NCBI GenBank assembly: GCA_030605045.1
Contig: JAUWBK010000001.1
Span: 1-33,933, forward strand
Direction: 5' to 3'
Origin: Dehalococcoidia bacterium
GTDB taxonomy: Bacteria; Chloroflexota; Dehalococcoidia; Dehalococcoidales; RBG-16-60-22
Length of the DNA stretch: 33,933 bases
Part shown: positions 1-33,933 of the stretch, piece after piece
Position numbering within the stretch: position 1 is the first letter of the stretch
Layout of the letters: every line of letters starts with the position of its first letter
Notes under the pieces: generated by a model
Told to the model about the DNA's origin: nothing
Database searches by the model: none
The model's input: the letters and a program-made list of their open reading frames with translations, nothing else
Made by a program: the position numbers and the translations under genes

Positions 1-177
1 TTTGCTTACGCCATATTCTTCCTCCGCGGTGCGGCTGACCCAGAGCTGGGGGTGACTACGGTGGACATAATTCGGGGGGTAATTCCATTTGTTATCCTCA
101 TCATGGTTGGCCTTGGCCTATGTGTAGCTTTTCCTCAGCTAATCCTCTGGCTACCCCATCAGATGATTAAGTTTTAA
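1..177 (+). CDS. dctM: TRAP transporter large permease (DctM family), last 58 codons only; the 5' part lies outside the window
   Basis: Frame 1 is open from base 1 to TAA at 175-177. The product FAYAIFFLRGAADPELGVTTVDIIRGVIPFVILIMVGLGLCVAFPQLILWLPHQMIKF aligns position-for-position with the C-terminus of the complete DctM at 31643-32986. Confidence 0.85.
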   Translation, partial: FAYAIFFLRGAADPELGVTTVDIIRGVIPFVILIMVGLGLCVAFPQLILWLPHQMIKF

Positions 178-224
178 TGAAGCAGTTGCCCCGGGTTTAA
201 AAATCTAGTCAAGGAGGTTATTTG

Positions 225-623
225 ATGGAAAGGAAAGAGCCTTATGCCAGCCAGGAAGAATTCAACAAACGGGTTGTCCACTACCCCGATGTTCCCCCTG
301 TAGAACTGTGGCCCGGTGTATCCAGCCACCTTGTTTCTGTTAAAAACATCACCGTCAGCTTTATCACCATGAGTCCAAACGTTACCACTACGGCTCACCG
401 CCATGAAGCGGAACAGGTCATGATAGTTGTAGATGGTGAAATCGACCAAATAGTTGAGGGAAAGATATATCACCTTAAGAAAGGTGATGTTATCACCCTG
501 CCCTCGAACGAAGAACACGCAGCTTATGTTTCTGATAAAGGTTGCCACGTCATCGATGTTTTTTCACCGCCACGAGAGGACCTCGTAGCAAAACTAAAAG
601 AGGTCTTAGAAGGGAAAACCTAG
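225..623 (+). CDS. cupin-domain protein (about 132 aa)
   Basis: AGGAGG at 212-217 is followed by ATG 225 (TTG 222 is an alternative). Cupin metal-binding pattern AHRHEAEQVMIVVDGE ... GDVITLPSNEEHA. Confidence 0.8.
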   Translation: MERKEPYASQEEFNKRVVHYPDVPPVELWPGVSSHLVSVKNITVSFITMSPNVTTTAHRHEAEQVMIVVDGEIDQIVEGKIYHLKKGDVITLPSNEEHAAYVSDKGCHVIDVFSPPREDLVAKLKEVLEGKT

Positions 624-867
624 ACTAGAACAATGTAGTTAGCCTCAGGGATGTCGGGAAAAAGAAACGAAATATGAGCTATCTGGGTTAACTCCTATCA
701 GATGCAACTTGGGAAAAACCCTGTCAAGTGCCAGTCCTTTGAAATGCTATAAAAGTCACTTGTAATGATTCTCGGGTAAAAGATTGAAGTATAAGCGTTA
801 TATGTAGGATGTAATTCATAATTGAGCAGTATGGCTGGTTAGAATTCCAAAGAAAGGAATTATCTAA

Positions 868-1536
868 ATGGTTAATTTTGCCAATGAGAACGAAATGTTT
901 GATATGATGCGGGACAAGTTGAATGCCGCCGTAATTTCGGATATCCTTGATGGTCTTGGCGCTCGCGAACAGGGGATGAGAGCTGATATCCGCCCCATCT
1001 ACCAAGGGGCAATTGTCGTCGGTAGGGCCTACACCGTCATCACTGCCGATATCTTCCAGGTTATTGATGACCCATACGGAGGCGAAATTGAAGCTGTTGA
1101 TTCGCTAAAGCCCAACGACGTAATGGTAGTCTGCACCAACCGTTCCACACACACCTGCTTCTGGGGCGAGTTGCTTTCTACCGCAGCTCGAGCCCGTGGT
1201 GCTCGTGGGATAGTGATCGATGGTTATACCAGGGACGTGGCTCAAATCAGCGCCATGGAATTCCCCACTTTTGCTACCGGGGTTAGTATGGTTGACTCGA
1301 AGGGAAGGAGCATAGTAATCGACCATGGCTGCCCGGCGAATTGTGGCGATGTACTTGTCAACACCGGGGATATTGTTTTCGGTGACATAGATGGGGTGGT
1401 CGTCATTCCCAAAGCACTTGAGAGGGAAGTCATTCCACTGGCTCTGGAAAAGGTAGGGAAGGAAAACTTGCTTCGCGGTGAGTTGCTCAGGGGAGCGCTA
1501 CTGCGGGATGCTTACGATAAGTACAAAATACTTTGA
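868..1536 (+). CDS. RraA family protein (4-hydroxy-4-methyl-2-oxoglutarate aldolase / RraA-like)
   Basis: 222-aa ORF with family-typical stretches [49 protein letters not shown]. Confidence 0.8.
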
Positions 1537-1694
1537 TGCCTTGCCGAAGTAAATTTGTTCAGTGTTACGGCGGGTGGGGCTACTCTCACATCCTAAATTA
1601 CGTCGTTCCGATGATGCTACAAAGAGGTATGACTCGGGAACAGATAGACACAATCATGGTGGAAAATCCGAAAAGGTTACTCTGTTTCGTTTGA
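1536..1694 (+). pseudogene. 52-codon remnant matching only the C-terminus of phosphotriesterase-family (PTE/Php, amidohydrolase superfamily) proteins
   Basis: ATG 1536 overlaps the RraA stop (TGATG). The product is [52 protein letters not shown]. The pattern GG-GY--IL---VP-L---G-----ID-----NP-R matches, from memory, the last ~50 residues of ~300-aa Php/PTE proteins. No upstream PTE sequence is present. Confidence 0.5.
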
Positions 1695-1737
1695 GCTAAT
1701 TTGGACTGCAGGTTCGGTGGCAAGGGCGAGAGGGCAA

Positions 1738-2981
1738 TGAAAAAGTTGGTTTCCATCGTTAGAGTAGATGAATCAGGTATCGAAGCTGCGGTGCGTAAGG
1801 CAATAGACCTAGCCGGTGGCCTTAAGGAAATAATAACCGCCGATTCCAGGGTTCTGGTTAAGCCCAACCTTTGTTGGCCGGGGCCCTCGGGAACGGGCTC
1901 CATCACCGATTATCGTGTTACCGAGGCAGTTACCAAAATAGTACTGGAGCTGGGACCTAAATCGGTAATCATTGGTGAGGGCTCCAGTGCCGGGTGGGAC
2001 TTTGACTCTAGCCACAGCACCGAAGAAGCTTTCCGGGTCTCGGGCACAGCCGATGTTGCCCGCAGGCTTGGTGTGGAACTGCGCAACCTTAACCGTGATA
2101 CATTCGAGGAAGTGACCTTATCTGAACCCTACGTTATGAAAAAGGTCAGAATTGCCCGAACCGCTTTTGAAAGCGACGTTATCATCAGCGTACCGGTACT
2201 TAAGACCCACCTTCGAACCTTGGTTACTCTGAGTCTTAAGAATATGAAAGGGGTTATGCCTGGGGCCGAAAAGAGGAAAACCCATAGACTTGGCCTGGAT
2301 AAAGCAATCGCCGACCTGAACTCAGTGGTGAAACCCAGCTATGTCGTTGTTGATGCCCTGGCCGGGATGCAAGGGTTATGGGAATATCCTCAGGACAGGT
2401 TCGAGCTGGGACTGATAATGGCGGGGGCAGACCCGATTGCGGTGGATACAGCAGGTACCTGCCTGATGGGCTTTGACGCGACTCAGGTCATGCATCTTCA
2501 ATATTTCGCGGCCCGACAGGGAACTAAGGCTGACCTAAGCCAAGTGGCTGTGGTTGGCGAGTCTGTAGAGGCGAATAAACAGAGTTTGCGGTCTGGCTTC
2601 GATGTGTTTAAGGGCAGGTATCCAGGAGTATATATTGTTGAAGGAGAGTCAGTTTGTACTGGTTGTATAGGTGAATTGCTCGGCGCACTTCAGGCCGTTA
2701 AAAAGTTTGGCCATGACCACGTCTTGACCGACCTAACCGTTATTCTTGGTACTCCCAGTCCCAACGAGATTGCAGCCAGGGCTAAGACGGTTGTCCTCGG
2801 CAAATGCGCCAAAAACGTAGCTCGTTTTGGCACCTATGTTAAAGGCTGTCCTCCAATGAGCGACGACATGATTCGGGCCATCTGTGGGGTATCTAGCTTC
2901 GATGGTGATTCTGTCGTCGCGTCACGGAATCAGGATCGCCAGCGAAGATGGCAAGAGACGAGGTTCTTGCTGAAACACTAA
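1738..2981 (+). CDS. DUF362 domain protein (putative Fe-S binding)
   Basis: GAGAGGG precedes ATG 1738 (MKKLVSIVRV). DUF362-like stretches VLVKPNLC, VPVLKTHLRTLVTLSLKNMKGVMP. C-terminal Cys motifs CTGCIGE and GKCAKN...GCPP. Confidence 0.65.
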
Positions 2982-2984
2982 ATC

Positions 2985-4265
2985 TTACCGTCTAACCATA
3001 CCTAGTTCTGCCTTGTCGTACGCGACAACGGCGCTCAACAGGATATTGGCGCCAGCAGCCACATGTTCGGGTTCGGTTTTCTCAATCTCATTGTGGCTGA
3101 TGCCGTTCTCACACGGGATAAAGATCATCGCCGTCGGTGCCACTCGGGCTATATAGACGGCGTCGTGACCGGCACCAGAGACCATGTCACGATGGCGATA
3201 GCCCAAGTCCTCGGCGGCAGCACGGACGACGCTGACGCAGACCTCATCGAACCTCATGGACGGAGAGTTCCAGATGCTTTCCAGCTTTGCCTTGAGACCC
3301 GTGTCTGTCGCGACCCTATCTACCATCACCTTAAGCTCTTTATCCATCTCGTCCAGCACGGCATCGTTCGGATGGCGGAGATCAACGGAGAAGAAGACGG
3401 ACCCTGGGATCACGTTACGCGAGTTCGGCTTAACCTCAACCAAGCCGACTGTCGAGACGGCGAGTGGCGCATGATTTAGGGCGATTTTGTTGATTGCCTC
3501 GACCATTCGGGCGCAGGCCACCATGGCGTCCTTGCGCATATTCATCGGTGTGCTGCCGGCATGACTTTCACGGCCAGTCACGGTGACATCGTACCAGCGC
3601 TGGCCCTGCACACCAGTGACCACGCCGATTGTCTTATTCTCGACCTCCAGAACCGGACCCTGCTCAATGTGAAACTCAAAGTAGGCACCCAGCTTCTGGT
3701 CACCGCATTTGGTCTTACCATGATAGCCGATGCGCTCCAGTTCCTCGCCAAACTTCTTGCCGTCGCGGTCCTCACGGGCATAGGCGAAGTCCCGGTCGAA
3801 CACGCCAGCAAATACGCCCGAGGCGAACATAGGCGGATTGAAGCGGGAGCCTTCCTCGTTAGTCCAGTTGATCACTTCCAGTGGTGCCTTAGTTGTGTAG
3901 CCAGCATCGTTCAGGGTGCACAATACCTCCAGACCCGAGAGCACACCAAGGATGCCATCAAACTTGCCACCCGAGGGCTGGGTATCGAGATGGCTACCCA
4001 TAGCGATCGGTGGCAGTGAGTTGTCCTTGCCCGGCCGCCGGACGAAAATGTTACCCATCTCATCGATGGTGACCGTGCCGTCAATCGACTCGCATGTCTT
4101 GACGAACCAATCGCGTATCTGGCGGTCGCTATCGGTCAACGTTAACCGGCAGATACCGCCCCTGGCAGTACCGCCAATCTTCGCCGTCTCCATGATGTTA
4201 TTCCATAGTCGTTCGGCGTTGACCCGCAGGTTTTGCCGGTTACCCTTTATTTTCTTGGTATTCAT
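2985..4265 (-). CDS. M20-family Zn amidohydrolase (allantoate amidohydrolase / N-carbamoyl-L-amino-acid hydrolase / beta-ureidopropionase type)
   Basis: 426-aa ORF with the hallmark GSHLDTQPSGGKFDGILGVLSGLEV, an N-terminal RLWNNIMETAKIGG...GGICRLTLTDSDRQIRDWF, and GAGHDA near the C-terminus. Confidence 0.85.
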   Translation of the reverse strand: MNTKKIKGNRQNLRVNAERLWNNIMETAKIGGTARGGICRLTLTDSDRQIRDWFVKTCESIDGTVTIDEMGNIFVRRPGKDNSLPPIAMGSHLDTQPSGGKFDGILGVLSGLEVLCTLNDAGYTTKAPLEVINWTNEEGSRFNPPMFASGVFAGVFDRDFAYAREDRDGKKFGEELERIGYHGKTKCGDQKLGAYFEFHIEQGPVLEVENKTIGVVTGVQGQRWYDVTVTGRESHAGSTPMNMRKDAMVACARMVEAINKIALNHAPLAVSTVGLVEVKPNSRNVIPGSVFFSVDLRHPNDAVLDEMDKELKVMVDRVATDTGLKAKLESIWNSPSMRFDEVCVSVVRAAAEDLGYRHRDMVSGAGHDAVYIARVAPTAMIFIPCENGISHNEIEKTEPEHVAAGANILLSAVVAYDKAELGMVRR

Positions 4266-4325
4266 GTTAAAAAAATCCGGTACCGGTACTTGCCTAGATT
4301 ATACTATGCCTGATTCGTAGACATA

Positions 4326-4337
4326 GATTAATTATTC
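4326..4337 (+). repeat. left copy of the 12-bp direct repeat GATTAATTATTC bounding the AT-rich islet
   Basis: Exact 12-mer, also present at 5500-5511. It lies 61-72 nt upstream of the M20 start codon. Confidence 0.45.
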
Positions 4338-4389
4338 CGTGATAATCCATATCTATTCAGGGATACACTCCTTAAACTTATTCAGTCTG

Positions 4390-4878
4390 CTAATCTTCCT
4401 TATCAGGACTTAACTGCTTAGGATTGTGCTCAACCGTATCTATAACACGTCTCATTCTGCGAATAGGACCAATCATACTAAACTCAAGACAGAGTATCAT
4501 CCTCTTAGGGAGACGACTTGGCGGTATTGTAATAAGCCCTTTGGCGTCCACTGTTACAGTTATAGGAGCCGATATAGGCTCTATTACTAAGTTTTCTAAT
4601 AACGGCCCCGTCGGTTCAAGCCCCGCCTCATGAACTCTTAGGGGTGCCTCAGTCAAAGTTTTATGCCAAAACAGCCAATGTTTCTTTTTAAGATGCAATG
4701 CTGCTCTCAAAATAAATTCCCTGCGGTCTGGTCTATGATTGATGAACTCTAGGTCAGCCCACAAATATATGTGAGGGTCAGCACCAACATACACTTGAAT
4801 AATTGGCTTTTCTGATATCATTGAAGGAAGAGTATTAGGTCGTGCTTTACTATATGGTTTCTTAATTTCTATTTCCAT
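4390..4878 (-). CDS. hypothetical protein, 162 aa, family not recognised
   Basis: GGAGAGG precedes ATG 4878 (MEIEIKKPYSK...) by 3 nt (4879-4881). The longer 187-aa version (ATG 4953) would start at or upstream of the predicted TSS. AT-rich relative to its neighbours. Confidence 0.55.
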   Translation of the reverse strand: MEIEIKKPYSKARPNTLPSMISEKPIIQVYVGADPHIYLWADLEFINHRPDRREFILRAALHLKKKHWLFWHKTLTEAPLRVHEAGLEPTGPLLENLVIEPISAPITVTVDAKGLITIPPSRLPKRMILCLEFSMIGPIRRMRRVIDTVEHNPKQLSPDKED

Positions 4879-4959
4879 GTGCCTCTCCATAAGTTTACGC
4901 CAGAAAAACCGAAGCACAGGAAACCCATCCATAAACGCACCGACGATATCCATACCCCT

Positions 4960-5010
4960 ATTCTACTACTTAACATATATCTTGACCATCTCCTTCACCT
5001 GTGTTATAAT
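4960..5010. promoter_or_regulatory. back-to-back promoters sharing one -35 region
   Basis: Plus strand: TTGACC 4982-4987, 17-nt spacer, TGtTATAAT with the -10 at 5005-5010. Minus strand: TGGTCA 4988-4983, 17-nt spacer, TAGAAT 4965-4960. Confidence 0.45.
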
Positions 5011-5043
5011 TCGCATACGACTATCTTGTATGGAGGTTATATT

Positions 5044-5259
5044 ATGGCTTTCCCAGACGATGTTGTAAAAACCTGCTTTGAAATTGTTCATAATAAATGC
5101 GAGCGATGCAGGAAAACATTGGCGTGGAGTGATAGGGGTCCTGCAGGTGTGGGGACATGGCAAGCTCACCATATTGACGGGGACACCGATAATAATACCC
5201 ATTCTAACTGTAAAATTCTTTGCTGGTCTTGTCATAAACCAACCTTCTCAAACTCGTAA
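5044..5259 (+). CDS. small HNH endonuclease (71 aa)
   Basis: GGAGG 5032-5036 then ATG 5044. The product has CERC ... QAHHIDGDTDNNTHSNCKILCWSCH, i.e. a CxxC/CxxC zinc finger plus the H-N-H pattern. Confidence 0.7.
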   Translation: MAFPDDVVKTCFEIVHNKCERCRKTLAWSDRGPAGVGTWQAHHIDGDTDNNTHSNCKILCWSCHKPTFSNS

Positions 5260-5499
5260 ATTCTGGTCAATTCGCACAAGTACTGCCTTGAGTATGAATG
5301 CATAAAAAGCCAATATCTTGCTTGAGCAAACGGGGCTAAGATTAACTTCACCTGCTGTCGGGGTATGTAGGCAGGGTCTGACACACACAAGGTCGCTATC
5401 GCTACCTGTTAGCCATCCAAATGACCACGAATATGGGCATGGGCCACCTCCCCATTTGTAGAAATGGGGAAGCTTCCCTGGGTCAAGTATATAATCCCT

Positions 5500-5511
5500 G
5501 ATTAATTATTC
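5500..5511 (+). repeat. right copy of the 12-bp direct repeat GATTAATTATTC
   Basis: Exact match to 4326-4337. It overlaps the last codon and the stop codon (5506-5508) of the TPP-enzyme gene. Confidence 0.45.
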
Positions 5512-7176
5512 AGCACGTTGGAAATGGGACATATCGAGTCCAGTAACAACATCAATTACGGCCGGTATTCCTTCTCGGTTAACTTTCAAGGCTTCTTCCA
5601 GAGCTGGCTTTATTTCAGAAGGTTTTTCAATCCTTTTCCCGTAGCATTGACACGCCTCTGCCCACTTTACGAAGTCAGGTTGTACTTTGAATGTGCTGGT
5701 GTCCCATCCCACGGCTTTCATCTGATTATGTTTTACCCAGCCAAGGGCGGAGTTGTTCAGTACTATCCATGTGCAGCCTACGTTATACTGCGCGGCCGTG
5801 GGCAACTCCTTCATATACATTTGAAATGCTCCGTCACCGGTGACACAGACCACGTTCTTTTCTGGCCTGGTCAATTTGGCGGCAATTGCTCCGACGACAC
5901 CCATGCCCATACACGTTTGTTCAGCAACTGGCACACATTCCGATCTGTCCTGCACCTTGTAATACGGGAAGCAATATGACCAACAATCCTGAGAACCGTT
6001 CTCACTGACTAAGATTGTGTTCTCGCCAAACACTTTGCTCAACTCATATACGGTACGTTTTGCCGGAATCGGGGTAACTTCAACCACGCATTCCGCCTCC
6101 ACCTCTATTTCAAATTCCTTTTTTGCTTTTATAATCTCCTTTACCCGTGGTATTTCCTTGAAAATACTTTCCTTCTCAACTTTCCCCTTTGCGGCAGCGC
6201 TCAATTGCCTTAAAACGATTTGGGCATCGCCAACAATACCGACATCGGGTATCCAATTTCTCCCTATTTCAAATGAAGAGATGTCGATTTGGATGAATTT
6301 GGCCCCTTTCGGAAAATCCTTCCATTCATGTGTTTGGAAACTCTCGTTCCGAGTTCCAACGGTGATAATAAGATCGGCGTCAGAATAAACCGTCTTGCCA
6401 ACTTTAGTTCTATACAGACCGCATAGCCCAAGAGCCAAGGGGTGCTCTTCAGACAGGATTCCTCTACCACCGGGGGTGGTCATAAATGGTATGCCCAATA
6501 ATTCAATGAATTCTCTAAATTCCTCCGAGGCTCCGGATTGTACTGCCCCATTACCCGCTACCATCACCGGTCGCTTAGCCTTTAAAATTAGCGCTACGGC
6601 TTCATTGATTAGTTTTGGGTCGCCGGCGGTACGAACTTTTTTGGCTGGCACATATTCCGGTAAACTAACCTCGGCAAATGCATACTTGGAGGTACCGCTG
6701 ACATCATAGGGTATCTCCAGGAAAACTGGTCCTGGCTGACCGTTCATCGCTACCGAAAATGCCCTACGGATGAACCAAGGAATCCTTTCTGCGTAAGGAA
6801 TGCGAGCACTCCATTTGGTTATGGGTTTCATCATCGCCGTCTGGTCAGATTCCTGGAAATCTGCCATGCCTTCCGTTTTTTGAGATATAGCGGTACATAT
6901 TATTACCAGTGGTGAGCAACCAGAGTATGCCTCCAATACACTGGGAACCAAGTTGGCTACCCCGGGCCCGGTGCTGGCAGTGCAAACACCTGGCTTTCCA
7001 CTCAGTCTGGAGTAAGCCATTGCCATGAATGGTGCTGACCCCTCATATCTAAGATTTATTGATGTTATTCCGGGAGTTTTTTCGGCGAATAACTGCAGGC
7101 CGGTATCCCCTAGCCCAAAGACAAACTCAACTCCCTCAGACTTAACCATGTTGACAATTGCTTCCCACAAGTTCAT
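5506..7176 (-). CDS. thiamine-diphosphate-dependent enzyme, acetolactate synthase-like family (specific reaction not assignable)
   Basis: GGAGG 7191-7187 then ATG 7176 (MNLWEAIVNMVKSEGVEFVFG). N-terminal Pyr domain with catalytic-Glu context LRYEGSAPFMAMAYSR, GPGVANL, and C-terminal TPP-binding GDGAFQM...LNN. Confidence 0.85.
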   Translation of the reverse strand: MNLWEAIVNMVKSEGVEFVFGLGDTGLQLFAEKTPGITSINLRYEGSAPFMAMAYSRLSGKPGVCTASTGPGVANLVPSVLEAYSGCSPLVIICTAISQKTEGMADFQESDQTAMMKPITKWSARIPYAERIPWFIRRAFSVAMNGQPGPVFLEIPYDVSGTSKYAFAEVSLPEYVPAKKVRTAGDPKLINEAVALILKAKRPVMVAGNGAVQSGASEEFREFIELLGIPFMTTPGGRGILSEEHPLALGLCGLYRTKVGKTVYSDADLIITVGTRNESFQTHEWKDFPKGAKFIQIDISSFEIGRNWIPDVGIVGDAQIVLRQLSAAAKGKVEKESIFKEIPRVKEIIKAKKEFEIEVEAECVVEVTPIPAKRTVYELSKVFGENTILVSENGSQDCWSYCFPYYKVQDRSECVPVAEQTCMGMGVVGAIAAKLTRPEKNVVCVTGDGAFQMYMKELPTAAQYNVGCTWIVLNNSALGWVKHNQMKAVGWDTSTFKVQPDFVKWAEACQCYGKRIEKPSEIKPALEEALKVNREGIPAVIDVVTGLDMSHFQRAE

Positions 7177-7261
7177 TATTGCATCACCTCCTTTGACTAA
7201 TATTCTACTAGCCTTCTCGTCTATTTGGAAGTACCTCATATAAAAATGGGTGGATTATTGG

Positions 7262-7291
7262 TTGACAGACTATTTTAGGAAGTATTAGAAT
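7262..7291 (+). promoter_or_regulatory. sigma70-like promoter upstream of hisF
   Basis: TTGACA 7262-7267, 18-nt spacer, TAGAAT 7286-7291. This leaves a leader of about 140 nt. Confidence 0.4.
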
Positions 7292-7434
7292 ACGGAAAGC
7301 GGTTACCGCTATCCGTTCATTATAAATTATAGTCATAAGCTTTGGAGACGAGGAAGCGGACATTGACGCCGAAAATCCCGCCGTCAGCACTGTTATGGAA
7401 AACCAAAATCTAATCAGGTTTGAGGAGTGGTGAG

Positions 7435-8205
7435 ATGAAAGAGGTGAGAATCATACCCTGTCTTGATGTGAAAGATGGGAGGGTAGTCAAGGGGGTAAAT
7501 TTTGTCGACCTGAGGGATGCCCGTGACCCGGTAGAAGCGGCGGGGGCCTACTGCCGGGAAGGGGCTGATGAACTTGTCTTTCTCGACATTTTCGCTACGG
7601 TGCAGAATAGAAAAACGAGATTGGAGTGGGTGAAAAAGGTCTGTGATGTCGTCACCGTGCCTTTTGCCGTCGGTGGTGGCATAGGCAGCACTGAGGATAT
7701 GAGGGCATTAATTGACCTCGGTGTGGACAAGGTCTCGATAAATACGGCTGCGGTCAGGAATCCCGAACTCATAAGACAAGCCACGAAGGAATTTGGCAAG
7801 GAGAGGCTTGTGGTTGCCATTGATGGCCAGAAGAACCCGCTGGATAGCGGCCTCCCTCGACTAGAGGTAGTGGTTAAGAGTGGTAGCGAGCCCACGGGGA
7901 TGGGAATTGTGGAATGGGCGAAGCGGGTCGAGGAACTGGGTGCGGGGGAGATTTTGCTCACCAGCAAGGATGCCGATGGCACCAAAGAAGGCTACGACTT
8001 GGAAATGACGAAAGCGGTGGCTGAGGCAGTAACCATCCCGGTTATCGCTTCCGGAGGTGCCGGCAAATTAGAGCATCTTTATGAAGCGGTAACCATTGGC
8101 AAAGCGGCGGCAGTTTTGGCGGCTTCAGTCTTCCACTTTGGGGAGATATCAATACCTGAAGCCAAAAAATACCTTCAAGAAAGGGGAATACCCGTAAAAA
8201 CATAA
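7435..8205 (+). CDS. hisF: imidazole glycerol phosphate synthase cyclase subunit HisF (or a close paralogue)
   Basis: GAGGAG 7422-7427 then ATG 7435. [75 protein letters not shown]. Confidence 0.85.
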
Positions 8206-8216
8206 GGAGGTACAAG

Positions 8217-9782
8217 ATGTCCTTAAGCAAACCGAATGCCAGTGCGGCAACGAGAACCAGAAATAGAGTATCAGCTGCACCTATCTCAGGGATGTGTGTT
8301 GCTTGCCTCGATAGCTGTCTTGGCCTATGTGAAGTAGGGCAATCTGCTTTAAGGGGTAGAGAGGCAATGTATCCACAGCCCTTTGGTAAGGTCAGTGTTG
8401 GAGCCGAAAAGGATTACCCGGTAGACTATTCTCATTTCAACATTCATGGTAGCTGTGTTGGGGCTTATGGTGTAGACGCCGACTCTGATAAAGCTACTTT
8501 CCAAGCCGTTGATGCTACGACAAAGGTTGGGCTCAAAGGTAAGGAAATAAAATTGAGGGTTCCTTTCTTCACCGGTGCCCTGGGTTCAACCGAGATAGCC
8601 CGGGTTTATTGGGAAGGAGCTGCCATAGGAGCTGCCATCTGCGGGACCATTATAATCTGCGGAGAGAATGTCTGTGGCATGGACCCTGATGCTGAAATAA
8701 AGAATGGGCGGGTCATCAAGTCTCCTGAATTAGACAGAAGGGTGAGAACCTTCCAGGATTGGTATGATGGCTACGGACTGTTGTTAGTCCAGGCAAATGT
8801 AGAGGATAGTCGCCTCGGTGTACTCGAATATGCGATAGAGAAACTTGGTGTTCAAGGAGTTGAGATAAAGTGGGGGCAAGGGGCAAAGGATATCGGTGGC
8901 GAGGTAAAGCTTCCGTCCCTAGAGAGAGCACGTCAGCTAAAGAGCAGAGGTTATCCTGTATTTCCTGACCCTGACGACCCGGTAGTTCAGGAAAGCTTTC
9001 ACATAGGAGAAATTGAAGAATTTGAGCGTCACTCACGACTGGGCATGGTAGACGAGGAATCATTCCATAGGGAGGTGGAAAGACTTCGAAGTGCAGGCGC
9101 CAAGTACGTTACCTTGAAGACAGGGGCCTATAGACCAGCCGACCTGGCTCGGGCCGTTAAGTTTTCTTCTGACACTAAAATAGACCTGCTCACCGTGGAT
9201 GGTGCCGGTGGAGGCACCGGAATGAGTCCGTGGCGGATGATGAATGAGTGGGGAATACCTACCGTGTATCTGGAGTGTCTCCTGTATGATTATCTTTCTC
9301 GGCTGGAAAAGAAAGGAGCTTATATTCCCAGTTGTGCCATTGCCGGCGGTATTGCTCTGGAGGATCAGGTATTCAAGGCTATTGCTTTAGGTGCTCCGTT
9401 TATAAAAGCAGTATGTCTCGGTCGCTCCACCCTCACTGCGGTTACCGTAGCTAAAGCCAACGCGGAAAAGCTTCGTAAGGAACATGAGAATGCAGAGCCC
9501 TACGAGAGAGCTTTGATGCAAACTTTTGTCAATGTGGCTCAGCTCAAGGCAAAATACGGAAAGGACTTTGCCCGAATTCCTCCAGCAGCGATTGGTATGT
9601 ATAACTACTATGAGCGATTAACCACCGGTCTGCAGCAACTTATGGCCGGAGCCAGGAAATTCCGCTTAGACCTAGTTAAGCGGGACGATCTTACGGCTCT
9701 CACCAGGGAGGCAGCGGAGATTTCTGGTATCCCTTACGTGATGGACGCTGACAAAGAGGAAGTGGACAAGATTTTAGCCTGA
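8217..9782 (+). CDS. glutamate synthase-related FMN-domain protein (stand-alone GltB domain-2 type)
   Basis: AAGGAGG sits 7 nt upstream of ATG 8217. N-terminal Cys cluster CVACLDSCLGLCEV. FMN-domain signature TVDGAGGGTGMSPW. 11-nt gap after hisF. Confidence 0.8.
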   Translation: MSLSKPNASAATRTRNRVSAAPISGMCVACLDSCLGLCEVGQSALRGREAMYPQPFGKVSVGAEKDYPVDYSHFNIHGSCVGAYGVDADSDKATFQAVDATTKVGLKGKEIKLRVPFFTGALGSTEIARVYWEGAAIGAAICGTIIICGENVCGMDPDAEIKNGRVIKSPELDRRVRTFQDWYDGYGLLLVQANVEDSRLGVLEYAIEKLGVQGVEIKWGQGAKDIGGEVKLPSLERARQLKSRGYPVFPDPDDPVVQESFHIGEIEEFERHSRLGMVDEESFHREVERLRSAGAKYVTLKTGAYRPADLARAVKFSSDTKIDLLTVDGAGGGTGMSPWRMMNEWGIPTVYLECLLYDYLSRLEKKGAYIPSCAIAGGIALEDQVFKAIALGAPFIKAVCLGRSTLTAVTVAKANAEKLRKEHENAEPYERALMQTFVNVAQLKAKYGKDFARIPPAAIGMYNYYERLTTGLQQLMAGARKFRLDLVKRDDLTALTREAAEISGIPYVMDADKEEVDKILA

Positions 9783-9806
9783 CCTCTAAGTACTTACGCT
9801 CAAAGA

Positions 9807-9839
9807 AAGGGCTATCCTTGATAACAGAGGATAGCCCTT
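9807..9839. terminator. bidirectional stem-loop between convergent genes
   Basis: 12-bp perfect stem AAGGGCTATCCT (9807-9818) / AGGATAGCCCTT (9828-9839) with a 9-nt loop. It lies between the gltB-like gene (+) and aor (-). Confidence 0.6.
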
Positions 9840-9882
9840 CATATTTAAGTTGTTACTCCTTCGTGGTCACGGTTACTAATAC

Positions 9883-11742
9883 TCATGGGATATCAAGCTC
9901 TGCCACTTTTTCTGGCTTTGGTATGCCGGTGCCTTCATCCCAGCCCATTAGCACATAATAGTATCTCTTAGCGTGCTCAAGTTTTGCCGGGTCGAGAGGT
10001 TTATCTACCAGAACCCCGTCAGTTTTAGGTTGGAAGAAACGCGGTGGTAATTTATCATCAGCAGCAGTAAACCCCTCTCGGAGGTTAAATAGCCTTGTCA
10101 TGGTCAAGGTTCTCTCGGCTATTCTCATTAACTCTGTGATGCTGGTATCCCATCCGGTAACTGCCGCCACGACATCATTAAGCTGCTCAAAACTATAGGG
10201 GAGGAACTGGCAGACCACCAGGGAGTCAAGTAAAATCAGCTTTTGCTGGACAAGTTTAAATAAGGCTACTTTACGGGGACCAATATCTTCGAGAGAAAAT
10301 GGCACTGGCATCCCCAGATGTTTCAGCTCTTTCACTCTCCAGTTTTCACCGATATACATTGTGTCATGCAGGTTACAGCAATGGTCAGCACCCTGAGGGT
10401 TAACCATGAAACCAAGCCCAAGTCCCGGTTTTACCCGTGGGTCATGCATGCCGGCTTCCAGACCTTTGACTTGAATGGCAAACTCTTCTGCTGCCTTGCC
10501 GATTTTTCGGGCGGCCCGGGCAGCCCCCTCAGCCAGCAGGTCACCAATGCCTTCACGCCGAGCAATCAGTTCGATGAGTTTAAGCATAGCTTCCTCATTA
10601 CCGAACCTTAGTTCGATACCATCAGTATCCTTAACACTTAACAGTCCGTTCTCAAAACATTCCATGGCGAAGGCAATGACCTCACCCGCTGAAATCGTGT
10701 CCAATGAGTAGGCATTACAGAGTTCGCTGCCCTTGGCAAGAGCTTCAAGATTATCGATGCCACAGTTTGACCCCAGTGCGGCTAAGGTTTCATACTCAGG
10801 TCCCCCATAGGCAGGGTCAACAAAGTACGGCTCTTTAACCTGAACTACTTTTTTACAGCGCACGGTGCAGGCAAAACAGGCGTCCATGCCAATCCGGATA
10901 GTATCCTTTATCGTAGGCGCACTAATCTTTTTGATTCCGGGAAACACCCCGTCACGGAAATTACGCACCGGTAGATTGCCGGCGGCTTCAAAAGCTTCCA
11001 TCGCTGCCCCGGTGCCATATTCACAGAAATCTTTGACCAGATGCAGGTTTGCTGCCATCCATTTCCTTAATTCCGTCACCGGCTGAGAGTTAGATATTGG
11101 TGGTGCCTGGTGACCCCTGACGGCGACGGCTTTCAGATTTTTGGCGCCCATTACCGCTCCCAGACCACCTCGGCCAGCCACATCAAATAGTCCGTTCATA
11201 ATGCAGGCATAACGGACCAGATTCTCTCCGGCCGGTCCGATTGCGGCCACTCGGAGCAGGTTGTCACCTAGCTCAGTTCTAATGGTTTGCTGTGTCTCTT
11301 TGATATTCTTTCCCCAGAGGTGACCGGCGTCCTTTATACCTACTTCCCCGTCATGAATCCAGAGGTAGACCGGTTTCGCCGCCTTCCCCTCAACAATAAC
11401 TACATCATAACCGGCCCGCTTGAGTTCGGCCCCCCAAAATCCACCAACTTCCGATTTGGCAATACCCTCGGTCAGCGGTGATTTAGCACCAATGCAGTTA
11501 CGGCCACTTCCCGGCAATGGAATTCCGGTCAGTGGTCCCAGAGCAAAGATTAATTTATTATCAGGACCTAAAGGGTCGGTTCCTTGACCTAATTCTTTCC
11601 ACAGGAAGTAGGTGACAAAACCAGCACCGCCCAAGTATTTTCTCAAAAATGAGTTATCAGTTGTTTCCACAGATGTACTTTTATTGGATAAATTAACTCT
11701 CAGGATTTTGCCGCTATAGCCGCCATTCGCTTGTTCTGCCAT
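9883..11742 (-). CDS. aor: tungsten-type aldehyde:ferredoxin oxidoreductase (AOR family)
   Basis: GAGAGGAGGT precedes ATG 11742. N-terminal GKILRVNLS...YLGGAGFVTYFLW. 4Fe-4S motif CFACTVRC (CxxCxxxC). 619 aa. Confidence 0.9.
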   Translation of the reverse strand: MAEQANGGYSGKILRVNLSNKSTSVETTDNSFLRKYLGGAGFVTYFLWKELGQGTDPLGPDNKLIFALGPLTGIPLPGSGRNCIGAKSPLTEGIAKSEVGGFWGAELKRAGYDVVIVEGKAAKPVYLWIHDGEVGIKDAGHLWGKNIKETQQTIRTELGDNLLRVAAIGPAGENLVRYACIMNGLFDVAGRGGLGAVMGAKNLKAVAVRGHQAPPISNSQPVTELRKWMAANLHLVKDFCEYGTGAAMEAFEAAGNLPVRNFRDGVFPGIKKISAPTIKDTIRIGMDACFACTVRCKKVVQVKEPYFVDPAYGGPEYETLAALGSNCGIDNLEALAKGSELCNAYSLDTISAGEVIAFAMECFENGLLSVKDTDGIELRFGNEEAMLKLIELIARREGIGDLLAEGAARAARKIGKAAEEFAIQVKGLEAGMHDPRVKPGLGLGFMVNPQGADHCCNLHDTMYIGENWRVKELKHLGMPVPFSLEDIGPRKVALFKLVQQKLILLDSLVVCQFLPYSFEQLNDVVAAVTGWDTSITELMRIAERTLTMTRLFNLREGFTAADDKLPPRFFQPKTDGVLVDKPLDPAKLEHAKRYYYVLMGWDEGTGIPKPEKVAELDIP

Positions 11743-11868
11743 TGACGCTTACCTCCTCTCTCTTAGTCCATAGTTTATTTTTGATACTGCTCTCACCTGA
11801 GGTGATGGTCAACGATAATAAGTCCAAGGCTAAGAGCCGAACCACTTTGTTCATGACCCGAATACCAT

Positions 11869-13056
11869 TCAAAAGCACGGGTCCTTTAGATAAATCTGAG
11901 TTGGGTTCACGTATTTGATCGTTTCCACCTTAGTCAGCGTGCCGGAAGCGATATCCAATACTGTTTGCAGGAGCTTCTCCCCTGCCTCTTCAATCGTGTC
12001 CTCACCTTCGATGACGGTGCCGGAGTAGAAATCTATACTTGTTGGCGCCATGGCCAGAGTCCTGGGGTTTGCCGTCGTCCACATGAGAGGGGCGACGACG
12101 GCGGTTGAGGTATAGAGAAGGTCGTTACCGGTCAAGCCTCCGCCCCCTAGCTGGAATATTACCAGTTGGGCCCCCGAAGCCGCGTAGCCGGCGAATATGG
12201 AGCCCATACTCATCCAGTTGTCCACAAAGTATAGCCCTTTGCCCTTTGGTCTCTCCCCGTACTTGAGAACCCCCTGTATCGGGGCTGAGCCTGACTTGTG
12301 GATGGCTCCCAAAGATTTCTCTTCCAGCGTAGAGATCCCTCCGGCTATATTGGAGGGAACGGGGTTGATGGTGCGAATGTCTTCTCCCGTGGATTTGGCG
12401 ATTTCTTCTGTCTCGGCTGCCACTTCCAGAATACGTCTAGTGACCTCACTATTTGTTCCTCGTTTAGCCAGCACATGCTCGGCACCGATTATTTCGGTGT
12501 TCTCCCCGAAGAAAGCGGTACCGTCAGCCTTGACGATGCGGTCAAAGAGGTTGCCAATAACGGGGTTGCCGGCGATACCGGAGGTTGTATCCGAAAAACC
12601 GCATTTGACACCTACTGCCAGGTGGCTTAAATCAAAGGGTTGGCGTCTGAGTCGGGAGGCCTCAAGCACCATTTCGCGAGCCAACTGTATGCCTTTCTCA
12701 ATCGCTCCGAGGGTGCTTGCCTCTTTTGACACATCTATCAGTTCAACCCGTTTTCCAGAACTAGCTATCTCGTTAGCGATCCGAGTGGACATTAGCTCCG
12801 GATATGCGGAGCCAGCACTCAGCGAATGTACAATCACCGAGGCCACGTTAGGATTTCTGCCCAGACCTATCAGAGTGCGCGCTATCGTTTCACGGTCACG
12901 GCTGGTACGCCCGCTGCCAGTATCCGCGGTCAAGATAGTCTTGGTATCTTCCACAAGGTCGCATATCTTGCTGGCGAGAAACCCTCCAGGTATTACCAGT
13001 ACGTAGTTTCGGATACCAACAGAACCGTCAGACCTTTCGTAGCCTAAAAATTTCAT
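11869..13056 (-). CDS. UxaA/GarD-family sugar-acid dehydratase, large (catalytic) subunit
   Basis: 395-aa ORF starting MKFLGYERSDGSVGIRNYVLVIP, typical of the UxaA-family C-terminal domain. Its ATG overlaps the stop of the SAF-domain gene (ATGA). Confidence 0.8.
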   Translation of the reverse strand: MKFLGYERSDGSVGIRNYVLVIPGGFLASKICDLVEDTKTILTADTGSGRTSRDRETIARTLIGLGRNPNVASVIVHSLSAGSAYPELMSTRIANEIASSGKRVELIDVSKEASTLGAIEKGIQLAREMVLEASRLRRQPFDLSHLAVGVKCGFSDTTSGIAGNPVIGNLFDRIVKADGTAFFGENTEIIGAEHVLAKRGTNSEVTRRILEVAAETEEIAKSTGEDIRTINPVPSNIAGGISTLEEKSLGAIHKSGSAPIQGVLKYGERPKGKGLYFVDNWMSMGSIFAGYAASGAQLVIFQLGGGGLTGNDLLYTSTAVVAPLMWTTANPRTLAMAPTSIDFYSGTVIEGEDTIEEAGEKLLQTVLDIASGTLTKVETIKYVNPTQIYLKDPCF

Positions 13057-13361
13057 TTGGAACCTCCTTTCGCCAAGTCACCTCTACCCCGTGCTCCTTC
13101 CAGGTTATGGATGTGGACAAGCTCGCCCTGCTTAATGTCCCGCGAGGCGATACCTATAGATTCACCGTACTTAACCACATTAGCCCCTTTAGCGATATCG
13201 CTCACGGCTATTTTGAAACCGAAGGGTATACTTTCTAATGTTTTGATTTTACTAACTTCTTTACCCAATCGGACCAGCACCTCAGCACCCGGCTTTACAT
13301 CTTCCATAATCGTAGCCACGTTATCCTCAGGCGAAAACATTAACGCTCCTCCTGAAACCAT
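13053..13361 (-). CDS. UxaA/GarD-family dehydratase, small SAF-domain subunit
   Basis: GAAGGAGG precedes ATG 13361. SAF-like PEDNVATIMEDVKPGAEV...IPFGFKIAVSDIAKGANVVKYGESIG. Translationally coupled to 11869-13056. Confidence 0.75.
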   Translation of the reverse strand: MVSGGALMFSPEDNVATIMEDVKPGAEVLVRLGKEVSKIKTLESIPFGFKIAVSDIAKGANVVKYGESIGIASRDIKQGELVHIHNLEGARGRGDLAKGGSK

Positions 13362-13450
13362 CAGGCACCTCCTTCAATTGGAAATCTCAAGTTTTCATAT
13401 CCAGCCAGCCGGGAAAAGTATACTCTATTATACTCCACCTATTTTATCAA

Positions 13451-13478
13451 TTGACAACCACATAAATTGGAATAGAAT
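13451..13478 (+). promoter_or_regulatory. sigma70-like promoter for the HEAT-repeat gene
   Basis: TTGACA 13451-13456, 16-nt spacer, TAGAAT 13473-13478. Confidence 0.45.
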
Positions 13479-13527
13479 AGAGATGTAAGCTGAAACTAGC
13501 TTTTAGCATTGGAAGGCAGAAACAAAC

Positions 13528-14049
13528 ATGAGTGAGATTTTGCTAAAGCTAAAAGGTGGTGATTTGCGCTCTATCGGCAGAGTGGAAGAAGTAGTAGCGG
13601 ATATTTTGCAAGACCCTGCCCTATTTGGCGAGGTTTTTGAGGGCATGTTAAATGACGACCCGCTAGTTAGAATGCGCAGTGCCGATGCTCTCGAGAAGGT
13701 ATCTTCAAAACATCCGGAATATCTGCAGCCATTCAAAAAGAGAGTGATAAATGAAGTCTCTCAGATAAAGCAGCAAGAAGTACGCTGGCACGTGGCTCAA
13801 ATGTTCTCATATTTGGAAGTCAGTAGAGTGGAAAGAGATGAGATGGTTAAGGTATTATTATCCTATCTTGATACCGATAAAAGTAAGATCGTCAAAGTGT
13901 TTTCCATGCAAACCTTGGCTGACCTTGCCGAGAAGGACGAATTGATTAGACCCAAAGTAGTGAGAAAAATAGAAGAGATTCTGGAGACAGGTAGCCCGGC
14001 AATAGTAAGTAGAGCAAAGAAACTGCTTCCCAGACTAAAGAAACAATAA
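13528..14049 (+). CDS. HEAT/ARM-like helical repeat protein (possibly DNA-alkylation-repair-like fold); function unknown
   Basis: 173-aa ORF rich in helical repeats, with the recurring pattern D..VR..A...L (DDPLVRMRSADALEKV; QQEVRWHVAQMFSYL; KSKIVKVFSMQTLADL). The family assignment is tentative. Confidence 0.5.
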   Translation: MSEILLKLKGGDLRSIGRVEEVVADILQDPALFGEVFEGMLNDDPLVRMRSADALEKVSSKHPEYLQPFKKRVINEVSQIKQQEVRWHVAQMFSYLEVSRVERDEMVKVLLSYLDTDKSKIVKVFSMQTLADLAEKDELIRPKVVRKIEEILETGSPAIVSRAKKLLPRLKKQ

Positions 14050-14122
14050 TTGAGGTGTAATCCGTCTGAACTTTCCCGATTTAGTGACAGGGAAGGCAAT
14101 AATCAATAACAAGGAGAGTATC

Positions 14123-15274
14123 ATGAAGATTACCAAAGTAACCCCCATTTTCTGTGACGGTGGCTGGCGGGTCTTTACTTTTGTCAAAGTGGAGACGGAC
14201 GAGGGCCTGGTGGGCTACGGGGAATGTACCGACAACCGCTCCTCATTCGGCATCGGCGGTTGTGTCCGGGACTTGGAACCGCGACTCATCGGTCAGAACC
14301 CCATGATGGTCGAAAAACTGTACTGGGAGATGTGTCAGCATTTTCTGCAGAATCCTGGAGGTATTGCCCAGAAAGCTATCGCCGGCATAGAAGTGGCACT
14401 CTGGGACATCAAGGCCAAGGCTCTTAACCTACCGCTTTACGAGCTTTTCGGTGGCCCACTTTGGGACAAGATAAGAGTCTACTGGTCTCATTGCGGCACC
14501 TACCGGGCGCGAAACCCGGAACTATTCACCGACAAACCACCCGTCAGAACTCTGGAAGATATTGCCAGGCTGGGTGAAGAGGCGGTAGAACGCGGTTACA
14601 CCGCCCTGAAGACAAACATAATAATACCAGGGGAGCGCCCCCGAATGTTCCGAGTCTTCGACCAAAACATTGACCACAGCATCTTGAAGGCAATCGATAA
14701 ATTGATTAGCACTTTCCGCAAGGCAGTTGGCGATGAGGTTGACATCAGCCTGGACCTAAACTTTAACTTCAAGACGGAAGGTTTTATTCAGGTCGCCAGG
14801 GTAGTGGAACCGTATAACCTGATGTGGCTGGAAGTGGACCTTTATGACCCAGATGCGCTCTTGCAAATCAAGCAGTCAACCAGGGTTCCAATTTGCTCAG
14901 CGGAAAATCTGTACACCATGAAAGGTTACCAGCCTTATCTAGAAAAGCATGCCATGGATTTTTGTATGATAGACCTTCCGTGGAATGGCTACAGCGAATC
15001 GCGCCGCATCGCTGCCCTAGCCGATATGTACGAAATCATGATAGCACCTCATAATTACTACAGTCACCTCTCGACCTTCATGAATGCTCACCTCTGTGCT
15101 GTAGTACCCAATGTCAAAATTATGGAGACCGATTTTGACAGCGCACCGTGGCGCGATGATATTATTACTGAACTCCCCGAAATCAAGGATGGCTACCTCA
15201 GTCTGCCGAAGAAACCCGGCATCGGGGCCGAGCTTAACGAGAAGGAGATTGCCAAGCACCCTTGGCCTAAATAA
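14123..15274 (+). CDS. enolase-superfamily dehydratase (mandelate racemase/muconate lactonizing family; galactonate/mannonate dehydratase-like)
   Basis: AAGGAGAG then ATG 14123. N-terminal capping domain MKITKVTPIF..GGWRVFTFVKVETDEGLVGYGECT, AIAGIEVALWDIKAKALNLPLYELFGG, and barrel metal-ligand region. Confidence 0.85.
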   Translation: MKITKVTPIFCDGGWRVFTFVKVETDEGLVGYGECTDNRSSFGIGGCVRDLEPRLIGQNPMMVEKLYWEMCQHFLQNPGGIAQKAIAGIEVALWDIKAKALNLPLYELFGGPLWDKIRVYWSHCGTYRARNPELFTDKPPVRTLEDIARLGEEAVERGYTALKTNIIIPGERPRMFRVFDQNIDHSILKAIDKLISTFRKAVGDEVDISLDLNFNFKTEGFIQVARVVEPYNLMWLEVDLYDPDALLQIKQSTRVPICSAENLYTMKGYQPYLEKHAMDFCMIDLPWNGYSESRRIAALADMYEIMIAPHNYYSHLSTFMNAHLCAVVPNVKIMETDFDSAPWRDDIITELPEIKDGYLSLPKKPGIGAELNEKEIAKHPWPK

Positions 15275-15356
15275 CTGCCGGTGGCGATGACGGTAAAATC
15301 CTGGGAGTAAATTACGCTGAGTAATGAAAGATAAGCGGTAAAGGAGGGTTAAGTTG

Positions 15357-16379
15357 ATGGCAAGGCAATTCAAGGTAATGCGGGTGGAAAGAAGGTTCCA
15401 GGTTCCACTTTCGTTTGCCACTATGGAGGTGGAGGCCGAGGAGCTGGCCATGGTGAATGCTGAGTTAGTGGAAGTTGTATGCGCCACCGAGGACGAGATA
15501 ATTAAAGCAGCTAAGGATGCCGATGCCTTACTGGTAATATTCGCTCCAATGACACGCCGGGTTTTAGAGGCATTGCCCAAATTGAAGGTAATCGTCCGCT
15601 ATGGCATAGGTTATGATAATGTTGATGTTGACGCCGCTACCGATAACGGCGTTCTTCTGGTTAATATCCCTGATTTCTGCCTGGAGGAGGTCGCCAACCA
15701 TACTATCGCCCTGCTGCTTGCCTTGAGCGGGGAACTGTTTTCAATAAATGAAGGCATGAAGCAAGGCCGCTGGGCTGAGTCTCAACTAATTCGGGCAACG
15801 ATTGGGGCACCTTATGAGCAAACCCTGGGGCTGATAGGTTGCGGCAAGATTGGGCGCATGACGGCTAAAAAGGCACAGTGCTTTGGTTTCAGGATACTGG
15901 GCTATGACCCTTATGTCGATAAATCACTGGCCAAGGAGCATGGCATAACCCTGGTGGGTTTGCCTGAGCTACTTAAAGAGTCGGACTTTGTTTCTGTGCA
16001 CACTCTCTTAAACAAGGAAACCTGGCACCTAATCGGGGAAAAAGAATTCAAACAAATGAAACCCACCGCTTATTTTATCAACACGTCGCGAGGTGCCGTA
16101 GTCGATGAGGCGGCGCTGATTAAGGCACTGCAGGAAAAATGGATCGCTGGCGCCGGGCTGGATGTCTTCGAACAGGAACCTGTTGCTCCAGATAATCCGT
16201 TACTCAAGATGGACAATGTTATAGTCAGTCCCCACTGCTGTAGTCATACGGTTGCCTCTATTAAGCGGCTAAAGACAAGCGTGGGGCAGGAGGCAGCTAG
16301 AGTGCTCATTGGAAGATGGCCTAAGAATGTGGTCAATAAAACAGTAAAACCTAAAATTAATTTAGTCAAGGAGGAATAA
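15357..16379 (+). CDS. D-isomer-specific 2-hydroxyacid dehydrogenase (NAD-binding)
   Basis: AAGGAGGG then ATG 15357. GIGYDNVDVDAAT..G, Rossmann motif GLIGCGKIGR, INTSRG..VDE, and a C-terminal SPH. Confidence 0.85.
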   Translation: MARQFKVMRVERRFQVPLSFATMEVEAEELAMVNAELVEVVCATEDEIIKAAKDADALLVIFAPMTRRVLEALPKLKVIVRYGIGYDNVDVDAATDNGVLLVNIPDFCLEEVANHTIALLLALSGELFSINEGMKQGRWAESQLIRATIGAPYEQTLGLIGCGKIGRMTAKKAQCFGFRILGYDPYVDKSLAKEHGITLVGLPELLKESDFVSVHTLLNKETWHLIGEKEFKQMKPTAYFINTSRGAVVDEAALIKALQEKWIAGAGLDVFEQEPVAPDNPLLKMDNVIVSPHCCSHTVASIKRLKTSVGQEAARVLIGRWPKNVVNKTVKPKINLVKEE

Positions 16380-16380
16380 T

Positions 16381-17427
16381 ATGAGCTGGAAAGCCAGAGT
16401 TGGATTTACCAGGGACTACTTGGATAAAGAGGGGAATTTTGTTATACCCGGTCCGGGGTTAAAGTTACTGGAGGAGATGCCTAATACGGAACACGAGATA
16501 TTTCCAGAGATTGTACCAGAGGCCACCCCGCAACTTATCGAGGGTTTCGATATAGTCATTACCCGTACTTTTACCAGATGGACAGAAAAGAGTTTCATCG
16601 GTAACAATCAGCTCCTTTCCCTCCATCGCAATGGCGTGGGTTACGACCGGATTGATGTTCCTGCTCTGACCAATGCCGGAGTGATGTTGTGTATTACCCC
16701 GGCCGCGGTTCGTCGCCCGGTGGCCGTCGCCATCATGACCTTTATTCTTGCCTTAAGCACGCGACTCCTCACCAAGCACCAATTGACTCGTGAGGGACAG
16801 TGGAGTGAAGTAACTAAACACCATGGTTACGGCTTAATTGGGAAGACATTGGGGTCGATAGGTGTTGGTAATATCGGTCATGAGATGTTTATGCTGGCCA
16901 AGCCCTTTGGCATGAGGCACATTGCCTATGACCCCTATATAACTCAAGAAGCCGTAGACGATGTTGAGGTGAAGATGGTGGACATGGATACCGTGCTGAC
17001 CGAATCAGACTTCCTCAGTATTAGCTGCCCGTTGAACGAAACTACTCGTCATTTGATTGGCGAAAAAGAACTGCGTAAGATGAAGCAAACAGCCTTCCTG
17101 ATAAATACGGCACGTGGGCCGATTGTTGATGAAGCGGTACTGACCAAGGCTCTCAAAGAAGGGTGGATCCGAGGGGCAGGAATAGACGTCTTTGAGCAAG
17201 AGCCGACGCCACCGGATAACCCTCTACTTAAACTGGACAATGTCATCGTCACCGCCCACGCTATGACGTTTACGGATGAATTTCTGACCAGTGTGTGGGA
17301 AATAATTGCTAAGCAGGTATCTCAGATTATGCACGGAGAAGTTCCAGAGGGACTGGTCAACCGGGAAGTTTGGGATAAGCCGGAATTTCAAGCTAAGCTG
17401 AAGAAATTTCAAGAAGCGATTAAGTGA
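16381..17427 (+). CDS. D-isomer-specific 2-hydroxyacid dehydrogenase, second tandem paralogue
   Basis: ATG lies 1 nt after the upstream TAA, with AAGGAGGA inside the upstream gene's end. GVGYDRIDVPALT, GSIGVGNIGH, INTARGPIVDE, TAH. Confidence 0.85.
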   Translation: MSWKARVGFTRDYLDKEGNFVIPGPGLKLLEEMPNTEHEIFPEIVPEATPQLIEGFDIVITRTFTRWTEKSFIGNNQLLSLHRNGVGYDRIDVPALTNAGVMLCITPAAVRRPVAVAIMTFILALSTRLLTKHQLTREGQWSEVTKHHGYGLIGKTLGSIGVGNIGHEMFMLAKPFGMRHIAYDPYITQEAVDDVEVKMVDMDTVLTESDFLSISCPLNETTRHLIGEKELRKMKQTAFLINTARGPIVDEAVLTKALKEGWIRGAGIDVFEQEPTPPDNPLLKLDNVIVTAHAMTFTDEFLTSVWEIIAKQVSQIMHGEVPEGLVNREVWDKPEFQAKLKKFQEAIK

Positions 17428-17461
17428 ATTAACCGGGACAGGGAGAAGGAAGGAGACTGAA

Positions 17462-18235
17462 TTGAAGAAGAACCGGGTGAAAGAATTATGGCGCGAAGGG
17501 AAAGCAGCCATAGGAACCTGGCTCGTGCTGGGTAGTCCGATTACCGCCGAGATTATCGCCCACATGGGCTTCGACTGGGTAGTGGTTGATACTGAGCACG
17601 GGTCTATTGATATCGGAACCACGCAGTCCATCATCCAGGCCATTTCAGCCACCGATACCGTGCCCATCGTGAGGGTGCCTTGGAACGACCCGATGCTGAT
17701 CAAGCGTGCTCTAGACGCTGGTGCCTACGGTCTGGTGATTCCGATGGTAAATAGCCGGGAAGAAGCGATTAGAGCAGTGCGAGCCTCGAGATATCCACCA
17801 ACAGGAATCAGGAGCTACGGCGGTCCCCGAGCCCGACTCTATGGTGGACTTGATTACTTTGAGCATGCCAATGAGGAAATAGCGCTCATTGTGCAAATAG
17901 AGCATATTGATGCAGTAAATCGCGTTGATGAAATCCTTTCCGTGGAGGGTGTTGACGGCTTCTTTATTGGACCGTCTGACCTGGCTATATCGATGGGTCT
18001 TAAACCGGGAATGGACCAGACTGACCCCAGGCACGTGGAAGCGGTGAGCAAGGTTCTAGCCTCAGGAAAGAAACATGGCGTCCCGGGAGGAATACACGTC
18101 GGCAGCCCCGAGGCGGTTAATGAGCGCCTTGCCCAGGGATTCCAATTTATCGCCCTGGCTAGCGATGAACGTTTCTTAAGGAGTGCGGCTTCAGCCGCTT
18201 TCAGCAAAGTCAGCAAAGAGAGGAAAGTTGCTTAA
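17462..18235 (+). CDS. HpcH/HpaI-family 2-keto-3-deoxy-acid aldolase
   Basis: AGGAG then TTG 17462. NRVKELWREGKAAIGTWL..SPITAEIIAHMGFDWVVVDTEHG, VRVP, and PMV motifs typical of GarL/RhmA/HpcH. Confidence 0.85.
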   Translation: MKKNRVKELWREGKAAIGTWLVLGSPITAEIIAHMGFDWVVVDTEHGSIDIGTTQSIIQAISATDTVPIVRVPWNDPMLIKRALDAGAYGLVIPMVNSREEAIRAVRASRYPPTGIRSYGGPRARLYGGLDYFEHANEEIALIVQIEHIDAVNRVDEILSVEGVDGFFIGPSDLAISMGLKPGMDQTDPRHVEAVSKVLASGKKHGVPGGIHVGSPEAVNERLAQGFQFIALASDERFLRSAASAAFSKVSKERKVA

Positions 18236-18316
18236 ATTCCTACTCAGCTACTTGGATAACACAAGAGCTTCAATAGAGTCATGAAGCCCGGTTTGTCATA
18301 ATCTTAAAAAATAACA

Positions 18317-19681
18317 ATGGGGGAAAAAATGGTTAGTAAAAGGACTGAAGAGCTTCTTGAGTTGGACCGTAAGTATCTAATACATGGGTTTTCGGTGGTT
18401 GGAGAAAAAGAGGTAGGGCCGATTATTGAGAGAGCGGACGGGGTCAGGTGTTGGGACACCGAGGGTAATGCCTATTTTGACGCGGCTTCACAGCAAACCA
18501 GTAATACTTTGGGTCACGGACAGAAAGACATCATTGATGCCATCTGTGAGCAAGTGAAGACATTGCAGTTCGCCCATCTTCTGGGGAGACAATCCAATGT
18601 CCCGATTATTGAGTATGCCCGGGATTTGGCTCAGGTAGTGCCACCGGAATTAGGCCATTTTTACTTCACCAGTGGTGGTTCGGAAGCGGTGGAGACGGCA
18701 TTTAAGATAGCTCGCTTATACTGGTCGAAACAAGGTAAGGGCAAGTATAAAATTATTAGCATTCAAGATTCCTATCATGGTGCGGGTATGGGCTCGGCGG
18801 CGGCAACCAGAGCGGGAAGTGGGGTGTTTTGGACCGGTTATGCGCCGCTGGCCTCTGGCTTCGTCCAAGCACCGTACTTCTATTGCAATCGGTGCCCCTT
18901 TCATCTGGAATATCCGGCTTGTAATACTCTCTGTGCCCGCTACGTTGAAGAGATTATTAAAAAAGAGGGAGCGGATAGCGTCGCTGCCTATATTGTTGAG
19001 CCCGTGATGGGTGCGGCCGGCAATATCGCACCGCCACCGGAGTACTTCCCAATCGTGAGGCAGATATGCACTGATTACGATGTGTTCCTCATCGGCGATG
19101 AGGTTCAGACTGGTTTCGGGAGAACCGGCCGGATGTGGGCTCAAGAGCACTGGAATGTTAAATGGGATATGATGACGGTAGCTAAGGCGATTGATGCTTG
19201 TTATCTGCCTTTTGGCGCCACGCTGATTAGTGACCGGATTTATGAAGGTTTGCAGGGTTCAATGCTGTGGCATGGCTGGACTCAGCACGGTAACCCTATC
19301 TGTGCGGCAGCGGCGAAGGCAGCCCTGAAGTTAATCATTAGAGACAAGTTGGTTCAGAATGGAGATATGGTAGGTAACTATGTTCTGGAGCGTCTCAACG
19401 GTAAGTTTAAAGCCCTTCCCAATGTCAGTGATATCGGCGGCAAGGGTTTAATGCTTGGCCTAGAGTTGGTCAGAGACAAAGCGACCAAGACTCCATTTGA
19501 TGCGGCTACGATGAGTAAATGGCAGCGGGAGGTGCTACAAAAAGGCTTGTATGTCCGGATGGCTTTAGCTAAAGACTATACCCGGGTACGCTTTAACCCG
19601 CCAATAATCACCACCAGGGAAGAAGCGGACGAAATGCTTGACATACTGTATGCTGCTATCACTGAGCTTAAATCGAGATAA
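18317..19681 (+). CDS. class III (omega-type) PLP aminotransferase
   Basis: 454-aa ORF; ATG 18329, preceded by GGGGG, is an alternative start. SGGSEAVE, DEVQTGFGRTG, and the PLP-lysine context MMTVAKAI. Confidence 0.85.
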   Translation: MGEKMVSKRTEELLELDRKYLIHGFSVVGEKEVGPIIERADGVRCWDTEGNAYFDAASQQTSNTLGHGQKDIIDAICEQVKTLQFAHLLGRQSNVPIIEYARDLAQVVPPELGHFYFTSGGSEAVETAFKIARLYWSKQGKGKYKIISIQDSYHGAGMGSAAATRAGSGVFWTGYAPLASGFVQAPYFYCNRCPFHLEYPACNTLCARYVEEIIKKEGADSVAAYIVEPVMGAAGNIAPPPEYFPIVRQICTDYDVFLIGDEVQTGFGRTGRMWAQEHWNVKWDMMTVAKAIDACYLPFGATLISDRIYEGLQGSMLWHGWTQHGNPICAAAAKAALKLIIRDKLVQNGDMVGNYVLERLNGKFKALPNVSDIGGKGLMLGLELVRDKATKTPFDAATMSKWQREVLQKGLYVRMALAKDYTRVRFNPPIITTREEADEMLDILYAAITELKSR

Positions 19682-19763
19682 TCGGCTGGGCTCATGTCCA
19701 GGCTCATTGGCAGGTAACATGTTCCGTCGGTTTGTATTCTCGCTTGAGAAAATGACTGGTGGG

Positions 19764-19803
19764 TTTTAACGAAGTTGTAATGAGCGTGTAACGATATCTT
19801 AAC
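19764..19803 (+). promoter_or_regulatory. array 3: four 11-bp-phased TTGTAAC-like direct repeats
   Basis: TTTTAAC 19764, TTGTAAT 19775, GTGTAAC 19786, TCTTAAC 19797. The spacing is exactly 11 bp, and the orientation matches the downstream + strand gene. Confidence 0.5.
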
Positions 19804-19822
19804 CTTTTGGGCTTTTTTTTAA

Positions 19823-19851
19823 TTGACAGGATGGTATCGAAAGGTTAGAAT
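19823..19851 (+). promoter_or_regulatory. sigma70-like promoter for the secreted-protein gene
   Basis: TTGACA 19823-19828, 17-nt spacer, TAGAAT 19846-19851. A T8 tract at 19813-20 lies just upstream. Confidence 0.5.
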
Positions 19852-19895
19852 TTAAGCATAATCATCCTAAATAGGTAAATTAGGAGGTGGAAAAA

Positions 19896-20372
19896 ATGAA
19901 AGCAAAATATATTTTATCTGGTTTACTAATGGTGGCACTGGTTATCGGTGGTATGGGATATGATGTAGCTGCTAAGGCGGGAGACAAGATAACTGGTGGT
20001 GGTACGTTTACGTGTTATAGTGGGAACCTAGATTATAATGACCACATTATGTCATTCGGGTTCAATGCCAAAGATTTGGGGGCTGGCAAAGGAAAAGGAC
20101 AATTTACACTTATTGACCATACTGCAAAAACAAAGATATTCGGTACTATTTCTGGATACAGTGCTAGCTTATTCTCGGTAAGTTTAGAAGGGATGTGCTC
20201 GATAGACGGAGTGGAAACAAGCTTTCGTGCTAGAGTAAAGGACAAAGGCGAGGGAAAACCCTCCAATAAATTGGATGTAATAGAAATTTGGTTTGGTGGT
20301 AATACTGGGAGGCCCGACATTTATGGTCAGATAGGTGGTGAGGAAGGAAAAGGTAACATACAGAGGCACTAA
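19896..20372 (+). CDS. secreted/exported hypothetical protein (158 aa)
   Basis: AGGAGG 19882-19887 then ATG 19896. Signal-peptide-like MKAKYILSGLLMVALVIGGMGYDVAAKA. The remainder is Gly-rich and predicted beta-rich. Family not recognised with confidence. Confidence 0.65.
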   Translation: MKAKYILSGLLMVALVIGGMGYDVAAKAGDKITGGGTFTCYSGNLDYNDHIMSFGFNAKDLGAGKGKGQFTLIDHTAKTKIFGTISGYSASLFSVSLEGMCSIDGVETSFRARVKDKGEGKPSNKLDVIEIWFGGNTGRPDIYGQIGGEEGKGNIQRH

Positions 20373-20427
20373 TAATAGCAAGAAAGAGATAATTGCAAAC
20401 ATTGGTTCAGTCCAGTAGAAACTGGTA

Positions 20428-20464
20428 AAAAGGTAGCCCGAAGTCAAACTTCGGGCTACCTTTT
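20428..20464. terminator. bidirectional rho-independent terminator
   Basis: AAAAGGTAGCCCGAAG tcaaa CTTCGGGCTACCTTTT: a perfect GC-rich stem flanked by an A-run and a T-run, between convergent genes. Confidence 0.8.
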
Positions 20465-20572
20465 ACTTTTACTGTATTTAAATTTCTTACATCTATCTAT
20501 TTGATTAGTTTTAAAAAATCTGGCCAATACTTTGAGGTATTTCATACGTATATGATTGCTTTAAAAAATTCA

Positions 20573-21685
20573 TCAATCATAGCTGTAGGTGAGAGGGTAT
20601 AGTTCGCTGCCCGGCAAGTCCGCTCGGCCATGCAGTTTTTCAGAATACCATATGTAACTATTATCCACGAGAACCTGGAAACCACCGGCAGCACCATATA
20701 ACTCCAGGTTAGTTAATGCAACGGTACCATTAGGTGCATATAGGACTGCGTCTACAACAGGCCCTTCTAACGTAATATTGCTGGAAAGTGACGTGATAAC
20801 GGGAATAGCTTCCGAACCATAACCCCCTCCAAATATCTCGACCTCTCCCTCGCAGATAATATGCTCATAACCCTCAATATGACCATTGTTGACTTGAACG
20901 TAGCCGAGAACGTATAGAGGACCTTCCAGTACCACCGTCGTCCAAGCATCTACTATCAGGTTTCCGGTAATGTATAGAGGTCCCACATTATAAGTATCCC
21001 CACCACTATATTGTAGGTCACCATTGTGGGTGCCGCCTTCTTTAGCGATGGTCTCATACAGTTCGGCGTTGGTGATAGGAAATGTCAAGTTAGCGCTGTA
21101 TTCAAAAACCTCGCCATTAACGTATTCTTGGCCACTAATCGTGCTTACAGCGGTAGCATCACCATTAACCGCGGTTTGACCTTTCTTGGGTCCTGCAATA
21201 TCTATAGTATTATTGGAATGTATATCTCCATCGCCCGAATCAGGGAATGAATCCACTACTGAATTGTAAATGCTAAGAGAATCTTTTGCAGCCAGAGCGA
21301 AGGCAAAGGCACCATGACTGAGGTTCACAATTGCTATAATCCTTGTCCGGCCACAGCCGCCACCACTGGCCGTGGAGTTAACACTAAAGATACCTCCACC
21401 CTGATATATAGCAGTTACATTTACGGTTCGGCCGTTGAGCTCAAAACTTTCCTCTAACGGCGTTTCTACATAAGTGCCTGAGTCCCCATATATCTTAGCC
21501 GTGGCATAGACCAGGCCGGCATCTGCGGAATAACTATTCAAGGTTTGACACTCAATTGACTGGTGATAGCCAAGGTTGGTAAATGAGCTCCGTAACAATG
21601 GAATTACCAGCAAACTGCCTACGGCCAGTAACATTAGGGCCATTATCAGGACTTGTCCAGATTCCCGGTTCTTGAACAACTTCAT
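20573..21685 (-). CDS. PilX-N-like minor pseudopilin with a large extracellular domain of possible beta-helix type
   Basis: ATG 21685 gives MKLFKNRESGQVLIMALMLLAVGSLLVIPLL (a GTG at 21706 overlapping the upstream stop is an alternative). It has a hydrophobic N-terminal helix without Glu5. The rest is rich in short repeats such as GDIHSNNTIDIAG, GPLYITGNLIV, GPLYVLGYVQV. Confidence 0.6.
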   Translation of the reverse strand: MKLFKNRESGQVLIMALMLLAVGSLLVIPLLRSSFTNLGYHQSIECQTLNSYSADAGLVYATAKIYGDSGTYVETPLEESFELNGRTVNVTAIYQGGGIFSVNSTASGGGCGRTRIIAIVNLSHGAFAFALAAKDSLSIYNSVVDSFPDSGDGDIHSNNTIDIAGPKKGQTAVNGDATAVSTISGQEYVNGEVFEYSANLTFPITNAELYETIAKEGGTHNGDLQYSGGDTYNVGPLYITGNLIVDAWTTVVLEGPLYVLGYVQVNNGHIEGYEHIICEGEVEIFGGGYGSEAIPVITSLSSNITLEGPVVDAVLYAPNGTVALTNLELYGAAGGFQVLVDNSYIWYSEKLHGRADLPGSELYPLTYSYD

Positions 21686-21702
21686 CTTTAGCTTCCCTGT
21701 CC

Positions 21703-22227
21703 TCACTCTTCTGCTCCTGTCCCGATCCTTTGACTAATTTCGTAAATCCTGGTTAACCCGCCTTTGTCTTTCACCGCTCTTACCGTTAGCTGATAGAGAT
21801 TGATAGTGGCATTCAGCGTATTAAATGTCGTATTGTCAGTATCTATGTAATCGGCAATTAATGTCTCTGAGACCAAAGTCTGTGAAGAGTCATATACCTT
21901 ACGCTTTAGCCTGGTGCCATTAAATGTATAATTGACACTGTAATCATTGTTCTCGTCCATATCAATCGGGACGCTAAGAGATAGTGGGAAACCGTTAGGG
22001 TCACCAGCCGTGATATTCCTTGCCGTCTGAACATCACGAGAAATCCAGTGTCCCGCGTTCTGTACCTGGGGCAAGACAGTATTTTGCTCGGCAGCTTGTC
22101 CGTGATTCAGCAACAATGTTGTCGTGGCAGTTGCAATTGCAACGACAACAAGGGCCATTATCCCTATCCCAATTACTGCCTCGAGTAAGGTAAATCCTTT
22201 TTCAGTCATTTTCACCATTTTAATCAT
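21703..22227 (-). CDS. prepilin-type N-terminal cleavage/methylation domain protein (type IV pilin / pseudopilin-like)
   Basis: Class III signal peptide ...MTEKG|FTLLEAVIGIGIMALVVVAIA with Glu at +5. Possible starts at 22227, 22218 or 22209. Confidence 0.75.
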   Translation of the reverse strand: MIKMVKMTEKGFTLLEAVIGIGIMALVVVAIATATTTLLLNHGQAAEQNTVLPQVQNAGHWISRDVQTARNITAGDPNGFPLSLSVPIDMDENNDYSVNYTFNGTRLKRKVYDSSQTLVSETLIADYIDTDNTTFNTLNATINLYQLTVRAVKDKGGLTRIYEISQRIGTGAEE

Positions 22228-22660
22228 TCAGTTTATAGAATGTAATAATTAGCTTTCCCTGCTCATTACGTTTAACCGTTACATTTACGCTTTGCAGTTC
22301 AAAACCGGTCTCATTACTGCTAATAACGATTTGCGGGGTATTTATTTCGATAGAATATCCGGCCGACAACAAATCGGCAGGAATATCTATTGGCTCGTAA
22401 CGGTTTGCCGGGTCACCAGGGTTATAATCGGCTACAGCGACATAATCTTGAACTTTAATGTATTCTATTTGTGATTTAGCCAAGCTCTCCGCAGCCACTC
22501 TCTCCTGGCTTACCTCAATGCCTTTAAACGTGGTTGTCATGCCACTCATAAAAGCAGTCGTAACCACTGCCACAATAGCCAGGCCGACTAAAATTTCAAT
22601 AAATGACAATCCTTGTTCACTCTTCATTTGTCTAACTAGCCTTATAAGTTGCATTGCCAT
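22220..22660 (-). CDS. prepilin-type N-terminal cleavage/methylation domain protein (pseudopilin-like)
   Basis: ...MKSEQG|LSFIEILVGLAIVAVVTTAF with Glu at +5. The start is ATG 22660 or 22627. It is the first gene of a three-gene overlapping operon. Confidence 0.7.
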   Translation of the reverse strand: MAMQLIRLVRQMKSEQGLSFIEILVGLAIVAVVTTAFMSGMTTTFKGIEVSQERVAAESLAKSQIEYIKVQDYVAVADYNPGDPANRYEPIDIPADLLSAGYSIEINTPQIVISSNETGFELQSVNVTVKRNEQGKLIITFYKLND

Positions 22661-22863
22661 TGAGTTCCCAGTTTAAAGCTTATTAATCTCAATTAAATAC
22701 TATAGCTATACGTGTAAAAAAGCAACCCTCAAAATGGTGAAAAAAGTATGAAAAATCCGCTTCACTCACCTCTGAGAGCCTCACCACCTCTTGTTGTTTA
22801 GCTGTCTTGGCGCCAACTGCTTACTGGGGTTACTTGCCCCGACCACCAATTCTACCTAGGACT

Positions 22864-22900
22864 ATTATACCATTCTAATAGTATGAGCGAGTGGTTACAA
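22864..22900 (-). promoter_or_regulatory. candidate promoter of the pseudopilin operon
   Basis: On the minus strand: TTGTAA (22900-22895, the proximal repeat unit), 17-nt spacer, TAGAAT (22877-22872). An overlapping TGgTATAAT has its -10 at 22869-22864. Confidence 0.4.
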
Positions 22901-22974
22901 TGAGGTTAAGAACAGTCCCGAAATGTTAAGGAAATGTTACAAAGAGGTTACAAGGAAGTTACAATTCGATACAA
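22894..22974 (-). promoter_or_regulatory. array 1: seven TTGTAAC-like direct repeats, mostly 11-bp phased, read on the minus strand
   Basis: On the plus strand: GTTACAA at 22894, 22936, 22947 and 22958; GTTAAG at 22905 and 22925; GATACAA at 22968. The spacings are 11, 20, 11, 11, 11 and 10. Confidence 0.55.
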
Positions 22975-23063
22975 ACACGAGGCAGCGGTAAGAGTCCCCG
23001 TAGCTACAGTCAAAGACGGTGACGTAGCATCTTATTAGCTATCTAATCATAGGTATCGTAGCC

Positions 23064-23092
23064 TTGATAATCACCTTAGTCAGTGTTAGAAT
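23064..23092 (+). promoter_or_regulatory. sigma70-like promoter for the kinase/regulator operon
   Basis: TTGATA 23064-23069, 17-nt spacer, TAGAAT 23087-23092. Confidence 0.45.
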
Positions 23093-23154
23093 TCAACCGC
23101 CTGAAGTATATTGGGTGAAGCTATAGTTCGTATACTATATAGAAGGGCAAACCT

Positions 23155-25377
23155 ATGACACTGCGTAGGAAGACACTGTTCATCATCGGGGCGACGTTCT
23201 ACGGCGTGATTATCCTGTTATTCTTCATATCACGTAACATCTTGCTGGACAGTTTCGTCGAACTGGAGAACCAAGATGTCTACCAGAATACTGAGCGAGT
23301 GCTGAGTACTTTGTCACATGAAGTCTCTCAGTTGGAGGCCACCACCGGTGATTGGGCAGCGTGGGATGATACCTACGCCTTCATTGAGGACGCTAACACC
23401 GAATATATTGAGTCGAATCTCATTGATAAAACTTTCATCGAGTTAAGGCTGAACTTAATGATGTTTATTGACTCCGCTGGCCAGACCGTCTTCGGCAAGG
23501 CTTTTGATCTGAATAATGAAGAAGAAGTACCTGTTCCTCAGAGCCTACAAGGACACCTTACCATCGGGGATATTCTGCTGACCCATCCTGACACTGAGAG
23601 CAGCATCTCCGGAATTGTCCTTCTTCCCGAAGGCCCGATGCTTATTGCCTCCCGTCCCATTTTGACCAGTGAAGATGAGGGTCCTATTCGTGGGGCACTG
23701 GTTATGGGACGCTTCCTGGATGCTACCGAAATGGAACGGTTTGCCGAGCTAACGCATTTGCCTCTCATCATGCATCGGTTCAGTGATGCGCAGATTCCTC
23801 CCGACTTCCAAGCCGTGCGTTCATCTTTGTCTGAAGAGAGACCGATTATCGTCCAACCACTAAATGAACAATCTATTGCCGGATACACCTTGATAGAAGA
23901 CATCTATGGGAAGCCAAGCCTGGTGCTGAGAGTGGATATGCCCAGAGACATCTATCAGCAGGGCCAGACCACGATTTCTTACCTTATCTTGTCGATAGTA
24001 GGGGTTGGTCTGATATTTGGCTTGACGACCATATTGCTTTTAGAGAGGCAGGTTCTGTCCCGGTTGTTTCACCTAAGCAAAAGTGTCAGTAGTATCGGCA
24101 CCAGTGGTGACCTCTCGGCGCGGGTATCAGTAGAAGGAGAGGATGAAATTTCCAACTTAGCGGGTACCATCAATGGCATGCTGGCCGCGCTGCAACAGTC
24201 CGAAAGTGAGCTAAAGGAGAGCGAAGAGCGCTACCGTCTGCTCGCTGAGAACGTAAGGGATGTCATCTGGACCATGGATATTAACCTGAGGTTTACCTAC
24301 ATCAGTCCTTCCGTCACCTCTATGCTAGGCTACAGCGTTGAGGAAGCAATGTCTCTCCCGTTCGAGGAACTTTTAACTCCTTCCTCTCTTGAGGCAGTCA
24401 AGAAGGCTTTTGCCGAAACACCGACTGTAGAGAGCATAAAGCAGGAAGGCCTTTCTTGGTCACCGACGCTGGAACTTGAGCTAAAGTGCAAGGATGGTGC
24501 CACTATCTGGGTAGAGGTCACGTCAACTTTCCTGCCTGACGCAGATGGCCAGCCTATTGGCTTTGTTGGAGTCGGACGTAACATCACCGAGCGAAAACGG
24601 GCGGAGGAAAAACTGCAAGAGCTTTACCATGAGGAAAAAACCCTGAGACAGGAATTGGAAGCAGAAATAAACAAAAGAGTCGAATTCACCAGGGTACTAG
24701 TCCATGAGTTAAAAACCCCAATCACTCCGGTGCTGGCTTCGAGCGAGTTACTGCTTGAAGAGCTCGAAGGGGGCCCCCTGCTCGACTTGGCGCAGAACAT
24801 TAGCCAGGGCGCCTACAATCTGAATCAGAGGATTGACGAACTTCTTGACCTGGCAAGGGGTGAAATAGGAATGCTTCGGCTGGAACCCGAATCAATGGAC
24901 CCGAGGCAACTACTCAAAGGCATAGTTGATAGTCTGATGCCCTTAGCCTTGAAAAATAGCCAAGTGCTAAGTTTTGAGTCCCCTTCTTCCCTGCCTTCAG
25001 TCTGGGCTGATGAAGACCGCTTACGCCAAGTTGTGCTCAATCTCATTAACAATGCCTTCAAATTTACTCCGGCGGGAGGGAGAATCACCTTACGAGCCAA
25101 GGAGGACGGTGCTAATCTTGTAGTGGAAGTTCAGGATACGGGTCGCGGGATAAGTAAGGAAGAACAAGAGCGGCTGTTTGAACCCTATCACCGGTTAGAA
25201 AGTGAAGTAGGACATCTTAGCGGGTTGGGGTTGGGGTTGAGCCTTTCCAAGATGTTAGTGGAACTTCACGGTGGAAAGATATGGGTGAAAAGCCAGAAGG
25301 GCAAAGGTAGTACCTTCGGCTTTTCCCTACCTTTAGAAGCTACCGCTCAGAGAGAAAAAAGTGTTAAAACAGAGTAA
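23155..25377 (+). CDS. sensor histidine kinase: TM, CHASE4-like periplasmic domain, TM, HAMP, PAS, HisKA, HATPase
   Basis: N-terminal TM FIIGATFYGVIILLFFI. CHASE4-like GDWAAWDDTYAFIEDAN...LMMFIDSAGQTVFGKAFD. Second TM ISYLILSIVGVGLIFGLTTILLL. PAS ERYRLLAENVRDVIWTMD. H-box LVHELKTPITP. N/G boxes LINNAFKFTP, DTGRGI, GLGLGLS. Confidence 0.9.
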   Translation: MTLRRKTLFIIGATFYGVIILLFFISRNILLDSFVELENQDVYQNTERVLSTLSHEVSQLEATTGDWAAWDDTYAFIEDANTEYIESNLIDKTFIELRLNLMMFIDSAGQTVFGKAFDLNNEEEVPVPQSLQGHLTIGDILLTHPDTESSISGIVLLPEGPMLIASRPILTSEDEGPIRGALVMGRFLDATEMERFAELTHLPLIMHRFSDAQIPPDFQAVRSSLSEERPIIVQPLNEQSIAGYTLIEDIYGKPSLVLRVDMPRDIYQQGQTTISYLILSIVGVGLIFGLTTILLLERQVLSRLFHLSKSVSSIGTSGDLSARVSVEGEDEISNLAGTINGMLAALQQSESELKESEERYRLLAENVRDVIWTMDINLRFTYISPSVTSMLGYSVEEAMSLPFEELLTPSSLEAVKKAFAETPTVESIKQEGLSWSPTLELELKCKDGATIWVEVTSTFLPDADGQPIGFVGVGRNITERKRAEEKLQELYHEEKTLRQELEAEINKRVEFTRVLVHELKTPITPVLASSELLLEELEGGPLLDLAQNISQGAYNLNQRIDELLDLARGEIGMLRLEPESMDPRQLLKGIVDSLMPLALKNSQVLSFESPSSLPSVWADEDRLRQVVLNLINNAFKFTPAGGRITLRAKEDGANLVVEVQDTGRGISKEEQERLFEPYHRLESEVGHLSGLGLGLSLSKMLVELHGGKIWVKSQKGKGSTFGFSLPLEATAQREKSVKTE

Positions 25378-25382
25378 AGGTT

Positions 25383-26066
25383 ATGAAAGTCCTTATCATT
25401 GAAAATGACCAGACAATTGTAGAAGCTATTTCCCTAGCTCTCCAGCTAAGTTGGCCTGAAGCTAAATTAGTCTCCACTCATCTCGGAGAGAGGGGAATAG
25501 AGCTGGTAGAGAGTGAAAATCCTGATGTTGTCATCCTTGACCTGGGGCTTGATGATCTAAGTGGCTTTGAGGTGTTGAAGCAGATACGTCTTTTTTCCAC
25601 TGTCCCCATCCTCATTCTGACGGTGAGGTCAGATGAAGCTGATGTAGTCAAAGGACTGGAGTGGGGAGCCGACGATTATGTGGTTAAACCTTTTCGGCAA
25701 CTGGAACTTCTGTCACGGATACAAGCTTTGACACGACGGGGAGGTCTTCTAGTTGAAGAAGCACCTCTGGTTTGCGGACAATTGCGCTTTAACCCGGCTA
25801 CTTGGCAGTTATTTCATGGTGAAAAGGAGATAAATCTCACTCCTACCGAAGGTTCTATTCTCGGTCACCTGATGAAAAAAGCCGGTCGAGTGGTAACCCA
25901 CTCCAGCCTTGCCGAATCGGTATGGGGTGAGAATTACCCGGATGTGACGAGCAGCCTCAAGGTTTATATCCATCACCTGCGGGAAAAACTGGAAGCTGAC
26001 CCGAGTAATCCGCAGATTATTCTCACCAAGTCTGGCATAGGCTACTTACTGGCAAAGCCAGACTAA
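25383..26066 (+). CDS. OmpR/PhoB-family response regulator (receiver plus winged-helix DNA-binding domain)
   Basis: MKVLIIENDQ, phospho-acceptor context VVILDLGLDD, DYVVKPF, and C-terminal winged helix LTPTEGSILGHLM...VYIHHLREKLE...GIGYLL. 5-nt gap after the kinase gene. Confidence 0.9.
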   Translation: MKVLIIENDQTIVEAISLALQLSWPEAKLVSTHLGERGIELVESENPDVVILDLGLDDLSGFEVLKQIRLFSTVPILILTVRSDEADVVKGLEWGADDYVVKPFRQLELLSRIQALTRRGGLLVEEAPLVCGQLRFNPATWQLFHGEKEINLTPTEGSILGHLMKKAGRVVTHSSLAESVWGENYPDVTSSLKVYIHHLREKLEADPSNPQIILTKSGIGYLLAKPD

Positions 26067-26096
26067 CTGAATATCTAACCACTTATTTTTACCAAA

Positions 26097-26137
26097 TTGT
26101 AACTACTTTGTAACCTTTTTATAACCTTTTTGTAACC
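26097..26137 (+). promoter_or_regulatory. array 2: four exactly 11-bp-phased TTGTAAC(C) direct repeats
   Basis: TTGTAAC 26097, TTGTAACC 26108, TTATAACC 26119, TTGTAACC 26130. It begins 31 nt after the regulator's stop and lies upstream of the + strand gene at 26281. Confidence 0.55.
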
Positions 26138-26280
26138 ACAGGCGTGTAGACTAGAGAGTAGAAATAACGATGCGAATACCAGTTTTCGAGAGCAAAAAGA
26201 ACGGGATAGAAGTTAACTGCTTCCTTAAAATGGGAGAGAATTCGAGTTGGTAAGCCTGGCCAAAATTTCAAGGAGAAAGC

Positions 26281-26667
26281 ATGCTGGACGAAGCTGAAGT
26301 TCCCAAGCAAATTAGCCCAGAAATGGAAGAGGCGGCCACCCAGAAGGCAATAATCAGAGCCAGAGCGGCAAGGTGGGACCTTGATGTGGCTGTCTTCTTG
26401 TTCGCCATTTTGATTATTATCATAATCCTACTCTTCCAGGAAGTGGTCATTGAGGTGGTGGCACCAGTCGCCATTTTTGGCTTAGCCACGGTCTGGCTCA
26501 TAGGGTGGAGACGAGGGAAACAACTATATCAGCGTTTCTACGATGAAGAGCTATTGAAATTGGAGCAAGGGTCAAAGGAGTCAATTGAGGGAGCGGTTAA
26601 GGAAGTGGTGGAAACAGTAGAGGATATAGTTAAGAAGGCACTGCGCGAGAGATGGCAGAATGAGTAA
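26281..26667 (+). CDS. small membrane protein (128 aa, two predicted TM helices, acidic coiled tail); function unknown
   Basis: AAGGAG 26270-26275 then ATG 26281. Hydrophobic segments VAVFLFAILIIIIILLF and VVAPVAIFGLATVWLIGW. Confidence 0.6.
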   Translation: MLDEAEVPKQISPEMEEAATQKAIIRARAARWDLDVAVFLFAILIIIIILLFQEVVIEVVAPVAIFGLATVWLIGWRRGKQLYQRFYDEELLKLEQGSKESIEGAVKEVVETVEDIVKKALRERWQNE

Positions 26668-26708
26668 CACCTAATGCTACGGTTGACAAGCCAAGTATTT
26701 TTAACAGA

Positions 26709-26728
26709 GGGAAGCAGTAATGCTTCCC
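26709..26728 (+). terminator. stem-loop downstream of the 128-aa gene
   Basis: GGGAAGCA gtaa TGCTTCCC followed by TT only, so the T-tract is weak. Confidence 0.4.
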
Positions 26729-26837
26729 TTCAACTATTTGTGGTAGGATATTAAGGAGTCAAGATGGACTACAGCTCTTGACAGGTGATCAGGTCAAATA
26801 TTGAATTGCAAAAATAGAGTTAAGGAGGCATGAGACA

Positions 26838-27938
26838 ATGGCAAAATGCCGAGCCTGGGTTATGGTTGAACCTGGCAAAGTGGTTATGGAAGAGTTTGAG
26901 ATACCAAAGGTAGCCGAAGACAGCGCCTTATTGAAGGTTGAAGCCTGTGGTATCTGCGGCACTGACAAGCACGTATATCTTGGTCACTTCCCCATGGCTC
27001 AGTTTCCCTTTATCACCGGGCATGAAATCATCGGTACTATTGTGGAGTTGGGCAGCAAAGCTAATGATAATATGGTGGTTTTCGGCGGCTCCCTGGAGGT
27101 TGGCGACCGAGTATTCATAGCTCCCAGTTCCATGGGTTGTGGCCAGTGCTATTACTGCCTGCACATGCCAGACAACCCGGCTTTCTGCACCCAGAGAAAC
27201 ATCGTTTACGGATTTACTTCGGTCAAGAGAGCACCCGGTATCTGGGGAGGCTACTCAGAGTATCTTTACTTGCTCCCAAGAAGCTACGTTTTCAAGCTTT
27301 CCAAAGATATGTCACTGAAGAGGGCGGTCCTTATCGAACCAGCAGCTACTGGACTTAGAGCCGTGGAACAGGCTTTTAACTCGGGATACAGGGTCGGATG
27401 TAGTGCCATGGTATTGGGCGCCGGCCCTATCGGTTTGATGACGATTGTCTCTTTACGGTATTGTGGAGCCGGTCTCATCATCGTTCAAGACCTATTTCCC
27501 AGCCGGCTGAATAGGGCCAAGCGCATGGGTGCTGACCTACTCATTGATGGCAACCTGCCATTTGAAGAGCGCTTGAAGCAGGTGCGAGAGGTAACCGACG
27601 GGGTTGGACCGGATATGGTGGTTGAGGCGGCTGGTCCCCCGGGTGCCTTCCGGGAGGCTCTAGGTTTTACCCGCCGAGGTGGCACTTTAATTGAGGCCGG
27701 GAACTTCACCGACACCGGGACAACTGAGATTAAACCTTTTGATATTTGCTTCCAGGGTTTGAGTATTCTTGGCTGTCGGTACTCGCCGCTGAGTTTTCCT
27801 GGTGTTATCTCCATGCTTGAAAGCACGTCGTTACCGGTAGAAGAGGTAGTGACCCACACCTTCCCCCTGGAAGAGTTCCCCGAAGCATTGGAGGTAGTTG
27901 GTTCGGCAGAGGCTAGTAAAGTAGCCATTACCCCGTAA
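26838..27938 (+). CDS. zinc-dependent alcohol/polyol dehydrogenase (MDR superfamily)
   Basis: AGGAGG upstream of ATG 26838. Catalytic-zinc motifs GICGTDKH and GHEIIG, a structural Zn Cys cluster CGQCYYC, and Rossmann motif VLGAGPIG. Confidence 0.85.
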   Translation: MAKCRAWVMVEPGKVVMEEFEIPKVAEDSALLKVEACGICGTDKHVYLGHFPMAQFPFITGHEIIGTIVELGSKANDNMVVFGGSLEVGDRVFIAPSSMGCGQCYYCLHMPDNPAFCTQRNIVYGFTSVKRAPGIWGGYSEYLYLLPRSYVFKLSKDMSLKRAVLIEPAATGLRAVEQAFNSGYRVGCSAMVLGAGPIGLMTIVSLRYCGAGLIIVQDLFPSRLNRAKRMGADLLIDGNLPFEERLKQVREVTDGVGPDMVVEAAGPPGAFREALGFTRRGGTLIEAGNFTDTGTTEIKPFDICFQGLSILGCRYSPLSFPGVISMLESTSLPVEEVVTHTFPLEEFPEALEVVGSAEASKVAITP

Positions 27939-27962
27939 CTAAAGTCCCTGGGGGTAGCCTAA

Positions 27963-28298
27963 ATGGCATTAATTCTGTCCGTCGACCTCGCCTGTAGGGA
28001 TATTGAGACCTATCCCCATTCGGCGTGGCAGAAGTTGGGCATACGACCTCTGGCTGGAAAGAAAAAGTGCACTCCGGAGCAAATAGCTCAGCACGCGGCA
28101 GAACTAAAAAGACGCTTCGAGTTACCGGAAATCAAAAGTCCCACTCACGATGAGTTGTCAGCACTGGTGGCCGGTCTGGCTGGTGTGGCCATCGCCAATT
28201 ATAACGTATCTGGCTATATCGCTTCCGGTGTGCCTCCCCAATTAGTACCGGAAGGCTATATTGTCGAAGGATACATTGTGAATCCCAGGTGGCTTTAA
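27963..28298 (+). CDS. hypothetical protein (111 aa)
   Basis: GGGGG sits 8 nt upstream of ATG 27963. The internal 15-nt tandem duplication (28251-28280, EGYIV x2) differs only at synonymous third positions, which supports translation. Confidence 0.5.
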   Translation: MALILSVDLACRDIETYPHSAWQKLGIRPLAGKKKCTPEQIAQHAAELKRRFELPEIKSPTHDELSALVAGLAGVAIANYNVSGYIASGVPPQLVPEGYIVEGYIVNPRWL

Positions 28299-28378
28299 GG
28301 AGAGTCTATAACCTGATTTGACCTTTGGGGTAGCTAATAGTTAAACTATCTCATCATCTAAAGTGATTTAAACTTGCC

Positions 28379-30271
28379 ATGATTTGGTTACGCAGAATTA
28401 TTGCCCTGACCCTAGCCTTGACCTTTATTATCCTGTCTATCTTGTTGCTGGTCATCTTCCGCGTTAATGCTACCCTGGGAAACCCTGACTTTTACAATGA
28501 CCAGTTGCGTCAGGCGGACATCTATAACTTCATCTACGACGATGCCCTGCCCGTTGCTCTGGAAGAAGCGGGGATTGGTGTCGATACCTCTGAGGCTGGA
28601 ATCAATATCAAGCCTCATCTCATTGATATGGTAGAGCAGACGCTGCCTCCGGAATGGCTTCAAACTCAGGTGGAGCAGACCATCAACCAAGTCGTGCCTT
28701 ATGTCTGGGGAGATAGCGAAGGTTTCAATATCAATATCCCCCTAAAGGAACGGGTAGAGATGGGGGCTCAGGCGGCTAAAGACACTTTACATAAGGAAGA
28801 TGTTTTCCCTGTCCTTTATGACCAGACTATTGATCTTATTCTCGATGAGATCATGCCTGATATGGAGGAAATGCCTCCGCCCTTTGCCCTAACCAGAGAT
28901 GAAATGGCGACGATATTGCGTACGGTGCTGCCGGCGGAGTGGGCCCTGATGCAAATAGACAGCGCTATCGATGAAGTGGTGCCCTACTTCACCAAAGATA
29001 AAGCGCAATTCACGGTACAGATAGACATATCGGACCGACTGGATGTTCTGGAGGTCGTCGTGGCTGATATCCTCAAGAGGCCGGAAACCTATGATTATCT
29101 CTTCGAAGATATGATGGCACCAGCCATCAAGCAAAATACTCAAGAAATGGCGTCACTTCCCATTGGGGTGACCCTGACCGATGACGAAATCCTTTCGGTG
29201 GTTAAAGAGACGTTGCCGCTGGAGTGGTATCAGGCACGAGTCACCGATATCGTTGGTCAAATCTTCGCCTATCTTAAGGGGACAGAGGAGAACTTGGAGG
29301 TGGTCATACCTCTCGCTGACCGCAAGCCAGCCATGGCTCAGGCACTGGGAAAACTGGCAGACCAAAAACTGGAGAGCCTGATAGATTCCCTTCCGGTGTG
29401 CACCACGGGACAGCTAATTGACCTGATATTGAATCCACCGCTAGATAGCCCTCCTGAGTGCCGACCGATAGATATATCTTACCGAGAGCTCAAAGGATTG
29501 TTGGGCATCGACATCAGCATTATCATTGCGCCGTTCATCGATATGTGGATTCCGGACCAATGGGTGCTTAGCGACGCTGAACTGCGTCAGGCGTTTGGTG
29601 GTGAAGATGATGAGGATTTTCTCCGCCAAGCCCGAGAATTGGTGCAGGAAGGATTGACCTACACCAATGAAGACCTCCGTGCTGATTTGGAGGCAGACTA
29701 CGAGACAATGGAAGACATTCGACAACAGATAGCCGATGGTTTTATCTTTACCGAAAAAGAATTACGTGATTGGATGAGGGGTCAGGGAGATGAACAATTG
29801 CAGACCTTTGATAGCGTGCGCTCTGAGCTGGGAACAGCACGACAATGGAGACTGGTAGCCTGGTTCATTCCGGTCCTAATGCTGCTAGCTGTTGGGGCAC
29901 TTGGTGGTAGGGGGTGGCGCAGCAAACTGATCTGGGCAGCGGCAGTGCTGGCGATAATGGCTATTATTACCTATCTCATCTTTGGACCGTTGTTCTCGGC
30001 GATGGTGCAGCCCAGGATAGATGATGCGGTGATGCCGGCGGTGAGCCAAGCTGAGGGCCTTCAAGCGCTGATGGCAGGAAAGGGCATCACCATAGCCCAA
30101 AATGCTATCGCTAGCTTTGTCGGGGGCATCAAGAGCCAGGCTCTTGGTCTACTGGTAGCGTCTCTACTGCTCCTCGTGGTGGGGGTTTTCTGGCCCATCT
30201 GGCCCAGAATCTGGACCAGAATACGCCGGGCGTGGTCTTTAGTGGGCACAAAAATAGGCAGGAAAACTTAA
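28379..30271 (+). CDS. membrane protein (630 aa) with an N-terminal TM anchor, three 95-aa tandem repeats, an acidic region and a C-terminal multi-TM block; family not recognised
   Basis: N-terminal TM IIALTLALTFIILSILLLVIF. Repeat signature LP.EW at codons 89, 184 and 279. C-terminal hydrophobic segments (WFIPVLMLLAVGALGG, AAAVLAIMAIITYLIFGPLF, LGLLVASLLLLVVGVFWPIW). Confidence 0.7.
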   Translation: MIWLRRIIALTLALTFIILSILLLVIFRVNATLGNPDFYNDQLRQADIYNFIYDDALPVALEEAGIGVDTSEAGINIKPHLIDMVEQTLPPEWLQTQVEQTINQVVPYVWGDSEGFNINIPLKERVEMGAQAAKDTLHKEDVFPVLYDQTIDLILDEIMPDMEEMPPPFALTRDEMATILRTVLPAEWALMQIDSAIDEVVPYFTKDKAQFTVQIDISDRLDVLEVVVADILKRPETYDYLFEDMMAPAIKQNTQEMASLPIGVTLTDDEILSVVKETLPLEWYQARVTDIVGQIFAYLKGTEENLEVVIPLADRKPAMAQALGKLADQKLESLIDSLPVCTTGQLIDLILNPPLDSPPECRPIDISYRELKGLLGIDISIIIAPFIDMWIPDQWVLSDAELRQAFGGEDDEDFLRQARELVQEGLTYTNEDLRADLEADYETMEDIRQQIADGFIFTEKELRDWMRGQGDEQLQTFDSVRSELGTARQWRLVAWFIPVLMLLAVGALGGRGWRSKLIWAAAVLAIMAIITYLIFGPLFSAMVQPRIDDAVMPAVSQAEGLQALMAGKGITIAQNAIASFVGGIKSQALGLLVASLLLLVVGVFWPIWPRIWTRIRRAWSLVGTKIGRKT

Positions 30272-30351
30272 TGCCACATATGATTGGCGATGTTGTGCCA
30301 TTAGTTACGCAGACGATGAACAACTACCTGAGGGGCAGAGAATAGCTTGGG

Positions 30352-31557
30352 TTATGCTCTATTTCGGTAACGCTCGACGAAGCGCTCCATTCGCCTCAGG
30401 GCTTCCTCAATGTCAGACAACGCGGTGGCATAGCAGCAACGCACAAAACCCTCGCCCTGTGGTCCGAAGAGGTTGCCGGGCATTACCACTACCTTTTCCT
30501 CTAAAAGGAGCTTCTCCGTGAACTCCTCCGAGGTCATCCCGGTAGATTGAACCGAGGGGAAGGCGTAAAAGGCGCCCTTTGGCTCATGACAGGCGAGACC
30601 TATCTGGTTGAGGCCTCGAACGATCACCTTTCGGCGCTGGTCATACTCGGAGACCATCCGCTTGACGTCGTCCTCACCGCTCTTGAGGGCCTCTATGGCC
30701 GCCATCTGAGCCATACTGGACGGGCTGAGCATGGTGTGTTGATGTATCTTGGTTATGGCGGCGATGAGCTCAGCAGGGCCGGCAGCATAACCCAGACGCC
30801 AACCGGTCATGGCGTAAGCTTTGGAGAAACCATCAAGGAGGATAGTGCGTTCCTTCATCCCGGGGAGGCTGGAGAAACAGGTATGTTCCACTTCGTAGGT
30901 CAATTGGCTGTAGATTTCGTCCGAGATTACTAACAGGTCGTGTTTCTCCGCTACCTTGGCAATCTCGGCCAAATCCTCTCGACTCATTTCCGTGCCCGTA
31001 GGGTTAGCCGGATAGCCAAAGAGAATTACCTTAGTCCTGGGGGTGATTCTGGCCTCAATCTGGTCTGCTTCCAGCTTGAAATCGTTATCTGACCGCGTCG
31101 GTACTGGAACCGGGATGCCGTGGGCTAAGTTAATGCAAGACGGATAACAAACATAGTAAGGGTCAGGCATGATGACCTCATCGCCGGGGTCAAGGACAGT
31201 TCGGAAGGCCAGGTCCATCGCTTGGCTTGAGCCAACCGTTATGACTATCTCTGTCTCTGGGTCGTACCTGATGCCGTGGCGGCTCTCCAGATTCTGGGCT
31301 ACGGCGTGGCGTAGCTCAGGAAATCCGGCAGTTGGTGTGTACCTCGTGTAACCCTTCTTGAGAGCGTCAAGAGCCGCCTCGCAGATGTGCCATGGAGTGG
31401 TAAAATCCGGCTCACCAACACCTAGTGAAATGATGCTTTTGCCTTCTTTAGAAACAGAATGTAATAGATTCAGGAATTTGGCAAAGCCCAACTCAGATAC
31501 CAAATCCACCCGCTGCGAGGTTCGTTTCTTTAGCCTGGTTTTACGCTCATCTGACAT
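30352..31557 (-). CDS. class I/II PLP aminotransferase (aspartate/aromatic aminotransferase-like)
   Basis: 401-aa ORF with LGVGEPDF, NPTG, and the PLP-lysine motif GFSKAYAMTGWRLGY. Confidence 0.85.
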   Translation of the reverse strand: MSDERKTRLKKRTSQRVDLVSELGFAKFLNLLHSVSKEGKSIISLGVGEPDFTTPWHICEAALDALKKGYTRYTPTAGFPELRHAVAQNLESRHGIRYDPETEIVITVGSSQAMDLAFRTVLDPGDEVIMPDPYYVCYPSCINLAHGIPVPVPTRSDNDFKLEADQIEARITPRTKVILFGYPANPTGTEMSREDLAEIAKVAEKHDLLVISDEIYSQLTYEVEHTCFSSLPGMKERTILLDGFSKAYAMTGWRLGYAAGPAELIAAITKIHQHTMLSPSSMAQMAAIEALKSGEDDVKRMVSEYDQRRKVIVRGLNQIGLACHEPKGAFYAFPSVQSTGMTSEEFTEKLLLEEKVVVMPGNLFGPQGEGFVRCCYATALSDIEEALRRMERFVERYRNRA

Positions 31558-31642
31558 GGTAACAATTTCCCCTTCCTAACTGGCTAAAATTATAGACTTT
31601 CTCATTGGGAATGACAAAAGAACAGCTAATCGGCGAGACTAA

Positions 31643-32986
31643 CTAGAAGCCCCTTATCATTTGTCCCGGAAGCCAGAGGATTATCTGGGGGAAGGCGATG
31701 AGCAAGCCAAGCGCCACCAAGATGAGGAGAACAAAGGGGAATACCCCGCGGATAATATCGCCCGTGGTTACCCCCAGTGAGGGGTCGGCGGCACCGCGGA
31801 GGTAAAATATGGCATAGGCGAAGGGAGGGGTCAGGAAAGACGTCTGCAGGTTAACGCAGATCATCATGGCAAACCAGAGCGGGTCAAAGCCAAGGGCTTT
31901 GCCAATGGGCGTAATTATCGGCACCACGATGAAGAGTATCCCCAGCCAGTCAATAAAGTAGCCCAGCAGAAAAACGATGAACATGATGATGGCAAAGACG
32001 CCCCATTTGCCGCCGGGAGCACCCATGATAATCTGTGTCACTGCTTCCTCACCACCGGCACGTATAAAGATACCCACGAAGGCATAAGCTGTGGCACCAA
32101 TAGCTAATACCATCGCCGAGATAATTAGCGTTTGCCGCGCCGTTTCTTTGAGCACACTAAGGTTAAACCGCCGGTTGGCAACAGCGAGCAATGTAGCCGC
32201 GACAGCACCCACCCCGGCGGCTTCCGTCGGCGTGGCAACACCCATGAAAATACTCCCCAAAACTGCCATAATCAATGCCGCTGGCGGCACCAGTGCGGTC
32301 AGAAGGTCGATGATTTTCTTGAGCAAGGGAACGGCTCTTTCTTCAACCGGCATCGCCGGCGCCACATTCGGTCGCGTAGAGCTGTAAACCGCGATGTACC
32401 CGATGTATAAAGCAGAAAGAAGAAAGCCGGGCAGAAAGGCGGCAAAGAACAACTTGCCCACGGAAATAACCGCCATCGGCCCGTAGACGACCAGCATAAT
32501 GCTGGGTGGAATCAGGATGCCCAGAGTGCCGCCAGCACAGACGGAACCAGCGGCTAGAGACTTGCTGTAACCTCGTTTGATCATCTCGGGAAGGGCAATA
32601 ATCGCCAGCGCGGTAACTGAGGCGCCAATTATACCGACTGTAGCCGCCAGGATGGTGCCGGTGATTACCGTAACTATTGCCAGCCCACCCCTAAGGCCAC
32701 CAAGCCAAACGTAAAGACTGGAGAACATTCTTTCCGTTAACCCGGAATAGCCCAGCATCACCCCCATGAAGACAAATCCTGGCACTGCCAGCAAAATATA
32801 GTTGGTTATTATTTTGTAAATCCGACTGTAGGCAATCCAAGCGGTGGCGTCTACTCCGAAAAGGAGAAACCCTACAGTAACAGTGACGCCGCCGAGAACA
32901 AAAGCCAACGGGAAACCAAGCATCACCCCGATCACGACAAGACCGAAAAGAACCACCACCGCCATCTCTGGGCTTAAGTCAATCAT
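31643..32986 (-). CDS. dctM: TRAP transporter large permease
   Basis: 447-aa polytopic membrane protein. Overlaps dctQ by 8 nt. Its C-terminus is paralogous to the fragment at 1-177. Confidence 0.9.
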   Translation of the reverse strand: MIDLSPEMAVVVLFGLVVIGVMLGFPLAFVLGGVTVTVGFLLFGVDATAWIAYSRIYKIITNYILLAVPGFVFMGVMLGYSGLTERMFSSLYVWLGGLRGGLAIVTVITGTILAATVGIIGASVTALAIIALPEMIKRGYSKSLAAGSVCAGGTLGILIPPSIMLVVYGPMAVISVGKLFFAAFLPGFLLSALYIGYIAVYSSTRPNVAPAMPVEERAVPLLKKIIDLLTALVPPAALIMAVLGSIFMGVATPTEAAGVGAVAATLLAVANRRFNLSVLKETARQTLIISAMVLAIGATAYAFVGIFIRAGGEEAVTQIIMGAPGGKWGVFAIIMFIVFLLGYFIDWLGILFIVVPIITPIGKALGFDPLWFAMMICVNLQTSFLTPPFAYAIFYLRGAADPSLGVTTGDIIRGVFPFVLLILVALGLLIAFPQIILWLPGQMIRGF

Positions 32987-33488
32987 AAGCTCTATTCCTT
33001 ACCAGCACATGGAAACTACGAGACAATTGAGCCAAACTCTGAAGGGCAAGCAAAACCACTCCCACAAAAATAGTTGCTCTCATTGGCCAAAGTGGAGGGC
33101 GCCAATAGGTGAGCGTCCACCATTCGGCAGTTTCATACGATTCCCATGCCCACTTCCCGCTAATAAAGAGCAGGAAAGCGAGCCATGGCAGGAGCCAAAT
33201 CAGGCTGCCGATCACGTCAATGAGGGCTTTTGTCCTGGGGGACCATCGAGCATAAAAAACATCTACTCTCACATGCCGGTCATGGCGGTAAACATAACCC
33301 CAGCCAAGAACGTAAAGCGATGCCCCAGCCGTTATCATCAGTATCGGTAGCACATCGCCGGGACTGGCCAACACATAACGGAGAAAAACCTGGGTGGTAA
33401 TGAGCACCATTAAAACAGGGCCCAACCATTTTACTACGGTGCCCACAAATTCCTTAGTGGCGTCAATAGCTTTCAGTATCTTTCTCAT
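32979..33488 (-). CDS. dctQ: TRAP transporter small permease
   Basis: 169-aa protein with four hydrophobic segments, immediately upstream of and overlapping dctM. Confidence 0.8.
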   Translation of the reverse strand: MRKILKAIDATKEFVGTVVKWLGPVLMVLITTQVFLRYVLASPGDVLPILMITAGASLYVLGWGYVYRHDRHVRVDVFYARWSPRTKALIDVIGSLIWLLPWLAFLLFISGKWAWESYETAEWWTLTYWRPPLWPMRATIFVGVVLLALQSLAQLSRSFHVLVRNRAYD

Positions 33489-33498
33489 GGCTAATTAG

Positions 33499-33530
33499 CC
33501 TCCGCTCCGGTGGAGAAGCCGGAGCGGAGG
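33499..33530 (-). promoter_or_regulatory. intercistronic stem-loop between dctP and dctQ that includes the dctQ Shine-Dalgarno sequence
   Basis: 12-bp perfect stem CCTCCGCTCCGG (33499-33510) / CCGGAGCGGAGG (33519-33530) with an 8-nt loop. On the minus strand the 3' arm ends in GGAGG, 10 nt upstream of the dctQ ATG (33488). Confidence 0.55.
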
Positions 33531-33555
33531 TAGACTGAATTCATTGGCTAGGGAA

Positions 33556-33933
33556 CTAATATTGCCGCCACTCTTCTGGCGGTACCGCCCAGTCGGGAAG
33601 CCCCCAAAGGTCACTCCACATTACTGCCCAGGCACGCATAGCGTGCAGGTATGTGGCGAAAGAGGGATACTCGGCGGCGATGCCGTCCATGACCTTATCG
33701 TATTCTTCTTTAAAGGGCCCTTCTATCTCCCTGGGGAGCTTTCCTACGATGTTTCCGTACTCTCTATATTGGTCCAGTGCCGTGGCTTCCATCGAGTGCA
33801 GATTCCTACCATACTCTACTGTTTCGGCGCGGGCGACCTCGCCGAAAAGCCCTTTGAGGTCATCGGGTAGCTCCTCCCACTTGCTTCGCTTCACCCCAAG
33901 AGCCTGTGCCTCGCTGGGGGCTCGGATGGGGGA
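33556..33933 (-). CDS. dctP: TRAP transporter substrate-binding protein, C-terminal part (5' end outside the window)
   Basis: The reading frame is open to the window edge (SPIRAPSEAQALGVKRSKWEELPDDLK...). Its position upstream of dctQM and the ...W..LP.DL... region fit DctP-type receptors. Confidence 0.65.
   Translation of the reverse strand, partial: SPIRAPSEAQALGVKRSKWEELPDDLKGLFGEVARAETVEYGRNLHSMEATALDQYREYGNIVGKLPREIEGPFKEEYDKVMDGIAAEYPSFATYLHAMRAWAVMWSDLWGLPDWAVPPEEWRQY

What the first reader, a model, noticed from the sequence alone, without database searches (positions are those of the whole stretch)
4326..5511. AT-rich 1.17-kb islet bounded by an exact 12-bp direct repeat, apparently inserted into a TPP-enzyme/M20-hydrolase operon
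GATTAATTATTC occurs at 4326-4337 and 5500-5511. The right copy contains the last codon and stop codon of the TPP-enzyme gene, and the left copy would supply the same GAA-TAA on the minus strand. Removing one repeat plus the 1162 bp between them would leave the TPP gene's stop 66 nt upstream of the M20 amidohydrolase start on the same strand, a normal operon junction. The intervening DNA is visibly more AT-rich than both flanks. It carries its own consensus-like divergent promoters and encodes only an unrecognised 162-aa protein and a 71-aa HNH nuclease. This looks like a target-site-duplication or att-like footprint of a tiny mobile or homing-type cassette that lacks any recognisable transposase or integrase.
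Basis: partly seen in the sequence, partly recalled or inferred. Interest (0 to 1): 0.6.

Follow-up and report, generated by a model that had tools for sequence, protein, structure and literature searches.

The report
Transposase-less relic of an IS1595 element
The 1.17-kb AT-rich islet is a real, recent insertion between two metabolic genes of a marine-sediment Dehalococcoidales bacterium, but it is the broken-off right half of an ordinary IS1595-family insertion sequence carrying three small passenger genes, not a new kind of mobile cassette.

Summary
GATTAATTATTC occurs only at 4326-4337 and 5500-5511, and about 0.1% of shuffles give such a boundary pair.

The insertion reading also holds. 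A fully syntenic contig that is 97-98% identical (L315), a second contig (L316), a sister-species genome (L001) and contigs from five other sediment runs all join TPP directly to M20. Each has one copy of the 12-mer. The filled form is seen in three runs.

The islet is not transposase-free in origin:
- Its right end (5482-5499) is the terminal inverted repeat of a widespread IS1595-family group.
- Its left end (4338-4418) is the last 27 codons of that family's DDE transposase.
- Between them lie orf187 (a predicted beta-sandwich protein of unknown function), a 71-aa HNH protein, and a third conserved ORF of about 83 codons with no start codon.

Relatives repeat this layout: transposase stub, variable passenger gene, HNH facing ORF83, inverted repeat.

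Forty-six complete relatives typically give 8-bp target duplications and never 12. The left junction is therefore aberrant. It falls on the only 9-mer in the islet that mimics an inverted-repeat tip.

Verdict: an ordinary insertion-sequence relic with a few loose ends.

The parts
4326..4337 (.). Left copy of the 12-bp direct repeat GATTAATTATTC (duplicated target)
   Evidence: The empty sites L315, L316 and L001, and the joints in X2, X5, X21 and X22, carry one copy.
4338..4421 (+). Stub of an IS1595-family DDE transposase gene. It keeps the last 27 codons (RDNPYLFRDTLLKLIQSANLPYQDLTA) plus the TAG stop. Its first 9 nt, CGTGATAAT, mimic an inverted-repeat tip.
   Evidence: BLASTP gives 18/26 identical residues to positions 275-300 of the full-length L102 transposase, E 1e-12; tblastn E 8e-8. 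The L102 ORF hits PF12762 (2.6e-39) and PF12760. The same 50-70 nt recur at 74-95% identity in 8 other Chloroflexota loci, most of them labelled Dehalococcoidales, and at word depths of 216-600 against about 37 in the metagenome runs. The tip mimicry is unique within the islet.
4390..4953 (-). orf187, the passenger gene. It has no family assignment and may alternatively start at M26, giving 162 aa. The predicted structure is N-terminal helices followed by a beta-sandwich. It converges on the transposase stub and overlaps it by 32 nt.
   Evidence: ORF. No Pfam, NCBIfam, PHROG or PADLOC hit. There are 18 homologues at 47-90% identity in varied contexts. The AlphaFold2 model has pLDDT 81, and the only fold matches are weak, generic beta-sandwich hits with TM-score 0.37 or less.
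4960..5010 (.). Divergent promoter region. TTGACC-17-TATAAT on the + strand (4982-5010) would drive HNH. TGGTCA-17-TAGAAT on the - strand (4988-4960) would drive orf187.
   Evidence: The region is conserved with the orf187 module in L080, L081 and L083 and with the HNH modules.
5044..5259 (+). 71-aa HNH nuclease-core protein
   Evidence: PF01844 at 22.4 bits, HNH PHROGs and the HNH part of ZorE. Cys4, His-His, Asn and His columns are invariant in 11 homologues.
5249..5499 (-). ORF83, a conserved ORF of about 83 codons that reads inward from the inverted repeat. It converges on HNH, and the two ORFs' 3' ends overlap by 11 nt. This copy has no ATG, GTG or TTG start.
   Evidence: The frame is free of stops in 7 of 9 homologous modules, whereas the other five frames carry 1-10 stops. 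Translation. There are 97 representative protein clusters, several with a real Met start. The convergent HNH/ORF83 pair also occurs beside distant HNH homologues. Alignment. The AlphaFold2 model has pLDDT 84 with no PDB fold or sequence match. Rfam finds nothing here.
5449..5470 (.). Conserved hairpin CCCCAT-N8-ATGGGG inside ORF83, with no T-run after it
   Evidence: Inverted match. One stem pair changes T-A to C-G in L103 and L108. No terminator-like site was scored.
5482..5499 (-). Terminal inverted repeat of the IS (minus strand AGGGATTATATACTTGAC), directly abutting the right 12-mer
   Evidence: It differs by one mismatch from the IRs of the full-length L102 element. The same motif bounds 46 complete elements across many phyla.
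5500..5511 (.). Right copy of the 12-bp direct repeat. It contains the TPP gene's last codon and stop.

Best explanation
The islet is the right-hand 1162 bp of an IS1595-family (ISXO2-like DDE transposase) insertion sequence of about 2.2 kb, a length I infer from the layout below.

**Inferred full layout.** Left IR, transposase reading rightward, a convergent variable passenger gene (here orf187), a divergent promoter, the HNH gene, the convergent ORF83, right IR.

**What the window keeps.** The right IR, ORF83, HNH, orf187 and only the last 27 codons of the transposase. The islet cannot move by itself.

**When it arrived (shown).** It entered the 66-nt TPP-M20 spacer recently. Strains 97-99% identical in the flanks, and the sister species, have the uninterrupted spacer with one GATTAATTATTC.

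**The two junctions (shown).**
- The right junction is a normal transposase product: the IR tip abuts the target.
- The left junction is not normal. There is no left IR, and the duplication is 12 bp where the family makes 8 bp.

**How the left junction formed (inferred, about 40% of this explanation).** In a single aberrant event, a transposase supplied in trans paired the true right IR with an IR-tip look-alike (CGTGATAAT against CGTGATTAT). That look-alike lies inside the 3' end of the transposase gene. Alternatively the event was one-ended and the host resolved the other junction.

**Likely consequences (inferred).**
- M20 is now probably transcribed by read-through from the orf187 promoter.
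- HNH transcription runs antisense into the 3' end of TPP.
For: **Insertion polymorphism**
- L001 has TPP 92% and M20 88% identical at protein level, with TPP and M20 adjacent.
- L315 is 13.4 kb with the same eight-gene order. Window 1-4337 aligns at 97.1% and window 5500-9438 at 98.0%, and the two alignments overlap by exactly the 12-mer. L316 shows the same junction.
- Contigs joining 4325 to 5500, with 12 nt fitting both sides, occur in X2, X5, X21 and X22. One is a 707-nt contig spanning both flanks. X5 and X7 contigs run from 4337 straight into AGCACGTTGG, the sequence at 5512 onward.
- The filled form appears as mismatch-free pieces in X1 (both junctions), in X4 (a contig across the right junction) and in X21 (two internal pieces).

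**IS identity**
- The transposase stub is homologous to family transposases.
- The IR is one mismatch from the IRs of a full-length element.
- The motif bounds 46 complete elements of 0.7-4.1 kb, and 56 of 120 loci hold a near-full transposase.

**Recurrent modular layout in relics elsewhere**.

**Non-canonical left end**
- The target duplication is typically 8 bp in those complete relatives and never 12.
- Position 4338 is the only one of about 1,135 positions in the islet with 8 of 9 or better identity to a genuine IR tip, in the correct orientation.

**A transposase source is plausible.** 3' ends of this transposase family are many-fold more abundant than the islet in the same sediment runs.
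Against: - No case of a 12-bp duplication, or of use of this cryptic tip, was found in any other locus. The proposed left-junction mechanism rests on one event.
- No full-length element carrying orf187 or the HNH/ORF83 pair was found. All the HNH-bearing and orf187-bearing loci examined have truncated transposases, and none of the 120 loci found by the inverted-repeat motif carries these genes. The 2.2-kb parent is therefore inferred.
- In X1 the link between the left-junction contig (4146-4367) and the body contig (4360-5581) runs through the multicopy stub. Continuity there rests on the window's own assembly and on matching depths.
Confidence: 0.75

Rival explanations
1. Two steps. A full-length IS inserted canonically with an 8-bp duplication, and a later in-situ deletion removed the left IR and most of the transposase gene.
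For: Transposase truncation at varied points is the rule in related relics, so decay in place is common.
Against: An 8-bp duplication (GATTAATT) followed by a deletion cannot give the observed 12-bp repeat. The four extra bases, ATTC, are target sequence. The natural transposase sequence upstream of CGTGAT is TAAC or TAAT in other copies. The deletion would also have had to stop exactly at the target boundary.
Confidence: 0.08
2. The polarity is reversed. The filled state is older, and the 'empty' strains lost the islet by slippage or recombination between the two 12-mers.
For: A 12-bp direct repeat can mediate precise deletion. Both forms coexist in some samples (X4, X21).
Against: The outgroup L001 is empty. 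Empty forms dominate in seven or more samples or contigs. This reading still needs the same aberrant insertion to create the repeat, plus a loss. The islet pieces recovered from three studies (P1, P2, P3) show no mismatches, while the flanks differ by 2-3%.
Confidence: 0.08
3. A homing-type cassette. The HNH nuclease cuts the empty TPP-M20 spacer, and the islet is copied in by repair from a filled allele.
For: There is a presence/absence polymorphism at one precise site. An HNH gene with a strong promoter lies inside the insert. The weak PADLOC hits include one homing-endonuclease model (E 0.0064).
Against: The protein is a bare 71-aa nuclease core with no DNA-binding domain. Its homologues sit at unrelated sites, always beside an IS end and a transposase stub. 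Homing does not create target duplications. The insert ends exactly at an IS inverted repeat.
Confidence: 0.05
4. att-like integration. A circular form carrying one GATTAATTATTC recombined with the chromosomal 12-mer through a host site-specific recombinase.
For: Identical repeats at both ends are what Campbell-type integration leaves.
Against: No recombinase gene lies in the islet and none was identified among the flanking ORFs examined. No other copy of the 12-mer-plus-islet junction was seen in any run. No recurrent repeat appears at other copies. One end is a transposase-type IR tip.
Confidence: 0.03
5. Assembly chimera. The islet was wrongly threaded into the locus through repeated sequence.
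For: The stub at 4338-4389 is multicopy in the metagenomes, and the X1 contigs break there.
Against: Independent contigs cross both junctions in X1. The right junction is also crossed in X4. Depths of the flanks and the islet match (43, 37 and 51). A 12-bp repeat is too short to mislead a k-mer assembler.
Confidence: 0.01

Closest known systems
IS1595 family insertion sequences (ISXO2-like DDE transposase, Pfam PF12762 and PF12760), including members that carry passenger genes
   Same: The terminal inverted repeat is essentially identical to that of full-length members. The transposase C-terminus is homologous. Passenger genes sit between the transposase and one IR. The -35-like TTGAC lies inside the IR. 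Flanking targets are AT-rich.
   Different: Only 27 codons of the transposase remain. There is one IR instead of two. The duplication is 12 bp instead of 8 bp. The passenger set (orf187, mini-HNH, ORF83) was not seen in any of 120 loci sampled by the IR motif.
Mobile insertion cassettes and MITE-like non-autonomous IS derivatives (IR-bounded, transposase-less, moved in trans). The MIC comparison is from my own knowledge of MIC231/IS231.
   Same: It is transposase-less, carries coding cargo, derives from an IS, and has recently arrived at a new site. L098:5967-6702 is a textbook example from the same IS group, with two IRs and an 8-bp duplication.
   Different: The window's copy lacks the second IR and the parental duplication length. 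If it was mobilised in trans, it used a surrogate end.
One-ended or aberrant transposition products (known for Tn3-family and some other elements; from my own knowledge)
   Same: One junction is precise at an IR. The other end lies inside the element at a non-IR position.
   Different: This behaviour is not documented for IS1595, as far as my searches and my own knowledge go. No cointegrate or donor backbone is attached.
Free-standing HNH homing endonuclease genes
   Same: A small HNH ORF lies in an intergenic, strain-variable insert.
   Different: The protein is only the nuclease core. The module is tied to IS ends at many unrelated sites. A target duplication is present.

Membership tests
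IS1595 family (as an intact IS) | Encodes a DDE transposase with the ISXO2-like catalytic domain (PF12762), usually with an N-terminal zinc ribbon (PF12760) | tested here: not met
   Only the last 27 codons are present. They are homologous to residues 275-300 of a full-length transposase. No other transposase hit occurs in the 34-kb window.
IS1595 family (as an intact IS) | Terminal inverted repeats at both ends | tested here: not met
   The right IR at 5482-5499 is one mismatch from family IRs. No second IR lies in the window within 4 mismatches. The left end is only an 8-of-9 look-alike of the IR tip.
IS1595 family (as an intact IS) | 8-bp target-site duplication | tested here: not met
   The complete relatives with two IRs typically show 8 bp, and none of 46 shows 12. 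The window has an exact 12-bp duplication.
IS1595 family (by descent: a relic or derivative) | Sequence homology of the end and of the transposase remnant to bona fide members | tested here: met
Non-autonomous IS derivative (MIC or MITE type) | No transposase, two parental IRs, parental duplication length | tested here: not met
   The absence of a transposase is met. The two IRs and the 8-bp duplication are not met. L098 shows what a true member from this group looks like.
HNH endonuclease superfamily (PF01844) | beta-beta-alpha-metal core with the His...Asn...His motif, here with a Cys4 zinc site | tested here: met
   Pfam scores 22.4 bits against a cut-off of 21.4. C19, C22, H42, H43, N55, C63 and H64 are invariant, and C60 nearly invariant (at least 90%), in 11 sequences. 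Catalytic activity was not tested.
Free-standing homing endonuclease gene | Nuclease specifically cleaves the insert-free allele of its own site | not testable with these tools
   This needs a cleavage assay. Context argues against it, because homologues lie at unrelated sites next to IS ends.
Integron gene cassette (considered because of the multicopy 50-nt piece after the ORF) | attC recombination site downstream of a promoterless ORF | tested here: not met
   The multicopy piece is transposase coding sequence on the opposite strand, and the ORFs have their own promoters.
Structured RNA at the IS end (guide-RNA-like; considered for 5260-5499) | Conserved non-coding sequence with covarying structure and no conserved reading frame | tested here: not met
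   There is no Rfam match. The stretch carries a stop-free, conserved protein frame. Only one short hairpin shows a compensatory change.

The most novel reading that the evidence does not exclude
The unit made of transposase stub, variable passenger, mini-HNH, ORF83 and a single IR may not be mere debris. It could be a functional non-autonomous element that still moves without its own transposase. Movement would use one true IR plus a surrogate tip conserved in the stub, possibly helped by the HNH/ORF83 pair, and would leave a 12-bp duplication. This would explain two things: why every HNH-bearing or orf187-bearing copy found lacks an intact transposase yet keeps the stub, and why at least one insertion is very recent.
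Probability: 0.1. Interest if true: 0.65.

Novelty: new member of a known kind. Interest (0 to 1): 0.3.

Why it matters
**For annotation.** A 'mystery cassette' in an uncultured Dehalococcoidales genome turns out to be a relic of a prolific IS1595-group element. The work also supplies the end sequence of that group (SGKGATTATATACTTGAY), its 8-bp duplication, and its habit of carrying small cargo genes.

**For the host.**
- The insertion splits a TPP-enzyme and carbamoylase-type amidohydrolase gene pair that is adjacent in close relatives.
- It probably rewires M20 expression to the orf187 promoter.
- It marks a strain-level polymorphism in marine-sediment populations.

**What remains curious.**
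- The insertion was recent although the element has no transposase and only one IR.
- The duplication is 12 bp.
- The convergent mini-HNH/ORF83 pair is conserved and has no known family or fold.

These points merit a note, not a campaign.

Tried and rejected
- **Whole-genome search.** I could not look for other copies or for an intact transposase in the genome.
- **Rfam.** A search of 4100-5700 at E up to 5 found nothing.
- **orf187 relatives.** A scan of representative genomes for orf187 relatives found none. Exact look-ups of the HNH, M20 and TPP proteins were not on record.
- **Integron attC or REP-like reading.** I first read the multicopy piece at 4338-4389 this way. I dropped the idea when the piece translated, on the other strand, to a transposase C-terminus.
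- **Degenerate inner IR at about 4995-5012.** I dropped this too. The region is the sigma-70-type HNH promoter, and it is conserved in loci without HNH.
- **Guide-RNA-like reading of 5260-5499.** This was replaced by a conserved ORF. Codon-position periodicity could not tell the two strands apart, because their wobble positions coincide. Stop-codon counts and gene calls in relatives favour the minus strand.
- **The 29 nt at 4297-4325 as an IR scar.** These 29 nt are absent from L001. Only a 7-mer match supports the scar idea, and the 29 nt are present in the empty sites L315 and L316, so they are chromosomal.
- **Microhomology at the left junction.** The natural transposase sequence upstream of the breakpoint resembles the 12-mer only modestly: 0.2-7.5% of positions score as well, depending on the copy used.
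- **Recurrent flanking repeats.** A search at seven other HNH-type loci found none that was meaningful. L092 and L093 gave no parallel case.
- **Fold searches.** Those for orf187 and ORF83, and the defence and phage libraries for both, were uninformative.
- **RNA.** The one RNA run from the source sample had no contigs on the locus.
Full report
**1. Observation**

The window holds GATTAATTATTC at 4326-4337 and 5500-5511 and nowhere else, even with one mismatch allowed.

The flanking genes, both on the minus strand, are:
- a 577-aa thiamine-diphosphate enzyme of the acetolactate-synthase type (5506-7239);
- a 426-aa M20 amidase that passes NCBIfam's allantoate-amidohydrolase/carbamoylase subfamily models (2985-4265).

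The right repeat contains the TPP gene's GAA-TAA. Deleting one repeat and the 1162 bp between them leaves a 66-nt spacer.

An exact match of 12 nt or more between the two 100-nt boundary zones arose in 0.13% of 200,000 first-order (Markov) resamples. Chance 12-mers between the islet and the whole window are common, however. The repeat alone would therefore not carry the argument.

The islet is 42.7% GC, against 46.9% for TPP and 56.3% for M20. That puts it in the lowest 5.6% of equal-sized windows.

**2. It is an insertion**

Of 79 loci encoding relatives of the TPP enzyme, only the closest has M20 downstream, and there it follows directly. That locus is L001, a Dehalococcoidales MAG with TPP 92% and M20 88% identical. 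Its junction reads ...GCCGAATAATTAATCcAGGCAAGTACC...ATG.

A JGI metagenome contig (L315, 13.4 kb) has the window's full gene order:
- GltS-like, HisF, TPP, M20, DUF362, RraA-like, cupin, DctM.
- TPP and M20 are 67 nt apart.
- Window 1-4337 aligns to it at 97.1% and window 5500-9438 at 98.0%.
- The two alignments overlap by exactly the 12-mer.

L316, from another sample, has the same junction.

Logan contigs from other marine-sediment runs agree:
- X2, X5, X21 and X22 join 4325 to 5500 with 12 nt fitting both sides. X22 has a 707-nt contig spanning both flanks.
- X5 and X7 contigs run from 4337 into AGCACGTTGG.
- X5 and X7 also carry a spacer variant.

The filled form appears as mismatch-free pieces in X1 (probably the source sample; both junctions are crossed), in X4 (a contig across the right junction) and in X21 (two internal pieces).

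With the outgroup empty and the near-identical strains empty, gain in the window's lineage is the parsimonious polarity.

**3. What was inserted**

*The transposase stub.* orf187 has 18 homologues (47-90% identity, no family) that sit in unrelated neighbourhoods. DNA homology to the window runs only from about 4330 to about 4990.

Read depth showed that 4338-4389 is many-fold multicopy in the sediments. The same 50-70 nt occur in eight other Chloroflexota loci, most of them labelled Dehalococcoidales, that lack orf187. Read on the plus strand, this piece encodes ...RDNPYLFRDTLLKLIQSANLPYQDLTA*. In L102 the homologous stretch is the C-terminus of a 310-330-aa ORF with the ISXO2-like DDE domain and the IS1595 zinc ribbon. 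BLASTP of the stub against that protein gives 18/26 identities, E 1e-12.

*The inverted repeat.* The L102 element has 23-nt terminal inverted repeats. Their core, GGGGATTATATACTTGAC, recurs with one mismatch at window 5499-5482 (minus strand), directly against the right 12-mer.

A scan of representative genomes with SGKGATTATATACTTGAY returned at least 120 loci from many phyla, and 56 of them hold a near-full transposase. Forty-six elements with two inverted copies (0.7-4.1 kb) show flanking duplications that are typically 8 bp and never 12.

The islet is therefore the IR-proximal part of an IS1595-family element, with the transposase reduced to a stub.

**4. The rest of the cargo**

*HNH.* The 71-aa HNH protein has close homologues (57-72% identity, 67-68 aa) and belongs to a wider set of roughly 78-aa proteins.

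The whole HNH module is conserved at 65-83% DNA identity in at least eight distinct loci. The module comprises the promoter, HNH, 240 nt downstream and an IR. In these loci it always ends at an IS1595-type IR, of either the window's type or a second type, GGTAACTATCCCCTCAAAGCA.

*ORF83.* The 240 nt are not non-coding:
- The minus strand is stop-free in 7 of 9 homologues and encodes a conserved peptide...LPHFYKWGGG..WSFGWLTG.DNDLVCV...LSPVCS...LK..L.R.D.NL.
- phmmer finds 97 representative clusters of 65-130-aa proteins, several starting MK.PKFY.
- The convergent HNH/ORF83 pair also accompanies HNH homologues only 38-44% identical.
- The window's copy has no canonical start codon. It runs open to the IR and happens to be in frame with TPP across its TAA.

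*Function.* Neither ORF83 nor orf187 matches any family, defence model or solved fold. The AlphaFold2 models have pLDDT 84 and 81. orf187 is predicted as N-terminal helices plus a beta-sandwich, with only weak, generic beta-sandwich matches.

*Layout across loci.* The order is constant: transposase stub, then a convergent passenger gene that differs from locus to locus, then the divergent promoter, HNH, ORF83 and the IR. No locus with an intact transposase next to HNH or orf187 was found.

**5. How the junctions were made**

The right junction, with the IR tip against the target, is what a transposase makes. The left junction is not:
- There is no IR within four mismatches.
- The breakpoint lies inside the transposase gene.
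- The duplication is 12 bp.

A canonical 8-bp insertion followed by an in-situ deletion cannot reproduce the sequence. The four extra bases, ATTC, are target sequence, whereas the natural gene reads TAAC or TAAT there.

Two features of the breakpoint stand out:
- CGTGATAAT at 4338 is the only 9-mer in the islet with 8 of 9 or better identity to a bona fide IR tip (CGTGATTAT, as in L098, L269 and L296), and it is in the right orientation.
- The natural transposase sequence just upstream of that point resembles the 12-mer modestly (GATTTAATAAT or GATTCAATAAC).

I therefore favour a single aberrant event. A transposase acting in trans paired the true IR with this surrogate tip, or made a one-ended joint that the host completed. 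This step is inference from one case. No second 12-bp case or stub-ended element with flanking repeats was found.

**6. Comparison and verdict**

By descent the islet belongs to the IS1595 family. As an element it fails all three defining tests: intact transposase, two IRs and an 8-bp duplication. It is a relic or non-autonomous derivative, close in kind to mobile insertion cassettes. L098 offers a proper two-IR, 8-bp example from the same group.

The homing and att readings have no positive support. The finding is well explained and mostly ordinary.

The residual puzzles are:
- the recent arrival of a transposase-less, one-IR fragment;
- the 12-bp duplication;
- the conserved mini-HNH/ORF83 pair of unknown role.

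**Limits**
- Read evidence comes from assembled contigs rather than raw reads.
- No expression data cover the locus.

Noticed in passing
window 5249-5514 (minus strand): ORF83 has no start codon and is in frame with the TPP gene across its single TAA stop (…QRAE*LIRDYILDPGKLPHFY…). Stop read-through would fuse the two. This is probably a one-in-three coincidence.
   Followed up: partly
window 4297-4325 vs L001:1981-1992: The TPP-M20 spacer carries 29 nt (TATGTCTACGAATCAGGCATAGTATAATC, minus strand) that are absent from the sister species L001 and bounded by TAATC on both sides. They are present in the empty sites L315 and L316. X5 and X7 carry a third allele in which 9 nt are replaced by TTAATACCTA. 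The spacer is a small hotspot of indels.
   Followed up: partly
window 2985-4265: The M20 amidase gene is 56% GC, against 47-49% for its neighbours and the window. TPP-M20 adjacency exists only in the closest relatives (1 of 79 TPP loci). M20 may itself be a fairly recent arrival at this locus.
   Followed up: no
L080:372-2330: Two IS-derived cassettes lie in tandem, in the same orientation. Each has an IR, a passenger gene (194 aa; then 133 aa plus an orf187 homologue) and a transposase stub. It looks like an array of relics.
   Followed up: partly
L119:2762-2814: Two copies of the type-A inverted repeat lie in tandem, 32 nt apart, at the end of an HNH module. This suggests repeated hits at one site.
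   Followed up: no
L195-L314 (genome-contig hits): The 18-nt IR motif SGKGATTATATACTTGAY bounds elements of 0.7-4.1 kb in Acidobacteriota, Verrucomicrobiota, Alphaproteobacteria, Latescibacterota, Dehalococcoidia and others. Elements much longer than a transposase gene imply frequent, varied passenger genes in this IS group.
   Followed up: partly
L102:2559-3185, L088:487-1086, L080:471-1055, L093:4242-4880: The passenger genes that converge on the transposase in different copies are unrelated in sequence. All are about 180-210 aa, have no family, and most have a hydrophobic N-terminal segment, which suggests small membrane-anchored proteins.
   Followed up: no
L115:1024-1053: An independent copy with the window's IR type is flanked by GAATTATTATTG, which matches the window's 12-mer GATTAATTATTC at 9 of 12 positions. 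Other flanks are also rich in ATTA and TAAT. This suggests a target preference for such AT-rich sites.
   Followed up: partly

Follow-up and report, generated by a model that had tools for sequence, protein, structure and literature searches.

A predicted OmpR/PhoB-type two-component regulon with phased TTGTAAC-like operators in front of surface-protein genes of a Dehalococcoidia bacterium

A histidine kinase gene and a gene for an OmpR/PhoB-family response regulator from an uncultured Dehalococcoidia bacterium are surrounded by three transcription units for surface proteins, each preceded by an array of TTGTAAC-like heptamers. We consider it likely that these genes belong to one OmpR/PhoB-type two-component regulon, whose regulator binds the phased heptamers and controls the three units. 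The whole stretch of DNA that was analysed, the window, comprises 33,933 nt (GCA_030605045.1, JAUWBK010000001.1:1-33933). The kinase (23155-25377) and the regulator (25383-26066) are encoded on the plus strand. The three units are the gene for a 158 aa exported beta-barrel protein (sec158, 19896-20372, plus strand), a minus-strand operon with the type IV pilin-like genes pil146 (22220-22660) and pil174 (21703-22227) and the pilin-like gene p377 (20573-21706), and the gene for a 128 aa protein (tm128, 26281-26667, plus strand). A local regulon had been suggested in an earlier note on this DNA, and comparative data support it: the motif lies beside orthologues of the regulator and the target genes recur. 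From this we infer binding, and judged by sequence the heptamers are very probably the sites of the adjacent regulator.

Array 1 (19764-19803, plus strand) consists of four heptamers, TTTTAAC at 19764, TTGTAAT at 19775, GTGTAAC at 19786 and TCTTAAC at 19797, and the spacing is 11 bp throughout. Array 2 (22974-22894, minus strand) points at the pilin operon and has seven recognisable heptamers and one degenerate unit: TTGTATC at 22974, TTGTAAC at 22964, 22953 and 22942, CCTTAAC at 22931, the degenerate unit at 22920, TCTTAAC at 22911 and TTGTAAC at 22900. The spacings between the recognisable units are, in order, 10, 11, 11 and 11 bp, then 20, then 11 bp. In array 3 (26097-26136, plus strand), TTGTAAC at 26097 and 26108, TTATAAC at 26119 and TTGTAAC at 26130 follow each other at 11 bp throughout, and a weak additional unit, TTTTTAC, is found at 26086. 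The exact heptamer TTGTAAC occurs seven times in the window, every time inside arrays 2 and 3. Searching the window for TGTAAC-N5-TGTAAC with up to two mismatches gave 15 matches, 11 of them within the three arrays, while 1.74 were expected and none of 100 shuffles reached 15. Chains of three units, as scored by a weight matrix, were observed seven times, all in the arrays (shuffles: mean 0.02, maximum 1), and Tandem Repeats Finder reported period-11 repeats in the window only at 22936-22964 and 26107-26137. Unit positions and shuffle statistics thus confirm that heptamers spaced all or mostly at 11 bp precede the three units, as the earlier note had described; each of the three arrays is oriented like its downstream gene, and the scan of the 33.9 kb also bore out that no comparable phased array exists elsewhere in the window.

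For comparison we used 80 metagenomic loci that encode regulator orthologues with 59-97% identity. Within 350 bp past the regulator stop codon TGTAAC was the top-enriched hexamer in these loci (80 observed versus 3.2 expected), and TAAC-to-TAAC distances downstream of the orthologues peaked at 11, 22, 31-33 and 42-43 bp. Just downstream of the regulator orthologues the density of dimers was 3.68 per kb versus 0.034 per kb elsewhere in the loci, a difference of about 110-fold. At least one dimer was present in 42 of 75 loci, and in 11 of 12 where regulator identity was at least 75%. A motif-blind test for triple phased hexamers responded to period 11 only (18/75 loci versus 0/225 controls). Distant orthologue loci carry variant heptamers (TGTTAC, TGTAAT, TCGTAA). 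Arrays are missing from the vicinity of the regulator in about a quarter of the orthologue loci, most of them in a clade with about 72-74% identity.

These data bear on the explanation that the repeats reflect chance or the composition of AT-rich intergenic DNA, or are relics of mobile elements, and have no regulatory role, which we regard as highly improbable. It would fit with such an origin that the block of sec158 and pilin genes is missing from one of the closest genomes (L001) and that GC content is somewhat below that of the flanks. The AT-richness claimed earlier has the right direction, but is only modest (GC of 41-45% at 20-23 kb versus 47-55% in the flanks). Against it, shuffles never attained the observed counts, enrichment is confined to period 11, and the motif follows the regulator orthologues through dozens of unrelated metagenomes. 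Heptamers are kept while spacers vary: in another close genome (L004) those of array 3 are identical to the window, with changes in the spacers only. Array 2 is conserved in L004 and in the locus L032. Shuffles, the restriction to period 11 and the association with regulator orthologues together effectively refute a chance or compositional origin.

An orthologous kinase is found immediately upstream of the regulator in all 33 loci with enough sequence, and a small set of genes comes first after the arrays again and again, namely those for a pseudo-receiver, tm128, sec158-like proteins and pilins. CHASE4 is present in just 9 of the 33 orthologous kinases and is not a fixed part of the module. 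In 5 of 59 loci, compared to 0 of 42 controls, prepilin-like reading frames were detected no more than 4 kb past the regulator. Pilins are consequently one target among several and not the defining one, and the view of a dedicated pilus regulator was rejected at this frequency of about 10%. In loci L113 and L115-L117, array 1 and its promoter are conserved in front of sec158 homologues (43% identical) with neither kinase nor regulator adjacent. Upstream of the pil146 homologues of the same loci the distal dimer is inverted, which shows that co-orientation of array and gene is not universal.

The domain calls for the two signalling proteins agree with the earlier description of a CHASE4/HAMP/PAS kinase and an OmpR/PhoB-type regulator at 23155-26066. 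The kinase consists of TM1, an extracytoplasmic CHASE4 domain, TM2, HAMP, PAS, HisKA and HATPase domains, with CHASE4 flanked by two hydrophobic segments; a look-up of its exact sequence returned no record. The regulator has the receiver and winged-helix domains of the OmpR/PhoB family (Pfam Response_reg, 1.3e-23; Trans_reg_C, 2.5e-23), and its best relatives in the PDB are KdpE, RegX3 and MtrA. Membership in a named system was rejected, since scores for WalK/WalR, PhoR/PhoB, MtrAB, KdpDE and the rest stay far below the equivalog cutoffs. Residues D53, T80, Y99 and K102 are intact in the regulator and invariant in 81 sequences, and dN/dS values of 0.12-0.36 indicate purifying selection. Two features are unusual. 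The acidic pocket reads END instead of EDD, the second residue being Asn in the window and in 8 relatives and Asp in 71. The recognition helix reads IHHL instead of IRRL, with His-His where 68-72 of the 81 family members have Arg-Arg, a variant common to the window regulator and L032 only. Judged by these sequences, the substitutions could weaken DNA binding or phosphorylation.

The two genomes nearest to the window, L004 and L001, whose kinases are 83% and 81% identical to that of the window, have each lost the regulator gene by an independent deletion. L004 keeps a 42-bp internal fragment and L001 a 50-bp 3′ fragment. The reading frames of both kinases and the array heptamers are intact despite kinase dS values of 0.44-0.75; array 2 of L004 has lost its proximal heptamer. 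The arrays of these genomes may be served by a regulator encoded elsewhere, or the systems may be decaying. In the lineage of the window, true OmpR-family operators could in the same way be bound mainly by a paralogue of the regulator encoded elsewhere in the genome, and the adjacent copy would be decaying or re-purposed. The two deletions agree with this view, as do the IHHL and END substitutions of the window regulator, tandem regulator paralogues in L086 and L097, and the arrays without a local regulator in L113 and L115-L117. We nevertheless consider it unlikely: orthologues and arrays are very strongly associated, also in position, as in most loci the array comes right after the regulator stop codon, purifying selection still acts on the window regulator, its phosphotransfer residues are all intact except for the Asn substitution, and L032, which has the same His-His variant, keeps perfect arrays.

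Regulation by the adjacent protein is also in agreement with the promoter architecture. Downstream of array 2, three sequences at 22864-22883 on the minus strand (TACTAT, TAGAAT and TGgTATAAT) are candidates for the -10 box of the pilin operon, TACTAT being 10 nt past the proximal heptamer, and a -35 match is absent from this promoter except for the heptamer itself. The inferred -10 box of the tm128 promoter (TAGACT, 26147-26152, plus strand) is likewise 10 nt past the proximal heptamer of array 3, and again a -35 is absent; TAnACT at the same offset is conserved in L004, L001 and L032-L037. Throughout the orthologue loci -10-like TAnnnT sequences peak 8-10 nt past the proximal heptamer. By analogy, the arrangement at arrays 2 and 3, with the proximal heptamer followed by a -10 and no -35, is that of a Pho box.

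The promoter of sec158 is different. It is a near-consensus sigma-70 promoter (19823-19851, plus strand; TTGACA, 17 bp, TAGAAT; 11 of 12 matches), and L113 and L115-L117 have retained TTGACT-17-TAGAAT/TAAAAT. Array 1 lies 5′ of this complete promoter in a class-I-like position, about -55 to -95; its last unit starts 26 bp 5′ of the -35, and the unit centres are at about -58, -69, -80 and -91. A promoter so close to consensus may need no activator.

We propose the following mechanism. The kinase would sense a signal and transfer a phosphoryl group to Asp53 of the winged-helix regulator encoded next to it. In this form the regulator would bind the TTGTAAC heptamers (4-bp gaps, 11-bp period) as head-to-tail dimers or higher oligomers. 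In front of tm128 and the pilin operon, where about 10 bp separate the end of the last heptamer from the -10 and a -35 is lacking, the regulator would thus replace the -35 contact and activate transcription like PhoB at a Pho box. In front of sec158 it would act from the class-I position of array 1. The same sites could also serve a repressor, with heptamers over the -35 and spacer of the pilin and tm128 promoters occluding RNA polymerase and a signal that relieves or imposes this block. The proximal heptamers lie at about -29 to -23 and the next unit covers the -35 position, where binding could block the polymerase, and the near-consensus sec158 promoter would fire on its own. Repression appears quite unlikely to us, however. 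Promoters that lack a -35, as behind arrays 2 and 3, are typical of Pho-box-type activator-dependent transcription, and array 1 is located wholly upstream of its promoter, where occlusion is impossible. The offset of 8-10 nt to the -10 is moreover fixed across orthologues, and such a fixed offset is reportedly the geometry of activation by PhoB, as described by Makino and Blanco et al.

The kinase-regulator operon has a strong promoter of its own (23064-23092, plus strand; TTGATA, 17 bp, TG-extended TAGAAT), separate from array 2. Autoregulation via array 2 was not supported, as this promoter is about 90 bp beyond the oppositely pointing array; arrays are absent from the upstream regions of orthologous kinases. 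Where the sec158 gene and the pilin operon converge, a hairpin with a 17-bp stem (20428-20464) is probably a bidirectional terminator. The pilin operon has a leader of about 200 nt (22661-22866, minus strand) that is conserved with L004 and holds a hairpin followed by a U-run. This local element alone stands out: the predicted fold of the pilin leader is no more stable than those of shuffles (z 0.22), and the same is true for the tm128 leader (z 1.53). Rfam returned zero RNA family matches at gathering thresholds for the whole window; none of the long leaders is therefore a known riboswitch.

Regarding the target proteins, the earlier note had described a three-gene pseudopilin operon, and the annotation agrees. 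Both pil146 (EQG|LSFIEILV) and pil174 (EKG|FTLLEAV) match Pfam N_methyl and show the features of prepilins, a leader ending in Gly, a hydrophobic helix and Glu at +5. Weak matches were obtained to GspI, ComGE and PilV for pil146, and to GspJ and ComGE for pil174. The start of p377 had to be corrected; it is more likely the ATG at 21685 (370 aa) than the GTG at 21706. At the level of sequence, p377 shows only a PilX_N-like helix (E 0.25), while its AlphaFold2 model (pLDDT 85) combines a long N-terminal hydrophobic helix with a beta-solenoid. The best Foldseek match was ComZ (6qvi, E 2.4e-8), a pilin to which we compared the p377 fold (PMC6561018), at a TM-score of about 0.3 and about 12% identity. 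The model suggests that p377 may be a pilus-tip protein, a ComZ-like tip pilin. Homologues of p377 number 120 in Dehalococcoidia, some of them matching DUF7305. Among the roughly 30 genes of the window none encodes a prepilin peptidase, a PilB-type ATPase or a PilC platform for pilus assembly.

At its N-terminus the sec158 protein carries a signal or anchor, where Tyr replaces the Cys of a lipobox-like region, and AlphaFold2 models the protein as an all-beta barrel (pLDDT 75). Foldseek gave weak lipocalin/nitrophorin matches only (E 0.02 or worse), and no function was assigned on this basis; NCBIfam post_COAP_1 scored 32.7 bits, below its cutoff of 40. In L113 and L115-L117 the sec158 homologues sit within the pilin cluster. 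The tm128 protein is predicted to form a hydrophobic hairpin of two TM helices with a charged helical tail and matched no protein family. Its orthologues are located behind the array in L032-L035, L040, L042, L001 and L004. In the window a frameshifted remnant of the pseudo-receiver gene (26170-26253, plus strand) precedes tm128; in relatives this gene is intact and the first one behind the array. The claim that none of the targets has a recognisable function has to be modified for p377, with its ComZ-like model, and for sec158, a beta-barrel whose post-COAP-1 match stays below threshold. The output of the regulon would comprise a minor-pilin-like set including the ComZ-like beta-solenoid pilin, probably as a pilus-tip complex, the small exported beta-barrel protein, encoded within the same pilin cluster in relatives, and the small 2-TM protein, co-transcribed in relatives with the pseudo-receiver that has decayed here.

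The earlier note had also considered the region as a candidate for an undescribed system. This is not sustained, because the architecture is the standard Pho-box/WalR-box layout. PhoB sites consist of 7-bp direct repeats plus 4 bp, with an 11-bp period (PMC4971064). Like PhoR-PhoB of Escherichia coli, the system has a winged-helix OmpR/PhoB regulator, several direct repeats of 7+4 bp in a row, and a proximal repeat ending about 10 bp before a -10 without a -35. It differs in the heptamer, TTGTAAC here and CTGTCAT in the Pho box, in the extracytoplasmic CHASE4 domain of the kinase, which PhoR lacks, and in the score of the regulator for the PhoB equivalog (NCBIfam TIGR02154), 150 bits versus a cutoff of 296. 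Its targets are pilins and surface proteins and not phosphate uptake, and pst/pho phosphate genes were absent from the window.

The published WalR consensus is TGTWAH-N5-TGTWAH (PMC4168254). TGTAAC-N5-TGTAAC fits it exactly, but this consensus is broadly common to the OmpR family and not diagnostic. As in WalK-WalR (YycG-YycF/VicK-VicR) of Firmicutes, the kinase has an extracytoplasmic sensor followed by HAMP, PAS, HisKA and HATPase domains, and cell-envelope proteins belong to both regulons. Here the sensor domain is CHASE4, the kinase reaches 177 bits for HK_WalK (cutoff 725) and the regulator 148 bits for resp_reg_YycF (cutoff 340), and walH, walI and walJ were not present. WalR is essential, whereas close relatives have deleted the regulator studied here and can thus dispense with it; the organism is a member of the Chloroflexota and not of the Firmicutes.

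Two-component control of pilins is established in Pseudomonas aeruginosa, where FimS-AlgR controls the minor-pilin operon fimU-pilVWXY1E and PilS-PilR controls pilA (PMC5979040). These systems and the predicted one would be alike in switching on a minor-pilin or tip-complex operon. AlgR is a LytTR protein and PilR an NtrC/sigma-54 activator, so that DNA-binding domain and site architecture differ from those described here, and no more than about 10% of the orthologue loci have pilins near the regulator. The ComZ-PilA2 tip complex of Thermus thermophilus resembles the modelled p377 in its pilin N-terminal helix and large beta-solenoid, and p377 is likewise encoded together with two small pilins. 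In contrast to that system, competence or pilus machinery genes are missing from the window, and the adjacent exported beta-barrel protein has no counterpart in the ComZ system.

More tentatively, pil146, pil174, sec158 and p377 could constitute an undescribed pilus-tip assembly for DNA uptake or attachment in the wall-less Dehalococcoidia, made up of two minor pilins, a ComZ-like solenoid pilin and an exported beta-barrel protein as their dedicated partner. It would be switched on by an extracellular cue via a regulator family whose operator code, TTGTAAC at 11-bp phase, can be read from metagenomes. In the lineage of the window this circuit would be in the course of being rewired or dismantled, as suggested by the two deletions of the regulator in sister lineages and, in the window, by the changed recognition helix and the loss of the pseudo-receiver gene. 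We consider this extended scenario possible, though doubtful.

Dehalococcoidia are abundant in the subsurface and mostly uncultured, and to our knowledge almost none of their regulons has been defined experimentally. Sequence alone sufficed here to read out a regulator family, its operator motif and the target genes that recur with it, and the comparative support is strong. Our understanding of two-component regulation is unchanged by it: the design is a textbook Pho-box/WalR-box one, a well supported but ordinary switch. The repeated loss of the regulator with operators kept provides a small, tidy case for the decay of a circuit or its takeover by a paralogue, and scans for TGTAAC-N5-TGTAAC arrays should predict when such organisms deploy pilus-related surface structures.

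Three rows of heptamers related to TTGTAAC were read unit by unit in the window. Array 1 lies upstream of sec158, which encodes a secreted 158-aa protein (19896-20372, +), and consists of TTTTAAC at 19764, TTGTAAT at 19775, GTGTAAC at 19786 and TCTTAAC at 19797 on the plus strand. Array 2, on the minus strand from 22974 to 22894, precedes the pilin operon pil146-pil174-p377 (22660-20573, -) and contains four perfect TTGTAAC copies among seven recognisable units, with a degenerate unit besides; neighbouring units are 11 bp apart, apart from a single 10-bp and a single 20-bp step. Array 3, upstream of the gene for the small membrane protein tm128 (26281-26667, +), comprises TTGTAAC at 26097, 26108 and 26130 and TTATAAC at 26119 on the plus strand. 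All seven exact TTGTAAC copies in the 33.9-kb window fall within arrays 2 and 3. The pattern TGTAAC-N5-TGTAAC with up to two mismatches occurs 15 times in the window, 11 times inside arrays, versus 1.74 expected, and none of 100 shuffles reached 15. Three-unit phased chains scored with a weight matrix numbered seven, all in arrays (0.02 in shuffles). The arrays are far beyond chance. This bears out the earlier note, which had described three such arrays, each directed toward its downstream gene (true of all three) and without counterpart in the window's other intergenic regions: Tandem Repeats Finder placed period-11 repeats at array sites only, as did all seven weight-matrix chains.

The gene calls of that note also stand. 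The kinase (23155-25377, +) contains CHASE4, HAMP, PAS, HisKA and HATPase domains, with two hydrophobic segments flanking CHASE4, the regulator (25383-26066, +) contains Response_reg and Trans_reg_C, and two small proteins of the window carry the prepilin N_methyl motif. Metabolic genes flank the module, and no pilus machinery was found among the window genes. The region had been called AT-rich; GC is indeed lower (41-45% over 20-23 kb), but the deviation is merely mild.

A metagenome scan with the regulator as query yielded 80 loci with orthologues of 59-97% identity. In a count made without prior assumptions, TGTAAC was the most enriched hexamer on the same strand in the 350 bp past the regulator stop (80 versus 3.2 expected). 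Distances between TAAC cores downstream of the regulator show sharp maxima at 11 and 22 bp and broader ones at 31-33 and 42-43 bp. TGTAAC dimers reach 3.68 per kb there, compared with 0.034 per kb-strand across the remainder of the same loci; at least one dimer was present in 42 of 75 orthologue loci, at least two in 33, and among regulators of 75% identity or more, dimers accompanied 11 of 12. When the word was left unspecified and any hexamer in three phased copies was counted, 18 of 75 loci scored at period 11 and 0-2 at the other periods from 8 to 14, while none of 225 control segments did. Distant orthologues show a shift of this word to TGTTAC, TGTAAT or TCGTAA, a pattern that regulator-operator co-evolution would produce. 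The motif thus tracks the regulator orthologues, and the mechanism proposed earlier, a regulator acting through phased heptamers on local surface-protein units, is the best-supported reading of these sequences.

All 33 loci with sufficient sequence have an orthologous kinase directly upstream of the regulator. Just nine of these kinases possess CHASE4, the remainder showing a short loop or additional PAS domains. The transmitter is common to these kinases (L032-L111) and the sensor modules are exchanged; many have TM1-short loop-TM2, some two to four PAS domains. Close relatives of the window kinase come from Dehalococcoidales and Dehalococcoidaceae MAGs (L004, 83% identity; L001, 81%).

Few families account for the first reading frame behind each array. 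The commonest encodes a protein of some 130-160 aa that weakly resembles receiver domains and lacks both the acidic pair and the Lys, hence a pseudo-receiver; the tm128 orthologue mostly follows it. L033-L037, L040 and L052 are among the relatives in which this gene is intact, standing first behind the array and ahead of tm128. The window retains a frameshifted remnant of 28 codons (26170-26253; MRIPVFESKK.., then in the +1 frame ..KLTASLK), and this loss is common to the window, L032 and L004. Other first genes are sec158-like (L039, L054, L057), pilins (L051, L107, L109, the window, L004) or tm128 itself. Over the 4 kb downstream of the regulator, 5 of 59 loci contain prepilin-like genes, versus 0 of 42 controls; judged from these sequences, pilins are a recurring, non-universal putative target.

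Four additional genomes (L113, L115-L117) carry a same-strand cluster of pil146, pil174, a sec158-like gene and p377, with no kinase or regulator nearby. The array-1 layout recurs there upstream of the 43%-identical sec158 homologue, as TTTTAAC/TTGTAAC/CTGTAAT heptamers, TTTTGGGC, then TTGACT-17-TAGAAT. Since such layouts precede sec158 and pil146 homologues without a local regulator, the regulon would operate in trans as well as locally. Upstream of the pil146 homologue (L113 6260-6330 and equivalents), a distal TTGTAAT dimer, TTACAAAATTATTACAA, is inverted relative to the gene and a lone forward TTGTAAT adjoins the -10 box; array and gene direction therefore do not invariably agree.

Where the last TGTAAC is promoter-proximal in orthologues, a -10-like TAnnnT starts 8-10 nt past the heptamer. 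Likewise, TTGTAAC is followed after 10 nt by TAGACT (26147-26152, +) at the tm128 promoter and by TACTAT (22883-22878, -) at the pilin-operon promoter. No -35 element was found at either; a simple promoter scan at the pilin operon gave as sole pairing an array-2 heptamer with a neighbouring TAGAAT. In the PhoB literature, the Pho box sits some 10 bp ahead of the -10 element, an offset matched at these two promoters. The repeat layout agrees too, the Pho box being built of 7-bp repeats plus 4 bp (PMC4971064). Unlike arrays 2 and 3, array 1 takes a class-I position: it spans roughly -55 to -95 and precedes a promoter that agrees with the consensus at 11 of 12 positions (19823-19851). Autoregulation is not indicated, because the kinase-regulator operon carries its own promoter (TTGATA-17-TGtTAGAAT, 23064-23092).

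The pilin-operon leader (22661-22866, -; about 200 nt) is well conserved with L004. Within it lies a hairpin with UUGCUUUUUU behind it, a possible attenuator; as a whole the leader folds no more stably than shuffled sequences, and it has no Rfam match. Between the convergent sec158 and p377, a perfect 17-bp-stem hairpin with U-runs on both strands (20428-20464) is probably a bidirectional terminator.

P377 has 120 homologues, every named one from Dehalococcoidia or Chloroflexota. Its model (pLDDT 85) shows a long N-terminal helix leading into a beta-solenoid. Of the PDB structures, ComZ of Thermus thermophilus matches it best (E 2.4e-8); this competence-associated pilin has been argued to occupy the tip of the pilus and to bind DNA (PMC6561018). 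A ComZ-like tip pilin is a lead from the model, since TM-score (~0.3) and identity (12%) are low. Sec158 is modelled as a small beta-barrel (pLDDT 75) with weak lipocalin-like matches; the comparison with post-COAP-1 was below threshold. Its residues 1-36 (19896-20003; signal/anchor) are near-invariant in 19 homologues, the mature barrel being ~45-55% identical, and in more distant homologues (L039, L054, L057) a lipobox Cys (LGGVGC) occupies the position that is Tyr in the window's clade (GGTGY). Tm128 has a two-helix hydrophobic hairpin and a charged tail and could be assigned to no family.

The regulator gene is missing from the two loci nearest by kinase, L004 and L001. What is left is a 42-bp middle piece in L004 (3826-3867; cf. 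window 25572-25613) and a 50-bp 3'-end piece in L001 (9726-9775; cf. window 25980-26029), which points to two independent losses. In each, the kinase frame is intact and the downstream array persists, with heptamers unchanged and spacers varying, at kinase dS of 0.44 and 0.75, respectively. A 13-bp deletion in L004 has, in addition, removed the promoter-proximal unit of array 2 (L004 1140-1622 versus window 22894-22906) in an intergenic region otherwise ~85-90% identical to the window. The window regulator itself deviates: its recognition helix reads IHHL instead of the family's IRRL (codons 197 and 198, Arg in 72 and 68 of 81 orthologues), the His-His variant being otherwise found only in L032, and its acidic pocket is E-N-D instead of E-D-D (codon 8 Asn; Asp in 71 of 81). 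The His-His pair aligns to PhoB R200 and R201, of which R201 contacts a base in the PhoB-DNA structure. These losses and substitutions leave room for a paralogue serving the arrays in trans, or for a circuit under dismantling in this lineage, although purifying selection on the window regulator gene persists (dN/dS 0.12-0.36).

Regulation of local surface-protein units through phased heptamers, the best-supported reading, belongs to a very well-known kind of two-component switch. All NCBIfam equivalogs scored far under their cutoffs and no named system was matched; the best PDB relatives of the regulator are the generic family members KdpE, RegX3 and MtrA, and the kinase layout resembles that of WalK. 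FimS-AlgR is among the nearest functional analogues, with two-component control of a pilin operon (PMC5979040), but the DNA-binding domains of this and similar pilin-operon controllers are unrelated to that of the regulator here. The finding is of value for giving an uncultured lineage an operator code and a set of targets, both cleanly inferred, to which operators outlasting their regulator add a small evolutionary oddity.

Follow-up and report, generated by a model that had tools for sequence, protein, structure and literature searches.

A probable OmpR/PhoB-type operator of direct heptamer repeats upstream of a pseudopilin operon in Dehalococcoidia

Sequence comparisons indicate that a run of direct heptamer repeats (array 1) upstream of the pseudopilin operon in the window (the whole 33,933-nt stretch of DNA that was analysed) is a genuine cis-regulatory operator under selection. 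Array 1 is rather likely to be a six-unit operator, probably made up of three dimer sites, that serves a Dehalococcoidia-specific clade of OmpR/PhoB-family regulators and activates the pseudopilin operon. The most likely binder is the response regulator encoded 2.4 kb away (RR1, 25383-26066, plus strand), which would be phosphorylated by the adjacent CHASE4 kinase, and its paralogue on contig C79 (RR2, 81% identical) may also bind the arrays. Binding, activation rather than repression, the -10 element used, and the paralogue that binds are what we infer from these data. According to the proposed mechanism, phosphorylated regulator dimers would bind head-to-tail to TTGTAAC/TTAAC heptamers with 11-bp spacing. 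The proximal pair of units (22911-22894) would cover approximately -40 to -23 of a promoter that lacks a -35 element and has a weak -10, TACTAT, and for this reason the bound regulator would replace the -35 contact and recruit RNA polymerase. At about -60 to -93, a further three helical turns upstream, the four distal units would probably add cooperative binding. The output would be transcription of the minus-strand pseudopilin operon from a start near 22871.

Array 1 is read on the minus strand, where its heptamers start at 22974, 22964, 22953, 22942, 22931, 22911, and 22900, giving steps of 10, 11, 11, 11, 20, and 11 bp. An earlier note on this DNA had reported seven units, and all of them were recovered with the coordinates, sequences, and spacing that it gave. 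The minus strand runs TTGTATC-gaa-TTGTAAC-ttcc-TTGTAAC-ctct-TTGTAAC-attt-CCTTAAC-atttcgggactgt-TCTTAAC-ctca-TTGTAAC-cactcgctca-TACTAT-TAGAAT-gg-TATAAT. Tandem Repeats Finder delimited a period-11 core at 22936-22964, and the pattern GTTACAAN4GTTACAA, with up to two mismatches, had 9 matches in the window (0.15 expected), a number reached in 0 of 100 shuffles. Unit 1 (TTGTAAC, 22894-22900), the putative promoter-proximal half-site, carries the same 10-mer, TTGTAACCAC, as the proximal unit of array 2, and together with unit 2 (TCTTAAC, 22905-22911) it would form the proximal dimer site. A 13-nt gap (22912-22924, minus strand) is the source of the 20-bp step that leads from this pair to the distal block, a run of four units with an 11-bp period (22925-22964), which consists of CCTTAAC at 22931-22925 and TTGTAAC at 22942-22936, 22953-22947, and 22964-22958 and probably represents two further dimer sites. 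The seventh unit, TTGTATC (22968-22974), is separated from its neighbour by a 10-bp step. The distances of the other five of these six units from the proximal one are 11, 31, 42, 53, and 64 bp, or 1.05, 2.95, 4.0, 5.05, and 6.1 turns at 10.5 bp per turn, and the 20-bp step would restore the helical phase of the units.

The source genome is represented by a 1.05-Mb partial Dehalococcoidales assembly, 62% complete, in which a position-weight scan found only four arrays of at least five units. Three of them flank the CHASE4 kinase and OmpR-type regulator genes of the window, and the fourth is on contig C32. Array 2 (26086-26152, plus strand), with 4-5 contiguous units, lies directly past the RR1 stop codon and precedes a decayed pseudo-receiver remnant and the gene for a 128-aa membrane protein; its last TTGTAAC (26130-26136) is followed after 10 nt by TAGACT (26147-26152). 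Array 3 (19764-19851, plus strand) has degenerate units at 19764, 19775, 19786, and 19797 and was also scored as 19732/19764-19803 in the genome scan. Its position is of the class I type: a complete TTGACA-17-TAGAAT promoter (19823-19851) lies downstream of the units and serves the gene of a secreted 158/161-aa protein. The fourth array (contig C32, 5547-5476, minus strand) shows steps of 11, 11, 11, 21, and 11, and TATACT follows after a further 10 nt. Downstream of this array come an HTH_17 gene, genes for PilB/GspE (512 aa) and PilC/GspF (402 aa), and three pseudopilin genes; the pilus machinery, missing from the pilin cassette of the window, therefore has the same operator as that cassette.

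TTGTAAC reads toward the downstream gene in all four arrays and in the arrays of relatives. This consistent orientation bears out the earlier proposal that array 1 is aimed at the pseudopilin operon and not at the kinase gene. The CHASE4-HAMP-PAS-HisKA-HATPase sensor kinase (23155-25377, plus strand) has its own promoter, TTGATA-17-TAGAAT at 23064-23092, which had been proposed from the sequence and was found again by the promoter scan, with a TG before it. Autoregulation of the kinase operon by array 1 was rejected, since this full promoter is 90 bp away and the kinase genes of relatives are not preceded by arrays. Outside the source genome, a pattern of three TTGTAAC units with an 11-bp period and up to two mismatches was present in 40 of the 301 genomes sampled from the order, representing 28 of 138 genera, and the reversed pattern used as a control had zero matches across all 301 genomes.

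The position of the repeats relative to a -10-like hexamer is fixed across this family of arrays. In 21 of 38 non-redundant arrays, TAnnnT occurs exactly 10 nt past the last unit, and in 4 more it is found at 11 nt, while the background frequency of 1.2% per position predicts about 0.5 occurrences among 38 arrays. The commonest array-linked hexamer is TAGACT. Unit starts cluster at -17, -28, -48, -59, -70, and -81 from the TAnnnT hexamer, a design in which a gap separates a proximal pair from a distal block of up to four units. When TACTAT (22878-22883, minus strand) is taken as the -10, array 1 matches all six of these positions, unit 1 being at -17, unit 2 at -28, and the distal block at -48, -59, -70, and -81. 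TACTAT is thus the -10 predicted from the family register; it lies 6 nt upstream of TAGAAT and places the start near 22871. Steps of 20-21 or 31-32 occur at the gap position in at least 25 of the 38 arrays, and neither sequence conservation of the gap across the family nor a peak of units at -39 was found. The 20-bp step had earlier been taken for a break in the 11-bp register. Since the units of array 1 and of the family share fixed positions, it is instead a recurrent and conserved part of a 2+4-unit operator.

If the -10 hexamer occupies -12 to -7, the proximal pair covers approximately -40 to -23, with unit 2 at about -40 to -34 and unit 1 at about -29 to -23 relative to the predicted start. 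A -35 element would lie 16-18 nt upstream of TACTAT; the sequence there reads ACCTCA, CCTCAT, or AACCTC and contains nothing resembling TTGACA. The family consensus at this place is AACCnnnT. The putative site thus overlaps the -35 region at a fixed distance from the -10, and a usable -35 hexamer is lacking, as in class II promoters. The class II geometry suggested in the earlier note is therefore retained as to its kind, the proximal site overlapping a -35 region without consensus, but the -10 chosen there was off by 6 nt. The family register also reassigns the proximal TTGTAA, previously interpreted as a -35 hexamer, to the promoter-proximal half of a dimer site at about -40 to -23.

Array 1 carries three overlapping -10 candidates. 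Besides TACTAT, these are TAGAAT at 22877-22872 and the extended -10 TGgTATAAT at 22872-22864 (together 22864-22877, minus strand). According to a rather unlikely alternative, sigma factor reads TTGTAA as a weak -35 located 17 nt before TAGAAT, or TGgTATAAT drives transcription; the upstream units would then serve as an activator array of class I or class II, and the start would be at about 22865 or 22857. Both elements exist as first described: TTGTAA is exactly 17 nt upstream of TAGAAT (22900-22872, minus strand), a combination recovered by the promoter scan that scores 9/12 as an ordinary promoter, and the overlapping TGgTATAAT is a perfect extended -10 that would need no activator. Moreover, TAGAAT and TGgTATAAT are both conserved in G290, the closest syntenic relative, where a 13-bp deletion removes the proximal unit of array 1. 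After this deletion, the remaining units are at -29, -49, -60, -71, and -82 from TATAAT, which corresponds to the family register in its N11 variant. It may therefore be possible for polymerase to use the downstream extended -10, and transcription from array 1 may begin at more than one position. Against the sigma-read TTGTAA stands the family register itself, in which the hexamer follows the last unit by 10-11 nt and not by 16-17 or 24 nt; among the 38 arrays, TAnnnT was counted 2, 1, and 1 times at offsets of 16, 17, and 24 nt, versus 21 times at 10 nt. Array 1 also misses the family positions if either TAGAAT or TATAAT is taken as the -10. The preferred reading therefore retains TACTAT as the predicted -10 under a regulator-bound proximal pair. 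An ECF-sigma promoter with GTAAC as the -35 was rejected, as no conserved element was found 16-17 nt downstream of the units.

Several relatives lend support to the array-linked hexamer as the -10. In five loci (L003, L004, L016, L018, and L023), the start codon ATG of the target open reading frame lies 9-10 nt past the hexamer, as it also does past array 2 of G290. This leaves no space for another promoter, so that transcription must start at the hexamer, and the mRNAs of these pseudo-receiver targets are probably nearly leaderless.

Comparison with G290, which is from the same family as the source genome, provided evidence of selection on the repeats. Its locus L111 (contig C19, positions 5783-8562) is syntenic to positions 22660-26300 of the window, with the same layout of pilin genes, kinase gene, and arrays and with 91% identity across the intergenic region. 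In those parts of arrays 1 and 2 that the two genomes have in common, 0 of 63 heptamer positions differed, as opposed to 11 of 53 positions in the spacers, the gap, and the -10 (Fisher p ~1e-4). The distal block of array 1 has no substitutions in its heptamers and one in each spacer. The heptamer of unit 2 is identical, with 2 substitutions in the 13-nt gap, and array 2 is kept with 0 heptamer changes. These counts point to purifying selection on the heptamers. The seventh unit of array 1 is TTCTATT in G290, with two changes within the heptamer. Since it also lies outside the family positions, where no peak of units occurs, it is regarded as non-functional and is probably outside the functional operator. 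The earlier description of a seven-unit array can thus be kept for six units, which are on family positions, but not for the seventh. It is hardly conceivable that the array has no protein-binding role, being a chance repeat, a slippage product, or a set of phased T-tracts that curve the DNA. T-rich spacers phased at 11 bp could indeed bend DNA, but selection acts on the heptamers and not on the T-rich spacers, and the fixed register to the -10 and the recurrence of the heptamer in 28 genera, with no match in the reversed control, also contradict such an origin.

A regulator bound at array 1 could also act negatively. We consider it improbable that array 1 is a repressor operator over a constitutive TGgTATAAT or TTGTAA/TAGAAT promoter, which would keep the pilin operon off until a signal is lost. 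Promoter elements that do not depend on an activator are present in array 1, and some OmpR-family regulators, such as RpaB at sites centred near -5, repress from positions close to the start (PMC6525291). However, the units are located upstream of the -10 and leave the -10 and the start uncovered. Most family promoters, with TAGACT, no -35, and no TGn motif, would be very weak without an activator, and a constant distance of 10 nt to the -10 is typically seen where an activator contacts polymerase, as at the pho box. Activation by a bound regulator thus remains the preferred reading.

The target operon of array 1 (20573-22660, minus strand) encodes two N_methyl prepilin-type proteins of 146 and 174 aa and a third protein of 377 aa. 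From the predicted start, an untranslated leader of about 210 nt (22661-22871, minus strand) precedes the first pseudopilin gene, and the leaders of pilin-type targets in relatives (L009, L047, and L096) are also 190-235 nt long. A riboswitch or other structured leader was considered and rejected: Rfam search of 22500-23200 gave no match at E <=1, the folding z-score of the array 1 leader was +0.42, indicating no unusual stability, and comparison of the leaders of four pilin-type targets revealed no shared structure.

In the source genome and its relatives, array-linked genes include minor-pilin cassettes and PilB/PilC operons headed by an HTH_17 gene, as well as genes for SipW-type signal peptidase with camelysin/TasA-like proteins, stand-alone pseudo-receivers, and small zinc-ribbon proteins. 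The 158-161-aa secreted protein is the target of array 3 here and of an array in L010, and the 128-aa membrane protein is the target of array 2 here and of arrays in L003 and L004. The common theme of the array targets is cell-surface structures. The SipW-type peptidase and camelysin/TasA-like proteins, with the signal motif GGGTWAYFSD, are preceded by arrays in L015 (2350-3603), L021 (5898-7808), L087, and L085, and a second kind of fibre would thus also come under this type of operator.

Past array 2, the window contains a 27-codon open reading frame (26170-26253, plus strand; MRIPVFESKKNGIEVNCFLKMGENSSW), and its counterpart remnant in G290 has 49 codons, with the ATG 10 nt past the -10. 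The window frame looks like a decayed stand-alone pseudo-receiver of the kind that follows the array in L003, L004, L016, L018, and L023. The receiver-like proteins of these loci (at L003:5851, L004:4715, L016:4894, L018:3738, and L023:4292) comprise 112-136 aa and have weak GlnR_1st or Response_reg matches, below the cut-offs.

RR1 contains a receiver domain (Response_reg, 1.3e-23) and a winged-helix domain (Trans_reg_C, 2.5e-23) and is the candidate array binder. It resembles KdpE, RegX3, MtrA, and PmrA, members of a family that binds direct repeats. Its scores were below the cut-off of every NCBIfam equivalog, and RR1 should be considered a generic member of the OmpR/PhoB family. The relatives of RR1 all come from uncultured Dehalococcoidales or Dehalococcoidia, and in many genomes arrays are located 60-150 nt past its homologues. 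The association was recovered from both directions. Among loci fetched by RR1 homology alone, an array was found just downstream of the regulator gene in L003, L004, L009, L010, L016, L018, L021, L035, L047, and L048, and in L015, L020, and L023 it was seen by eye after the regulator. Conversely, 9 of the 28 loci fetched by the DNA pattern alone have a same-orientation RR1 homologue (59-71% identity) that ends 60-120 nt upstream of the array. Arrays follow 21 of 58 homologues with at least 55% identity to RR1, versus 0 of 31 below 55%. All array-linked regulators belong to one clade with 99/99 support, within which the trait is patchy, as many members and whole sub-clades have no downstream array. 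After one regulator of this relationship (67% identity), the repeats are TTGTCAC/TTGTCAT instead of TTGTAAC (L019, 5719-5777), which may reflect a specificity change within the clade.

Among the features expected of an OmpR/PhoB-family operator, three are present: two or more direct repeats (core of 6-8 bp, period of 10-11 bp), a regulator linked to them, and several target genes that share the motif. The predicted role of the regulator family as array binder is well supported. The earlier note had named the product of 25383-26066 as the regulator to be footprinted on array 1. Linkage of arrays to this family across genomes agrees with that choice, but RR1 as the binder is less certain, because the genome also encodes RR2 and because G290 keeps constrained arrays without an adjacent regulator. 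The RR2 gene and the gene of its 637-aa kinase, paralogues of the window pair, occupy contig C79 (2681-5283), with RR2 at 4600-5280, and no arrays are located near them. In G290, the RR1 gene is missing from the syntenic place, the kinase stop codon being directly followed by array 2, and the only orthologue present is that of RR2 (91% identical to RR2 of contig C79). RR1 is consequently not the sole possible binder. RR1 and RR2 differ at 42 positions, 16 of which are within residues 179-209, around the recognition helix. This helix reads IHHLREK in RR1 and IRRLR(E/Q)K in nearly all array-linked homologues, and RR1 may have diverged in specificity. Recognition-helix position 201 (E/Q versus T) was evaluated as a marker of array linkage and rejected: it tracks only phylogeny and is therefore not independent evidence.

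The heptamers might accordingly be bound by a protein other than RR1, either RR2 or the small HTH_17 protein encoded at the head of the operons for the pilus machinery. We hold this to be unlikely, though it deserves more weight than the other alternatives. The constrained arrays of G290, which has an RR2 orthologue and no syntenic RR1, would agree with it, as would the atypical recognition helix of RR1 with HH instead of RR. On the other hand, arrays never occur at RR2-type loci, and in many genomes RR1-like genes are followed by an array. Of about 38 arrays, only 2 have an HTH_17 gene as the target. The G290 assembly is 87% complete, and another regulator could be absent from it. RR1 is retained as the likeliest binder.

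Dehalococcoidia are abundant and mostly uncultured subsurface bacteria, and to our knowledge their gene regulation is almost unexplored apart from the dehalogenase genes. Search of a literature library found no paper tying Dehalococcoidia to type IV pili and a response regulator, and the search for TTGTAAC returned only primer sequences. Tentatively, and with less confidence than we place in the reading of array 1 itself, the arrays could belong to a shared, previously undescribed Dehalococcoidia regulon for surface appendages. Such a regulon would have its own 2+4 operator in fixed register to a weak TAGACT-type -10, and several paralogous two-component systems would read it. Its targets would be the type IV pilus machinery and minor-pilin cassettes, fibres of the TasA/camelysin type, and the pseudo-receiver genes with nearly leaderless mRNAs. 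The paralogous regulators could replace each other, since G290 keeps constrained arrays in the absence of the adjacent regulator. The stand-alone pseudo-receivers may feed back on signalling. The main value of the arrays lies in annotation and regulon mapping in Dehalococcoidia. Their signature predicts co-regulated surface-structure genes in hundreds of metagenome-assembled genomes and supplies candidate promoters and start sites, while the kinase, the regulator, and the operator make up a defined set open to testing in vitro or in a heterologous host.

Mechanistically, array 1 is most likely a standard OmpR/PhoB-type activator site that involves no new principle. The pho box of Escherichia coli PhoB consists of 7-bp direct repeats with 4-bp spacers, ends approximately 10 bp upstream of the -10, and replaces the -35. 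Array 1 has the same 7+4 unit, 11-bp period, and head-to-tail direct repeats with extra boxes upstream, and its proximal pair likewise ends 10 nt before the -10 of a promoter without a -35 element. Unlike the pho box, its heptamer is TTGTAAC rather than CTGTCAT, the kinase is of the CHASE4 type and not PhoR, and a 9-10 bp gap, conserved in the array family, separates the proximal pair from the distal block. Assignment to the Pho regulon was rejected: the PhoB model TIGR02154 scored 150 bits against a cut-off of 296 and the PhoR model TIGR02966 scored 135 against 334, and the targets are pilins and surface proteins instead of genes for phosphate uptake or scavenging. PstS was not found in the source genome, which is 62% complete, so that a pst target may escape detection.

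At ompF and ompC, phosphorylated OmpR fills hierarchically three contiguous 20-bp sites that end near -40, have a 10-bp period, and lie upstream of a recognisable -35. Array 1 would likewise have three tandem dimer sites upstream of, and abutting, the -35 region, and here too the phosphorylated regulator would fill them in a hierarchical order. It differs in that its proximal site would replace the -35 and a gap separates the distal sites.

The cyanobacterial HLR1 element bound by RpaB is (G/T)TTACA(T/A)(T/A) repeated twice, 2 nt apart (PMC6525291). The plus-strand unit of the arrays, GTTACAA(A/G/T), is almost an HLR1 octamer, and an OmpR-family binder is known for HLR1 and predicted here. The effect of HLR1 depends on its position. 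In contrast to HLR1, array 1 has a period of 11 bp and not 10, six units and not two, and a site centred near -31 and not at -51 or -5. A cyanobacterial origin and membership in the RpaB/HLR1 system were rejected in view of the 11-bp period, the RR1 score of 146 bits against the RpaB cut-off of 330, and the restriction of all RR1 relatives to Dehalococcoidia.

PHO boxes of Streptomyces PhoP and GlnR boxes comprise 2-7 direct-repeat units of 11 nt, and the GlnR box is gTnAc-n6-GaAAc (PMC3561978). The Dehalococcoidia arrays share with these operators the multi-unit structure, the 11-nt period, and the site-to-site variation in unit conservation, and their core GTAAC fits the GlnR a-site gTnAc. 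They differ from the Streptomyces operators in phylum and regulon and in having a phosphorylatable two-component regulator with its own kinase, and both the 2+4 architecture and the distance to the -10 are fixed in Dehalococcoidia.
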